This document shows positions 1 through 64,000 of a stretch of 64,000 bases of DNA, piece after piece; positions within the stretch are counted from its first letter, which is position 1, and each line of letters opens with the position of its first letter. The notes beneath the pieces are model-generated. The model made no database searches and was not told the origin of the DNA. It was given only the letters and a program-made list of their open reading frames with translations. Location: assembly GCF_009914755.1 (NCBI RefSeq), contig NC_060939.1. One strand, written 5' to 3'. This DNA is from the human T2T-CHM13v2.0 reference genome, Homo sapiens. Both the position numbers and the translations under genes were made by a program.

Positions 1-192
1 GAAACCCCATCTCTACAAAAAATAAAATAAAAATTACCCTTGTGTGCCTGCAGTCCCTGCTACTCTGGAGGCTGAGGCAGGAGGATCGCTTGAGCCCAGG
101 AGTTTGAGGCTGCAGTGAGCTATGATTGTGCCACTGCATCCAGCCTGAATGTTACAGTGAAACCCCGTATCTTAAAAAAAATTAAAAAATAA
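1..192 (+). mobile_element. Alu (AluJ-like), 3' portion
   Basis: gaaaccccatctctac, A-rich linker, gaggatcgcttgagcccaggagtttgaggctgcagtgagctatgat and A tail. Confidence 0.9.
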
Positions 193-2469
193 AAGTGGTA
201 TTTCCTGTGGAGGGAGACTTTTGGTTACAGTTGGTGTACAACTTATGTATATAATAGTTATAAGTTCATACATAAGGAATTTAGGAACATGTCTTCAGAT
301 AACTCAGGTTCTGCCTGTATTTCTGTTATTTTCGTTGTCAGGCAAAATACTCTACCATACACTGAAACATAAAGGACACTTTCAGGAGGTTCAGATCTTC
401 TTCCATAACTTCAGTGTTTCTTTTTTATTTTATGGAAAGTTTTCTCTCGTCAGGTTTCTATGTATGCGTTAGTGAACATTTCCAGTGTTTTGGAAGTTGA
501 ACACTAAACTCCTTACATGAAGTTTTACTGAATACAGAGATGTTTTGGCAGGTCCTAGTGACAAATGTGCACCTTCTGTGAGACAATTATCCATGGCACT
601 TTAAAACCATGGGCAAGGGAGCAATTCTTTTCCCATAACTCCCTATTAGCAGCAGAAATTGTCTGGAAGATATCTCCCATAATTAACTTCAGGTCTTCCA
701 ATTTTTTTTTCAGTTCCCTGGAATATAAAAAGATTGAATTGTTGCTTGACTGATTAGATCTGTGCCTTGAAATGAAGCAGTTTAGTTTGGAATGCCTGGG
801 AAGTAAAGCAGCAGCATTCTGTCCCTGAATGCTGTTGCAGGGATTAGTTCAATATGTAGCTTCAGGACTTTGTTACAAATCAGAAAGATCATTTAGCATG
901 CTTAAAAAATTTTGTCTCCTGAAAAGTGTTATGCATTTTCTACTTTTTAAATAATTTCCACTAGCAATAATAATAATATCTAGCATGATAAGCCCTGTAA
1001 TTGTTTTTATGTATTTTTTAATTTGATCACACATACACAAAAGTGGTAAATGGCATTTTTTAAAGAGACATAATGTGGCTGAAGTCACAGCAGAAGAGCT
1101 GTGCTTGTGGACTTTTTTTCTCTAATGGATATGGGACTTCTTTCCCCAACCTTTGAAATTTAGGTTAAAGTTGTTTGGAAAGGGTTAAGATGAAAAAGGC
1201 GTTGAAAGAGGAATTGGGAGGCCTGGCTCAGAGCCAAGCCTTTGTCAGCTGTGTAACTGACCATGGCATTTCCTCTTTCTCACCATTGAATACATTTGAG
1301 AAACTCCAGGTTAAACAGAGTTGGACAGACTTCTCACAGGGCTTCTCTGAACCTTTAGTATGTATGTGTGATGTGAGCTCCAAGGCTGGCTGTATTTGTC
1401 AGCTGTATTATTTGATCAGACACTTAGTTTTGAGGATGTAGATTTTCAGGTGGAAACACTTGGTGTATCATTAGCTTTCAGTTCCTCTCTAGATCTGAAC
1501 CTGCCCTTCCTGAATGAATTTCAAAGAATCTGGAAATGGACGCGTACTTAGGGGAGCATAGATAAGTAGATAGGTATTCGTTTTTCTGACTATTCCCTAA
1601 AAGGTCTGTAACTCCAATAAAAGGTAAGAGCACTGTTGTATAGGAAGCCTGAAATGTCTGTACGAGTGCATTTTTAGACTCTGTAAAGAACTTGACTGGA
1701 GACCCAGTCTCTGAAACTTCAGTATCAGGTCCCGGTCGTATCACAAAGGATGGAAAAGTGCTTGAAGTTCTCCCACTCTAAAGTCTGGAGTTTAGCCAGA
1801 TGAATAGGCAAGTGTTGTTTCCCCAGTTGCAAAGTATGAAGGAATCTAAGACCCGAGAAGTGACTAAGATGGTTCGATAGCCCTGGGTGTATTTCTGGCT
1901 TGCTTCTTTTGGGACCTTGGGTCAGTCTCTTACCTTTTGAGGGCGTTAGCATGTTTTTCTATGGAATAAAGGCTTAGGCTGAGAAAATGCTGAGTGATTC
2001 TAAGAATCTCACAGCTTTAATTTTGTATGATAGGACCCTAGACCACTACTAGACATGCTCCTTTTTCTCTGGTGTACTTGGTTGAGATCACGATACTTAT
2101 CGAAAATGTTGACTAGGAGAACTGGTGTGAGATCTGACAGTGAAAGGCTCGATTGAGGTCCAGTGGGCCATTGCTCCAGGGCTCTGGTTATTTGACTTCT
2201 TGGATTTTCACTGGATATCTCCATGGTCTTCTCTGGTTGGAGCCTTCTCTGGTGGTTTCAGCAGAGCAATGGTTCCTCATAAAGCAGTTTGCATGAAAAG
2301 ACCAGGAGGCAGCGGGGAGGAGTGGTACTGAAGAAGGCAGTCTGTTGCTAACTGATGGCAGTCTTTCCCACTGAGCCTCAGTACACTTGGGAATGCTTCA
2401 CCCAGTGTTTTAGGAATTCATTAGCAGTGGAATCTTGGCATGTGAGGTGAAAGTTACTGCCTTCTGAGT

Positions 2470-2745
2470 GTAGTGGTTAGAGGTATGGTCTTTGGAGTTA
2501 AGTGGATTTGAACTTATGCTCTATCATTTTGAATTGTGTGATCTTAGTCAACCTCAGAATTGGATTCTAGCTGGATGTCCTTGAGAAAAATACTTAACTT
2601 TTCTGTGCCTTAGTTACCTGCTATATAAAATTGGGCTAATAGTTGTAACTACTACAGGGGATTGTTGTAAGTAAACATCAGATAATTTCTGTATTATGCT
2701 TAGAACAATGCCAGCCATGAATAGGCAGTCCACAGATGTTAAGCG
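2470..2745 (+). mobile_element. MIR SINE fragment(s)
   Basis: MIR core-like tacttaacttttctgtgccttagttacctgctatataaaattgggctaatag ... cttagaacaatgcc. Confidence 0.6.
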
Positions 2746-2854
2746 CTGGTTGTGGTTATTGTTGTGGTGGTGTTTATCATCAGTATCACCTAGGGCACAA
2801 GCGAAGTCATTAAAATTATATTGGGGGAAAATCCTTTAAATGGCCCATAAATTG

Positions 2855-2991
2855 CAGGTTGAGCATCCCAAATCTGAAAATCCAAAATCTGAAATGCTCC
2901 AAAATTCAAAACTCTTCAAATACCAACATGGCACAAAAAGGAAATGCTCATTGGAGCATTTTGGATTTCAGATAAAGGATACTCAACCCTG
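2855..2991. mobile_element. Tigger4/MER46-like (TcMar) non-autonomous DNA transposon
   Basis: Terminal inverted repeats caggttgagcatccc ... ggatactcaaccctg followed by TA; internal aaatctgaaaatccaaaatctgaaatgctcc. Confidence 0.8.
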
Positions 2992-3206
2992 TAGTCATTC
3001 TTGAGTGCATTCAAGTTGATAAACACTGAGTTAAGGGGAGGAGCAAAAGTAAAGTATATGTTTGAGCATTCTAATAGTTATTCTGCCTTTAAAAGAGAAT
3101 TATATCAAATTTATCAATAATGGGGAATGAGTACAGAATTCTAAAGTATTAACTAATTTTCTGCATGGTATACTAAGTTATGTTTAATGATAACTCTTTA
3201 TAACCT

Positions 3207-3309
3207 AAGATGATCTTTTTTTTTCTTGTTTGCCTGGGACTAAGGGCTTTGATTGGATGTAGGAATTTCAGTGCTAAAACCAGACAACTCAGGATGTGCC
3301 ATCACCCTA
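3207..3309. mobile_element. MER81-like hAT-Blackjack relic
   Basis: gtttgcctgggactaaggg ... tttcagtgctaaaacc ... tcacccta resembles MER81. Confidence 0.55.
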
Positions 3310-3412
3310 CTATAAGTTTAATACATTTGTCTGTTGAGACTATTGAAGGAGATATTAATGGGAGAGCACATAGTGCACTGCTTGGCACATAGTAACTGCT
3401 CCTTAAGTTGTG

Positions 3413-3490
3413 GTAGAATTGAGTCTAAATCTTTTGTAGCATTAAGTCTAAATCTACATATTTTGTAGAATTGAGTCTAAATCTAAATCT
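3413..3490. repeat. Three imperfect direct copies of gtagaattgagtctaaatct
   Basis: Read directly from the sequence. Confidence 0.85.
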
Positions 3491-3944
3491 TGATTGAGCC
3501 GATTCATACACTGCTCTTTGATAAATTGTAGGGAAGAACTTGGCCAACTGCTTTGTTGTTCCTTTGAACAGCTTTTACTGTCAGGTTCTTGGGCATTGAT
3601 TTCTTTCAGTTTCAATTTCCTAAACTGTAAAAGGAGAATAGTAATATGTATCTCACAGGGATATTGTAAGGATTCAATAATATGTGATTAGCACATTAAA
3701 AGTGAGTATCACAGTGGCTGGCTCCTACTAAGCTCTTAAGTGGTAACTATTAGAATATTAAAGTCCTTTAACATTTTATATAGATGCTATTTGGAATCAG
3801 TAGTCCCATCAGTGGGAAAAGTTGGAATGATAGCTCTTGACTGAGTGTTTGACTCCTTTAGCTCTGCTCAGTTTTTTCTTAGAAGCTTTCAGCTTTCTTA
3901 TTCTAGAATGCCTGAGGAAGAACATTGTATACCTGCACAACTGA

Positions 3945-4223
<279 letters not shown>

Positions 4224-4302
4224 TAACGTTCCAGTCTGTGAAGGAGTTAAATCACCAGAGTTCTGAAGGGATCTTAGAGATGATGACTTTAATTTAACAT
4301 AC

Positions 4303-4603
4303 TTTGTTTTTGTTTTTGTTTTGAGACAGAGTCTTGCTCTGTCACCCAGGCTTTAGTGCGGTGGTGCGATCTCAGTTTACTGCAACCTCCACCTCCTGGG
4401 TTCAAGTGATTTTTATGCCTCAACCTCCACATAAACTGGCATTACAGGCATGTGTCATCATGCCTGGCTAATTTCTGTATTTTTAGTAGAGACGGGATTT
4501 CGCCATGTTGGTCAGGCTAGTCTTGATCTCCTGGCCTCAAGCGATCCACCTGCCTCAGCCTCCCAGAGTGCTGAGATACAGGTGTGAGCCACCATGCCCA
4601 GCC
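4303..4603 (-). mobile_element. Alu
   Basis: (tttttg)n tail, gagacagagtcttgctctgtcacccagg ... gagccaccatgcccagcc. Confidence 0.95.
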
Positions 4604-4816
4604 TTATTTATCCTTCTTAACTGTCAGTTGCATAAAGGCAATGATGATTTCTTGTCTATAGTCCTTTGCTACTGTGCTGTATACATACTTTGTGAATGCC
4701 TATTGAATACCTTTGTGTGGCTGGCATAGTCTAGAGTGGTTATTAATCAATATTTTCTAATGTGCTCTAATTATTTCAAATCATGAGTTTTACATTTTTC
4801 TTTCTGTTTTTATTAG

Positions 4817-4954
4817 ACACAGGCAGTTCTGTGACAAGCTTGGCTTGAAAGCATCCATCCAGTTTTAGTGATTAATAAGATAGATCACTTGATAGTGGAA
4901 CTGAAATTTACCCCACAAGAGGCCTATTCTCACCTTAAGAGTATTTTAGAACAG
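4817..4954 (+). pseudogene. EFL1P1: EFL1-like exon 6 (G4 motif NKID) with premature stop
   Basis: tattag|ACA CAG GCA GTT CTG TGA CAA ... GAACAG|gtatt; 138 bp; [45 protein letters not shown]. Confidence 0.95.
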
Positions 4955-5283
4955 GTATTTTAATTGTTAGTATCTAAAAAATTTAGCCTCGAAGAAGAGT
5001 TGTAAGGAAGTTACTGAGCTGGGTATGAACCATTGCTACAGAAAAGTGAACTTTTCCACTTCAGATTCATACATGTTGGTGTTATTCTACAACAGAGGCA
5101 ACAGAATAAGCATGTTCTCAGTAGTCCCTTCCATCTCTTGGAAGCACCCATCATATAAAGCTTGGACAACAGGCTGTCTTGTTTAAAACATTGTATCTTG
5201 GTTCCAAAATGAAGCAATATTAAGATCTTATTACCTGTCTATAGTATTTTATTACCTGTCGTTAGAGGAAATTTTACCCAAGC

Positions 5284-6200
5284 ATTCATTCATTTATTTA
5301 TTCAGCAAATATTTCATAGATATACGTTGAATAAATGAATTATCGAATGTCCATTGTGCACTAGGGATTGTGAATGTAAAATGGACAGGTCAGAATCCCT
5401 ATTTTCAAGGAGCTCACAGTATAGTAGGGGAGACAAACAAAGAGCTATTTGGAGAACAATGAGATAAGCCCCGGGTGTGATATGACAGCATAGATAAGGG
5501 CCATCTAACCCAATCTGGGTCAAGAGGGAAGAATGAGTTAGAAATCGTAGAATGGAAACCTTGAGATGGAAGTAAAGTAGGTGTTTGCCAGGTAGGCAGT
5601 TAGGAAAAGGACATTCAAAAGAGGAAGAATATGACAGGCAAAGTCATAAAGGCAAGAAAAAGCACAGTACAATGTTTCATTTAAGGAGCTGCAAATTGTT
5701 TTATAGCCGATTAATTAGATCATGTTAAACAGTGACAAGAGATGGGAAAAAGGATATGGATTTAGATGTTGATGAACCTTGTATGCCATGCATAGGAGTT
5801 TGAAATTTCTTCCTCAAGACAGTGGAAAGCATTGATGAGAGCAACTTGAGTATATTTATTTGCTAAAGGCAGGAAACAATAAAAGTAGAACAGTGAAAAA
5901 GAATGATGGATGGATATCATTCCCTGTAGAAATAGGAACAGGTAAAATAACTCCTGCCCTGCATTGGCAGGAGAAAGGTCGGTGGTATTTGCAGACATAA
6001 GTGAGCTTGTAGATTGGGATGTGGGGCACTTGAAGGAAATCCGAGTAATAGGTTCCATTTTCTTTCTGAGGTAGGACATAAGATTACTGCCTATTTGGGA
6101 GTGAAAGTAGTTGAGGATTAGGATTTGGGAAGAGGGCCTGAAGAGAGTAGTGCACATTTCAGACAACCAATGTGAAAGATGGGCAAGGCAGTGGACTAAG
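5284..6200 (-). mobile_element. L2 LINE 3' fragment
   Basis: cattcattcatttattttattcagcaaatatt tail followed by purine-rich antisense L2-like body. Confidence 0.65.
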
Positions 6201-6546
6201 GTTACAAACTAGGATTGTGGGGTTGGAAATCATGAGTACTTTGTGATACTAGGCCTCAGCACTGAAAAACAAATTAAGGATATGACACACTAACATTTAC
6301 ATTAAACTAATAATAATAATCACAAAATAACCTTCCAAAAACCTTATAATTTAGTTACGCTGAGTTTAGGAAGGATGGATACATCTAAGTTATTCACTGA
6401 TTGTGAATGTCACCTCCATTCGTGTATGCTTAATGAGCCCAAACTGACTGATGATTCTAGCCCTAACACAGGTTAAACAGTGTTTCTCCTGCCGTGAGCA
6501 TGCTGAGCATCTGAATGACGCTCTGCCATTTCACCATCTCTCCTAG

Positions 6547-6762
<216 letters not shown>

Positions 6763-6824
6763 TAAGTCTGTTGGAATCTGATTAAATCTCTTTGCAGATT
6801 TTATATGCAATTGGTTTTTTTTAG

Positions 6825-9590
<2,766 letters not shown>

Positions 9591-12500
9591 GATTTTATAT
9601 ACAATTGATTTTTAACTTTAACTTTATTCTTGAATAAATTCAAATGTATACCACAAAAGGATCCCACTGTATTCCTTAGATCAGTTTATTTTCTGTTAGT
9701 TTTTGTTTATCTTCTTAAAGTTATTTATACATAGATGAACAACTATATTTATATCAACTTTGATACCAACAGTAGCAAAAGTTAGTCTAGCTTTATTGAG
9801 GATGTATGTATGCTAAATATTGAGTTAGTCACTTTATTTAAATTATTTCACCAAAAACTCTGACAACACTCTTTTGAAATAGATATTAGTATTTATTATC
9901 TAAGTCTCAAGAACATTAAGTAACTTTTGTTCAACATCACTCAGCTGCTAAGAGGCAGAGTTGATATTAAGATTAAAGTCTGCCTGAGTCTGAAGCCTGT
10001 GTTTTCTTGACATGGTTCTTCTCTGGGGTCTTCCCTATGGGGTATAAGGATCCTTATTTCTTCTTATTGCCTCTCCCGAATTTGTACATGCTGAGGCCGT
10101 GTTAACAGTGACCTTGGATTTCAGAATGGAGTAGATAATTGATCACATTTTTCAACTACAACAATTTCTGACTTGTGGAATCAAAAAATCCAAATGTAGT
10201 TAAAAGATTATTACTTTGAGATAAATGTCTGTGGTTTGGATAAATAATAGTGGGACCATAATGACCTTTACTTTAGTTGGGGCTTGATATTGCATGTAAT
10301 TTGCAGGGATCATAGAACTAGAATGATGCACTAGGAGAAAACAGAGTCTCTTCATGAAATTTATATCAGTATGACTTAGAATTGGAAAGAAAGAAAGGAT
10401 CAGGAGCTGACTAGAATGCAAGGCTTGGGAGTAGCCTAACAAATCTCTGGCTCCGTTTTTTAAAATGTATTTTCCTTTTTACAGGAACTTGTTCTCCAAT
10501 TTCCCTTTGACCAGATTTTGTCTTGGGCAGGGCAGTGTAATATAATATCATAATTTTCTGTTTGTAATAAATTATAGATATCTTAGTCCATTTGATGCCC
10601 GAAAGATGATACTAGAGCTAAATAAATTGAAGTAATGCATATATGATGAAAATAGAAATTGTGAACCTGCTGAGAATTTGCACTTTCATATATTGTTGAT
10701 GGATTGTCATTATCACCTTTCTAGGCCTCAGTTTACTTATCGGAAAAAACAAGAATATTGGGCTAAGATGATTTCAAGACTTTCTTCAGATTCATTCACA
10801 GTGATTCATTCAGTCGTATAATAGGGTCATACTTGTTGATTTCCTGATTTGTGAGCATTCTGCTAGTAAGCCACAAGGTGGGAGGCTTGTCCCTTTCTTA
10901 CAGTGATTTTCATAAGTAATTTAATGTTTTATGCTAATTTTAGTCTAAATCACACAAACTGGGGGAGGTTTATTGTGGAAGGAAAAGGAATGGGGAGGAA
11001 GTTGAATGGATAGAATAAGGGTAATTTACATAGCCCTTACTTTTGACATTTTTAGATACTATCAGCCAATAAATGAATGTTCCCCTGTATTAGACAAGGT
11101 CAGATTTAGAGATTGGCTAGTGTCTGTTCTCAACAAGTTGATATGTGAATCTATGGGAAAGTAGTGGTGGAAATGAAAGCACCAGAGACTTTTTTTGCTT
11201 CCCATTTTCCTCTAAAATGTCAGTGAATAGGCCAAGTTGACAGCTGCATGTGTCACAAAAGGTGGATAATGAGCACATTCCAGAATTCGCAAGAAGATTC
11301 TATAAACTCTGCAGTGGGAAAGGATTAAGAAGTGTGACTAGAGGCTGAACCTAGGTCTTCTCCCGAAATCTATCCTGTTAATTGATGTTAATCTGGGAGA
11401 GTCTGTGCTGAAAAGCAGAAGCACATTGACTTGGATGGGTAGCATCAAGAATCCAAGTTCTTGTTTTAGATACATAGAACTGAGTCCTCAACCTTATAGA
11501 AGAGGGACAGGAGAGAAGAGACAATGAAAAGCCCTTTGTATTAAATATACTTGTCTTTGTATAACTGTGTCTTAGAATTCAGTAGTTAACATTAATCCAC
11601 TGGGTAGCTTGGAGGGCAAAAGGGTGTGTGGCTCAGTAATTTCATACTTGACTGAGTTGTCATTCAGCAAGATAGGCAACAAATAGATCAGTAGTCTTGG
11701 AATATAAATCTTTCTGCACGTCTCTTAGAATCTTGTTTGCAGTTACTCTGTAGAGGAAATGAATTAAAATAGAATTCAAGAATGGAGAAGTGCTAGAAAT
11801 TGTCAGTGTTTAAAAATTGTAACTAATTAATGGCAAAAATAAATAAAAGCATTAGCAGTAATGTGGAATGGGTTGACGTTAAGCAAATTTTGTAGTAACT
11901 ACAGGATAAAAAAGAATGAAAAGGACAAGAAACAAGATTTTGAAAGATTTGTGTACCCGTATGTGTACACATGTGTGAATATTTTATATGATGGACCAGA
12001 AAAGCCTAGCTTAAGCAAATGGGCAAGTGTCTTACTATAATTTATGATTTTGATAGAGGTTTTGGGAGTGTTTATTTATAAAAATCTTTAAGTTTACCAC
12101 TTCCAGAATTAAGAGCGGGATATTTATCTGACATGTCATTGTAAAATATAAAAGAATGTGTAGTACAGTCTGGTAACACAAATCAATATTTTAAAAAAAT
12201 CCCGGAAGAAAAGAAACCACACTAGAAATCTAACTGATCAAAACAGTTGTACCAATAAATGATTGTACCAATAAATGTATGAAATCCCCTACTAAGGAGA
12301 TATTTTTTAGAAAGGAAATTTTATTAAAAAAATAAATCCAGAAGTTTGCTAAATAAAAGAGATAAACATAAAGCATAATGGACAGAAGCTACATACAAAG
12401 CTTTGGCTCAGATATGTCAACCAAATATGAATGAAAAGAGAGGTTTGGCAATATTAACAATAAAATAACATTTATTGTAAATGAATTATGGCATAAGGAT

Positions 12501-13064
12501 CATTTTCATACAGATAATTGACACATTTACTAGTGAAGAGATTAACTATCAATTATCTGTCACCATAAAGAGATGTCTCTTTTAGACATCCCTGTATGGT
12601 TCACACTGTCCTTCTAGTCTCAGCTGAGGCCTTATCTCACTGCATGCTGGTCATCGTGCAGTGTAGATCGGGAGAGGTGGGTGCTCCCTGAAACCCCTTC
12701 TATAGATAGAGGTGGTGTAGGAATGCTGTCATATACCCTCAAAGGATACTTTTCTTGGAGCTTTATTTTTTAACGTAAAAACCAGGATTTCATAAATTTA
12801 TTCTCATTGAAAATCATAATATACATTGCTTTTGAGAAAGTACTCACAAGTATAAAGCCACAGCAAACAAAAAAATCGAAGCCAGCACTGCTAGTAGATG
12901 TTTGTAATTTCTTTCATCCTTTTTACATAGATATATACATCCCTCAGTTGAGATATGCTGTTTATACAACGTAGCTGCCCTTTTGCTTTTGTCATATCAT
13001 GAACATCTTCCCTTGCCATTAAAAGCTTTTTTATAAACAATATATTTCAAAGGGAGTGAATATA

Positions 13065-13230
13065 GCTAAGTGGGAAAGAGCATGCCTTGAGAGTTGACTC
13101 TGTTTGAATTTTGGCTCCACCACTTATTGGCTCTATGACTTTTATCTCAGTTATTTCATCTGTAAAATTGAGATAATAGCACTTATCTCACAGGATAGTT
13201 ATGATTCTATGAAATAATTCAGTAAGCACC
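13065..13230 (+). mobile_element. MIR SINE
   Basis: gtttgaattttggctccaccacttattggctctatgact ... tcatctgtaaaattgagataatagcacttatctcacagga. Confidence 0.7.
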
Positions 13231-13843
13231 CTGTTATTTTATTTTGTGAGAGCACTATCATTTATGTAATCATTCTGAAGATTGGAAATAGTTTTTTTCA
13301 AATGCTTTGATATTGTAAGTAGGGTTACAATAGACGTCTTTGTGCAAAAGTTTTATGTCTTCATGATGCTTTTTTTTTAAACTGAGCATTCTAAGCCAAT
13401 GACTTTTAATTTCTTAATACTGTTGCCAGTAGTTCTTCAGAAAGGAGGTATCAATTTATTAATATATCCCACCTCATGTATATGGGAGCGTATACCCCTC
13501 AAGGTGCTCTTGCTATTAACTTTTTGCATAGTTTGGTAAGAGAAATGATGGGTTTTTTTGGGTTTTCAAAATTTTCCTATCCTTGCGAACTTTTAGAAAT
13601 ATACTTAAGAATGCTTTATGTTTCTTCTAACATAATTTTAGACTGAAGTCCATGGAAAGAGGCTACATGTGCAGAGTGAAGTTTTAGCTCTTGGCTTGTG
13701 TGCTGTGTGTATTTGTTTGATGGCAACCATGGTAATATGACCCACGAATGGTCATATCACTTGTAAAGTCTATGGTTCCCAGAGTAAAGAACAGTGGATT
13801 ATTATTAATTGTGGATTATTGGCAGTTTAGTGCATTCTTATAA

Positions 13844-14059
<216 letters not shown>

Positions 14060-14774
14060 TAAGACTCTTTTAACATTGTTTACCTTTAGGCATCTTTAGG
14101 CAGTATAATTTGTCTCACTTTCCAGTTTGATGAGTCATACTTCAGAAAGCTGAGATGGACTGAGAAAGTGAACAGAGCTTCTACAGATGAGCTGATTACA
14201 GGGCTTGGAAGCAATTTAAAGAAGTCTATGTAATCCAGCTAAAGGGCAATACTGGAGGGACAGGATAGCAATATTTTATAGAGTGCTGAGGAGAAGAGAT
14301 AAAAGGATGGAAAGAAACATTGGGCTTTTGTTTATCCAAACCCAGGTTTAAAAAATAGTTATTAAAGTAGAAAAGGTGCTTGATAGCTAGGATCATTAAT
14401 GGGGAACTTGGGAAATAACTTGTCTGATACAAGTTTGCTTTAGTGCATTTATTTTCTAAGTTGTTCCTGAGGTGGAATAATAACTTGTTGGCACTTATTT
14501 GTAAGGCTGCTTTACCACTTGATATAGCTTGCTTGAGGAGATTGTGGAGAAGTACTTCCTGGGAAATCTTAAAGAAGGATTCACTTGAAAGTGTAAGAGT
14601 AGAGCTTGAGGAGGCTTTTTCTGTGGCAGGATTCCCTTCAATCATTTTTAGCTTTTTTTGAAAAAGTAACACATTAGGGTAAAAATATGCCGAATAATGT
14701 TGGGTTCCTTTCTCCCACTGCCTGTTTATATATGCGTATGACTTTTTCCCCCTCCAATCTTGTATTTACTATAG

Positions 14775-14911
14775 GGACAAAGACAAAATTGATAATATAG
14801 TGACTTCTTTAGGATTAAAAATTGGAGCCTGGGAGGCACGACATTCAGACCCTAAAGTTCAGATCAACGCCATTTGCAGTCAGTGGCTACCCATACCCCA
14901 TGCTGCTCTTG
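14775..14911 (+). pseudogene. EFL1P1: EFL1-like exon 10
   Basis: ctatag|GGACAAAGAC ... GCTCTTG|gtatccttt; 137 bp; [45 protein letters not shown]. Confidence 0.93.
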
Positions 14912-15525
14912 GTATCCTTTATTCTAATGGTTTTTAATGAAATAGTTTTGATAAAGCTAGAAAAAACAATGCATTATGGCAACCAAGAAATTCTCTGGAA
15001 ATAACATTCAATCCAAAATAAGTCTTCTCTGCTTATTTAGTGTTCTACCATGAAACTGTATTAAATACTTTAATAATTAATACACTAATACTAATTTGTT
15101 TTAACATTACTAATGAACTTCTTTAGAAAGACAGTTCTTTTGTGTTTGTTTAGTAATCTGTAAAAATAGAAATGTTTACACTGAGATTTAAATATAAGTA
15201 GATGATTTAGATGTTTGTGTTAGATAACTGTTTCATTTCAAGGTCACCTGTAGCCAACCTGCTAAGCTCTGTTCTCATTTGTTCCATGGGCCTCAGTGTT
15301 AAAGTACCTGTTCAATGAGGATCCTTTCTGAACTTTAAGGAGTTTGTGAACTCCCTGAAATTGTATGCATGTTTTGAGATGTGATGCATAAAGCAGTGTT
15401 GCCATATAACACATGCATTTTGTGTATGGACAGACTTTGTTACCTCCATATTTAGAGCATACAGTGAATCTTCGCCTTGGGGAGGCACTGGCTCAAGGTT
15501 TTGAGTCCTAAACAACAGACTTCAG
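14912..15525 (+). other. U12-type (minor spliceosome) GT-AG intron
   Basis: The donor GTATCCTTT matches the U12 consensus. A branch-like GTCCTAAAC at 15505-15513 sits just before the AG, and there is no polypyrimidine tract. Confidence 0.85.
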
Positions 15526-15648
15526 CTATGGTATGTCAGAAACTTCCTTGTCCCCTTGATATTACAGCCCAGAGAATGGAGAGACTGATGTGCACAGGAT
15601 CACAAACTTTTGACTCTCTTCCACCAGAAACTCAAGCACTGAAAGCAG
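15526..15648 (+). pseudogene. EFL1P1: EFL1-like exon 11
   Basis: ttcag|CTATGGTA ... AAAGCAG|gtgagg; 123 bp; [40 protein letters not shown]. Confidence 0.93.
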
Positions 15649-15714
15649 GTGAGGAAAGATGGACCTGTTGGAATATACCATGTCATTGACTGTCCTCCAT
15701 CCTGGCTGCTCTAG

Positions 15715-15804
15715 GCCAATTTGCTGAATGCTAGTTTGCTAAATGGCCAATTTGCCAAATGTCCACTTCCACAGATGAACAGTTTCACAAATGACCATTT
15801 CACC
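15715..15804. repeat. Degenerate ~15-bp tandem repeat (ggccaatttgccaaat-like, about 6 units)
   Basis: ggccaatttgctgaat/gctagtttgctaaat/ggccaatttgccaaat/gtccacttccacagat/gaacagtttcacaaat/gaccatttcacca. Confidence 0.7.
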
Positions 15805-16019
15805 AGTTTTGCCTCCCACCCTCACCCCAAAGATTTTCTTGTCACAGCCATTTTGCTCAGCCAGTAGGGTGAGACCAGCGACTTCTTGTACACATGCTTC
15901 TCATGAGAAAAGAAGCTCCCATTCTGGGCTTTGTACGTTCCATGAAATTTGCCTCTATGTATTTTCTTATCTCTAATTCTTTTCCTCCAGTTCTATTGCT
16001 TTTGTAACCCTACCCTCAA

Positions 16020-17240
<1,221 letters not shown>

Positions 17241-17906
17241 AAGACTTCTGATACATGTTTGATTCTTACTTCCTGTGGTTTTCTTTTTTCTTGTTTATAT
17301 TTTACTGTTGAATTCTTTGTATACAAATTATTTTAATGTGAGGTGATGGAGTTGTTTTTAAAAATTTCATTAATCAATGGTTTTTTTACCTCCAATATAG
17401 GTTAAGGAAAATGTTCATATGTTAATATGAAATTGTGTTAAAATTTATGTATTTAGGGATAATTGGCATTTTAATAGTATTGAATCTTAATTTATTTCTA
17501 AGAATTTGTTAATATCATAATACAGTATTTTTGTCCATTTTATTTTCTAATTTGTTATTGTGGGGGATTGGAAAAGCTATTGATTTTTATATATCGTGAT
17601 GACAAGCTACCTTGTTGATTGTTGGCCTTTGGTAACATTCCTCAATTCTGTCTTTTCTGTACTTGACAGTGAAAAATGTATTAGTGCTTATGGTAGGTGG
17701 TTAACCTCATTGCATAGCTTTAGCTTTCATATGAGATCCCTCACCCTGTCAAATTTGCTTGCTTTTCTTTTCTTATTTCTGCCAAGTCTGTTTGCTCTTG
17801 CTCTGCTATTCTTTCCTAGCAATCTTACCCTTTTCTAATTAAAATTTTTATCTTAGTTGGAAAAAGTTATGGACTTCTGGTGTATATCGATGATGCCATG
17901 TTCTAA

Positions 17907-18086
<180 letters not shown>

Positions 18087-19339
18087 TAAGGGAAAGGGGA
18101 AAGTTGGGCTGGGCTAGGAATATGGTGTATGTTTGGTGGGATGCAGTTGGGCCGTGGGTAGTGGGGGCACGGATAATGCTTTTCCTCCTCAACCCAGAAT
18201 TCATATCAAGCCAACCCCCAGGGTAACATACAATTTATACAGTAGTATATCCTTTTGCAATACCTCTGTAGGAGAAAGTTGTTGAAATCAGCTCTGGAAT
18301 ATTGAATTGAAGTGATGTAAGTTTGAAGAGTATGTTAGCAGTAGTAGCAACAATTAACTTTTATTGAACATGTCAGGCGAGTTCTAATCTAAGCCTGCCT
18401 TGTCTCATCTAATTCTGCCTACCTCAGTAATTATGAATGTATGAGGATCTCTGCTTCCTTGTGTGTATTATGTGTGCACAGGTGTGATGAGTGTAGGAGA
18501 GGGATATTCCTCAAGTTCCAGAGTCTTGGGGAATCTGTCTCTTCTACATTTCCTGTTTTTTATGTGTGTTCCCCTCCTTCTGTCTCTACTGCTTCCCCCG
18601 CTAGTTTAGATTCTGATCATCTCTTGTGGATGTTGTTGCAGCAACCTCCTAGCTGGTTCTCCTGCCCCATCTTTAGTTCCACTGATCCACTTGCCATTCT
18701 TTCTTTAGAGTGATCTTTATAAGACTCAGCTATGAAGATATGTCTCTTGCTCAAAAACCCTTAATGATTCTCACTGTCTTGAGCAGTTTTGATTCAAGTG
18801 TAAAGTGTTGGCGATGATTTCAGTGGTACTTAGGGAAATAAGTTTTAATTTAATTAGTTGTCATATTTATTTTAATGTGTATTTGTGTGTATTGCCTGTG
18901 TATGTCAAGTGATAAAGCTTTTACAGTGATGAGATTTTGAAGTTTTATTGAGTTAAAAATGTTTGTGCATTTAAATAAGTATTAAATAAATAATATGCAG
19001 ATATAGCAGAAATCATGAAAATGATATGTGAGTGACTGAAGGTCAGATCATCAGCCCGTGAAATAAACTTGACCTGTCTTATGGCATTTCCGACCCACCG
19101 TGACCTGACCCCAAACCATGTTTCCACTAGATTTTTATTTCTGTTTCTCTAATATACTAGTGTCTGAACAAATGTCCTATCTGTACTTGTGCTGTTCCTC
19201 CATCTGAGAAGGCTTCTTTTCCTCTGATAAAATTCTGTTTGTCCTTCAGGGGAAAGGTTATGTGTTGTTTTTTAGTACTTCCCTAGTGATTTGGACATTA
19301 AGTGTATTCAATAATTTTTGCCCTGGGGATAAGTAAAGG

Positions 19340-19460
19340 AATAGATGGGTGAGTAGATGAAGAATGAATGAGTGAATATCCGAATGGGGGAGTAACAGGT
19401 CAGTGAATGGGTGAATGAGTGGCTGAGTAAGTAAATGAGTGAATAATGGAATGAATGAAT
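19340..19460. repeat. (TGAA/TGAG)n low-complexity tract, likely an L2 tail
   Basis: gaatgaatgagtgaat ... gtgaatgagt ... gaatgaatgaatg. Confidence 0.65.
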
Positions 19461-20869
19461 GTCTAATTGTGTATCTAGGCTACTCCCAGATAATATTTCA
19501 GTGCTACATGTAGTAACAATTTCTTGTAGTAACAAGTTTAGGATATTGGATTTTTTTGGCCATTGGGAGTATCTGAGAGATTCTGGTAGAATCATAGGGA
19601 ATATCAGAGAATTGGAAAACTTGCTGTTAATATTTGAAATACATGTATTTATAGCATTTAAAATTCCTAGCTCTACCCATCCTCCATTTCTTGCTGATGA
19701 ATAATAGTATTATTATGCCTCTACTATTAATTACATTTTCTGTGAATGTTTTTCTTAATAATTCATCATATGCTTTTCTGATTTTAGTATATTTCTGATA
19801 GTGCAATCCATTCTATTCCATGAAGTTTTTTTACTGATTTTATTTTTGTCATTGGTTTTTAACCAGTATATCAGGTTCAACAATTGTTACATCATAATAT
19901 AGTGTTTTCAGGTATACCTGGGTAAGGTCATCATCATTAGTTTGTTCTTTTCTATCTTCTAGCTGACTTGTTTTCATTTAAGTTTTATTTGTAAAATGTG
20001 GGGAAATGTATCATTGAAATTTGGTTTGATAGCATTTTCATCTCCATTGTATTAGATATACAAGCCAGGAATAGCAGAGTATTATTTTCCTTTAGTATAG
20101 AGTACAATGTATTAGTGATATGTGCCAGGGAGAAAAGTAAGGCAGGAAACAGGATTCGGCACCCACAAACCCTAAAAAATTTTTCCCTAACTTGATGAAA
20201 ACACTGACCTTTACTCACTGCTCAACAGTGCCGCTGTGGTTGTAAATGAAGTGTGGGACTGTTACAGGACTTTCTCCTCTGTTCTTGTGTTCTTGCCTCT
20301 TTTCTTTGCTTCTTCAAATTCACCTTCCAACCTGACATTTGAATCTTCAGTCAACATTCTCACCTCTGGTCTCCTTCATCTCAGTATTAGTGACTATTGT
20401 CCCTTCAGGAAGTAACATCCATGGTTAGTTTAACTATAGCCTAAATAACTTAACACTCACAACTGTTTCCTCACTAGTAGGGCCCCATTTTCTTGTAATT
20501 AAATTTCTTTATTCTCAACAAATACTGGATACACAGTGGGTACTTTTTACACATGCTTGCTGATTACTATCTGCTTTGTTCCCCTCTACCATCATTCCCA
20601 GTGCCCATAGCAATGCGTGGCACACAGTAGTTGTTCAATGGGTGGATGAGTAGATACATAGATAGACAGCAGGCATCTATACAGTTGATGCTTACTTAAT
20701 GACTGTACATGCTGATTATTCCAGATCACTTCATGAACTTAGGCAGGTGAGGATTTAATCTGCAAGGTGAACAAATACACTTCTTTTTTCACTAAAACTA
20801 AAGTGAAATCACATTTACTTAAGATGATGATGTTATCATCTTTAATTCCTCTTGAAGGAAAGACATAAC

Positions 20870-21075
20870 CTGGTGATAATGAGCATAGACTTTAGAGCCA
20901 TACAGATCTGGATTTGAATTATGGCTCCTCCATTTAATATCTATGTGACTTTGGGTCGAGTTACTTAAGTTTTCAGTCTCCCTTTTCTTATATGTAGAAT
21001 AGGAATATGATATCTACTTCATTTAATTGTTGTGATAAATTATGTGCTATAATATATGTAAAGTGATTAACAGTC
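20870..21075 (+). mobile_element. MIR SINE
   Basis: gagcatagactttagagcc ... ctggatttgaat ... tgtgactttgggtcgagttacttaag. Confidence 0.7.
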
Positions 21076-22977
21076 TCTGGATAATCATGATAAACCTGTT
21101 GGAAGAGACCATTTCTCTTTAGATGCTAGCAGGTACCTCTGGTATTTTTTCCTTCCTACTCTAATAATAAAAATGTGTTCTGCATTTATATTTTAATTCA
21201 CACTTTTCAGATATTCATGTGAGTTTTTAGCAAAAGTCTAGAAACAAGGAAAGTTGTCAAAGGATTGGTTGAAGGAACGGCTAGAGTGCTCAGCCTGGGG
21301 AAGAGAAGGAAGGTGGGGAAGGCATGAATGCTGGTGATTCAAAGGAAAGGAGAGGGAAGTAGGTTTGTTAGATGTTGCTCCAGAGGAGAGAACTGCAGCC
21401 ATGGCTAGAGATTGTGAGGAAGCAGAGTTCATTCTATATTTGAAAGTTCTGACATTTAGAGCTTCCTATAATGAGGAGCTTGTCTCTTGCAGTGGTAGTG
21501 TGGCCACCTAGTGCCAGCAATTTTGATTGCCTGACGAGACACCTGACCAAGCTAGACTCAAGGATTGTTTCTCATATTTTTGTATTCTATTGCACAGCCC
21601 AGTGACCTGCAGCAGAGTGGGTGTGAGTGGAAGGGCCTACTCTTGGAACTAAACTCATTGATTTTGAGGGACAGGTGCTAAGGAAGGCAGAAGTAGTGTC
21701 TAGTCCTGGACACTAGGACTAGAGAAGTCTTGTCCAGCAGGCGGATATCTGAAGAGTATAGCAGTGGACAGTCAATGATTTAAGCAGTCACCTTGCAGGT
21801 TAGCTTACATGAAATAGAAAGGTAGAAGGAGTTAGGCCGCTTTGCATCAGGAGCCCTAAGGGTCTGTGGCCATTTGGAAGGCAAGTAGGCAGAATAGCTA
21901 CCTGCATGGCTTCCAGTGCTTACGGAGAGAGGAGGGGAATATGGCATGGCAAAGTGGGGATGAAGGTTATCAGTTAGGTGTGAAGTCTGAGATTGGGAAA
22001 TAAAGCAGGAATCATAATATTAAAGGTGATGGAAAACACAGGAGAGAGGCACAAAGTGTTGGGACCATGAAGAGTTGTCCAGCTTCCAGAGCTGGAGCAT
22101 AAAGTTAGGACCAGAAGATTAGCCTGAGTGCTTTGATGCTCAGTCCCAGAGTATAGGGCAAAAGATGCTGTTAATCTATCAGCCTTAGGACAGGGTTTGG
22201 TCTTGTTCATGTGTTGGGGTTGAGCATGCAGGTAGGTTCATAAGGACCCCTACATGGGAAGGGAGCCAAGTCCTAGGAAACAGTCTACCTGCCTGGTTTC
22301 TACCTTCCAAACCCAAACTCCCAAACAGAATTTGTATTCGACTTAGTGTTCCCCTTTTGTCAACACCTTTTTAGTATTAAAACTCTAAATACCTTTTCTG
22401 TGTCCTGACAGACATGAGGGTAGTTCTTTAGGAAAAAGAGCTTAATTACCTCCCCCACCCCTTCTCATTCTCACCCCCATGGAAAACCACACATACATAC
22501 CCACACACTGCCTTTTCTGTGATGGTACTTCTTAGGTCTAACACAGTGGCTGATATTTCAGTTTGACCTTCTAGTCCTGATGAATTGCCAGTACTCATCC
22601 TGACCTTGAACCCTTCCTCTTGAACCCCAGTTATTGAGGCCTTATGCTTGTTTCCCTGCCAGAGTCGTTCCAAACCCTAGTATCTGTCACTGTTTCCCTT
22701 CCTTCTTCCTGTTCTTTGCCTTTTCCAGAAGGAATATAGGTATCTGAGAAAGGTTCCATACTATTGTACATTGCTCCCGATGGGGACTTGGGCTCTTGCA
22801 TGTCGGTTCATAAGCTCAGAATAGTTGGGACACAGCATTATTAGAGAGAGGCTGATAGGCCCTCTCTTATTGCTACAGACAGGGAGAGGACTCAGAGAAA
22901 ACTGCCTGGAATGGAGCTGGGACCAATCTTCATCTTACCCAGCCACGTCAGTACTTGCTGTTTCCCTACTTGGATAA

Positions 22978-23259
<282 letters not shown>

Positions 23260-23397
23260 TGAGCTTTTTAAGCTTTAATCATAGTTTTTATTAATATTCT
23301 TTTCATTCTTGGTATTTTGTTTTCTTTTTTTTTTTTCTGAAACTAGACCAAACATATCATATTCGCTCTTCCTTCTGTGTTTCCAGACAGTTCTTGA

Positions 23398-23655
<258 letters not shown>

Positions 23656-25002
23656 TGATATCTTTTCACATTTTGTTGGGACTGGTGATCATCTTGTTGG
23701 TAGATTTAGTTTGTCTCTGGAAAGGCACACTTGAGTGACTGTGTATCTCCTTTTGTGTTGCTTTGATAACATTTGTCATATATGTCTCAATTAGTAGCAT
23801 TTAGGAAACCAAATCAATATGTGGACCAAATTTTCAGGCCTTATTTAATTATAAGGCTTTTCTCTTCTAGGCAAGAATCACCTTGTGGTTAGAGAAAATA
23901 ACTGATAAGAGCAGATGTCATGCTGGAGCCAGGGCAATGGCCAATCTCTGAGAAATAGGAAGATCCAAAAACTAGCTGGCTCAGGCCAAAGGTGTGGGCA
24001 GTGAGCAGGGAATAGGCAGGAGTTGCATGGCACACAGACCCTGAGTCTGGACAGGAGGGTCTGTAAGTAGATGAGCAGGCAGCATCTAAAAATGCCTGAA
24101 CCAAGGGGCAAAACAGAGATCACAGGCTAGAGATGTCTCAGAACATTTTTGGAAGTAAGCAAGATATATACAATGTAATTATATCATAATTAAATAATAG
24201 AGGTCATAGGATGAAGACAGTGCCAGAGGTCCAAGTAGCCAGTCTGGATCAGCACAAAGCAGTAAGCTAGGAAATTGTCAGCTGGCACCGTGGAGCATCA
24301 TGAGCACAAAAACACATGCTCCTCTCTGTGCAGGAAGCAGCCTGTCTGTAGATAAACCAGGGAAGCTGTGGTACTTGGCTACAAGTGAGAGAGAAGGAGG
24401 TAGCAGTTGAAGTAAGTCTCTGCCATCAGTTTTTCTTTGCCTTGAATGCTTATTCCATGAGTTTTAGCAGTTTAATCCTTGGAGAGTGCATTGCTGCGTG
24501 GCAGTGAAGCAGTCCTTGTTGAGCTATGGCATGTTCTAATTTAGCAAGAAAGATCGCAGCACTTGGTGTGTATAGGGTTATGTTTTATGGGAGTCTGAAA
24601 GTGATATGTATAAAAACTCATCTATGATTATCTTGGCTTGGACATAATTGATAGTTTGCTGTTTATCAGTAAGGGGCAAGTATCAGTTAATTTTTTTCTT
24701 TTTTTGTGAAGGTAAATGAGCAAGAAATTGTTATTTAGTGAAACATTGATTTATTTAGCATTACAAATTCCATGAACAATCCAATTTATCTCTGCATAAT
24801 GTGTCTTTGCTACAGGTTGAAATCAGTTGCTTATGTGTCTCACATCTTAAGCAGGAATGATACAATACATTGACAGCTCAAATGGCTTCTTATTTCAGTA
24901 ATCAGAGCACCATAAAACCTAATTCCAACTGATTAAAAAAAAACTGAAATATTTCAGACCTACCCTCAAAGTAACCTCTACCTAGAATTTGTGTTCATCT
25001 TT

Positions 25003-25586
25003 TGTGTTAGTTTTCTGTTACTGCATATTACAGATTACAACAAATGTAGCAGCTTGAAACATTACACATTTTGTCATCTCACAGTTTCTATGGGTTAGAA
25101 AACCAGACATGGCTTAGCCGCATCTTCTCCTTAGTGTCTCACAAAGCCACAATCAGAATGTTGGCCAGGGTGCATTCTCATCTGGAGGACTGACTGATGA
25201 AGAATCTGCTTCCAAGCTCACTAAAGGTTGTTGTCAGAATTCATATATTTGCACCTGTAGTACTGAGAGTCACAGATTTTTTCTGGCCATTGGCTGCCCT
25301 CACCTCCTAGAGGCCACCTACAGTTTCTTGTCATGTGGACCTTCCCAACTTGGAGGCTTACTTCATCAAGCCATATAGGAGAGTGGAAGGAGTCTCCTAG
25401 CAAGACAGAGTCCTGTATGATGGTATAGAATCACAGTGTGACATCTCATCACCTTTGCTGTATTCTGTTTGTTAGAAGAAGCAAGTCACAGGTCCCACTT
25501 ACACTCGGGAAGGAGGTTTCTAAACAAAGGTGTGAACACCGGGAAGCAGGCATCATGGGAGGGGCACCTTTAGTCTGTCTGCCACA
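25003..25586 (-). mobile_element. MLT1D/E-like MaLR solo LTR, nested in an old L1
   Basis: tgtgttagttttctgttactgc ... tctcacagtttctatgggt ... gaatctgcttccaagctcact ... ctgccaca. Confidence 0.8.
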
Positions 25587-25589
25587 TCT

Positions 25590-27330
25590 CTTGTTTTTCT
25601 TTATAGTTTTACAACCTGTGTATGTATTTCTAAAGAATATTGTCACATTTGCATGCTTTTGAAACTTTGTATAAATGGAATTTTACTGTAGTTATTCTAC
25701 AACTTGCCTTTTTTTAACTTAACATTGTGAGATTAATCTGTGTTAATGCCTCCTCCCGTAGCTCGTTTATTGTTCAGTGTGGCATAGGATTCCTTTACTT
25801 AAATGTATGTTTTATTTATACAGTTTTTTGGTCACTATATATTTGCTGTTTTCGTTGTTTTTTTTTTTCAAATCTAAGCAATGCTACCTTGATTATTTTT
25901 GTATATATCTCCTTATGCACATTTACAAGAAATTCTAGGGAATATACCTATAGCAGAGTTGCCTTGGTAATCTGCTTAACAAGATAATTCCAATTTATTT
26001 TCTGAAGTAGCTGTGATTTACACTCCCAATAGGAGTGTTTAACAGTTCCAGTTGTTCCACATGCTCACCAAAATTTGGTTTTGTTAGGCTTTTGATTTGT
26101 GCCGGTCTGATGGGTATGATATGGTGTTTTGGAGTTTTAGTTTACATTTTTCTTATTACTCTTTTAATGCATTTATTGATCAATCTTGTGTTCTCATGTG
26201 AAGATATTAATAGTTCTTGGAGTCATTTCCCTGTTTTTCTGTTATGCTTCTTTATTGTTTTAAATACTGCTTTTCAGATGTCTTTTGTATATTCTGGATA
26301 CTAATTCCTTGTCAGTTTTGAATTTTGCAGATTTCTTCTCCAGTGTAAAGCTTGTTTTTACTTTCCATTTGGTACCCTTTAATAGGCAGAAGTTCTTAAT
26401 TTAAATATAGTCAAATTATCATTATTTTATGGGTTTTGCTTTTTAAATCTTAAAATTGATATTAAGTCTATATTGAAGTCACAAAACTTTCTCTTATGTT
26501 TCCTTCTGAAGTTTAATATTTTACCTTTCACGTATAAATATTTGATTCAATGTTTGTGAAGAAGGGATCCAAGTTCATTTTTTCCTCATATAAATGTCCA
26601 GCTGTTCCAACATTATTGAGTAGTCTATCTTTATCCACTAATTTGCTTTGTCCACTCTTTCAGAAATCAGATTATTACCTATGTACATAGATCTGTTTCT
26701 GGACTAATTTTATTTTTTCTGTTTGTCTCTAACTGTCTCTGTTCGATGCTTTCTTCATTTTTCAATGTTTGACATCAAAAAGACCAAATCCCTTTACCAT
26801 GTTTTTGTTTGTTAGTGTCTTGTTTGTTCCTATTTGCTCCTATATATCAAGTTTATGGTCAGCTTGTCAGCTTCTATGAAAAGCCCTGTTGAGGCTTCGA
26901 TTGGAATTACTTTATGTCCATACACCTATTTGGCATGAATCAACATTTTATAATACAGCATCTTTCCATCCATTAAAGTATTAGGTTTATTTATTCATTT
27001 AGGTCATTTTAAATGTCTTTCATGAAGTTTTATAGTTTTATTTATAAAGAGTTTTGATCATTGTTATTAGATTTATTACCCACTATCTTATATTTTGTTG
27101 CTATTCTAAAAATCGTTTTAAATTTACATATTTTCTATTTATTGCTATTTATTTATGCATTTTCTATTCCTAATTATAGAAGTGTAATTAACTTTTTTAT
27201 ATTGATCTTGCATTTTTGCCACCTTGCTAAGCTGTCTCACTAATTATAATTTATCTGTAGCTTGTTTTAAGTGGATGGTCATATTGTGTAGATAATTCCA
27301 TTTCTTTCTATTCAGTTCTTATAATTTTTC
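25590..27330 (-). mobile_element. Old L1ME-like fragment
   Basis: T-rich antisense L1 motifs: tatattctggatactaattccttgtcag, cagaagttcttaattt, ccagctgttccaaca. Confidence 0.75.
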
Positions 27331-28322
27331 TATCCCTCCAGCCCATCTTTAGAGCTACTTTGAGAGTTGTCATTTTAGCAGAACACATACATTTAGATGT
27401 AACATGTGCCTGAAAGGTCATCATTTTCATGAAGTTTCTAGAGTCTACCCTAGCACAGGGGCCTCTCCTTACTCTGAACCTTTATGAATTTACTTGCCTA
27501 TACTACCTTTTTGTTGGTCACCCTATGCTTGTGATGTTAATCATCTTTGTTTATGTTGTATGTCAGCCATTTTTTCTCTTCATAGCATTAGGGCAGCACC
27601 CCAGGCCTATGAGCACCAAAGATAGGTTGATTGGTTAATTGAAATGCTTTCTGGATACTTGCATTTATATGGTGGATATATTTCTGAAAACGTCACACAA
27701 TACAAAATTTGAATCATTTGAGACAATAGTTCCATAAGAATAAATATGATGTACGGGGAGCTAATAAATCTAATGTACTTGTACTTGTATATTTTTGCTG
27801 TAAATGTACTCTGTCCTCTCATTAGTGTTCCTAATATATCACAGCATGCTCTTCCATATGAACAATATAGCATATAATAGCAGTTAGGCCTTTTTTTTTT
27901 TGGCATTTTTATCACATCTAACTACCCTTCCAAAGTTATTTTTATATGTTACTTGGCACTAGCACCAGCCCTTGTTGAATACTTGAAGAACATTATAAAT
28001 AAAACAACTTGAAAGGATAATAGTAATAATGAGTTTTCAAATGATAGCACAGTAGTCACCAGAACTGGTGTATGACATGGTTCACATAAATAACCAGGGA
28101 CTGTGAGGATCAGCTAAAGTGACAATACCAGGTCACAACAGAATTTATGTTACTTAGCCATAAAGCTTATGATTAAATGGGAATCTAGACAATTTTTTAG
28201 TATTTGAGAAGTTTCAGTATTTCAAATTTTATTCATAAAGTGAGGCATATTTTATCACACCATTTCAAATGTTCATATTTCAGGTTTACATGAAATGTTG
28301 CTATACCATATCTTACTGATGA

Positions 28323-28607
<285 letters not shown>

Positions 28608-30099
28608 TAGTGAAATTTTTGAAGGGAATAACTTTATTCTTTAGATTGATAGTTTTTTTTTCTGGTATCTTTAACTTAGTACATTTGAGTAACTAACATG
28701 GAGATCAGTTACTTGCTGTGAATTATAGTAGTTCTGTTTTTAAAATGTATTGCTTAAGTAATTTGTAAATGCTCTAGCCTAAGCTGGAGTTCCATCTATT
28801 TCAGAGTGAGAGGAGAAATTCCTGTTCACATAAAGTCAATCTAGATGACTAAGGCATTTCTGGTTCTACAGATTAGATTCTAAATTGTTGGAAACTATTC
28901 TGATGTAAAGGTCTATTTAAACTCATTGCTTTTATCCTTTGAGTATTGCTTTGCTAAGATTAGTTGATTGTCAGTTTATATCTGTAAATATTATTCTTCA
29001 TCTCCTTAGTGTTGTCACTTGTTTGACTTCTGCCCCTCATTTGCAGAATTCACTTTTTCAGTTTCTTAGTGCAACCTTAAAGACTCAGATTAAGAAATTT
29101 CTCTTGCATCCAGAGTGTATTATAGAATACTGTATCCCATTGTACTGTTAGATTCTGAACCTTAAGGTCATTGTCAGCTATAGAGCTATTTATTGAGTGA
29201 TTGCTTGGTTTGGGAATTCTCCGCTTTTTAGAAAAAGGTTTAACTTTTTTAAAAAGGTCTAGTCTGTTGGTCCAGAATAGCTAATGGTTTGTCTGGATTT
29301 TATAGACTTGAATCCAAGAAATTTGCCAAAGCATGTTGCCGTTCACCTACAGAGATATATTCTTTTCTTTATTTAATTTTTTGGCATGAAATTTGTAGAA
29401 TGCTTAGCTTCTCATCGGTGTTACCTATTTTCTTCCATCCCTTTGGAAAATGCCGTTTAACCTTAACAATTGATATACCTTATTAAGCTGCCACAGTCAA
29501 CTTTATTAGAAAGGACATTGGAAGAATGGAAAACACCCTACTTTTGTTCATAAGCCTTCCTTGAGATTACTGTATTGCTCAAATTAAATGGAACATGAAG
29601 TATAAGATCTCCAGCATGATGCTCAAGGGAAAGAAAAGGTATTCTGCTGAGTGAATGGTTTTTATACGATCTTCTCTAATTAAGGCGTGGTGTTTGTGTT
29701 GTTTCCCTAGTACGGGATGAGAATGAGGGATACATTAGTTTCTGGTTTTCTTTTTTCTTTCTGTTGCTGAATTTCTAGATGCTGTCCAGGACTGAGGTTA
29801 AGTGGTGTATAAGGAGAGAAACCACTTCTCTCTTCTGCTTCCCAAGGCAGCCTCAGCTCTGCCATATGGTACAGGGAGACAAACTTACTATAAGCTAAAA
29901 TTTTTCATTTATTCTTGGAGAAGAGATATACCTTGACTTCTTTTATTGACCTTTTAAAAAAGTGAGATGGTAGCATAACATGGGGTAAGGATGAAGGTGA
30001 CTAAATCTTTGTTTACCAAATTTACTTATATAAGACTAAGCCAGATGGACAACCACTTTGTTTGGATAGAAAAGGAAAAGCCAGATTTATTTCCTATAA

Positions 30100-30545
30100 G
30101 AGTTAGGATTGTATTTAGCTGCAAGTAACCAGAAAACCAACTGCATAGTCTTAAACTTCACTCAGTAGAAAGCCCAAGGGTGGACAGTCCAGGCTTGGTG
30201 TCATGACTCTTCTGTGTCATCAGGGAGCCAGTGGCTCAGCATGTGGCTTTTGTCCCCGTAGAAGCAAGATGGCCTTATATCTCTGAAAATCATACCCACA
30301 TTCCTCGCAGGAAGAGAGCACAAGGGTCAAGACCTTCTAACAGGATTAATGTTTTTATTTGGAAAGAAATGCCTCTCTAGTGACTTCTGTATATATGCTC
30401 ATTTTTGTAATTTTGTCATATGTCCACTCCTACCTGCCGGGGAGGCCTGGGATTGAGTGTTTTACTCTTCCAGCCTCTGTAGTTAAGGCAAAAGATATTG
30501 GGGTTGTGAATGGCTTTTGAATAGCCAGTCCACACTCTTAGCTGC
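30100..30545 (-). mobile_element. MLT1J/K-like MaLR LTR
   Basis: gttaggattgtatttagctgcaagtaaccagaaaacc ... caagatggc ... catatgtccactcctacctgc. Confidence 0.55.
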
Positions 30546-31819
30546 ATTCGCCTTCCATTCACCTGGTGATGCCTGAGGTGCCTCCATTAAGGTTCTGTTT
30601 TCTTTACATTAAAGAGAAAGATAGTCCACCAGAAGGATTTTGAGTGTAACATTGAAGGAATTGGAATGCAGCGGCCACTTTGATGGGGCTTTTTGAATTG
30701 AAACATATAGTAATTGTTTTTCTTTTATTAATTGAAATCTGATTGAGTCCCCTGCATGACTAGAAAGCATGAGTATACCAAAATTCTGGCCATAGTTTTG
30801 CCACTAACTAGTTTTATGGCCTCAGGCCAGTTATGTAACCTTACTGGGCTTGTTTCCCAAATGATTTGGACTAGGGCAATGATTACTAATACTTCTTATG
30901 ATAGAAATAGAACAGCCACTTTTAATTTTTTATGAGAAGACTGTGGATTCCCAGGGATACTTTTGTTTATCTTAACCGGGATTTGTCATAATCCTAAACT
31001 TTAAAGATAAAACATTAAATAACATTGCATGGAGTACATTTTATTGCTGTAGCTATAAAATACTAACAAAATTGTATTTGTAATTTTTTTGGTAAAATAC
31101 AAACAGAATTGAAGTTTCAAATTGTCATTATATGATGGCAGGTTGACATCCTAGGTGGAGATGGAGTGAGGTAGACATTTTTTACTTAAGTCATGAAGAT
31201 CTTCCTTGGATTTTGCTTGAAAAAAGTTCTAAACTAGATTATCTTCAAGATTGCTTCTAGCTTTTAACATTTAGGCTGTGTTTCTTAAAGAAAAACCTTA
31301 TTTGAGTAATTAGGATATTTCCCTCCCTAGTGTTTATTAGGAGGAAGAGTAAATGTTTTGATATGATTATCTGGGTTGATTGATAACCCATTTTAATGGC
31401 GTCATTAAAACATCTTGAACTGGTTACCTGCCTCAAAGTCATAGAATTACTTTTTTAGGCAAATTTTACTTGTTCCTTGATTAAAAGTATGTGGCATATG
31501 TTAGCAGTAGCAGCAGTCTCAAGCCAGGGTGTTTATTAAAAGCAACTTTTCAAAGCTAGGAGTAAGTTTAAGACAGGACAGAAGAGGCCAGAGAGTCTGG
31601 TATATTAAGGGGTAAGAAGAAAACTGCCCAAGAGAAGGCTAGCTGCCAGCTACAGGTAATAAATGCTGGGGTTCCAGCTTTTGGCTTTCTAGGGTGAGTT
31701 GATGGTGACCAGGTATGTCAGCACGTTTTTATTTTTCTTTGAAACAGATTTGTCTTCTCAGGTAGTTTTGAAATGGAAAGAATAAGATGGCTGCATTGGG
31801 CTGAAATAATCTATATGCT

Positions 31820-32632
<813 letters not shown>

Positions 32633-33464
32633 ATTGCTAATCGTAGGTAATTTCTTGTTTCCTTTTGCATTTTAACAGACTCATGACAGGACACATATAA
32701 AGAGATGTTCATAGTGATCAGGGCACGCCTGTAAACTTCGTCATTTTTACTTTTGTTAAAAAGTTGTAATTCCTATGTAATAGGAAAATAGTGGAGACCA
32801 ATATGATTGGTACCCATATGCTTTTCATCATAAATGATACGGAGTCAGTAAATTTATCAAGTGCAGATGAAAATTTTTGTTGGAAAAGGAAATGAAAACA
32901 TTACATGGCATTCTTGGACAATTCAGCATTATTCAGTCAAAGTCCAAAGGAAAGTTCTTTTATTGGCACTTGAAAAATGCAGATTTCACATTTGAACTCA
33001 GCTATAAGTCACTTAGAGAACTTATATGTGCTGATAAGTGTAGAATAGATTTTGTGGTCTGGAAATAGTTGATTTAAAGTTTAAAGTTATTTAATTCTAA
33101 CCTGATGTTTATAAAGTTGGTATAGATGGGACCAGAGAGACCTCACCATGTTTAGCACACAATAGCCTTTTGTTCTTTTCCCTACTAAGAATATCTCTAA
33201 AAATAAATGTTTGCTGCAGGCTCCTATTAAAATGTGAGGGGAAATTGAATTAGGATTCCAAATCTTTAGGCTTTTCATATACTCCTTTAGATCTCTTCCA
33301 TATGGTTAAATCTTTAAAAGTTCAAGGACATATTCTGAGAGGAAACATGATATTCTTCTTTTCACAGCATGAGGAAAATAATAAATTTTAATTAGCCTTT
33401 TTCTGAACTGGTTTTAGGTCTGCCATGGTTGGTTGCTGGGTTGATAGGAAGTCAGTGTTGATAA

Positions 33465-33466
<2 letters not shown>

Positions 33467-33510
<44 letters not shown>
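33467..33510. repeat. (TG)22 microsatellite
   Basis: Read directly. Confidence 0.97.
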
Positions 33511-33512
<2 letters not shown>

Positions 33513-34331
33513 AATCCTTAGTCACGTGGGGTAATCTAGGAGTCAGAAACCTTTGAAGGGTTTTTACTAGCAAATTTGATGTAATTTATTTCAAGGGAAA
33601 GCTTAGTGTAGTATTCAGTTCTTAAGACTTTATGATACTTTTATAATGTTTTTAATTCACTTACTAGTGAATTTCTTTTAAATGTACTTTATTATCAACA
33701 TTTCCATTTAGAGATAATCTATTTTAATGAGTGAAAACCTAATAGTCATTTCTTAGTTTTAAGAGTTTCAACTGATTTTAATGGCTTTTCTTTTACAGAT
33801 AATAATGATTTTATTCTCTTTTTTCCTAATAGTTGTGTGTCATATTTCTTTTTATTTTCATATTGCTTATAAGAATATGGTACATAATAATAATTACAGT
33901 TGCTATTTTGTCTAGTTCCTTCCAGACTTTAATGGGAATACTTCTGGTGTTTTAGTTTCAGGTTTGCTGATGCCTGTCGATTCATGGTGTCTCTTATTTA
34001 TTGTGCTGGGAAAGTTATTTTTTTTTTAATAATCAGGAATGGATACTGAATTTTATTGATGCATTCTTAGCATCTGAAGACAAAGTTATAGAGTTTTTCT
34101 TCTTGCTGTAATTGATATCATGAATTATATTTAATTTCCTGATTATTAAGGCATCCTTGAATTCCTACGTAAAAAAAACAGCACTCGATCATTGCATATT
34201 CTTTTCAACCTCTGTTAGGTTCAATACACTAGCATTTTATCCAGACTTTTCTTGCATTATAAGTTAAAATGGCCATTATTTTCTTGGTATCATAATACCA
34301 AAATGGGAAGCTTTCATTTTTTTACCCTCTA

Positions 34332-34497
34332 CAGCTGCACTCTCCATTTGGTAGCCACTAGGTACATTCACTTACTTAAATTTAAATAGATTGAAATCAA
34401 ATAACATTAAAAGTTTACCCATCAGTTGCACTAGCCATATTTCAAGTGCTTAATAACTATGTGTGGCTAGTGGTTACCGTATTGTATAGTGTTGCTC
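34332..34497. mobile_element. MER3-like hAT-Charlie element
   Basis: ggtagccactag ... cactagccatatttcaagtgcttaataactatgtgtggctagtggttaccgtattg. Confidence 0.75.
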
Positions 34498-34712
34498 TTG
34501 AGAAATGTGTATATGATGTAAGAATTACCTTTTCTTCAAAAGTTTTGAAATAGTTCACTTGTAAAACTAACTGGGCTTGGTGCATAAAATACTTGATTCT
34601 TTCCATCTGGTAAACTTTATCTTTTTCATTTTCAGTTTTGTATATTTGTGTTTTCTTGTTTTATTTCTTTATTATAAATTTTTGTTATTTTATGTAGTTT
34701 TGTATAGAGTTA

Positions 34713-35144
<432 letters not shown>

Positions 35145-35489
35145 TTATTGCTACCTATAGGGGTAACCATCAGTCTTTTTCTGTCCATATATGTGCATAT
35201 TTTTAAAAATTGTGGTAAGAAAACAACATAAAGTTTACCGTCTTAACTATTTTTAAAAGTATGCACTTCAGTAGCATTTTTTTTATTTAAAAAATCATAC
35301 TTTGTATACTGTTTTTTAACCTGTATATTTTTCTCTTGGAGACAATCCCTTCTCTGAATATAGCTTTCCCTGCCTTCGTTTAAATGCATTTGCTGCAACT
35401 TTCAGAACAGTGTTAAATAGCGCTGCAATAAGAATCTTTGTTTCATTTGTTAAGTTAGAGGAATTTATATATACATGTTATCTATATAT

Positions 35490-35490
<1 letters not shown>

Positions 35491-35529
<39 letters not shown>

Positions 35530-35530
35530 T
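35491..35530. repeat. (TG)n microsatellite
   Basis: Read directly. Confidence 0.95.
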
Positions 35531-37213
35531 ATGTTAACCTGAGATTATGTCTACTTTTTATAATGAAAAGGAAGTATCCTCCTTTTTCTATTTACTAGGT
35601 TAATTTTTAAAATGTGGGTAGATAGTGAATGGTCTGTTCTACATCTTTCAGGTGACACATATGAGGTGTTTTTTTTTTGATCCACTTATGCCATGAATCA
35701 TATTAACACATTTCCTAATATTAAGCCAGTTTTTATTTCTGGAATACAGTATTAGGTGAGTGTATTTCAAGTATGTTATTGAGCAGTGAACTCAGTTTGT
35801 CAGTAGTTTAGTGAAATGTTTATATTTGTAAGTTTGGTCTGTAGTTTTTTGTGTATATTTGTATTTGTGGAGTTTTGATATCAGCATTATATTAGTTGCA
35901 TGAAACAAATCACAAATTAGGGGATGGTTTTATTGTTATCTATTCTGTTTAAATGGCATAGGAATTTTCTGGTCCCTAAAATTTTGGATATTAGCATCTA
36001 TGAAATCAGCTATATTTGGTTAGTTGTTCATTGTTATTGTCCCTTTCAGGTTCTTTTTACTGTTTCTTATGTCAGTTTTGGTACTTCATGCTCACAGATA
36101 ATCAGATTGACTATCCAGTTTATTTGTAATGGAGACCAGTATTAATACTGACAATACTCATGACAATAATTAATATCAGGGCTTACTATGTGCTAGAAAT
36201 TATACTAAATTTTTGGACGTGATTATCTTCTTTATTCCCTGCCAGGTGAGATACATACATTTCACAGATGGGAAAATTGACACAAAGATTAAGTAACTTT
36301 TCATGGTCCCAAAATAATATTTATTCAGATGAGATATTTATCTACTTCTGTATCTTTAGTTTATTTAAACTCTTTGTTTCCATATTGCTTGAGTTTTTTC
36401 CTTTTCTCTTGATGTCTTACTGATGATTTGTTACATTGTATCTTTCCTTCTACCCTTAAAGACCCCATTCTTTATATATTACAGTCTTCTAGTATATTAT
36501 GTATTATCTTTAAGTCTTGGTTCCTGCTTATCATAGATGATTTTATATTTTAATTTTTAATTTAGATTTGATTTGTTTTCTTCTCAAAGGAAATCATTTA
36601 TGGTCTGAATCTTAGTAAAATTTGGACTGAATTTCTTTGATTTGATACGCTATATTCTGTTTATCATATTTTTATGTGTACTCTTATTCAACGCTTTGCA
36701 ACCAGTGGATTACAGTTGCCTTTTACAGATGTGACAAGCCACTGATTTCTTTAGCTCTTGAAGCTGCTGAGCAGGTTATGGGAAGGTGGGAGTTCCCTTG
36801 TCTATCACCCAGATCAGATTGTTAGCATACAGGTTGATAAAATGCTTATTTTACAACTTAAGATGTGTCCATTAATTCTCATTTTCACTGTCTGAAGTAA
36901 TTGGCAATGACTAAGTTCTTTTGAATACATAGATTAATACAGTTTCATAATCTAATGACTGTTTATCTACTAATAAGCCCATTGCTGCTGTAGATATTAT
37001 ATAAGAACAAAGGATTCTTTGATGGGAATTACCTTCCCCTCCATCTTCAAAGAGTACATTCCTCTTTTACTCTTAAATGACATTTAACAATGTAGAGACC
37101 AGATAATTAGGGAAGATGAAATAGGAGATAATTGGAACAGTTTTTTTGAAATTTGTCAGTTAAAGAAGGAGCAAAATGGATTAACAGTTTGAAGGAATAG
37201 TTGAGTCAAAGGA

Positions 37214-37241
37214 GTGTGTGTGTGTGTGTGTGTGTGTGTGT
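37214..37241. repeat. (GT)n microsatellite
   Basis: Read directly. Confidence 0.95.
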
Positions 37242-38619
37242 CTTTGTATTTACTGGAGTTTGATTATACTTGTTGTATCAGTGGAAAAGAGGTAGGAAAA
37301 GAGGAAAAATAAAAGATGCAGTGAAAAACTTAAATGATTAATAATACAAGGTTTATAGTCTCTCCCAACTCAACAATGTAGAAAACATAACAATCTGTTA
37401 AGAAGAAGGAAGGTTTGGGACAGAATAAGATTCCGAAAACTGGTAGATGCATGGAAAAGCCACAACGAGCATTTGCTAGCAAATCATTAGATTATACCTT
37501 GACTAAATTGGACGGTAATGAGGTTCTGGGAAGAAGTAGAGATAGGGAGTCCAGTGAGCATTACATAGACATTGAAATATAAGACTGTTTTGAGTAAAGT
37601 GCCAGAGGGACTATAGGCTATTCATGATTGGAGGCTTCCCTAGTTACAAGCTTGGAGAAAATGCTTGTGAGACCATCTTCTCTCAAGCATTAGGTCCTCT
37701 TGCTTCTTGTTGGGAAAGAGGGGACAGTCTGCCCTGCCATAGAGCCACCTCCTGCAAACTCAGCTGATAGGCTTGTTGCAATTTCTTCATTTCCATCTGT
37801 GGTTTTGGCCCTACTAATCCTATTTCAGGTACAGTAGTTGAAAAAGTGAACAATTGTATTTAGAACTTGCACATAATAATGAATAGACTGCAGATCATAT
37901 TCTCTTCCAAAGATATGCTGGAAACATACTTCGTGAGTTGAGTATTTATCAGCATAGTTGTCATGCGAACACTGGGCAGGCCAGAGAGGCCAGAGCCTGG
38001 AATTTAGCTAAACTAATAAGACACTAGCAGGTCAAATGTCAGATATAGGAAGGAGGAAAGAGTAGGTGGGCGGTAATGAGCCAAGCAAAGGTCATGCTCA
38101 AGGAACAGATAGTGAGACATTTGACCTCTATTCTTAGTATTTTTTAGCACATGACAGAATGGGGAAATAATTTGACATTTATATGGTTTCATGCAGGTTG
38201 GGAAGATATCCTTGATGGTTCACACAATGGTCTTCTTGTTGATAAGTTCAGATTTGATTTTTTCCAACAGAAAAGCAAGTGATTGTCAAAAGGGTTTTGA
38301 AGAAGGTGGAAATATACTCTCTTATGCCCGTAAATTGATACAGTCTGATTGGAGTGCAAGTTGTAAGGCAGGGGTAAATTGGTTAAGTAGATTTTTTTTT
38401 AATTTCCAAAAAGAAAGGTATTTTTTTAAAGACTATGAAGATAGCTTGGGGGAAAGGTGATTTTCAGTTATAACAGTAAGTATGAATTTTGAGTAGTGGC
38501 AGTTATTATAAAGACTTGGCAGGTCTTTCGGTCTTTCCAGAAAATGTAAAGTATATGATTAGGAGAAAGGTGATATTGGATAGAGAAACATGTTTCTAGT
38601 ATGACCTGAAACATGACAT

Positions 38620-39600
38620 GTGGCAGACATTAGATGTGAAGTAATCAAGGAAATGCATTTTAAAATCTCGGTGAGATGTCCTTTCATAACCATTAAAATG
38701 ACAGAAATGTTAAAATCTGACAATGTTCTGTGTTACAGATATGGAGCAGTGAAAACATTTGTAAACTGTTGTTGTAAATTGATATAACCACTTTAAAAAA
38801 TACTTGACAACAGGGTGTAGCAATCCCACTTCTAGGTGTGTATCTTAGAGGAGCTTTAAGTACACTCTTGAACAAAGAGACATGTACAAAGATATTTATA
38901 GTAGCACTGTTTATGAAAGCAGAAAAAGGGAAGCACCCTAAATATCCATTGGCAGAAGAATGGATAAGTAGATTATGGTGCACAATGGAATATTATACAT
39001 TCGTGAAAATGAATGAAGTACATTATATGTATCAACTTCAGTCAGTCTCACAAATATAATTAATTTTAAAAACAAGCAAGTTGCAGACAATTTATATAAA
39101 GGTTAAAAATATATGGCTGGGCGTGGTGGCTCACGCCTGTAATCCCAGTGCTTTGGGAGGCCGAGGGGGGCAGACTGTGAGGTCAGGAGTTCAAGAATAG
39201 CCTGGCCAACATGGTGAAACCCCGTCTCTACTAAAAATACAAAAATTAGCCGGGCGTGGTGGCGGATGCCTGTAGTCCCAGCTACTCGGGAGGCTGAGGC
39301 AGAGAATTGTTTGAAACCTGGAGGTGGAGATTGCAGTGAGCCAAGATCGCGCCACTGAACTCCAGCCTGGGCGACAGAGTGAGACTCCTTCTCAAAAAAA
39401 AAAAAAAAAATCCAAAAATGAAACCATGTAAGTGCTGTATATTGTTTAAGAACAGATATATATGTAATAAAAATAAATGCACAGAGAGATAAACAGCAAG
39501 TACAAGATAATGGGTATCTTGAGAGAGGACATGATTGCAGAGAAGTACACAAATATTGGTTAAGGTCTGTTCCTTAAGATGAGTAGTGGGCCTATATTGT
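38620..39600 (+). mobile_element. Old L1ME-like 3' fragment, split by an Alu
   Basis: gcaatcccacttctaggtgtgtatc, acatgtacaaagatatttatagtagcactgttt, cacaatggaatattatac. Confidence 0.75.
39115..39410 (+). mobile_element. AluS
   Basis: Full-length with A tail. Confidence 0.95.
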
Positions 39601-39609
39601 CTGTTTTAG

Positions 39610-39918
<309 letters not shown>

Positions 39919-40134
39919 TTACCTTTTTTTATATCTTAAATATTATCTAATTTTTTCTTTAAAAATTTAAGGAATAATATTAGTATATTTCCTTGACATT
40001 GTTGATGCTGTCTTGTAGAATTTATCCCATATAATTGAGTGGAGAGGTAAAAAGTGTTTAATTTGGAAATAGAATATTTTGGGTTAAATTTCTAGTTCAG
40101 CTAACTTTTTAGCCTTGTAGCCCGGGGCAACAGG

Positions 40135-40205
40135 CCTCTCTGATCTTCTCTTCAACCTCTCTGATCCTCTCTGATCCTCTCTTCAACCTCTCTGATCCTC
40201 TCTTC
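40135..40205. repeat. Compound minisatellite of cctctctgat and cctctcttcaa units inside a MIR
   Basis: Read directly. Confidence 0.85.
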
Positions 40206-41728
40206 TGCCTCACCGATCCTTGGTTTCTTATTTGTGAGCTGAGGATCATGGAAGGCAGCTCTGAAGATCCAGTGGGATGATGCACATTATTTTGTTTAAA
40301 AAAAAATCAAAAGGCAAAATGTTAATTAAGCAACGTCATTGTTATCATTGATTTCCTTGGGAAGTATTATCATTAATAAATAGACCTCCAAAGTCACACA
40401 TAAAGAAAGAAAATGGTAAGTGAAGCACTTAATTATGAAGATTAAAGAATGCTTTCCACTTTTAAAAAATATGTCATTTATTTAAATGCAGTTCTTTTTT
40501 TATCCAGAGAATTTAAGTAGGCTACTAGAAAAGTAGGAAAAGAGTACTTTTCTGGGGGAAAAGTACTAAAGTACTCTTTTGTTCTAGTGAAGTTGATCTG
40601 AAAGACGTCCTCCAGCAATATATGTAGAAAAGAAATCAGATTCACTGTCTGTTGCTGAAACTCTGACTTTCCCTCTCCATTCCTATTCAGTGTTGCAAAG
40701 ATTCAAAACTTTTTGATAGCTTTTAAGAGGAAGTTTGAAATTGCACAGGTGATAGAGGGAATTAGTTTTTCTGAGAACCAAGGCAAAAGGAGTGAATCCT
40801 TAAAACTCCTGAATTGTCAACATTGATGTTGGAGCCCCACTCCAGATTCGGGTTGGAGTGTGACTCCGCAAGTAGACATTTTGGAGAAGGAGGAGTGGCT
40901 GATGCAGAACCTGTGGCTTAAAGTAGGAGGAGGGAGAGAGTTTTCTACTGGGAGGCATATGTATTAATACAAGCTTACAGACAAAGTGGAGAAGGAAACA
41001 GTAGTAACCATATTGTCCCAGATTCTTCTCTGACAAGCCATATGCCTGTTCAACAAAGCCATTAGCTGTGTGGGGTAGATTCAGAGTGAAAGTTTGAGTT
41101 CTTTTTTTTTTTTTTTGCAAGAAGTTATTAACTATAAAAATGGGCATATGTTCTTCTAAAATGATATTCTGACAAAATAATGGTTCACAAATACAAAGCA
41201 GCCCACACAATTGCAGTATAATTTGTTTTATTAAAATAAAAGGATATATATATATATATTTTTAAGATATCATTTACAAGGAAAATCCTCAACTGAACCT
41301 CCAGAATTATATTAAGAGCAGTAGGGGGTTGAAAGCACGTAGATTCTTCCTGGAATAAAATACATTATGGTCTTTTAAAAAAATACTTGGCCTTTTTCTG
41401 GTTTTATACATGGAGTGAGGAGAGTTAGTTATCTTTGCTTAGGGAAGAAAGTCCCCCTCTCCTTTGTAGATGAGCACAGAGCTTTTACCTTCCTAACACC
41501 CAGACCTGCTGATTTAGAGAGGACTAACTGCAAATTCCCTAAGGACTGGGCCTCCCAAATCTTCACACTTAATTATTCCTGGTGAAGATCTCTTGAGTGT
41601 TCAGTGTATATTGGTTGAATGCATGAATCAATTAATCACTTAATAAGCTTAGGCGAGGGAATACATGAGCAGCCAGAAGCTATTTAGTGTTCATCATTTA
41701 TTTCTTCAAAGTTTAAAATATTCTCAGG

Positions 41729-41930
41729 CAGCCTGGGCAACATAGTGAGACCCCGTTTCTACAAACAATAGAAAAATAAAAAAACAGGCATGGTGGCACT
41801 TGCATGTAGTCTCAGCTACCCAGGTGGAAGATTGCTTGAGCCCAAGAGGTTGGAGCTACAGTGAGCTGTGATCGTGCCACTGTACCCTGGCCTGGGTGAC
41901 AGAGTGGAACACTGTCTTAAAAAAAAAAAA
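41729..41930 (+). mobile_element. 5'-truncated AluJ-like element
   Basis: cagcctgggcaacatagtgagaccccg ... gattgcttgagcccaagagg ... A tail. Confidence 0.88.
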
Positions 41931-41992
41931 TCTCAAGTACATAAGGGAGATAGAAAGTATAGAAATATTTCTTTAGAAGTGAACACATTGGC

Positions 41993-42395
<403 letters not shown>

Positions 42396-45214
42396 TTAAT
42401 GTGTTCGGATTATTCAACTCCCAGAGCCAAGATGATGTTATCACTGGGGATTTTTTGTTTAGCTCAGATAGTACACTGAAACTAACTGGTTCTTCCTGCC
42501 CTCACTGTGTTCTGGGAGGCTCCCAGGTATGTCCTGGACTGAAAAAGGCGAGGCCGTTTGATGTTAGAGAAGCAGAAATATTCTGAGTATCTTTCTGTCC
42601 TTTTCTCTGTGCCATGGTCCAGTCAACAGGAGGGGAGAACATTGTCCTAGGCTTTTGTAAAGCCAAGATTACCCCCCAGAAGCTGCTTGGAGCCGGTTTC
42701 CAGTCTCCTGAGCTAAGGTTGCTCCCAAGGGAAGGCAAGACTCAATTGCCTCTGCCTAAAGTTGTTATTTTGTATAGTATTCTCATAGGTGTGCTGTATA
42801 GACTTAAGCTCCACTACTGCTTTCTCTCTTTTTTAAAAAAATTCTCTTATTTTCTACCATTTATTTTGGCATTTGTACTCTTCCTTGCGTTTTTCTTTGA
42901 ATGTTTTACGTTCTATAACTCTCATGTGCCTGGCTAAGCCTTTCTAGGGCATGACCCAGGTAACGCATAAGCTGGGTATTCAGGTTTGTTTTTTTCCCGA
43001 TGCATAGGTGTTGTGCCAGCACAGTATATCAGATAAACTTGCCCCTGCCCCTGCTTCCTTCCCCGCTGTTTCACTACCACGTTTCCCACACATACTGTAG
43101 TTTGTTTCTGGATGCTGTTTTCTATTCTGATGTATTTGCCAGCCTGTATTGTTTGATTTTGAGGGTATCAATAATTCATTTTTGAATCTGGTTCTGTCAC
43201 TTTTAGCTTTAATAATTGGGGGCTATTTTTAAACATTTATTCTATAGGAACTTGAAATGATTTTATCTCCTGCGATACATTAAATGTCTATGTTAAGACG
43301 TCTTATTTACAGAAGTAAATTATGACCACTCTTTTACTGTAAAGGTAATTATATAGAAAAAGCTAAGCAAGTTGCCTTCCTAGGGCTGACTCCTACAGGT
43401 GTTATCGGTGTATTCTTCCAGACTTCTATCTATGCATAATACATGCATACATAGTAAGAAATAAATTCATGTGTGTGAATTTAAATAAGTTCACTAGGGA
43501 GCTAAAGCTGGGACTGCAGCTTAAACCCAGCATTATGTTGTTCTGGTTTCTTTATTATTACCAAATAAATGATTTGAAACAGTTAAAATCATCCCAGCAC
43601 TAGTCTCTTTTGAGGGAGCGGCCTTTTCCATTTTCATACAAGGTCTTATTTTGCCGGCCGCAGTCCTAGCTGTCTCCAATTGAGCCAGAAGGCAGCAGCC
43701 AGAACTACTTTTGCCTGAGGGTCTTCCCTGAGACAAAGACTTCTGCCCTTGGCCTTCTTACTCTCGGATATTTGTGAAGCCCAGGATCTCTCTCTCTTTC
43801 TCCCTCTCTCTCTCTCAACTTCTGGAGCAACCAACTGCTATCTTAGTGTCATAAATTAATTCTAATATACCTGGGTGGCCTTTAATCTAGTTCCATTTTT
43901 CAAAGTTTTTGGCTTTTGGATAAGACCTTTTCCTGCATTGACATAGCCTCTCCCTAATTGTACCTGTTTTTGGAGTTGGGATTTGGAGGTGGAGGGATGT
44001 GAGAGAGGGAGGAAGGAATATAAGGTGTCTTTTATAAGCCTTCCTTTCTCAGGATCCAAAGTTTTTTAAAAAGAAAAGAAAACAGGTTTTTTTTAAAATA
44101 TGCAGTGAACTATTTTTTTCCTCTGAAAAATGAAACCTTTATTGGCTTAATTTTGTACCCTAATCATTTACTCCCATTTATTTTGTGCTTACTGTTTGGT
44201 TCTATATTGATCACTAGGTTAGGTTTCTCATACTGGGTGCTTAGTCTTCCAAATTATTTATAGGTGCTTCACAGTTGATCGCAAACTAGTAAATAAGGCA
44301 TCCTCTGGTAGGAGAAGCAGCACTGGATTTTACCAGTGGGAGCTCTGGCAAGTTGGCCACTTTGTGGGAATTTCCAGACCTGAATCTGCATCTGTGTAGA
44401 AGGAAGTTGAGGTAGATGAATCTCTATGGCCTTCCTTTCTCTCCTAGTTGGTTTTCCAAGATCCTTCCTCACCTTTTCCACTGCCCATGTCTTGGGTTTT
44501 CCTGTATTTCTTAGTTACGTTGCTGTTTTCAGTACCCTCTGTGCCCTCTTCTCTATCTGTGGATTGCTTTAAGTGACATTCAGACAGCCAGAGGTCCAGA
44601 GGCCATTTGACATAGAGGAATTCCATCCTTCCAAAGATCTCTTCTCATAAGCAGGAGTTTTTTGTTTTTTACACAAAACAAAACAAAACAGTTATCCTGA
44701 TTGGATCCATGAGGACTAGCTCACTTGGCTGTGCCTCAGGAGAGGTCCAGAATGACTTTCTTGGACTTGAACGAGCTCAGAAGCATTGGCACTTTCTCGT
44801 TTACACTGGCCTTGATTTTGGGTAGAGGTTGAGCAGGCTGAAGTCCCCTCTCTGAAGCCATCATTGGATGGTAAAATGCATCTGCAGCCAGATGTTCCAG
44901 CTCTAGCAGGGTCACAACTGCACTGAGATGAACACAAGGGGGCAGTCTTTCCCACAGAATTTCGTCAGATCAGAGCGGAATTGAGTGCAGTTTCAATGTG
45001 AGCGCATGCGTGAGCCTGTGCTCTGTCCACACTAGTGCTCGTGTGTAAAACGTGTAGCCTGTAACTCTGTTTATAAAGAGCCTCAGGGTGAAGGGCATAT
45101 GAATGCTGAGTAGATTTTGTGCTTCACTGTGCTACAGTTTCGTTAACACAACCCAGGCCTCCTCAGTGTAGGTTATAGACTATATCCCCCTGCCTAGCCC
45201 AGAGTCTTACACAT

Positions 45215-45278
45215 GGCAGGCAGGCAGGTTGGTAGGTAGGGCAGGCAGCAGGTAGGCAGGCAGGCAGGCAGGCAGGCA
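45215..45278. repeat. (GGCA)n/(GGTA)n tetranucleotide repeat
   Basis: Read directly. Confidence 0.9.
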
Positions 45279-46095
45279 CTTTTTATTATTGGAGGCTTAG
45301 AGATGACTGAATCATTAATATACAGGAGTTGAAATTGATTTAGCCTGCTGTTTCAACCTGAAGAATGACTTCAAAGCAGTCATTTAAATTTATTTTTGCC
45401 TTTTTTTTTTCATTCTCCTGCCCCTCCTACCTCTCTTCCAACTACTAAAGGCATTGTTTCAATTGTATATCTTTTCTTTTATTTTTGTTTTCTCTTCATC
45501 TTGGAAATTGAGTTATGGCTCCTTTGGTTGTTTGTAGTTGGAAAAAGCATTATTATGAAAATATATGCTGTTTAGTGAACAATGAAGCAGAATATAAAAT
45601 ATCACTAATATCCTGAACCCCCATGCAATTAGAAGCACATTGTCACTAGTTTTGTTTTATGTTTCCCAGATGACTGTTAATTTAGCAGTTCAGCACATAA
45701 TTGCATTGATGATCATATTTCAAAGGATTTGAGTCTATTGATTCAAGTGTAGAATTGAGGTAAAAGTTGTTATTCCTTCACTGTTGTATCTGAATTTGTC
45801 TTATTATTTGACTCTGTAATGGCTGGAAAAAATCTGAAAATCTGATATGCTTTGGAAATCAAAGGTAAATTTTATGTCCCCTGGGGGTAGGGGTAGGAGG
45901 GAAAGAGGAACTTTTTTTTTTTTTAGCTCTAAACAAAAGAAGCAATTAGTAGATTTATTGTATAATGGTTGTTTTTCTTCAAAACCACAAGTCTTCAATT
46001 TTTCTAAAACAATAGTAAATTTTCACTTTCTAAACAGTTTACGTAATCGGTTTCACCATATTTGCATATATTTTGTTAACTGATACTAACAGTGA

Positions 46096-46542
<447 letters not shown>

Positions 46543-48380
46543 TGACTTGCTCAACAAATTACACTATCCCAGCCATTGCTATATTTTGCTATATTAGCTA
46601 TAAGTTTATTTTCTGTGTAGTTGTAGAGCTGAGATTATTTGAAATACTGTTACTGATTCTCCTCACTTACTATGATTATTAAAAATGAAAATATGCTCTA
46701 ATGATTTTTGACACTGTGCATATAGAACCCTTGAGTTTCATAGGTTCTGTAGGCCCTTTCTCCTATAAATAAAGAATGTGAGACTCACAGAGAGGCTGGG
46801 TCTCCTCCAAGCTTGGGCAGCTGATAGTTTGAGAGTTGATAGAACTCAGGTCTTTCCCTTTGTAAGGGGCAAAACCACTGGAAAGGACAGGCAGAGAAAT
46901 AGCTGGGCTCCTCAAAAGGAAGAGAGAAGCTGACAGTGAGGATTTGTCAGTTCTGCTCAGTTTGGAAAGAGACGCTTCACTGTCTGCTTCTTCTGATCTT
47001 CCTGTGCTTCAGTTCTCAGCACTCGTGAATATACCACGATTTTCATGCCTCTGTGTCTCGGTACACGCTGTCTCTTCTCCTCAAGTGTTCTTTCTCCCTT
47101 CGTTGCCAGCTCAAATGTCACCTCTTGGAAGCCTTCCCCAACTGCGTCAGACAGATACATCTGGCTCTTTCCTTCCTTTGAGTTCCTATACTTCTTTTAA
47201 TAGATCTCTCTTAGAACATTGATTCCTTTACATTGTTTGTGTTTTCAGTTAGTGTCTCGGAGCTCCTGGGGCAAGGGTCCTCATTCTTCAGGCATATCTC
47301 TGACATTGAGCCTGGGTGCACTTTACTAGGATGCATGTTCAAGTGTGGGTGGGAATGAATAAATGAATGACTGTGTGCTCCCCTCCCAGGTGCTGCTTCT
47401 GAGCACAGAAATGGAATAGAAGTTTGAGCAGGAGGAAAATGGAGTCTGTGGAAGTTCTAGGAGATATTCTTACAGTTACTCATTAGTTTTTTGGCATTTA
47501 GCTTCTCGGTTACATATGGGAAAATTGAGGGACAGCAAATCACAAAGAGAGACTGGAGGTCCAGCTTATTAGGAAACTTGAGTTTCTAGGATGTGGCCAC
47601 CAGCTTGTGTACATCTTCGTTGATTCTAATGTTCACTGTGTTCCCCAAGAATTAATTTCTTCCAAGGGCCTACATCAGTTTAGAGGTGTAGAACTTGGAG
47701 TAGGCAACGAGGTTGGGTGTGTGTTTTTCATTAGTAGATATATTAATCTGCCCAGACATGAGATACACTAGCACTGTTCACAGCCTGAAAACACAGCTCT
47801 AAGAGTTTGTGGGTAACAGAACATTAGTCTTACTTAGGTCTTTCTAAATATCTTCACTCCTTAGAGTAACTTTGAGTGTTTTCTGGATTTGAGTTTGGCT
47901 CATTAAAGTCTGATTTCTACGTAATTCAGATACATCCAGAGTTTTTTGTATAATACATTTGAAAATTTTCCCCTTATGAGATTAGACAAATTTATAACTG
48001 AAACAAAGTTCGTTAAACCTGTGCTAAAATATAAAATTGTCTTTAAGAAAAGCCCAAACAGGTAGAAAGTGACAGTTTACTGTATAATTATAATGATAAT
48101 TTGAATGTATTGATATTCAACAATACATGATATAAAAATACAGTATTTCCCAAGGTCACGAATCATTACCAAGTTTAAATTTATTTTAAAATACAGCAGA
48201 TCCATAGTTTTGTTCTTTGTATTCATCATAGAAATTTTTTGTGTATTCTATTTTGTTTTCTTTGCCTCATTGATTACTAGATTCCGAAAACAGGACTGTG
48301 GGAAAGTAGAGAAGCTGAGCATTTGAACCCATTAACTTCATCTCTCTTTTTGAGGAAAGCAAGCTATTTATTTTCGTAAC

Positions 48381-48514
48381 TAGGGAGGCCTCATAACCTG
48401 GGTTGCTGAGGACATCCTGGTTTATGCCTGTCATCTTGGAGAAGTTATTAATAGTGTCGCCTTTCACTGTTCAAAATCCTAGCTTGGATGATGAGTTCTA
48501 TGTGGTCACCCTTA
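48381..48514. mobile_element. MER94-like hAT-Blackjack relic
   Basis: taggg ... ggacatcctggtttatgcctgtc ... ttattaatagtgtcgcctttcactgttcaaaa ... tggtcaccct. Confidence 0.65.
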
Positions 48515-50706
48515 TTATCACTGATATATTCTGTCCTTGATTATTTTATGCTTTGATTTTAATAATTCTGTAAGTGCATTTTTGACTATACTTTTCTGCA
48601 TTTTTAAATTCTCTGATGTTTTGGAAGGTATATCCTATTTTATTTCTATTAATAGCTGCTTTTTGTGTTTTTCAGATCATTCTTTAAATGTAAGTCAGTA
48701 CTGAAATGTTCTCCTTTGTGTCCTACCAATTTAAGACTTAGACATTATAAGTTATTTGAGAATGGCGCCGGATTCATTTTTGTGTCTCTGGCAGTATTTA
48801 GTAATCTGCTTTGGACAAAGTACTCAAGAAATATTTATGGAATGAATCTTAGGAAGCAGTTTGGTTTTATCAAAATGAAGAGCGAAATTTGGTCCAGTCT
48901 AGAATGGTATAGATACCTCCCGATAAAGGAACTGGGATTGTGCTTGGGCTGAAGATCCAATCCGCCCATTGGCACTACTGACCAAACCCAACTGTGGAAA
49001 AGATTTCAATGATCTGTTTTAAACTCACCTAGGGACTCCCAAGTGAGTTTTCAGTAAAGTCTTCTTCAATTAAAGTTCTTTCTCTAAGATTACACTACTG
49101 CTAAGTATAAAGACAAAGGAATTTTCCAGTGCCAAGCAAAGACAGACAGAGAGTAGCCTGGTTCAGCCACTGTGGCTGCCCACCATGTTAGTGACAGCAC
49201 TGTTTTCCAGAATGAGGAGAGTGAAGGCGGCGAGTTGGGTGGGAGAGCCCAAATGCAACAATAGTTTGCACGGCATGTAAAGAGTTCTTGAAAGAGGTTG
49301 AAGATTTTTGTAAGCACATTCAATTGATTGAGCCATGTGTATTTCCAAATAATAGATTTGTCCTCTTAATTTAAAGGAGACATATAATAGAAAGCTAGGT
49401 GTAGTCCCTAACAGTCAATCACTTACGAGCCAGAGGAGGGAAGAATGACCTTTTTCAGAATTTAAGTTGCAAAATACACCTTGTCCTCTGATAGGCAGTT
49501 TACAGTGCCTGACAAAATGAGTCATCTTTTTGTTTTGCCAAATTTTACTCTAGCTAAGTGCCTCCAAGCTTAGGCAAAATAAAGACAAGTTAACTGTTCT
49601 TAAATGTAATAATGCCATGGACTCTCATGAATAGAAGCCTTTGATAACTAGAAAATAGTTATCTTTGACTTTGTGTTCAAAGTATAGGGGTTGCTTATCT
49701 ATAAAGCTGGAAGGGGATATAATTGGTTATAGATAAGGAAGGATGTGCATGAATTGAGTTCAGGTACTTTCTAAGTCCTAAGTTACTGCATAGCTGCTTA
49801 ATACAGTGTCTAATACCTGATGGTGGTGCTCAGTATGTATTAATGGAATCCAAATTTCTTTCTCCACCAAGATCTCTGTCAAGTATATTTGATCATTAAC
49901 TGTTCCATTTTCAGGATCCAGTAGTCACAAACTGTAGCATAATCCTAGGGTGTTTTATCTTACATTTTAAAAAAGTACGTAATTTGATTTTTTGTGTTTT
50001 AAAAGCAATACCCATTCTTTGTTAACAAATTTAGCTGGTAGATTTTTATTTTGGTTTCACTCATTTGAATTTCAAAAGTTATACATGCTTATTGTGAAAA
50101 TCCAGACAATAAAGAAGTATCCAAATAACAGTCTCCTCATCTTTGCCACCACTTCTCTGATACAACCATTGATCACAAATCACCTTATAGCCTTCCATAG
50201 TTTTTCCTATAGTGCTCCCCTCACACACGTGCTTTTGTACTTTTTTTTCCTACCTCTCTTTCTTCTTTTTTTTTTTTTTTAATAAAAGTGGTATTGAATG
50301 TATTATCAGTTTGGTGCAGTTCAACAGATATGTATTGAGCTCTTGCGTACGTGGTGTCAAGAGCCACTGTACTATGAGTGTGTATAATCTCTGTCCCTGG
50401 GCAATTTCTCACATTCTCTTTTGTTGTATTTCAAATTCATTACTGTTGCTATTCTCTTTATAAGTTCACAAGGGCTTTCCACCTCATGGTGTTGTGAAAC
50501 CCAAATAATGTAATGTTTATTAAAGCACTTAGTTAAGCATAAAGCAGTGAGCTATGACTGCATGATTACTAAGAATTGGTTATCCATGAATAATTCTAAT
50601 TTTTGTCACTGCTAAAGGAAAATATGCTTCCTCTGCTTATATTTTAATTATTTCAGTAGGTTCCATATGTTTTCAAAACACCTGATTTTACTTACTGTAT
50701 TTTTAC

Positions 50707-51074
<368 letters not shown>

Positions 51075-53061
51075 TAGGTATATCTTTAACAATTCTTTTT
51101 CTTCCATATTCTTGGCTATATTTGATAGACGAGAGTGATATTATAAGTTTTATTCTGTTAACGTGTTTTAAAGTCTAAGATTTCTTCTAGCTTGTATTCC
51201 ATGTTCATTGCTGTTATTTTATCACTAACTAATTAGTTACAGCCAGAGATTTTAACTCAGTCGCAAATATAAAGCTCTTCTTTGTCAGAAAGACCACACA
51301 CACCTCTTGAAAAGTTACTTTCAGATTTGATCACATAATTTCCAAGTGTCTTCCAAGAAAGTGAGCATGATGGCCCTGAGTGAAAAACTGTGGCACTTGA
51401 CCAAAACCTCAGTTTGTTTCTAATCATGTATGGATGGAGTGTAATTTGATTAAAGCTGACTGGCCTGAAATGATCCCAGTAAGATGCTGAACTGGATCTG
51501 GATGAAAGTCTCACTATTTTCTGCCCTCATCCAAGCACTAAGGCATCACTGAAATTAATGAGTTTGGGATTTCATGTCCAAATCCATTTTTAATACTACC
51601 ACCTTATGTTTCCATAGTACGGTACGCTTTTCAAAATGCTTTTATCTATAGTATTTGATCCGTGCAGTCTGCTTTTAGCTTCTATATTTCAAAGGCCAGT
51701 AATGGTTAGGTTGGAAGTAATACCTATCAGAATAGTGACTTTGAAACTTTGAAATCATTTCCAGGTGTTTTGGATAGGCTACATTTGAGTGATGAAACTT
51801 TAAACTTTCTTTTTTATAAAAGAAAACTTTACTGCTTGAAGTAACCTTTTTAGAAATTAGTAGCCCCAAAGGTTTCAGGGTGTGTTGTATTGTTCTTTTT
51901 TACAGTGAATGGGTGTAACTTACTGCAATGTGAATAATGCATAATATTTGTAAGGAAAAGTAGGGAAGTAGCCAAGGAGAAAAGATGGGACAAAGAAAAC
52001 TGTGAGTTTTCTTTAAATATCTGAGGCAATGGAAAGGAATTTTAAGCAATTTCTTGACAAAAAAGACTCTCCTTTTTTTGATTACAGTAGGGATGCCAAT
52101 GAGATGGAAAAAAAATCAAGGAGAAACGGAGAATAAAATAATGCCTGCACAGTATATATATTTTGGGGGCATTGTTGAGGTTGTACTTGTGATCTAATAT
52201 CCATTTTTAAGTGTTTTGTAGATATTAAAGTTAATTTGCATGCGTACATATATATGTATATATACACATATAATAAATCCAGATATACATGTATTATATA
52301 TCTATGAATAATACACATACATAACACATGTATAATAGATACTCCTATTAATCAGTATTATCACTTAGATTACTCAAGACCTGGAATATATATTTGGAAC
52401 AAAAGTAAAATCCCTTATTATGATTCTACTTGCCAGCTCCTTATTATGGTCAACGTCAGGGCTCTGGGCCAGGCAGGAACTGAAGTAGACAGTTGGCCCT
52501 AACCACTGAACCACCTGCCTTGAGCCCCTTCAGGCATGAGAGATGGTGGAGAACCATCATCACCACTCAGGAAGCATGTGTCAGGGGCCCACTCTGTCCT
52601 GCGGCTCTACCTGCGTCCTCTCACTTGAACCTCGTAAGAACCTTGTTAAGTTGGGGTTATTTTGAGCCCTATTTTTCAGGTGAGGAAATGGGCACAGAGA
52701 GGTTATGACTTTTACACACAGAGTGCTGGGGCAGGGACTCAAACCCAGATCTGTCTCTTCTCTGGAGAGGTGCCCGCATTTGGAGGTGAAAACTACCCCT
52801 GTGGCCATATGACAGTCCACTGTGACCGGACACTGAAATGACCAGTCCAGGGGGCTTGTGGGCTGGGGTCTCAGCTTCACCACTGTGCTGCTGGGTGACT
52901 TCAGGCAAGGCCCATTCCTCTCTGGACCCTGGTTCCTCATCTGTGTACTGTGTGTGTGCGTTTTTTAAAAATCAGCTTACTTTTAAAATTTGAAATATGA
53001 AAGTAAACACAAAGTTAAAATAGCAAATGCTCAGCTTCGTGTACCATCTAATCCTGTTTTA

Positions 53062-53077
53062 TGTATGTGCATGCGTG

Positions 53078-53122
<45 letters not shown>
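53062..53122. repeat. (TG)n microsatellite
   Basis: Read directly. Confidence 0.95.
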
Positions 53123-53123
<1 letters not shown>

Positions 53124-54329
53124 CTGGGCTACCTCAGAGATCCATTCTGGCTTTGAGTGTGGTATGTCCCATCTTGGGCAGGTCCAAGGGAAGGCATGAG
53201 CGATCTGGCTTTGGGACAAGTATGGGGCTGGCCCTAGGGCCCGGATGCTTCTCCCTCCGCTGCCTATCACAGAGGGGAGTTTGTCTTGCAGGAAACAGCC
53301 TCATCCATCAGTGGCAATGGGGGGCTGACAGTGGCCACTCCCCCGCCAGTCCTGGCTGGAGGCAGACTCATAAATCCCACACCAGGCCGGGCTTTAAATT
53401 CCTTTGATTCACATCCGGCCTCTTGGAGGACAGAGACATTTGGGGCTGTGGGGCTGGCTGTTCTCTCCTGGGCAGGACAGGTGGGTATTGGGAAGAAGCC
53501 TCTTCATGGGCCCAGCAGTCTCAGATGGCCTCTCCGAGGATATGCAGTGCTGAGCCCCCAGGATGCCTCAGGCTCAGCCTGAGCCACCTCTGCCCAGGCC
53601 CAGGCCACCTCTGCCTAGGCCATTCCTGTGCCCTGGCCTGAATCACCCTGGAGGTCACCTATGTGGACACACTCTGTGGCCTCAGAGATCTCGTGGGGCC
53701 TGTGGCCCAGAGGGTTGGCTCCATGAACTTCACAGCATGGTCACCTGCCAATCCCCATGGCATTCTGTCTTGGGGCTGTGAGGACACGGTGGGAGATCAG
53801 GGCCCAGTCTGTGCATCTCTCATTCCAGGGAGGCCGGGGCCCCGAATCCACTGTCCCTTAGGCAGGAAGGGGACAGGGACACTCAGTCCAGGGAGGCAGC
53901 CATTTGTCACCTTTCATCAGGACTTTTGCCACACTCAGATGCCACTGGAATTCTTCTTTACTTAGTGTTTTTTAAAAATCAGCTTACCTTTAAAATTTAA
54001 GTGTGTGATTTACCCTCTTCTTTAGCCATATTTGAGAAATCAGGGTCTGATATACTAGTCAAATACCCGCACACATATACATATACACATACACATGTGC
54101 ACATACATGCTCACCCAGACATATACATATACACATATATGTGAAAATATACACATGAAATATATCCATGAAAGTAAACACAAAGTTAAAATAGCAAATG
54201 CTCAGCTCCGTATACCATCTAATCCTGTTTTAGGTTTAGAGTGGCTCTAGTCTTCCCCCCATTATGGGTGATTCCTTACTGGTGATACAAAACAGGTTCA
54301 GATGGTTCACAGAGCTGAGCATTTACTAG

Positions 54330-54450
54330 CCATTCTAGCCTTCCCCCATTTTACAGATAAGGAAACCAAGGTCCAGAGAGGTACAGGGCCTGCCCGAAGT
54401 CACACAGCGCTGGGATTAGTGGCCAGCCCACCTGACTCCCAGCTGAGTGC
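54330..54450 (-). mobile_element. MIR SINE
   Basis: ccccattttacagataaggaaaccaaggtccagagagg ... tgcccgaagtcacacagc. Confidence 0.8.
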
Positions 54451-55019
54451 TCCTTTTACAGAAGCACACTCCCTGTCTGCGGTGTGCAGGGCCCCTTCCT
54501 CCAGAAGCACAAGTGGACTCTCAGAGGCCTTTTGGAGACTGTGCCCTAACACAGAGGGTTCATTGGAAGGTGGGCTTCCTGGTGGCAGGCTGACGGGCAG
54601 GCGGACGGTCTCCTGGGTCCTGGTGGGACCAGGCACTGGCCCCTGGCTCTGTCTGTGCTTTATCTTCATGCTCATGGCTCCTGCAGCGCCTCAGCATTTG
54701 GGGAAGTGGGGAAAGGAGGGTCCCAGGGGAGAGAGAGAGCAGGGCTGTGGCAGCAGCCCTTCCCCAGGGAGCTGCTTACTGAAGAGATCATTAGTGGTAC
54801 CAGCTCTCAGGCTGGCAAGGAAGGTGGCCTCATTAGCAAGCACCTTCCCCTGCGCCACCTCCACCTGCCCACCTGCAGCCTCCTGACACCCATACTGCCA
54901 CTGCCACCACTGCCATCACTCCAGAGATGCGGCATGATGGGCCTCCTGTTGGGGACAAGGCTGCTAGCTCAAGGGAGCCAGGAAGGAGATGTGTGTGTAG
55001 GGTGGCAAGGGTGCGTGTA

Positions 55020-55452
55020 CACTGCACACACACACAGAGACACACAGACATGCTCACATGCATGGACACACATATTGCATTAATAGAGGTGTGCACATAA
55101 GTCTAGCGCACACACACACAACACAGACTTGCACAGTAACGCGCAACTCCCCAAACACACAGTGCAAGCACACGGATCCAACAGAGACGTGTACACACAG
55201 GGGTGGTTTTCGGTGTGAAGCCCCACAGTGCACACGTATAGAGACCCATATGGAACACAGGTGCACATGCACCCTAGGAGATGCACGTGTGTATTCACAC
55301 AAACATACAGTCCTGTCTCCAGACTCCGGAGTGTGCATGGAATTGTACACACATGAGTACGTGTCAACAAACATGCAGACCAGCCCGGGGCATACCACTG
55401 TGTGTGCAGGGATGCCCACGTGCACACGTACATGCGTGCAGAGCACACACCA
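55020..55452. repeat. Degenerate (CA/CATG)-rich low-complexity tract
   Basis: Repeated cacacaca and acatg motifs; they explain the H/T/C- and V/C-rich ORFs here. Confidence 0.8.
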
Positions 55453-58400
55453 GTTATTTTTTTCTTGGAATCTAACAAGGCCCAAGGAGCAGGGAGTGGC
55501 TAATTCCCTGGAGGAAGTGAGGAGACCGGAGCTGAGGACACATTTAATTAATTCTTCTCATTCCCAGCCGAGGGAGAAAGGGAGAGAAGGAGGGAGAGAG
55601 GAATGAAATGACAGAGAGGAGAGGAGAGGGGAGAGGGGCAGCAGGAGGGTGAAGGTGAAGTGGGGAGGAACCGATGTGGGCAGTGAGGAGGCTGAGGGAC
55701 CCCGGGCCCAGAGGCATTAACCTTTTCAGCTTACGGCAGGCCCAGGGACCTCATCACTCAGCCCCGATCCCAGAACCAGACGGATCGTTCAAGGTCAAGT
55801 GGTGGGGCTGGTGCAGAAGTCCACCCGCAGTGCCCCCTACACACAGCTCTGGGGATGGGGCACACACGTCTTTCACCTGCTCCCACCGAGTGGAAACCTG
55901 CCCCCCAACCCCGAACCTCCCACGCTCAGTCCCACTTCTGCTCTGTGCCTGCATTGGCTTAGGGCCCTGGGGGCTCTCCTATCACAAGTGCAGGGCAGGG
56001 GCAACACAGCTGCCCAGGGAGGCCCCTGCTGGGCACCAGGACAGCTCCTCCCACCCCTGCCCTGACCTCAGCCTTGAGACAGAGTCAGGGAGATGGAGGT
56101 GGACAAGGACAGGGGTTCTGAGAGGGAGGGAGGATGTGAGCCAGGAGAGAGGGGAGGTGGGGCCGGGTGGGAGTGAAACAGGGAGATGGGGGGCAGTGAG
56201 AGAGAGGGGGAGACACTAAGCCAGAGATGGTGAAGGATGTGAGAGGGGCCAGGATGGTGAGAGTCAGACCCAGAGACACACAGAGAGGACGCTAGAAAGA
56301 ACAAGAGAAACAAAAAAAGGTCAGAGGGTCAGGAAAGGCAGCCAGGCTCTGTAACTCTCCCTGGTCAGGAGGGAGGCAACTCGCCTGGGGTGTGAGCGAG
56401 GAACCCTGGCCTAGAGAGGATGCTGTGTGACCCCGCCCAGGCACCCCACCTCTCTGAGCCTCGGCTGCTGGTTTATAAAGCAGGGGGACCGGCCCTGTCT
56501 CTGAGAGGGCCCTTAGGCTCCGCAGGGAGGCTGGCCTGGTCCCTTTCTTCCTTCTACTCCCCTGAGTCATGTGGGCCTGCAGATGGGGGTGGGGGTCTCC
56601 CTTCTGGGGCCCTGAGTGGGCAAACCAGGTGAAAGAGGAAAGTTGCTGTGGGGCTGGTGTCGTGTGCTGCAGCCGTGAGCATGGAGTGATGGAGCGTTTG
56701 CCCTGAATATTGAAAATACATAAATATCCATTGTCAGGCACCAAGGCAGATATAAATACAGAAGGGAGGGTGTGCAGCCCTCAGCCGTAATTTACCGGCT
56801 CTGCTACCTGCGGGGGCTTGGGCACTTGCACTTGGCCGTCAAGAGGCTTTTCCAGATGGCTTCATGACCGCCAGTGGCCACCTGGATCCCTTCTCCTGGA
56901 GAAGTGGCTCCTTGGGATCCACCGCCTGGGGTGAGGTGGGGCAAGGCAGGGTGTGTCATTCCTAGGTCTGCTCCGTCCTAGGCCTTTGGGGCCTCTCCCG
57001 CCTTCTCCTCCTCCAGCATCTCCTTGCTTGGGAGGGATGGAACCACATCTGTGTCAGGCCTGGTGTGTACCCAGCCCTGGTGCACTTGGATAAAATCAGA
57101 GGCGTTCCATTCCTGCCCATGGGCACTTCCAGGCTGCGAAGCAGAGATGACACCCTAGGTCCTGCCCTTAAGAACTCACCCAAGGGAAACAGATGGTAGA
57201 AGGGTCTGGATAAGCCAGCATGGGGCAAGACCCGGGTCCACTCTGGAGCAGGCCAGAAGCCAGAGAGGAGAGGCACATGGCCAATGGTGGCCTCCAAGAG
57301 TCTGGCCGCAGCCCAGCACACCCAAAGCCCTCAGCCTGGAGGGAAAGCAGCAGGACCTGGGGTGGAGGTCACGGCCCGCTGGCAGGCAGCTCTCTCTCTG
57401 ACATCCTCCTGAGAGGACATGGGTCTTGCCCTATGCTGGCTTATCCAGAACCTTCCACCGTCTAAGGAATGTGCTCATTCTCGATGAGTAGACAAATGGA
57501 GGCCCCAAGGCAATTCCCTGCCTTTCCTCCCAGAGCTGGAGCTGGGACTTGAGCACCCTGATCCCTGCCACCTTCACATGCTGAGGGGCATCTTTCTCTT
57601 TGGGTTGGGACTCTGTGTTCAGGGCACTCACCTTCCCACAGCAGAAAGCCACCAGCCTCTATTGGGGGGTGTGGAGCGTTCTCCCTTCCAGGGTGCCCAA
57701 GCCTCCTTTTCCCAGGAAATGGAGGCTGGGCTTCCCTGCCCTGAGCAGGAGGCTGCACTGGGAGGCAGGGGCTGGACAGCCACCTGCTGCCTGGGCCGAG
57801 GGTGGAACCTGTTTGTGTGGGATGCAGGCATTGAATCATGAACACGCCAGGTTGAGTGGCCCAGGGCCCTGCACAGAGCAGGGGCTGGGATCAGGTGGCA
57901 TTGGTGGGGAGGGGCCGGGGCGGTGCTCCGTGAAGGGAGGGCTGAGGCTGAGGTGGGGGTAGCAGAACCGCGCCTCCTATTCCTTGCCTGCCTCTCTCAT
58001 GTTTCCCTCCCCCATTGTCAACAGGGGCTCTCTGAGGCAGAGTCCTCACAGTGAGTGATGCCTGCCCGGGCCCTGCCCTCCAGGCCTGTTCTGCCAGAAA
58101 CACCCACAGGTCAGGGCATCCAGGTGCCTGGATGGACAGCCACAGGCCAACTGCCTGGTCAGCCGCAGCCTTCGCCGGCTGCTCTCCTGTGGCTGCAGAA
58201 AGTGAGAGGTGCTGCAGCCGCCAGCCCCCGCTCCCCCGCTGCTAGGCTCTCCTGTCTGTCCTAGTCCTCGCGTCAGGTGCAAGGGCGCAGGCCACAGTGG
58301 AGTCTCTGGGTCTTCCCCGGGTGACTTTGCTGTTGGCTCTGGGCCCCACACTGGCCCTTCTGTGCCATCTGGGTGGCAGGATAGACGTCTGCGGGGCACA

Positions 58401-60811
58401 TTCTCCACACCCCCTTGCATGCTGCTCCTGGTTCAGTTCTTCCAAGAGGAGGTGCTGGCAGGCTCCAGCACCTGCAAGACACGTGCCTCTCAGCGGTTCC
58501 AGCATCAGCTCAGTGGCAGTTCCAGGAGCACAGCAGTGAGTGCAGGCTGTGGGCTCCAGCTCAGGGCATCTCTGGATCTGCCTCCTCCTCCCAGCCCTTC
58601 CCCCATCACCTCAGCAGCCTGGCCGTCCTGGAACTCCCAGGATGCTCCTCAAAATGGCTCTAAAGCCCTTATTCCTCACTTCTTCCTGGAGGGGGCCCCA
58701 CCTTGGCTCTGGGTGGCAGGAAAAGCTCTTTTCCCCTCTGCGGGAATGATCCCACTTTGCCAGTTAAATGGAATGGTCTTCCCCGAATCTGTTCTCTGGG
58801 TCATGTGTGCGCAGCCAGGCCTCCAGTGGCAGTGGTAACAGGGGCCTCTCCCCACTGGCTGCTCCCCAGGGTCTCCTCTGCTCTCTCCTCCCTTCTCATG
58901 GGCTTCTTCATCTTCCTTGGGGTTCTGTTCCCCCATAGCTCAGGGTCCCCCAAGTTATTAGGGTGACAGTCTGGCCTGAGTTGTTTATGATCAGGCCAGA
59001 GGTTCTGCATGTCCTAGGCTTGGCCTCTGGGGTCAGATACTCATTGCCTTCTGCAGGGCAACCAGGAGCCATGGGGACCTGGGGGTGAGGCAGTCTTCCT
59101 TAGTTCAGGGTGGGAAGCAGGCAGGGGCCTCAACCACAGGCAAACTAGCAACTGAGATGGCATCAGCAGCCCTGCTCACAGTCGACCCTTGCCTCGGCTC
59201 CACCTACCCCGCCCAGGCTGCACCAATGCCTGCTGTATGCCCAGCACCAGGCTGGGCTTATGGGGGAACCAGACGAACAGGACTGAGACCCTGTTCTGGA
59301 GGAGCTGAGGGTCTCATAGGGGAGACATAGACTCCTCAGATGCCCGAATACCAGGCTCTAAGGAGCATGAGGTGCGCAGGGAAGGGAGAACTCAGCTCTG
59401 GCTGAGGAGTTGGGGATGCTTCATGTAGCGGGGGATATTTGACTTGCGCCACAAGGTGAGATTTTAATGTGTGGTTGGTTCCAGGGTTGCTGGAAACATC
59501 CCAGAGAGAATAGAACCACCGGAACAAAGGCCCGGCTCGGTAGCAGGGTGGGAAGAGCTGACTACTAACCACCAGCCTAACTTGTTTAGTGAGAATGCTC
59601 AGAGCAGTGGGGATTAACCAAAAAGTGGGTGGTCGGGTTTTGAGCCCCTGGTGCCCTGACCTGCTTCTCCTCCTCCTGCTTGCCCAGGTCCTCTGGGGCT
59701 CCTCTCCCGTGGTCGCCATGGGAACTCCAGGTGGCTGAAGTTTGCTTGAGCCTAGCTCCCTGAGATGGGCTGTGGGTCAGGGGAGGTGGAGGGAACTGGT
59801 CCCCAGCCTGGGCTCTGAGCACCCCTCCCCTGGGTCCCAGAGTCTCCATCTGAGCTCTGCCCATTTAGCCCTCACCCGGTCTCTTCCTCGCCTCCTCCCT
59901 CCCCTACACTCCACACAGCCTTCCAGTCACCAAGTTCTGACTGTTCCTTCCACTTGTAAAATCTCCCTGGGAGGCATCCACTCTGCACCCACCTCCCTGC
60001 CTCAGGCCTGGCTCCACCCCTTCCCTGTCCCCTGGATGACAGCAGGGGCCTCCTAGGGGGTCTGGCTCCTTCAGTCTGCTCCTCCTGGGTGCTGCTGCTG
60101 TCCTCCTGACCAGCGTCTGACAGTCTGGCAGCTCCTCTGCCCCTCCCTACCCCAGCCTGGGCTCCCACCACCCTGGGATGGCTGAGTCTGTGAAATGGGT
60201 GGAGTGGTGTGTTGAGCTCCACTTCTAGAACCGCATTCTATGGGGCAGTAGCGTCTTTCTGGAATTAACAGGTATGCCTTGAAAATGGGTTCCATGTGGA
60301 ATTGGTTTGGGAAGCACTGCACAGCCTCTGCCTCCCGGATACTCACAAGGCACTGTAACAGGTGAAAGGCTCCCAGAGGTTCTGGAGTAAAGAAGTCTGT
60401 TTTGATTTATTTAACTCCGAGGTTCCCAGAGTGTTTTGGCTCTAAATAAGGAATGTCTATGAATAACTCCAGGAACAAGTTTCTCTGGACCACCCTTTGG
60501 AAAATGCTGGAGGAGCCATAAAGTGTGGTGCCTTGTCTTTGGGGATCTGGGGTCCTGAGGCCTGCTTCCCCCGTCTGGCATGCCGGGGTTCCCACAGGTG
60601 CACAGGCTGATACGGGGCTGAGGAAGCACTGGAAAATTGGGCCGCACCATGGATGCCTTGCTTCCATCTCCTGGCGCACAGTATGGTTCCTGGATGTGTT
60701 TTGTTTAAACCACACGTTCTTTTGAAATTTGACCTGGTTGTCAACATTTAAAACCTGGGAGATTCCACCACAAATTCTGCATTTTAAAGTTCTCTTAAAA
60801 CACGAGGAGCC

Positions 60812-61180
<369 letters not shown>

Positions 61181-62206
61181 TTACATGCAAAGCACCCAGC
61201 CTGCAAGCAGACAGTTTCCCTCCCCAGCGCGGGCTGAGCCCCCGAAAACATTGGAGTTTCACAAATTCCTCTTTATGATGGTGACTTATGCCTGACCCAC
61301 CCTCCTCTTGGGGGGTCCTTCTTTGAGGGGCTGAGGCAGGTGGGCCTGCTGGCTCCAGCATGTTCCTTACCTCCCATGAAGTACCATGTACATGGTGCAG
61401 TCTAGGCTATGAAGTCCACTGGGCTACCCCACCATTACCCTCGGTTCCCATGACGGGGGTGCCAGAGTGGCCCAGGGGCAGCAGGGCTGTGGGAGACAGA
61501 GGGAGAGCCTGCCACAGCCTCCTCTCCAGTGACCACCTGGCGGCTCAGCTGACAGGATAGTCACAGCTGCTCAGGTCACCCTGGTCACCGGAGCATGCTG
61601 GGTGGGAGAACCACTCCCTGCAAGAGCGAAAAGCTGAGAACACTGCCAACCGTGCTGGCACCCCTGAGCCAGCCCGCCGCTGCAGAGAGCCCTCTACAAA
61701 GAGCCCGCTCTGTGCTGACGGAGGCTGGAACCTGGGGAAATCTGGCTCAGGGCTGCTTGCTGGGGCCCAGGGTGGGGTGGGGCTCCACCCCTGCCCTGGG
61801 ATGACTGTGGGTGAAACAGGACCCTGACTTGCAGGCCCCAGTCTGAGGTGGAGGGAGGGGGCCCAGACCAACCTCACCCGAATGTTAGGATAACAGGAAT
61901 TTCCCGCCAGGATGAGGCTGGCACTGGTTTCGGTTCTGTCCTGGGTGGAGGGGGAGGTCAGTAGTGGACTCTCCAATCAGTGGGGCCTTCACGGGCTCTG
62001 GTCGGAAGTTCCCACACACCCCCATCAGGAGGTCTGACTCCGGCCACCTCCTGCCTTGCCTGAGCCTGTCCTGCTCGTGGCCCTCCCCTTCTAAGCCTGT
62101 CTGAACACCCCTACCTTGGGGACCCCTCCTGTGTCTTCCTTCTCCAGGAAGCCCCTCTGATCCTCCCCCTCAGAGCTCTAGCCCTCCTCCAAGCTCCATC
62201 CCTGCC

Positions 62207-64000
62207 CTATCCCAGCCTTCCTATACAGCCCCACAAGTCAAAAAATCGTGACTAAAATGAAATATCTCCCTGACAAAAAACTAAAAAAAAAAAAAAAGAC
62301 ACTGAAGTCTCAATTAAGACTAAAAAAAATTAAAAAAAAATAAAGTATCCTTTTTAAAAGTGGCCACTGTAAAGCCTCCAAAACCCATTCCATTAACTTA
62401 AAAAACAAAAAAACCTATATAAGTAAATCAGTGGCCACTACCAAAACACAAACTAAAAACTTTACACTTATTAACAAAAAAATTTAAAAAAAAATTGAGC
62501 CTTCATTTTCGCCTTAAAATTCTCCTATGTTTATAATTCAAAAAAAAAAAAAAATCCAACAAATGACACATACTAACCAACTTAAAAGCATTAATGCCGT
62601 AATTCAACCCATGGAGAGTCTCCAACCTGAGTTGCCCTCTCAGGCCATAATCCCCCAAAATTGGCCTTTAATTATAATTAATCTAAAAGATTACTTTTTT
62701 ACCATTCTTCTGACAAAACAAAATTTAAAAAAATTTACTTTTACTATACCAGCCATAAATAATAAAAAACCAGCCACCAGGTTTCAGTAAAAAGTGTTAC
62801 GTCAAAAAATACTTAATAGTCCAACTATTTGTCAAACTTTTTTGTAACTCAAACTCTTCAACCAGTTAAACACAAGTTTTCAAACTGTTATTCATTATAT
62901 TAATAATATTTTGTATACTACAAAAACAAAAACAAATTAACTATTACACATTTCTACAAGCAAAGGTTACCAACACAAGACTGACAATAATATCTAATAA
63001 AATTCAAACCTCTAATCCTTTCCATTACTTAAAAATGTAAGTTAAAAAAAACCACAAAAAATAAAAATTAAACATTAAAAACATTAAATAACTTTCAAAA
63101 ATTACTAAAAAATATTAAACTCGGCCAACTCTAGACATCCCTACTTATGCCATGTCAAATTTGTTCTCTATCTTAAAAAAAAATCCAAAATTAAATAATG
63201 AACATTAACTCCAAAGACAACTAAAAAAATTAATTAAAAAAAGTTCAGTCAACCCAAATAAATAAAATGAATCACTTAGCCCCACTCCAACTTTTAATTT
63301 TTACTACTACACATTCTCCAACAGACATTATTGTTCAAAATACAAATCTTATGAAGTGGTCCTTCCTTCCTTACAGCACAATTAAGACTTACATTGTACT
63401 TAAATCAAATGACTACATTAATTAGACAAAACTACAAATAATAAAATTATATAAAAATAACCCAAATAAAATAATTGTTCCTTTAAACAAAAAACAAATT
63501 AAACAAGCCTTTATCAATTCTGGAATATAACAAATTGGTCTTACTAATTTTATAAAAAATTATTGACAATCATTACCCAAAAACAAAAATCTTCCAGTTT
63601 TTAAAATTGACTACTTAAATTTTACCTAAAATTACCAAACATAAACCTTTAAAAAATACTCTAACGGTGTTTACTAATAGTTCCAACAATAAAAAAACAA
63701 CTTACACCAGACCAAAAAAACAAGTCATTAAAACTCAATGTCACTTAACTCAAAAAACAAAATTAGCTACTGTCATTACAATATTACAAAATTTTAATCA
63801 GCCTATTAACATTGTATCAAATTCTACATATATAATACAAACTACAAAAAAAGTTAAAACAGCCCTAATCAAATATCAAATATAATCAGTTAAACCAACT
63901 ATTTAATTTGTTACAACAAACGGTAAAAAAAAAAATTTCCCATTTTATATTACTCATATTCAAACACACACTAATTTACCAAGGCCTTTAACTAAAACAA
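62207..64000 (+). mobile_element. HERV-K(HML-2) proviral fragment (end of pro/G-patch, RT, RNase H), G-to-A hypermutated, 5'-truncated, runs off the window
   Basis: Recognisable HML-2 motifs: YSPTSQKI (G-patch start), GTATCCTTTTT pro/pol overlap, [42 protein letters not shown] at 62896-62907 (from YIDD) and FTNSSNNK (from FTDGSSNG). No LTR or gag lies upstream. Confidence 0.93.

What the first reader, a model, noticed from the sequence alone, without database searches (positions are those of the whole stretch)
62340..63960. Editing context points beyond APOBEC3G alone; GGC/GGT motifs survive
Seen against the recalled consensus: GA is converted almost everywhere (GAT GAT>AAT AAT; TGG AAA>TAA AAA), and many GC and GT are also hit (GTGTGG>ATATAA, TTTGTA>TTTATA, GCT>ACT). 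TGGCC/CGGCC/TGGTC survive repeatedly (about 62361, 62432, 62662, 63122, 63357, 63536). Established: A3G prefers GG>AG, whereas A3F/D/H/B prefer GA>AA. Inference: a TC-preferring or promiscuous ancestral APOBEC3, or several enzymes together, acted on this genome. That would differ from the A3G-type signature reported for other hypermutated HML-2 loci.
Basis: partly seen in the sequence, partly recalled or inferred. Interest (0 to 1): 0.7.

Follow-up and report, generated by a model that had tools for sequence, protein, structure and literature searches.

The report
Hyperedited HERV-K fossil, non-A3G signature
This is a dead HERV-K (HML-2) fragment in which about 70% of all G became A before it entered the genome; the pattern is not that of APOBEC3G, which is already in print for this locus, and it hits GC almost as hard as GA.

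Summary
Window 62207-64000 is the start of a 3.5-kb LTR-less HML-2 pol-env fragment (to about 65690, outside the window). This is the 15q25.2 provirus.

Pairwise against natural genomic copies, 437-460 of 634-656 reference G are A (68-71%), against C>T 32-51 of 675-693. The flanks are clean.

Context-normalised rates are GA .90, GG .72, GC .68 and GT .41. Only positions +1 and +2 matter. A C at +2 protects (GCC .3, GTC .1-.2, GGC .4-.5), which explains the surviving TGGCC, CGGCC and TGGTC. The same pipeline gives a GG signature for the chr21 and chr3 proviruses.

The non-A3G reading is not new. A supplementary note of Knisbacher & Levanon 2016 says Anwar et al. 2013 named this locus and its two chrY duplicates as APOBEC3F-edited.

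Three points I did not find in print:
- Where editing is not saturated, GA and GC are hit about equally and GG and GT sit near background. This "GM" pattern has been ascribed to APOBEC3DE.
- An independent provirus (6p11.2) shows a weaker form of the pattern (GA above GC).
- An adjoining inverted LTR piece is edited on the same physical strand, which suggests one aberrant single-stranded cDNA.

The parts
62207..64000 (+). Part inside the window of the hyperedited HML-2 internal fragment: end of pro (G-patch), RT, RT thumb, start of RNase H. The fragment runs on outside the window to about 65690 (pol to the SU part of env). About 5 extra T follow at 65691-65695. An antisense LTR5-type piece follows at 65696-66353; its far end is an intact LTR terminus abutting host DNA. 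All of this was read as L013.
   Evidence: Inside the window:
- Homology to about 40 HML-2 copies starts at 62207.
- The domain map comes from the natural copy L031.
- In the edited copy itself Pfam finds only RVT_thumb, E 2.5e-4, below the cut-off.
- G falls from about 30% in the flank to 5-9%.

Outside the window:
- BLAST homology to six natural copies ends at about 65672; reading the junction by eye places the last env-like bases at about 65688-65690.
- G>A is 437-460 of 634-656, and 55-83% in each of 14 bins of 250 bp.
- Integrase_Zn, Rec and HERV-K_env_2 are found.
- The LTR piece hits LTR copies on the strand opposite to the internal hits. Its G>A on window + is 41-46 of 141-144 vs C>T 7-12 of 162-169.
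62207..62209 (+). Left junction: CTA shared by the host site and the ERV (3-bp microhomology); not an LTR end, no target-site duplication
   Evidence: Empty-site paralogue C15:75.72M compared with the filled site. 28 bp of the paralogue are absent at the filled site.
62361..62365 (+). Surviving TGGCC
   Evidence: GGC and GCC are cold contexts.
62432..62436 (+). Surviving TGGCC
62662..62666 (+). Surviving TGGCC
63122..63126 (+). Surviving CGGCC
63357..63361 (+). Surviving TGGTC
   Evidence: GTC is 0 of 6-9 in the finding range.
63536..63540 (+). Surviving TGGTC

Best explanation
This is the 15q25.2 HML-2 fossil: a pol-env cDNA fragment whose deaminated strand lost about 70% of its cytosines to an APOBEC3-type single-strand DNA deaminase during reverse transcription, before it was joined to the chromosome.

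The enzyme read the two bases 5' of the target C on the deaminated strand (+1 and +2 on the plus strand). It preferred 5'-(A/T)(T/G)C, that is plus-strand G[A/C][A/T], and avoided a G two bases upstream (plus-strand +2 C). This is not the APOBEC3G footprint. It fits a TC-preferring Z2-type enzyme. Because GC is hit about as well as GA where editing is unsaturated, it is closest to what two reviews and one SFV study ascribe to APOBEC3DE, rather than the pure GAA footprint of APOBEC3F.

In the internal fragment editing is so close to saturation that secondary contexts are also largely converted: GG partly through its own second G becoming A, and GT. Only +2 C sites survive in numbers.

Shown: strand bias, boundaries, the context hierarchy, and the difference from the A3G loci. 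Inferred: the identity of the enzyme, and that a single round of editing produced it.
For: 1. Strand-specific excess. G>A is 437-460 of 634-656, C>T 32-51 of 675-693, A>G 17-24 of 1146-1192; Fisher p=1e-154.

2. Confined to the insert. Against an empty-site paralogue the left flank has G>A 16/363 vs C>T 13/418 and the right flank 15/278 vs 19/285 (p=.35 and .60).

3. Only the 3' neighbours matter. Chi-square for +1 is 117-126 (p about 1e-25) and for +2 is 73-83 (p 1e-15 to 1e-17). Positions -3 to -1 give p=.047-.95 (the lowest is -2 against L031). Positions +3 and +4 are weak.

4. Hierarchy in the internal fragment: GA[not C] .97-.98, GC[not C] .88-.92, GG[not C] .86, GT[not C] .45-.48; GAC .80-.87, GGC .49-.52, GCC .29-.35, GTC .11-.18.

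5. Unsaturated data.
- LTR piece: GA 15-18 of 33-36, GC 15-19 of 31-39, GG 5-9 of 41-43, GT 2-5 of 28-36. GM vs GK Fisher p=9e-4 to 3e-6; GCC 0 of 8-12.
- Independent 6p11.2 provirus: GA 67-68 of 157-162, GC 24-28 of 85-95, GG 17-19 of 104-107, GT 9-10 of 104-108; p about 1e-9.

6. Positive control. The chr21 provirus gives GG 55-58 of 114-125 against GA .20-.22, GC .13-.18 and GT .14-.16. Only 4 of 24 copies stand out at all.

7. Print.
- This locus was named as APOBEC3F-edited by Anwar 2013, as reported in PMC4866542 Supplementary Note S8.
- A3D deaminates 5'TC and 5'GC (PMC4144255 passage; PMC3549941 passage).
- The GM context is 'characteristic of macaque APOBEC3DE' (PMC3937129 passages).
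Against: The literature on A3D is not consistent:
- Esnault 2008 gives GA/GT for hA3DE on HERV-K, from few mutations and not significant.
- Kim 2014 gives GGD with weak activity.
- Sato 2014 gives GA only.
- Dang 2006 itself could not be read.

In 6p11.2 GA exceeds GC (p=.02-.04), and GAA is its top triplet, as reported for A3F.

At 70% conversion the internal fragment cannot separate one promiscuous enzyme from several. GG with the second G kept is still edited in 16-18 of 30-33 cases, so an A3G share there is not excluded.

The references are natural copies 5-8% away at non-purine-transition sites, so some 'G' calls are wrong. Background G>A is .02-.16.
Confidence: 0.75

Rival explanations
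1. APOBEC3F alone, as already assigned in print, at a saturating dose. The GC, GG and GT conversions would be spill-over of a TTC-preferring enzyme.
For: GA is the top context everywhere. GAA is the hottest triplet in 6p11.2 (39-43 of 58-62). A3F = GAA and GAD+GGA in HIV. The assignment by Anwar 2013 is reported. Esnault 2008 found hA3F and hA3B most active on HERV-K.
Against: Where editing is only about 30%, GC equals GA (15-19 of 31-39 vs 15-18 of 33-36) while GG and GT stay near background. Spill-over should not pick GC over GG. The PMC3909203 abstract says non-A3G footprints in HIV are 'limited to GA->AA'.
Confidence: 0.2
2. Several deaminases together (for example A3F or A3H for GA, A3G for GG, another for GC), co-packaged or acting in successive rounds of trans-complemented replication.
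For: All four dinucleotides are far above background in the internal fragment. GG with the second G intact is edited in 16-18 of 30-33 cases. GGG is somewhat raised in 6p11.2 (7-9 of 23-24).
Against: In the LTR piece GG (5-9 of 41-43) and GGG (1-2 of 12-15) are near background, so no A3G share is visible on the same molecule. The +2 rule is the same in all four +1 classes. The profile along 3.5 kb is flat.
Confidence: 0.2
3. Not a deaminase: G>A through dTTP misincorporation by reverse transcriptase under dCTP shortage.
For: It would also act on the nascent strand and depend on the primer-terminal bases (+1 and +2 on the plus strand). This is my own inference; the model is recalled from the pre-APOBEC literature and no paper was read.
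Against: The cold contexts GCC, GTC and +2 C match published APOBEC3 rules. 70% replacement of one base would need an extreme pool imbalance.
Confidence: 0.03
4. Post-integration damage of the chromosomal locus, that is strand-coordinated clustered mutation of exposed single-stranded DNA.
For: The same physical strand is hit across the inverted junction.
Against: Both flanks are clean up to the junctions. The two chrY duplicates carry the same state (G 5.7%, 98% identity, same junctions).
Confidence: 0.02

Closest known systems
HML-2 proviruses 21q21.1 (K60) and 3q21.2 (KI), hypermutated by APOBEC3G (Lee 2008 and Armitage 2008, not held; Esnault 2008 PMC2531183, passages read)
   Same: Same virus group, a strand-specific G>A excess acquired before integration, many stop codons.
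   Different: Those copies are GG-type: GG .44-.50 and .27 with the other contexts .11-.22 in my pipeline. They are full-length with LTRs, and a quarter or less of their G is changed. Here GA and GC lead, about 70% of G is changed, and the element is a rearranged fragment.
[quoted passage not shown]
   Same: It is this locus (chr15:84829019-84832364, hg19) and its two chrY copies. The genome search finds exactly two 98% copies, both on contig C24.
   Different: I could not read Anwar 2013. As described in Note S8, their method tests known GG/GA motifs, so a GC component and the inverted LTR may not have been examined. K&L list 75 clustered sites for the locus against 437-460 raw G>A here.
GM-context (GA+GC) hypermutation ascribed to APOBEC3DE: macaque SFV and XMRV (Matsen 2014, PMC3937129); human A3DE on HIV-1 (Dang 2006, via PMC3549941 and PMC4144255)
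   Same: GA and GC both targeted, GG and GT not, in the unsaturated LTR piece and in 6p11.2.
   Different: Those are exogenous viruses in living hosts or in transfections. No endogenous retrovirus with this context turned up in my searches. Other papers give A3D other contexts.
Ultra-edited retroelements (Knisbacher & Levanon 2016, section 8 read in full)
   Same: Extreme G>A load on one strand of an LTR element.
   Different: Their largest values are 392 G>A transitions in 4,304 bp (zebra finch) and up to 234 edited sites in primates and rodents. This element has 437-460 raw G>A in about 3.45 kb, plus 41-46 in the LTR piece.

Membership tests
APOBEC3-hypermutated retroviral DNA (editing before integration) | G>A excess on the viral plus strand without a matching C>T excess | tested here: met
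   448/634 vs 32/687 against L031. The same holds with 4 further references and 8 more over 62207-65355.
APOBEC3-hypermutated retroviral DNA (editing before integration) | Excess stops at the borders of the insert | tested here: met
   Flanks against the empty-site paralogue: G>A 16/363 and 15/278, C>T 13/418 and 19/285.
APOBEC3-hypermutated retroviral DNA (editing before integration) | Dependence on the bases 3' of the G (5' of the C), not on those 5' of it | tested here: met
   +1 p about 1e-25, +2 p about 1e-16, -3 to -1 p=.047-.95.
APOBEC3G-type footprint | GG far above GA, GC and GT | tested here: not met
   GA .88-.91 is above GG .72-.73. In the LTR piece GG is 5-9 of 41-43 vs GA 15-18 of 33-36. 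The control locus L006 does meet this feature.
APOBEC3G-type footprint | T favoured at -1 (TGG, TGGG; PMC3909203 abstract, PMC4199767 passage) | tested here: not met
   T at -1 gives the lowest rate of the four bases.67-.70.
APOBEC3F-type footprint | GA, especially GAA, is the preferred context | tested here: met
   GAA 68-71 of 74-76. In 6p11.2 GAA is 39-43 of 58-62.
APOBEC3F-type footprint | Other dinucleotides not targeted ('limited to GA->AA', PMC3909203 abstract) | tested here: not met
   At about 30% editing, GC 15-19 of 31-39 equals GA. GCA is 10-12 of 15-19 and GCT 5-6 of 6-10.
APOBEC3DE-type 'GM' footprint | GA and GC both raised over GG and GT | tested here: met
   LTR piece GM 30-37 of 65-75 vs GK 9-12 of 69-79. 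6p11.2 GM 92-95 of 247-252 vs GK 26-28 of 208-213.
APOBEC3DE-type 'GM' footprint | The enzyme itself shown to produce this pattern on HML-2 DNA | not testable with these tools
   Needs biochemistry. Published descriptions of A3D disagree.
Canonical HML-2 provirus | Internal gag-pro-pol-env homology | tested here: met
   Partial: end of pro to the SU part of env only.
Canonical HML-2 provirus | Two LTRs in the orientation of the genes, and a target-site duplication | tested here: not met
   There is one partial LTR, antisense. The left end lies in pol. No duplication is present; 28 bp of target are missing.

The most novel reading that the evidence does not exclude
The insert is the fossil of one aberrant reverse-transcription product. 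In this reading a plus-strand strong-stop-like DNA started at U3 position 1. After about 690 nt it ran off its template, gained a few untemplated A and switched to genomic RNA inside env. It then continued as minus strand into pol. This chimeric strand stayed single-stranded unusually long and was deaminated almost to completion by an APOBEC3DE-like (GA+GC) enzyme of the hominoid ancestor. It was joined to the chromosome by its one legitimate LTR end and by end-joining at the other.

If so, the GM footprint, also seen independently in the 6p11.2 provirus, would be the first germline trace of A3D-type activity on HERV-K.
Probability: 0.3. Interest if true: 0.6.

Novelty: already known. Interest (0 to 1): 0.38.

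Why it matters
Hypermutated proviruses are the only direct record of which restriction factors met which retroviruses in our ancestors. For HERV-K the textbook answer is APOBEC3G. This locus shows that a TC/GC-preferring enzyme also hit HML-2, and did so more heavily than any primate example in the largest published screen.

That part is known in outline. If the GA+GC footprint and the same-strand editing across an inverted LTR hold up, they would give APOBEC3D, an enzyme with weak and disputed activity today, a visible past target. They would also preserve a snapshot of a failed reverse transcription.

A practical point: such copies inflate divergence-based ages and defeat protein-domain annotation. 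Pfam finds almost nothing in the window part.

Tried and rejected
- **Shared ancestry of 15q25.2 and 6p11.2** as the reason for their likeness: rejected. At sites other than purine transitions 6p11.2 is .071 away, while 6p21.1 is nearest at .052. Their likeness in BLAST comes from parallel G>A.
- **Post-integration inversion of an edited provirus:** predicts C>T on the window + strand in the LTR piece. Observed C>T is 7-12 of 162-169 against G>A 41-46 of 141-144.
- **LINE-1-mediated copy of a chimeric RNA:** no poly(A). The right end is exactly an LTR terminus, and there is no target-site duplication.
- **Autointegration:** the junction lies at about LTR position 690, not at an LTR end.
- **AID-like WRC editing:** would hit GTA and GTT. 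These are 1-2 of 7-9 and 1-3 of 7-12 in the LTR piece.
- **An editing gradient along the fragment:** none; 55-83% in every 250-bp bin.
- **Pfam on the edited copy:** only RVT_thumb below the cut-off in the window part.
- **Papers not held:** Anwar 2013, Lee 2008, Armitage 2008, Dang 2006.
- **Searches for this locus with hypermutation in the open library:** no primary description. Only the supplementary note of PMC4866542 mentions it.

Full report
**What is there**

From window 62207 the sequence turns from about 30% G to 5-9% G and about 50% A. This continues beyond the window end to about 65800 (L013 = window 61801-71800).

A search of the window's own assembly with 62340-63960 gave 40 scored matches:
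- the locus itself;
- two 98% copies on contig C24;
- HML-2 proviruses at 76-82% identity.

Homology to natural copies starts at 62207 and ends at about 65672-65690.

A natural relative (6p21.1; L004/L031) gives this domain order by Pfam, read through with X at stops: G-patch, RVT_1, RVT_thumb, RNase_H, Integrase_Zn, rve, Rec, HERV-K_env_2. In the edited copy only RVT_thumb (E 2.5e-4, below the cut-off) is found in the window part. Integrase_Zn, Rec and env_2 are found further on.

Place, strand, size and the pair of Y copies match the provirus listed as 15q25.2 by Subramanian et al. 2011. That entry reads chr15:84829020-84832364 (hg19), +, shared to orangutan, with Yq11.23a/b listed alongside. 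The words 'hypermut' and 'APOBEC' occur 0 times in that paper (PMC3228705, passages).

**Check of the observation**

I built no ancestor or consensus. Every count compares the element with one natural copy at a time, using that copy's context.

Over 62207-65355 against 9 copies (L006 and L012 cover only part of the range), the 7 full-length references gave:

| change | count |
|---|---|
| G>A | 382-411 of 552-584 |
| C>T | 27-42 of 608-626 |
| A>G | 16-21 of 1071-1104 |
| T>C | 35-57 of 846-863 |

Over the full fragment against 5 copies, G>A is 437-460 of 634-656. For L031, Fisher against C>T gives p=1e-154.

By context over 62207-65355, with 5 references: GA .88-.91, GC .66-.71, GG .72-.73, GT .39-.42. 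The finding range alone gives the same picture: GA .88-.91, GC .62-.68, GG .63-.66, GT .34-.41.

**Which positions matter**

Chi-square tests on 612-627 G sites with three references:

| position | result |
|---|---|
| +1 | chi-square 117-126, p about 1e-25 |
| +2 | chi-square 73-83, p 1e-15 to 1e-17 |
| +3, +4 | p .001-.02, C lowest |
| -1 to -3 | p .047-.95 |

A C at +2 protects in every class:

| +1 class | +2 = C | +2 not C |
|---|---|---|
| GA | .80-.87 | .97-.98 |
| GG | .49-.52 | .86 |
| GC | .29-.35 | .88-.92 |
| GT | .11-.18 | .45-.48 |

That accounts for the surviving TGGCC, CGGCC and TGGTC. It is a known rule rather than a new one. C at +1 or +2 is disfavoured for A3G (PMC3909203, abstract). 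GCC, GCG and GTC were 'not noticeably affected' by A3D, A3F, A3G or A3H in single-cycle HIV assays (PMC4117599, passage).

**Controls**

In the same pipeline:
- The chr21 provirus (L006) gives GG 55-58 of 114-125, with GA .20-.22, GC .13-.18 and GT .14-.16.
- In a 24-copy comparison only four copies stand out: this element; L006 (GG .44); the chr3 provirus L017 (GG .27); and 6p11.2 (L012/L030: GA .42, GC .28, GG .21, GT .14).
- The other 20 copies lie at .07-.22 (all but one value at or below .17).

So the method recovers the A3G signature where it has been described (Esnault 2008, PMC2531183, passages). It shows that this element differs.

**Saturation, and the unsaturated data**

With 70% of G gone, the internal fragment says little about primary preference. 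For GG, the first G is edited in 76-80 of 92-98 cases when the second G was also converted, but in 16-18 of 30-33 when it was kept. Part of the GG signal is therefore secondary: 5'-CC becomes 5'-UC.

Two less edited sequences are more telling.

*1. The inverted LTR piece.* Directly after the fragment, at 65696-66353 and outside the window, lies a 660-bp LTR5-type piece in antisense orientation. About 30% of the G on the window + strand are A: 41-46 of 141-144, against C>T 7-12 of 162-169 (p=2e-9). By context:

| context | edited |
|---|---|
| GA | 15-18 of 33-36 |
| GC | 15-19 of 31-39 |
| GG | 5-9 of 41-43 |
| GT | 2-5 of 28-36 |
| +2 A | about 52% |
| +2 T | about 38% |
| +2 G | about 20% |
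| +2 C | about 8% |
| GCA | 10-12 of 15-19 |
| GCT | 5-6 of 6-10 |
| GCC | 0 of 8-12 |

*2. The 6p11.2 provirus.* It is not a sister of this element: its non-purine-transition distance is .071, against .052 for the nearest copy. It shows GA 67-68 of 157-162, GC 24-28 of 85-95, GG 17-19 of 104-107 and GT 9-10 of 104-108. GM vs GK gives p about 1e-9.

The primary motif is thus plus-strand G[A/C][A/T], or 5'-(A/T)(T/G)C on the deaminated strand.

**Borders**

A paralogue at C15:75.72M carries both flanks without the insert.
- Against it the flanks show no G>A excess: 16/363 and 15/278, with C>T 13/418 and 19/285.
- The left junction lies inside pol, with 3 bp of microhomology.
- 28 bp of the paralogue are missing at the filled site, and there is no target-site duplication.
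- The right junction is an intact LTR terminus.
- The Y copies share both junctions and the edited state. Editing and rearrangement therefore predate that duplication.

**The inverted LTR (noticed in passing; inference)**

The LTR piece hits the LTRs of the 6p21.1 and Xq28 proviruses on the strand opposite to the internal hits, so it is antisense. Yet the same physical strand carries the deaminations in both parts, with the same context rule.

A post-integration inversion of an edited provirus predicts the opposite. L1 retroposition and autointegration do not fit the ends either.

What fits is one continuous strand. It would be 5'-U3(1 to about 690) in sense, then about 5 extra A, then env and pol in antisense. 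That describes a plus-strand strong-stop-like DNA that switched template. I rate this at about 0.3. It is not shown.

**What is in print**

- Knisbacher & Levanon 2016 (PMC4866542; passages, section 8 in full, supplement file 2 searched and part 1 read) list 75 clustered edited sites for chr15:84829019-84832364.
- Their Supplementary Note S8 states that Anwar et al. [quoted passage not shown] The non-A3G nature of the locus is therefore known. Anwar 2013 itself is not held.
- K&L's largest loads are 392 G>A in 4,304 bp (zebra finch) and up to 234 sites in primates and rodents. This element exceeds them in raw count.
- Esnault 2008 found 'no clear-cut evidence' for GA or GT editing, but examined only 20 full-length copies.
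- Ito et al. 2020 (PMC6955324, passages) describe GG and GA for human ERVs.

**Enzyme**

Sources supporting a TC plus GC preference for A3D:
- Two reviews ascribe it to human A3D(E), citing Dang 2006 (PMC3549941; PMC4144255).
- Matsen et al. 2014 call GM 'characteristic of macaque APOBEC3DE' (PMC3937129).

Sources against:
- Esnault 2008 gives GA/T.
- Kim 2014 gives GGD.
- Sato 2014 gives GA.

I therefore commit to a TC/GC-preferring, non-A3G APOBEC3 acting before integration, at confidence about 0.75. I lean to an A3D-like enzyme at about 0.4, over A3F alone at about 0.2 or a mixture at about 0.2.

**Limits**

- The references are diverged natural copies.
- No ape orthologues were available.
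- Four key papers and most of K&L's supplement were not read.
- My literature searches cover only the open library.

Noticed in passing
L013:3896-4553 (= window coordinates 65696-66353, outside the window): An LTR5-type LTR piece (about positions 1-690) lies antisense to the pol-env fragment, but is edited on the same physical strand. G>A is 41-46 of 141-144 on window +, against C>T 7-12 of 162-169. Its context is GA about equal to GC, both far above GG and GT. About 5 extra T sit at the junction, and the far end is an intact LTR terminus.
   Followed up: partly
L012 / L030 (G000:C6:61824400-61829400; the 6p11.2 provirus, K23 in Subramanian 2011): A second, independent HML-2 provirus has a moderate GA+GC-type G>A excess: GA .40-.43, GC .28-.30, GG .16-.18, GT .08-.09. 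G content is 14.5% against about 19% in other copies. It is not among the five HERVK elements named in K&L's Note S8.
   Followed up: partly
G000:C15:75721199-75723099 (L042), compared with window 61300-62206 and 66354-67300: An empty-site paralogue of the insertion site, 8-10% diverged. 28 bp present there are missing at the filled site, CTA microhomology sits at the left junction, and there is no target-site duplication.
   Followed up: yes
G000:C24:24606755-24612756 and C24:26226701-26232703 (L002, L003, L033, L034): There are two duplicates of the whole structure (flanks, edited fragment, inverted LTR) at 96-98% identity. They are part of a chr15-to-Y segmental duplication that happened after the editing.
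   Followed up: partly
L029 (G000:C19:55829000-55833450): A slightly raised GG (.22) and GA (.17) G>A fraction relative to the other unedited copies, which may be a weakly edited copy.
   Followed up: no
window 62207-62257: The first 50 bases or so of the fragment keep several G (for example in TCGTGAC) and show few conversions. The first 250-bp bin is the least edited, at 55-64%.
   Followed up: no

What the first reader, a model, noticed from the sequence alone, without database searches (positions are those of the whole stretch)
62207..64000. Near-saturated APOBEC3-type G-to-A hypermutation of a HERV-K(HML-2) pro-pol fragment
Seen: the + strand is stripped of G (none at all in 63061-63120) while C is retained. 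Against the HML-2 consensus as I recall it, most changes are G>A. RT YIDD becomes YINN (62896-62907), LPQGM becomes ...CAA AAA ATA, RNase H FTDGSSNG becomes FTNSSNNK, AQRAEL becomes TQKTKL, and Trp TGG becomes TAA. Established: strand-specific G>A is the footprint of APOBEC3 deamination of minus-strand cDNA during reverse transcription. Inference: this virus was lethally edited before it integrated in the germline, making it a fossil of host restriction. An HML-2 fragment at 15q25.2 is catalogued as far as I recall; I cannot tell whether this degree of editing has been described.
Basis: partly seen in the sequence, partly recalled or inferred. Interest (0 to 1): 0.85.

Follow-up and report, generated by a model that had tools for sequence, protein, structure and literature searches.

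The report
Extremely hypermutated, rearranged HERV-K fossil
An ancient HERV-K retrovirus fragment on chromosome 15 lost about 70% of its G bases to A on one strand before it entered the genome, a very heavy footprint of host antiviral DNA editing, and its inverted layout suggests that a faulty viral DNA copy was inserted.

Summary
Window 62207-64000 is the start of a 3.48-kb HML-2 fragment (end of pro, all of pol, start of env) that runs to about 65690, past the window end.

- **Editing level:** against 20 natural HML-2 copies, 68-71% of reference G are A. Counts are G>A 352-467, A>G 17-37 and C>T 32-73.
- **Context:** only 27 of 455 G>A sites are at CpG. Preference is GA 0.90 > GG 0.75 > GC 0.65 > GT 0.42, unlike the A3G-type (GG) footprint of the two published hypermutated HML-2 proviruses, which lose 7-13% of G in my control.
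- **Timing:** 437 edits are shared with two chrY duplicates. Flanks compared with an empty-site paralogue show no G>A excess, so editing preceded insertion.
- **New findings:** the fragment abuts an inverted LTR arm that is edited on the same chromosomal strand (about 30% of G). The 4.15-kb unit replaced 28-32 bp of host DNA without a target-site duplication.

Best reading: APOBEC3-family deamination of an aberrant reverse transcript that was then inserted non-canonically. The locus is catalogued as 15q25.2, but I found no description of its editing. It is a new variant of a known kind.

The parts
62207..64000 (+). In-window part of the edited internal arm of an HML-2 element, in viral sense on the + strand. 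The whole arm is 3484 bp and continues OUTSIDE the window to window-equivalent about 65690. The out-of-window part holds the rest of RNase H (to 64028), the integrase remnants (64038-64757) and the Rec/env N-terminal and SU part (64817-65569). It is followed by the inversion junction at 65691-65696, which lies in an A9/T9 homopolymer pair. After that comes an inverted LTR arm at 65697-66353 (- strand): the first 660-690 bp of an HML-2 LTR, ending at the canonical LTR terminus next to host DNA, with about 30% of G on the chr15 + strand edited.
   Evidence: Collinear BLAST to 20 natural HML-2 copies, L011 1207-4690, and inverted hits at L011 4696-5353. G>A 352-467 and 68-71% of reference G. Homology starts at 62207. 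Domains come from Pfam on natural copy L024, mapped. LTR arm against 14 LTR copies: G>A 39-47, A>G 6-14, C>T 7-15, T>C 3-18. The terminus is shared with 8 of 8 LTR copies shown, and the junction is shown.
62227..62348 (+). Remnant of the G-patch at the end of the pro reading frame. The protease core (RVP) lies upstream of the truncation and is absent.
   Evidence: Pfam G-patch and RVP on natural copy L024, mapped through the pairwise alignment.
62536..63043 (+). Reverse transcriptase domain remnant, with YIDD read as YINN at 62896-62907.
   Evidence: RVT_1 on L024, mapped. The edited piece 62518-62790 itself scores only 18.6 bits, below the 29.6 cut-off.
63655..64000 (+). RNase H domain remnant. 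It is cut by the window end; the domain maps to 63655-64028.
   Evidence: RNase_H on L024, mapped. The edited piece 63619-63885 scores 16.6 bits, below the 25.8 cut-off.
62204..62209 (.). Left insertion junction, host to viral pro. It has a 3-nt overlap (CTA) shared by the host paralogue and the virus, and there is no LTR at this end.
   Evidence: Empty-site paralogue L048.

Best explanation
The feature is a fossil of lethal cytidine deamination of HERV-K(HML-2) reverse-transcript DNA. The enzyme was most likely one or more APOBEC3-family members that prefer 5'-TC on the deaminated strand, not A3G alone.

While the viral DNA was single-stranded, about 70% of the C on the strand that is now the chr15 minus strand were converted to U in the pro-pol-env arm. 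About 30% were converted in an adjoining LTR arm. After copying, these read as G>A on the chr15 + strand.

The edited DNA was not a normal provirus. It consists of an LTR U3 piece joined head to head with an inverted internal segment. It entered the germline as one 4.15-kb unit, with one canonical LTR terminus and one microhomology junction. It deleted 28-32 bp of target DNA and made no target-site duplication.

It was later copied, together with its flanks, from chr15 to chrY.

What is shown: the spectrum, the sequence context, the confinement of editing to the insert, sharing among the three copies, the inverted structure, and the missing host bases.

What is inferred: the identity of the enzyme, that the rearrangement arose during reverse transcription, and the route of insertion.
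For: 1. The spectrum is strand-specific. Against 20 natural copies: G>A 352-467, A>G 17-37, C>T 32-73. Ordinary copy pairs are balanced.

2. The changes are not CpG decay. 27 of 455 G>A sites are at CpG, and in the LTR arm 37-42 of 39-47 are non-CpG.

3. Editing depends on the neighbours that deaminases read. In the internal arm: GA 189/209, GG 120/160, GC 89/137, GT 57/136, and a C at +2 is disfavoured (GCC 0.29, GTC 0.11). The LTR arm shows the same ranking at sub-saturation: at +2, A 20/39 and T 13/30 against C 3/39. Purified A3A, A3F and A3H prefer TC flanked by A or T and disfavour G (PMC7026630, abstract and passages).

4. Editing stops at the insert boundaries. Flanks against the empty-site paralogue show G>A 0 and 3 in the first 250 bp. 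Over about 1 kb on each side, G>A is 10 and 15 against A>G 16 and 8.

5. It was a single old event. At 437 of the 633 L014-G columns compared all three copies read A, which covers most of the 455 G>A sites on chr15. Later changes are balanced.

6. The method recovers the published cases. L016 (chr21) has G>A 86-91, of which 63-65 are at GG. L020 (chr3) has 47-52, of which 33-35 are at GG. That is 13% and 7% of G, matching the A3G attribution for 21q21.1 and 3q21.2 in passages of PMC7007669 and PMC4379556.

7. The structure and insertion are aberrant. The LTR arm is inverted and its terminus is canonical. In the paralogue the two flanks lie 32 bp apart, and there is no duplication at the insert.
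Against: - The GC context is edited as often as GA in the LTR arm (15/36 against 15/34). No modern human A3 that I recall prefers 5'-GC, so the enzyme assignment is loose. AID or an ancestral enzyme may have contributed.
- 70% loss of G exceeds the highest loads reported in a vertebrate-wide screen. Something beyond ordinary single-round editing may therefore be needed.
- Editing of the LTR sense strand is not what canonical minus-strand editing predicts.
- The empty site is a 89-90% identical paralogue, not an orthologue. The 28-32 bp difference could be an independent indel.
- No ape or monkey orthologue could be examined.
Confidence: 0.85

Rival explanations
1. A canonical provirus was hypermutated in the usual way and integrated by integrase. 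A later chromosomal inversion plus deletions produced the present layout. The C>T changes on the LTR sense strand would come from editing of displaced plus-strand strong-stop DNA, which becomes the 5' LTR.
For: - The LTR arm ends at the exact canonical terminus, as integrase joining would give.
- The internal arm shows no sense-strand C>T (32 against T>C 46), as expected if only displaced strong-stop DNA was exposed.
- Plus-strand C>T in HERV-K copies has been remarked on before (PMC1781480, discussion passage).
Against: - It needs at least three breakpoints, one of them within 28-32 bp of the original host junction, and loss of the target-site duplication.
- The LTR arm shows no sense-strand G>A at all. 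On the chr15 + strand this reads as C>T 7-15 against T>C 3-18. The rest of the genome is 70% edited.
- In the one canonical A3G-type provirus checked, the 5' LTR has no extra C>T: 2 sites against 2 over 804 bp.
Confidence: 0.2
2. The changes are reverse-transcriptase misincorporation under a biased nucleotide pool (low dCTP), with dTTP placed opposite G in the nascent strand. No deaminase was involved.
For: - One nascent strand carrying C>T throughout would also explain why both arms are changed on the same physical strand.
- The GA preference was historically attributed to this mechanism (recalled, not seen here).
Against: - There is a strong two-position context. At +2, A or T gives 43-51% against C 8%. 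This matches flank preferences measured for purified A3 enzymes.
- Since 2002-2003 G>A hypermutation of retroviruses has been attributed to APOBEC3 (established knowledge).
- HERV-K is restricted and edited by A3B, A3F, A3DE and A3G in cell assays (PMC2531183 passages; PMC1781480).
Confidence: 0.05
3. The editing happened after integration on exposed chromosomal single-stranded DNA, as a kataegis-like cluster at a rearrangement or as transcription- or replication-associated deamination.
For: - Both arms are edited on the same chromosomal strand even though they are inverted relative to each other.
- An inversion junction lies between them.
Against: - Editing stops at both host junctions. G>A is 0 and 3 in the adjacent 250 bp, and there is no excess over 1 kb.
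- 70% saturation over 3.5 kb is far denser than any chromosomal cluster I know of (recalled).
- No asymmetric change has accumulated since the chr15-chrY duplication.
Confidence: 0.03
4. The deaminase was AID, or AID together with an A3, rather than A3 enzymes alone. AID is expressed in germ cells and mutates the related betaretrovirus MMTV.
For: - GCA (10/17) and GCT (5/7) are edited as well as GAA and GAT in the sub-saturated arm. On the deaminated strand these are TGC and AGC, part of AID's WGCW hotspot (recalled).
- A paper on an MMTV antagonist of AID appeared in a search listing (PMC6692512, listing and abstract start only).
Against: - AID's other hotspots, WAC (GTA and GTT on the + strand), are the least edited: 1/8 and 2/9, and 0.44 and 0.40.
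- GA contexts, which are not AID sites, are the most edited.
Confidence: 0.1

Closest known systems
The two published hypermutated HERV-K(HML-2) proviruses, 3q21.2 and 21q21.1 (Lee 2008 and Armitage 2008, neither held here; cited in PMC7007669 and PMC4379556, passages seen)
   Same: They are in the same virus group and are also germline fossils with strand-specific G>A and many premature stops. Both are attributed to APOBEC3 editing before integration.
   Different: - In my control on the loci I take to be these (L020 and L016; the identification from chromosome and position is my inference), only 7% and 13% of G are changed and the changes sit at GG.
- Here 68-71% of G are changed, with GA > GG > GC > GT.
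- Those two are LTR5Hs proviruses. This locus is listed as LTR5B, is shared with orangutan, is rearranged, and lacks a target-site duplication.
Ultra-edited ERVs of Knisbacher and Levanon 2016 (PMC4866542, section 8 read in full)
   Same: It is the same kind of object: an ERV copy in which G>A forms the majority of mismatches to an unedited relative.
   Different: - Their maximum is 392 G>A in a 4304-bp alignment (zebra finch ERVL), and their maximum in primates and rodents is 234 sites.
- Here there are 455 G>A in 3467 aligned bp plus 42 in the 656-bp LTR arm.
- I could not read their supplementary lists, so this locus may be among their 44 human elements.
Ex vivo restriction of reconstituted HERV-K by A3F and A3B (PMC1781480 and PMC2531183, passages)
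   Same: Editing there falls in the GA context by TC-preferring enzymes acting on HERV-K DNA. That is the dominant context here.
   Different: Those papers found no matching genomic footprint. [quoted passage not shown] Lee 2007 says that the genomic patterns do not match A3F. This locus supplies a GA-dominated genomic example, but with an added GC component.
Catalogue entry HML-2 15q25.2 with duplicates Yq11.23a and Yq11.23b (Subramanian 2011, PMC3228705, table passages)
   Same: It is the same locus going by chromosome band, orientation (+), size class (3345 bp listed) and the two chrY duplicates. It is listed as shared down to orangutan, and the Y copies are listed as a duplication after the chimpanzee/orangutan split.
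   Different: The paper contains no occurrence of 'hypermut', 'APOBEC' or 'G to A'. The listed span is shorter than the 3484-bp arm plus the 657-bp LTR arm found here. I could not lift hg19 coordinates over to this assembly.

Membership tests
HERV-K(HML-2) provirus fragment | Collinear nucleotide homology to recognised HML-2 proviruses across pro-pol-env | tested here: met
   L011 1207-4690 is collinear with 20 of 20 natural copies. Raw identity is 75.8-81.1%, and 86.4-93.4% once G>A sites are set aside.
HERV-K(HML-2) provirus fragment | Betaretroviral domain order with HERV-K-specific Rec and env | tested here: met
   Natural copy L024 carries RVP, G-patch, RVT_1, RNase_H, Integrase_Zn, rve, IN_DBD_C, HERV-K_REC and HERV-K_env_2. 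The chr15 arm aligns from the G-patch to env_2. The edited sequence itself scores below the Pfam cut-offs.
HERV-K(HML-2) provirus fragment | Associated LTR5-type LTR | tested here: met
   The 657-bp arm matches the LTRs of HML-2 proviruses and many solo copies and shares their terminus. The 5B label comes from tables in PMC5027517 and PMC4379556, not from a test made here.
APOBEC3-hypermutated endogenous retrovirus | Large excess of G>A over C>T and over A>G on the viral plus strand | tested here: met
   455 against 32 and 24 versus L014. The same holds against all 20 of 20 references. p = 2e-156.
APOBEC3-hypermutated endogenous retrovirus | The excess is not explained by CpG decay | tested here: met
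   27 of 455 G>A sites are at CpG. C>T at CpG is 5 of 33.
APOBEC3-hypermutated endogenous retrovirus | Dinucleotide context of a known A3 enzyme (GA or GG) | tested here: inconclusive
   GA is the top context (0.90) and GG the next (0.75). However, GC is edited at 0.65, and in the LTR arm GC equals GA.
APOBEC3-hypermutated endogenous retrovirus | Editing confined to retroviral DNA, meaning it is pre-integration | tested here: met
   Flanks against the empty-site paralogue show no G>A excess.
APOBEC3-hypermutated endogenous retrovirus | Edits shared by orthologues in other primates | not testable with these tools
   No primate genomes are on hand. As a substitute, all three copies (chr15 and both chrY duplicates) read A at 437 of the 633 L014-G columns compared.
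A3G-type hypermutant (as 3q21.2 and 21q21.1) | GG is the preferred context | tested here: not met
   GG is 0.75 against GA 0.90 in the saturated arm. In the sub-saturated arm GG is 9/42 against GA 15/34. The controls show GG dominance.
Canonically integrated provirus | Short target-site duplication flanking the insert | tested here: not met
   The paralogue shows 28-32 bp of host sequence in place of the insert, and there is no duplicated host bases at the two junctions.
Canonically integrated provirus | LTR termini at both ends, in direct orientation | tested here: not met
   There is only one LTR terminus. The other end lies in pro. The LTR is inverted relative to the internal genes.

The most novel reading that the evidence does not exclude
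The insert may be the copy of one continuous, mis-primed single strand.

1. Plus-strand DNA started normally at the polypurine tract, so its 5' end is LTR base 1.
2. It ran about 690 bases into U3.
3. It then jumped onto a plus-sense viral template in env and copied it backwards through pol into pro.
4. The resulting chimera carries no polypurine tract, so it could not prime a second strand. It stayed single-stranded far longer than normal and was deaminated almost to saturation. The U3 part was paired for a while and was edited less.
5. It was finally captured at a chromosomal break.

If this is right, it would be a preserved example of restriction acting on a dead-end reverse-transcription product. 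It would also be a GA-type (non-A3G) footprint on HML-2, which cell-culture work predicted but genome surveys did not report.
Probability: 0.3. Interest if true: 0.72.

Novelty: new variant of a known kind. Interest (0 to 1): 0.6.

Why it matters
APOBEC3-edited ERV fossils are direct evidence that host restriction acted on ancient germline infections. For HML-2 the literature I could read names only two such proviruses, both moderately edited and both with the A3G footprint. Cell assays, by contrast, find A3F and A3B to be the stronger restrictors.

This locus shows three things.

1. **A far heavier load.** Its editing load is five to ten times heavier than in those two proviruses, and higher than the maxima quoted in a vertebrate-wide screen.
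2. **A different footprint.** The footprint is dominated by GA, not GG. This bears on the mismatch between cell assays and genomic footprints.
3. **An aberrant structure.** Editing lies on one physical strand across an inversion, and the insertion is non-canonical. Heavily edited, aberrant reverse transcripts can therefore still reach the germline by a route other than normal integration.

There is also a practical point. The edited element scores below Pfam cut-offs and is mostly unmasked in the hub's repeat list, so such fossils may be under-counted.

Tried and rejected
- **Post-integration chromosomal editing.** Rejected because the flanks are clean against the paralogue.
- **CpG decay.** Rejected.
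- **Gradual accumulation.** Rejected because of sharing with the chrY copies and the balanced later changes.
- **Autointegration as the source of the inversion.** Considered and set aside by reasoning. The inversion junction lies inside U3 and inside env, not at an LTR terminus.
- **L1-mediated retrocopy.** Set aside because there is no poly(A) tail or duplication at either junction.
- **Excess small deletions as a signature of uracil repair.** The arm has 37-38 deletions against 3-6 in most control pairs. This is probably not a repair signature. The chr15-chrY comparison shows that indels still arise about twice as fast in the A-rich arm as in the flanks (22 in 3450 bp). Slippage after insertion is therefore enough to explain them.
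- **An editing gradient along the arm.** None was seen: 0.63-0.84 in the internal arm and no trend in the LTR arm.
- **Literature.**
  - Lee 2008 and Armitage 2008 are not held.
  - Anwar 2013 was found only as a citation.
  - The Knisbacher supplements could not be read.
  - The Ito 2020 supplements hold no per-locus ERV list.
  - Searches for 15q25.2 or Yq11.23 together with APOBEC or hypermutation terms found no description of this editing.
- **Earlier findings of this scan.** These were closed to the session.

Full report
**1. What is there**

The window is T2T chr15:81964001-82028000 (hub note; confirmed). From 62207 the + strand changes abruptly from GC-rich host DNA to A-rich, G-poor sequence.

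I fetched 10 kb around the window end as L011, where window position equals L011 position plus 61000. I also fetched 20 natural HML-2 copies from the same genome. BLAST gives the layout:
- L011 1207-4690 (window 62207-65690) is collinear with HML-2.
- L011 4696-5353 matches the LTR region of the same copies in inverted orientation.

Domain mapping through the natural copy L024 (Pfam; mapping) shows that the collinear arm starts at the G-patch at the end of pro. It then covers reverse transcriptase, RNase H and integrase, and ends in the SU part of env. So only half of the feature lies in the window.

**2.

I built no consensus. Every count is pairwise against a single natural copy.

| Measure | Result |
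|---|---|
| G>A against the 20 copies | 352-467 |
| A>G | 17-37 |
| C>T | 32-73 |
| T>C | 46-71 |
| Share of reference G read as A | 68-71% |
| Against closest copy L014 | G>A is 455 of 654 substitutions |
| Identity to L014 outside G>A sites | 93.4% |
| Composition of the arm | 196 G in 3484 bases, against 678-715 in 3683 for normal copies |
| Longest G-free run | 127 bases |

Compared with L024 there are 27 new stop codons, and 18 of 24 Trp codons are stops.

Controls behave as expected. Ordinary copy pairs are balanced. The chr21 and chr3 loci, which I take to be the published A3G hypermutants, show G>A 86-91 and 47-52, concentrated at GG. That is 13% and 7% of G.

**3. Context**

- Only 27 of 455 G>A sites are at CpG.
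- By the following base, the edited fraction is GA 189/209, GG 120/160, GC 89/137 and GT 57/136.
- A C two bases downstream is disfavoured (GCC 0.29, GTC 0.11), whereas GCA is 0.95.
- There is no gradient along the arm: 0.63-0.84 in 250-bp bins.

**4. Timing**

Two chrY loci are collinear with chr15 over 9.5 kb and are 99.96% identical to each other.
- At the 633 columns compared where L014 has G, all three copies have A at 437 and all three have G at 160.
- Substitutions since the duplication number 59-60 in 3450 bp and are balanced.
- Flank divergence between chr15 and chrY is 2.6-3.3%.
- This fits the catalogue statement that the Y copies arose after the chimpanzee/orangutan split and that 15q25.2 is shared with orangutan (PMC3228705, table and footnotes).

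**5. The LTR arm is edited on the same chromosomal strand**

I compared the arm with 14 independent LTR copies, all read in chr15 + orientation.
- G>A is 39-47, against A>G 6-14, C>T 7-15 and T>C 3-18.
- About 30% of G are changed, and 37-42 of the changes are outside CpG.
- Fisher test against C>T gives p = 2e-9.

Because this arm is inverted, the deaminated strand is the LTR sense strand. The LTR antisense strand, which is the usual target, shows no excess.

At this sub-saturated level the motif is clearer:
- The following base is A (15/34) or C (15/36) rather than G (9/42) or T (3/29).
- The next base is A (20/39) or T (13/30) rather than G (6/33) or C (3/39).

The arm ends at the same terminus as all 8 LTR copies aligned. 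Its identity to the best LTR copy outside G>A sites is about 94% (derived), similar to the internal arm.

**6. Insertion site**

Searching the two flanks in the genome found one paralogue, at chr15:75.72 Mb, 89-90% identical. There the flanks are only 32 bp apart.

The alignment shows that the 4.15-kb unit replaces 28-32 bp of host sequence:
- At the pro junction, 3 bases are shared between host and virus.
- At the other junction, the LTR terminus meets host DNA directly.
- There is no target-site duplication.

Using the paralogue to compare the flanks, G>A is 0 and 3 in the nearest 250 bp. There is no excess over 1 kb on either side. Editing is therefore confined to the inserted DNA.

**7. 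Interpretation**

The data fit deamination of single-stranded viral DNA before insertion. TC-preferring APOBEC3 enzymes are the leading candidates, for two reasons:
- GA is the top context.
- The flank preference (A or T favoured, G on the deaminated strand disfavoured) matches purified A3A, A3F and A3H (PMC7026630).

The equally strong GC context is not explained. AID or an ancestral specificity may contribute.

The layout, the single LTR terminus, the missing duplication and the same-strand editing suggest that an aberrant reverse transcript was inserted as one unit.

A more specific model is that one continuous strand began as plus-strand DNA at LTR base 1 and switched to copy a plus-sense template backwards from env. 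This would account for the inversion, the terminus, the absence of a second-strand primer site and the extreme editing. It remains an inference, which I put at about 0.3.

The main structural rival is a canonical hypermutated provirus that was rearranged later. It needs several breakpoints, one of them almost exactly at the host junction. It also needs sense-strand LTR editing, which the one canonical control does not show.

**8. Comparison with the literature**

- Passages in PMC7007669, PMC4379556 and PMC2531183 name only 3q21.2 and 21q21.1 as hypermutated HML-2. They attribute the footprint to A3G and state that GA and GT footprints are not evident in genomic copies.
- PMC1781480 reports that A3F restricts the reconstituted virus about 50-fold, whereas A3G does so only marginally.
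- PMC4866542, section 8, gives 392 G>A in 4304 bp as the most edited element found, and 234 sites as the maximum in primates and rodents.
- This locus has 455 plus 42 G>A sites.
- Three searches combining the locus names with APOBEC or hypermutation terms found nothing.
- Lee 2008, Armitage 2008 and Anwar 2013, and the Knisbacher supplements, could not be read. Prior listing therefore cannot be excluded.

**9. Limits**

- No primate orthologues could be examined.
- The empty site is a paralogue, not an orthologue.
- Cytoband names for the reference loci are my inference from chromosome and position.
- Enzyme preferences beyond those quoted are recalled.
- The counts pooled over 14 LTR references are pseudo-replicated, so I rely on the per-reference rows.

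Noticed in passing
L049 = G000:C6:61824862-61826383: Another HML-2 pol fragment has a moderate G>A excess: 56-62 against A>G 11-18, with G at 225 of 1522 bases. It may be a further, milder hypermutant.
   Followed up: partly
L058 = G000:C19:55831524-55833045 and L015 = G000:C3:75606900-75612900: Both show a mild G>A bias. L058 has 41-43 against 23-25. L015 carries A where L017 has G at 71 sites, against 32 the other way.
   Followed up: no
window 62207-65690 (L011 1207-4690): The edited arm has 37-38 short deletions (about 190-216 bp in total) relative to related copies, against 3-6 in most control pairs. Indels between chr15 and chrY run at 6.4 per kb here, against 2.5-3.4 per kb in the flanks. 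This is probably slippage in the A-rich sequence created by editing.
   Followed up: partly
L048 = G000:C15:75720001-75724500: This is an older paralogue of the host flanks (89-90% identity) that lacks the insert. It serves as an empty site. Only about 1 kb on each side is shared.
   Followed up: yes
L011 6360-6800 (window-equivalent 67360-67800, outside the window): A 440-bp segment downstream is present in dozens of chr15 loci and on chrY at 89-97% identity. That marks a boundary of the segmental-duplication family of this region.
   Followed up: no
L012, L013 = G000:C24:24606001-24616000 and 26226001-26236000: The two chrY copies are 99.96% identical over 9.9 kb. Both match on the + strand in this assembly, whereas the hg19 catalogue lists them on opposite strands.
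   Followed up: no
L060/L061 = G000:C3:128621800-128624300 and 128630300-128632800: In the A3G-type chr3 provirus, the 3' LTR carries 8 extra G>A relative to its 5' LTR over 804 bp. This suggests unequal editing of the two LTRs.
   Followed up: no
window 62207-64000: According to the hub's list, only 63541-63664 of this retroviral stretch is repeat-masked. The edited RT and RNase H pieces fall below the Pfam cut-offs. Heavy editing hides the element from routine annotation.
   Followed up: partly
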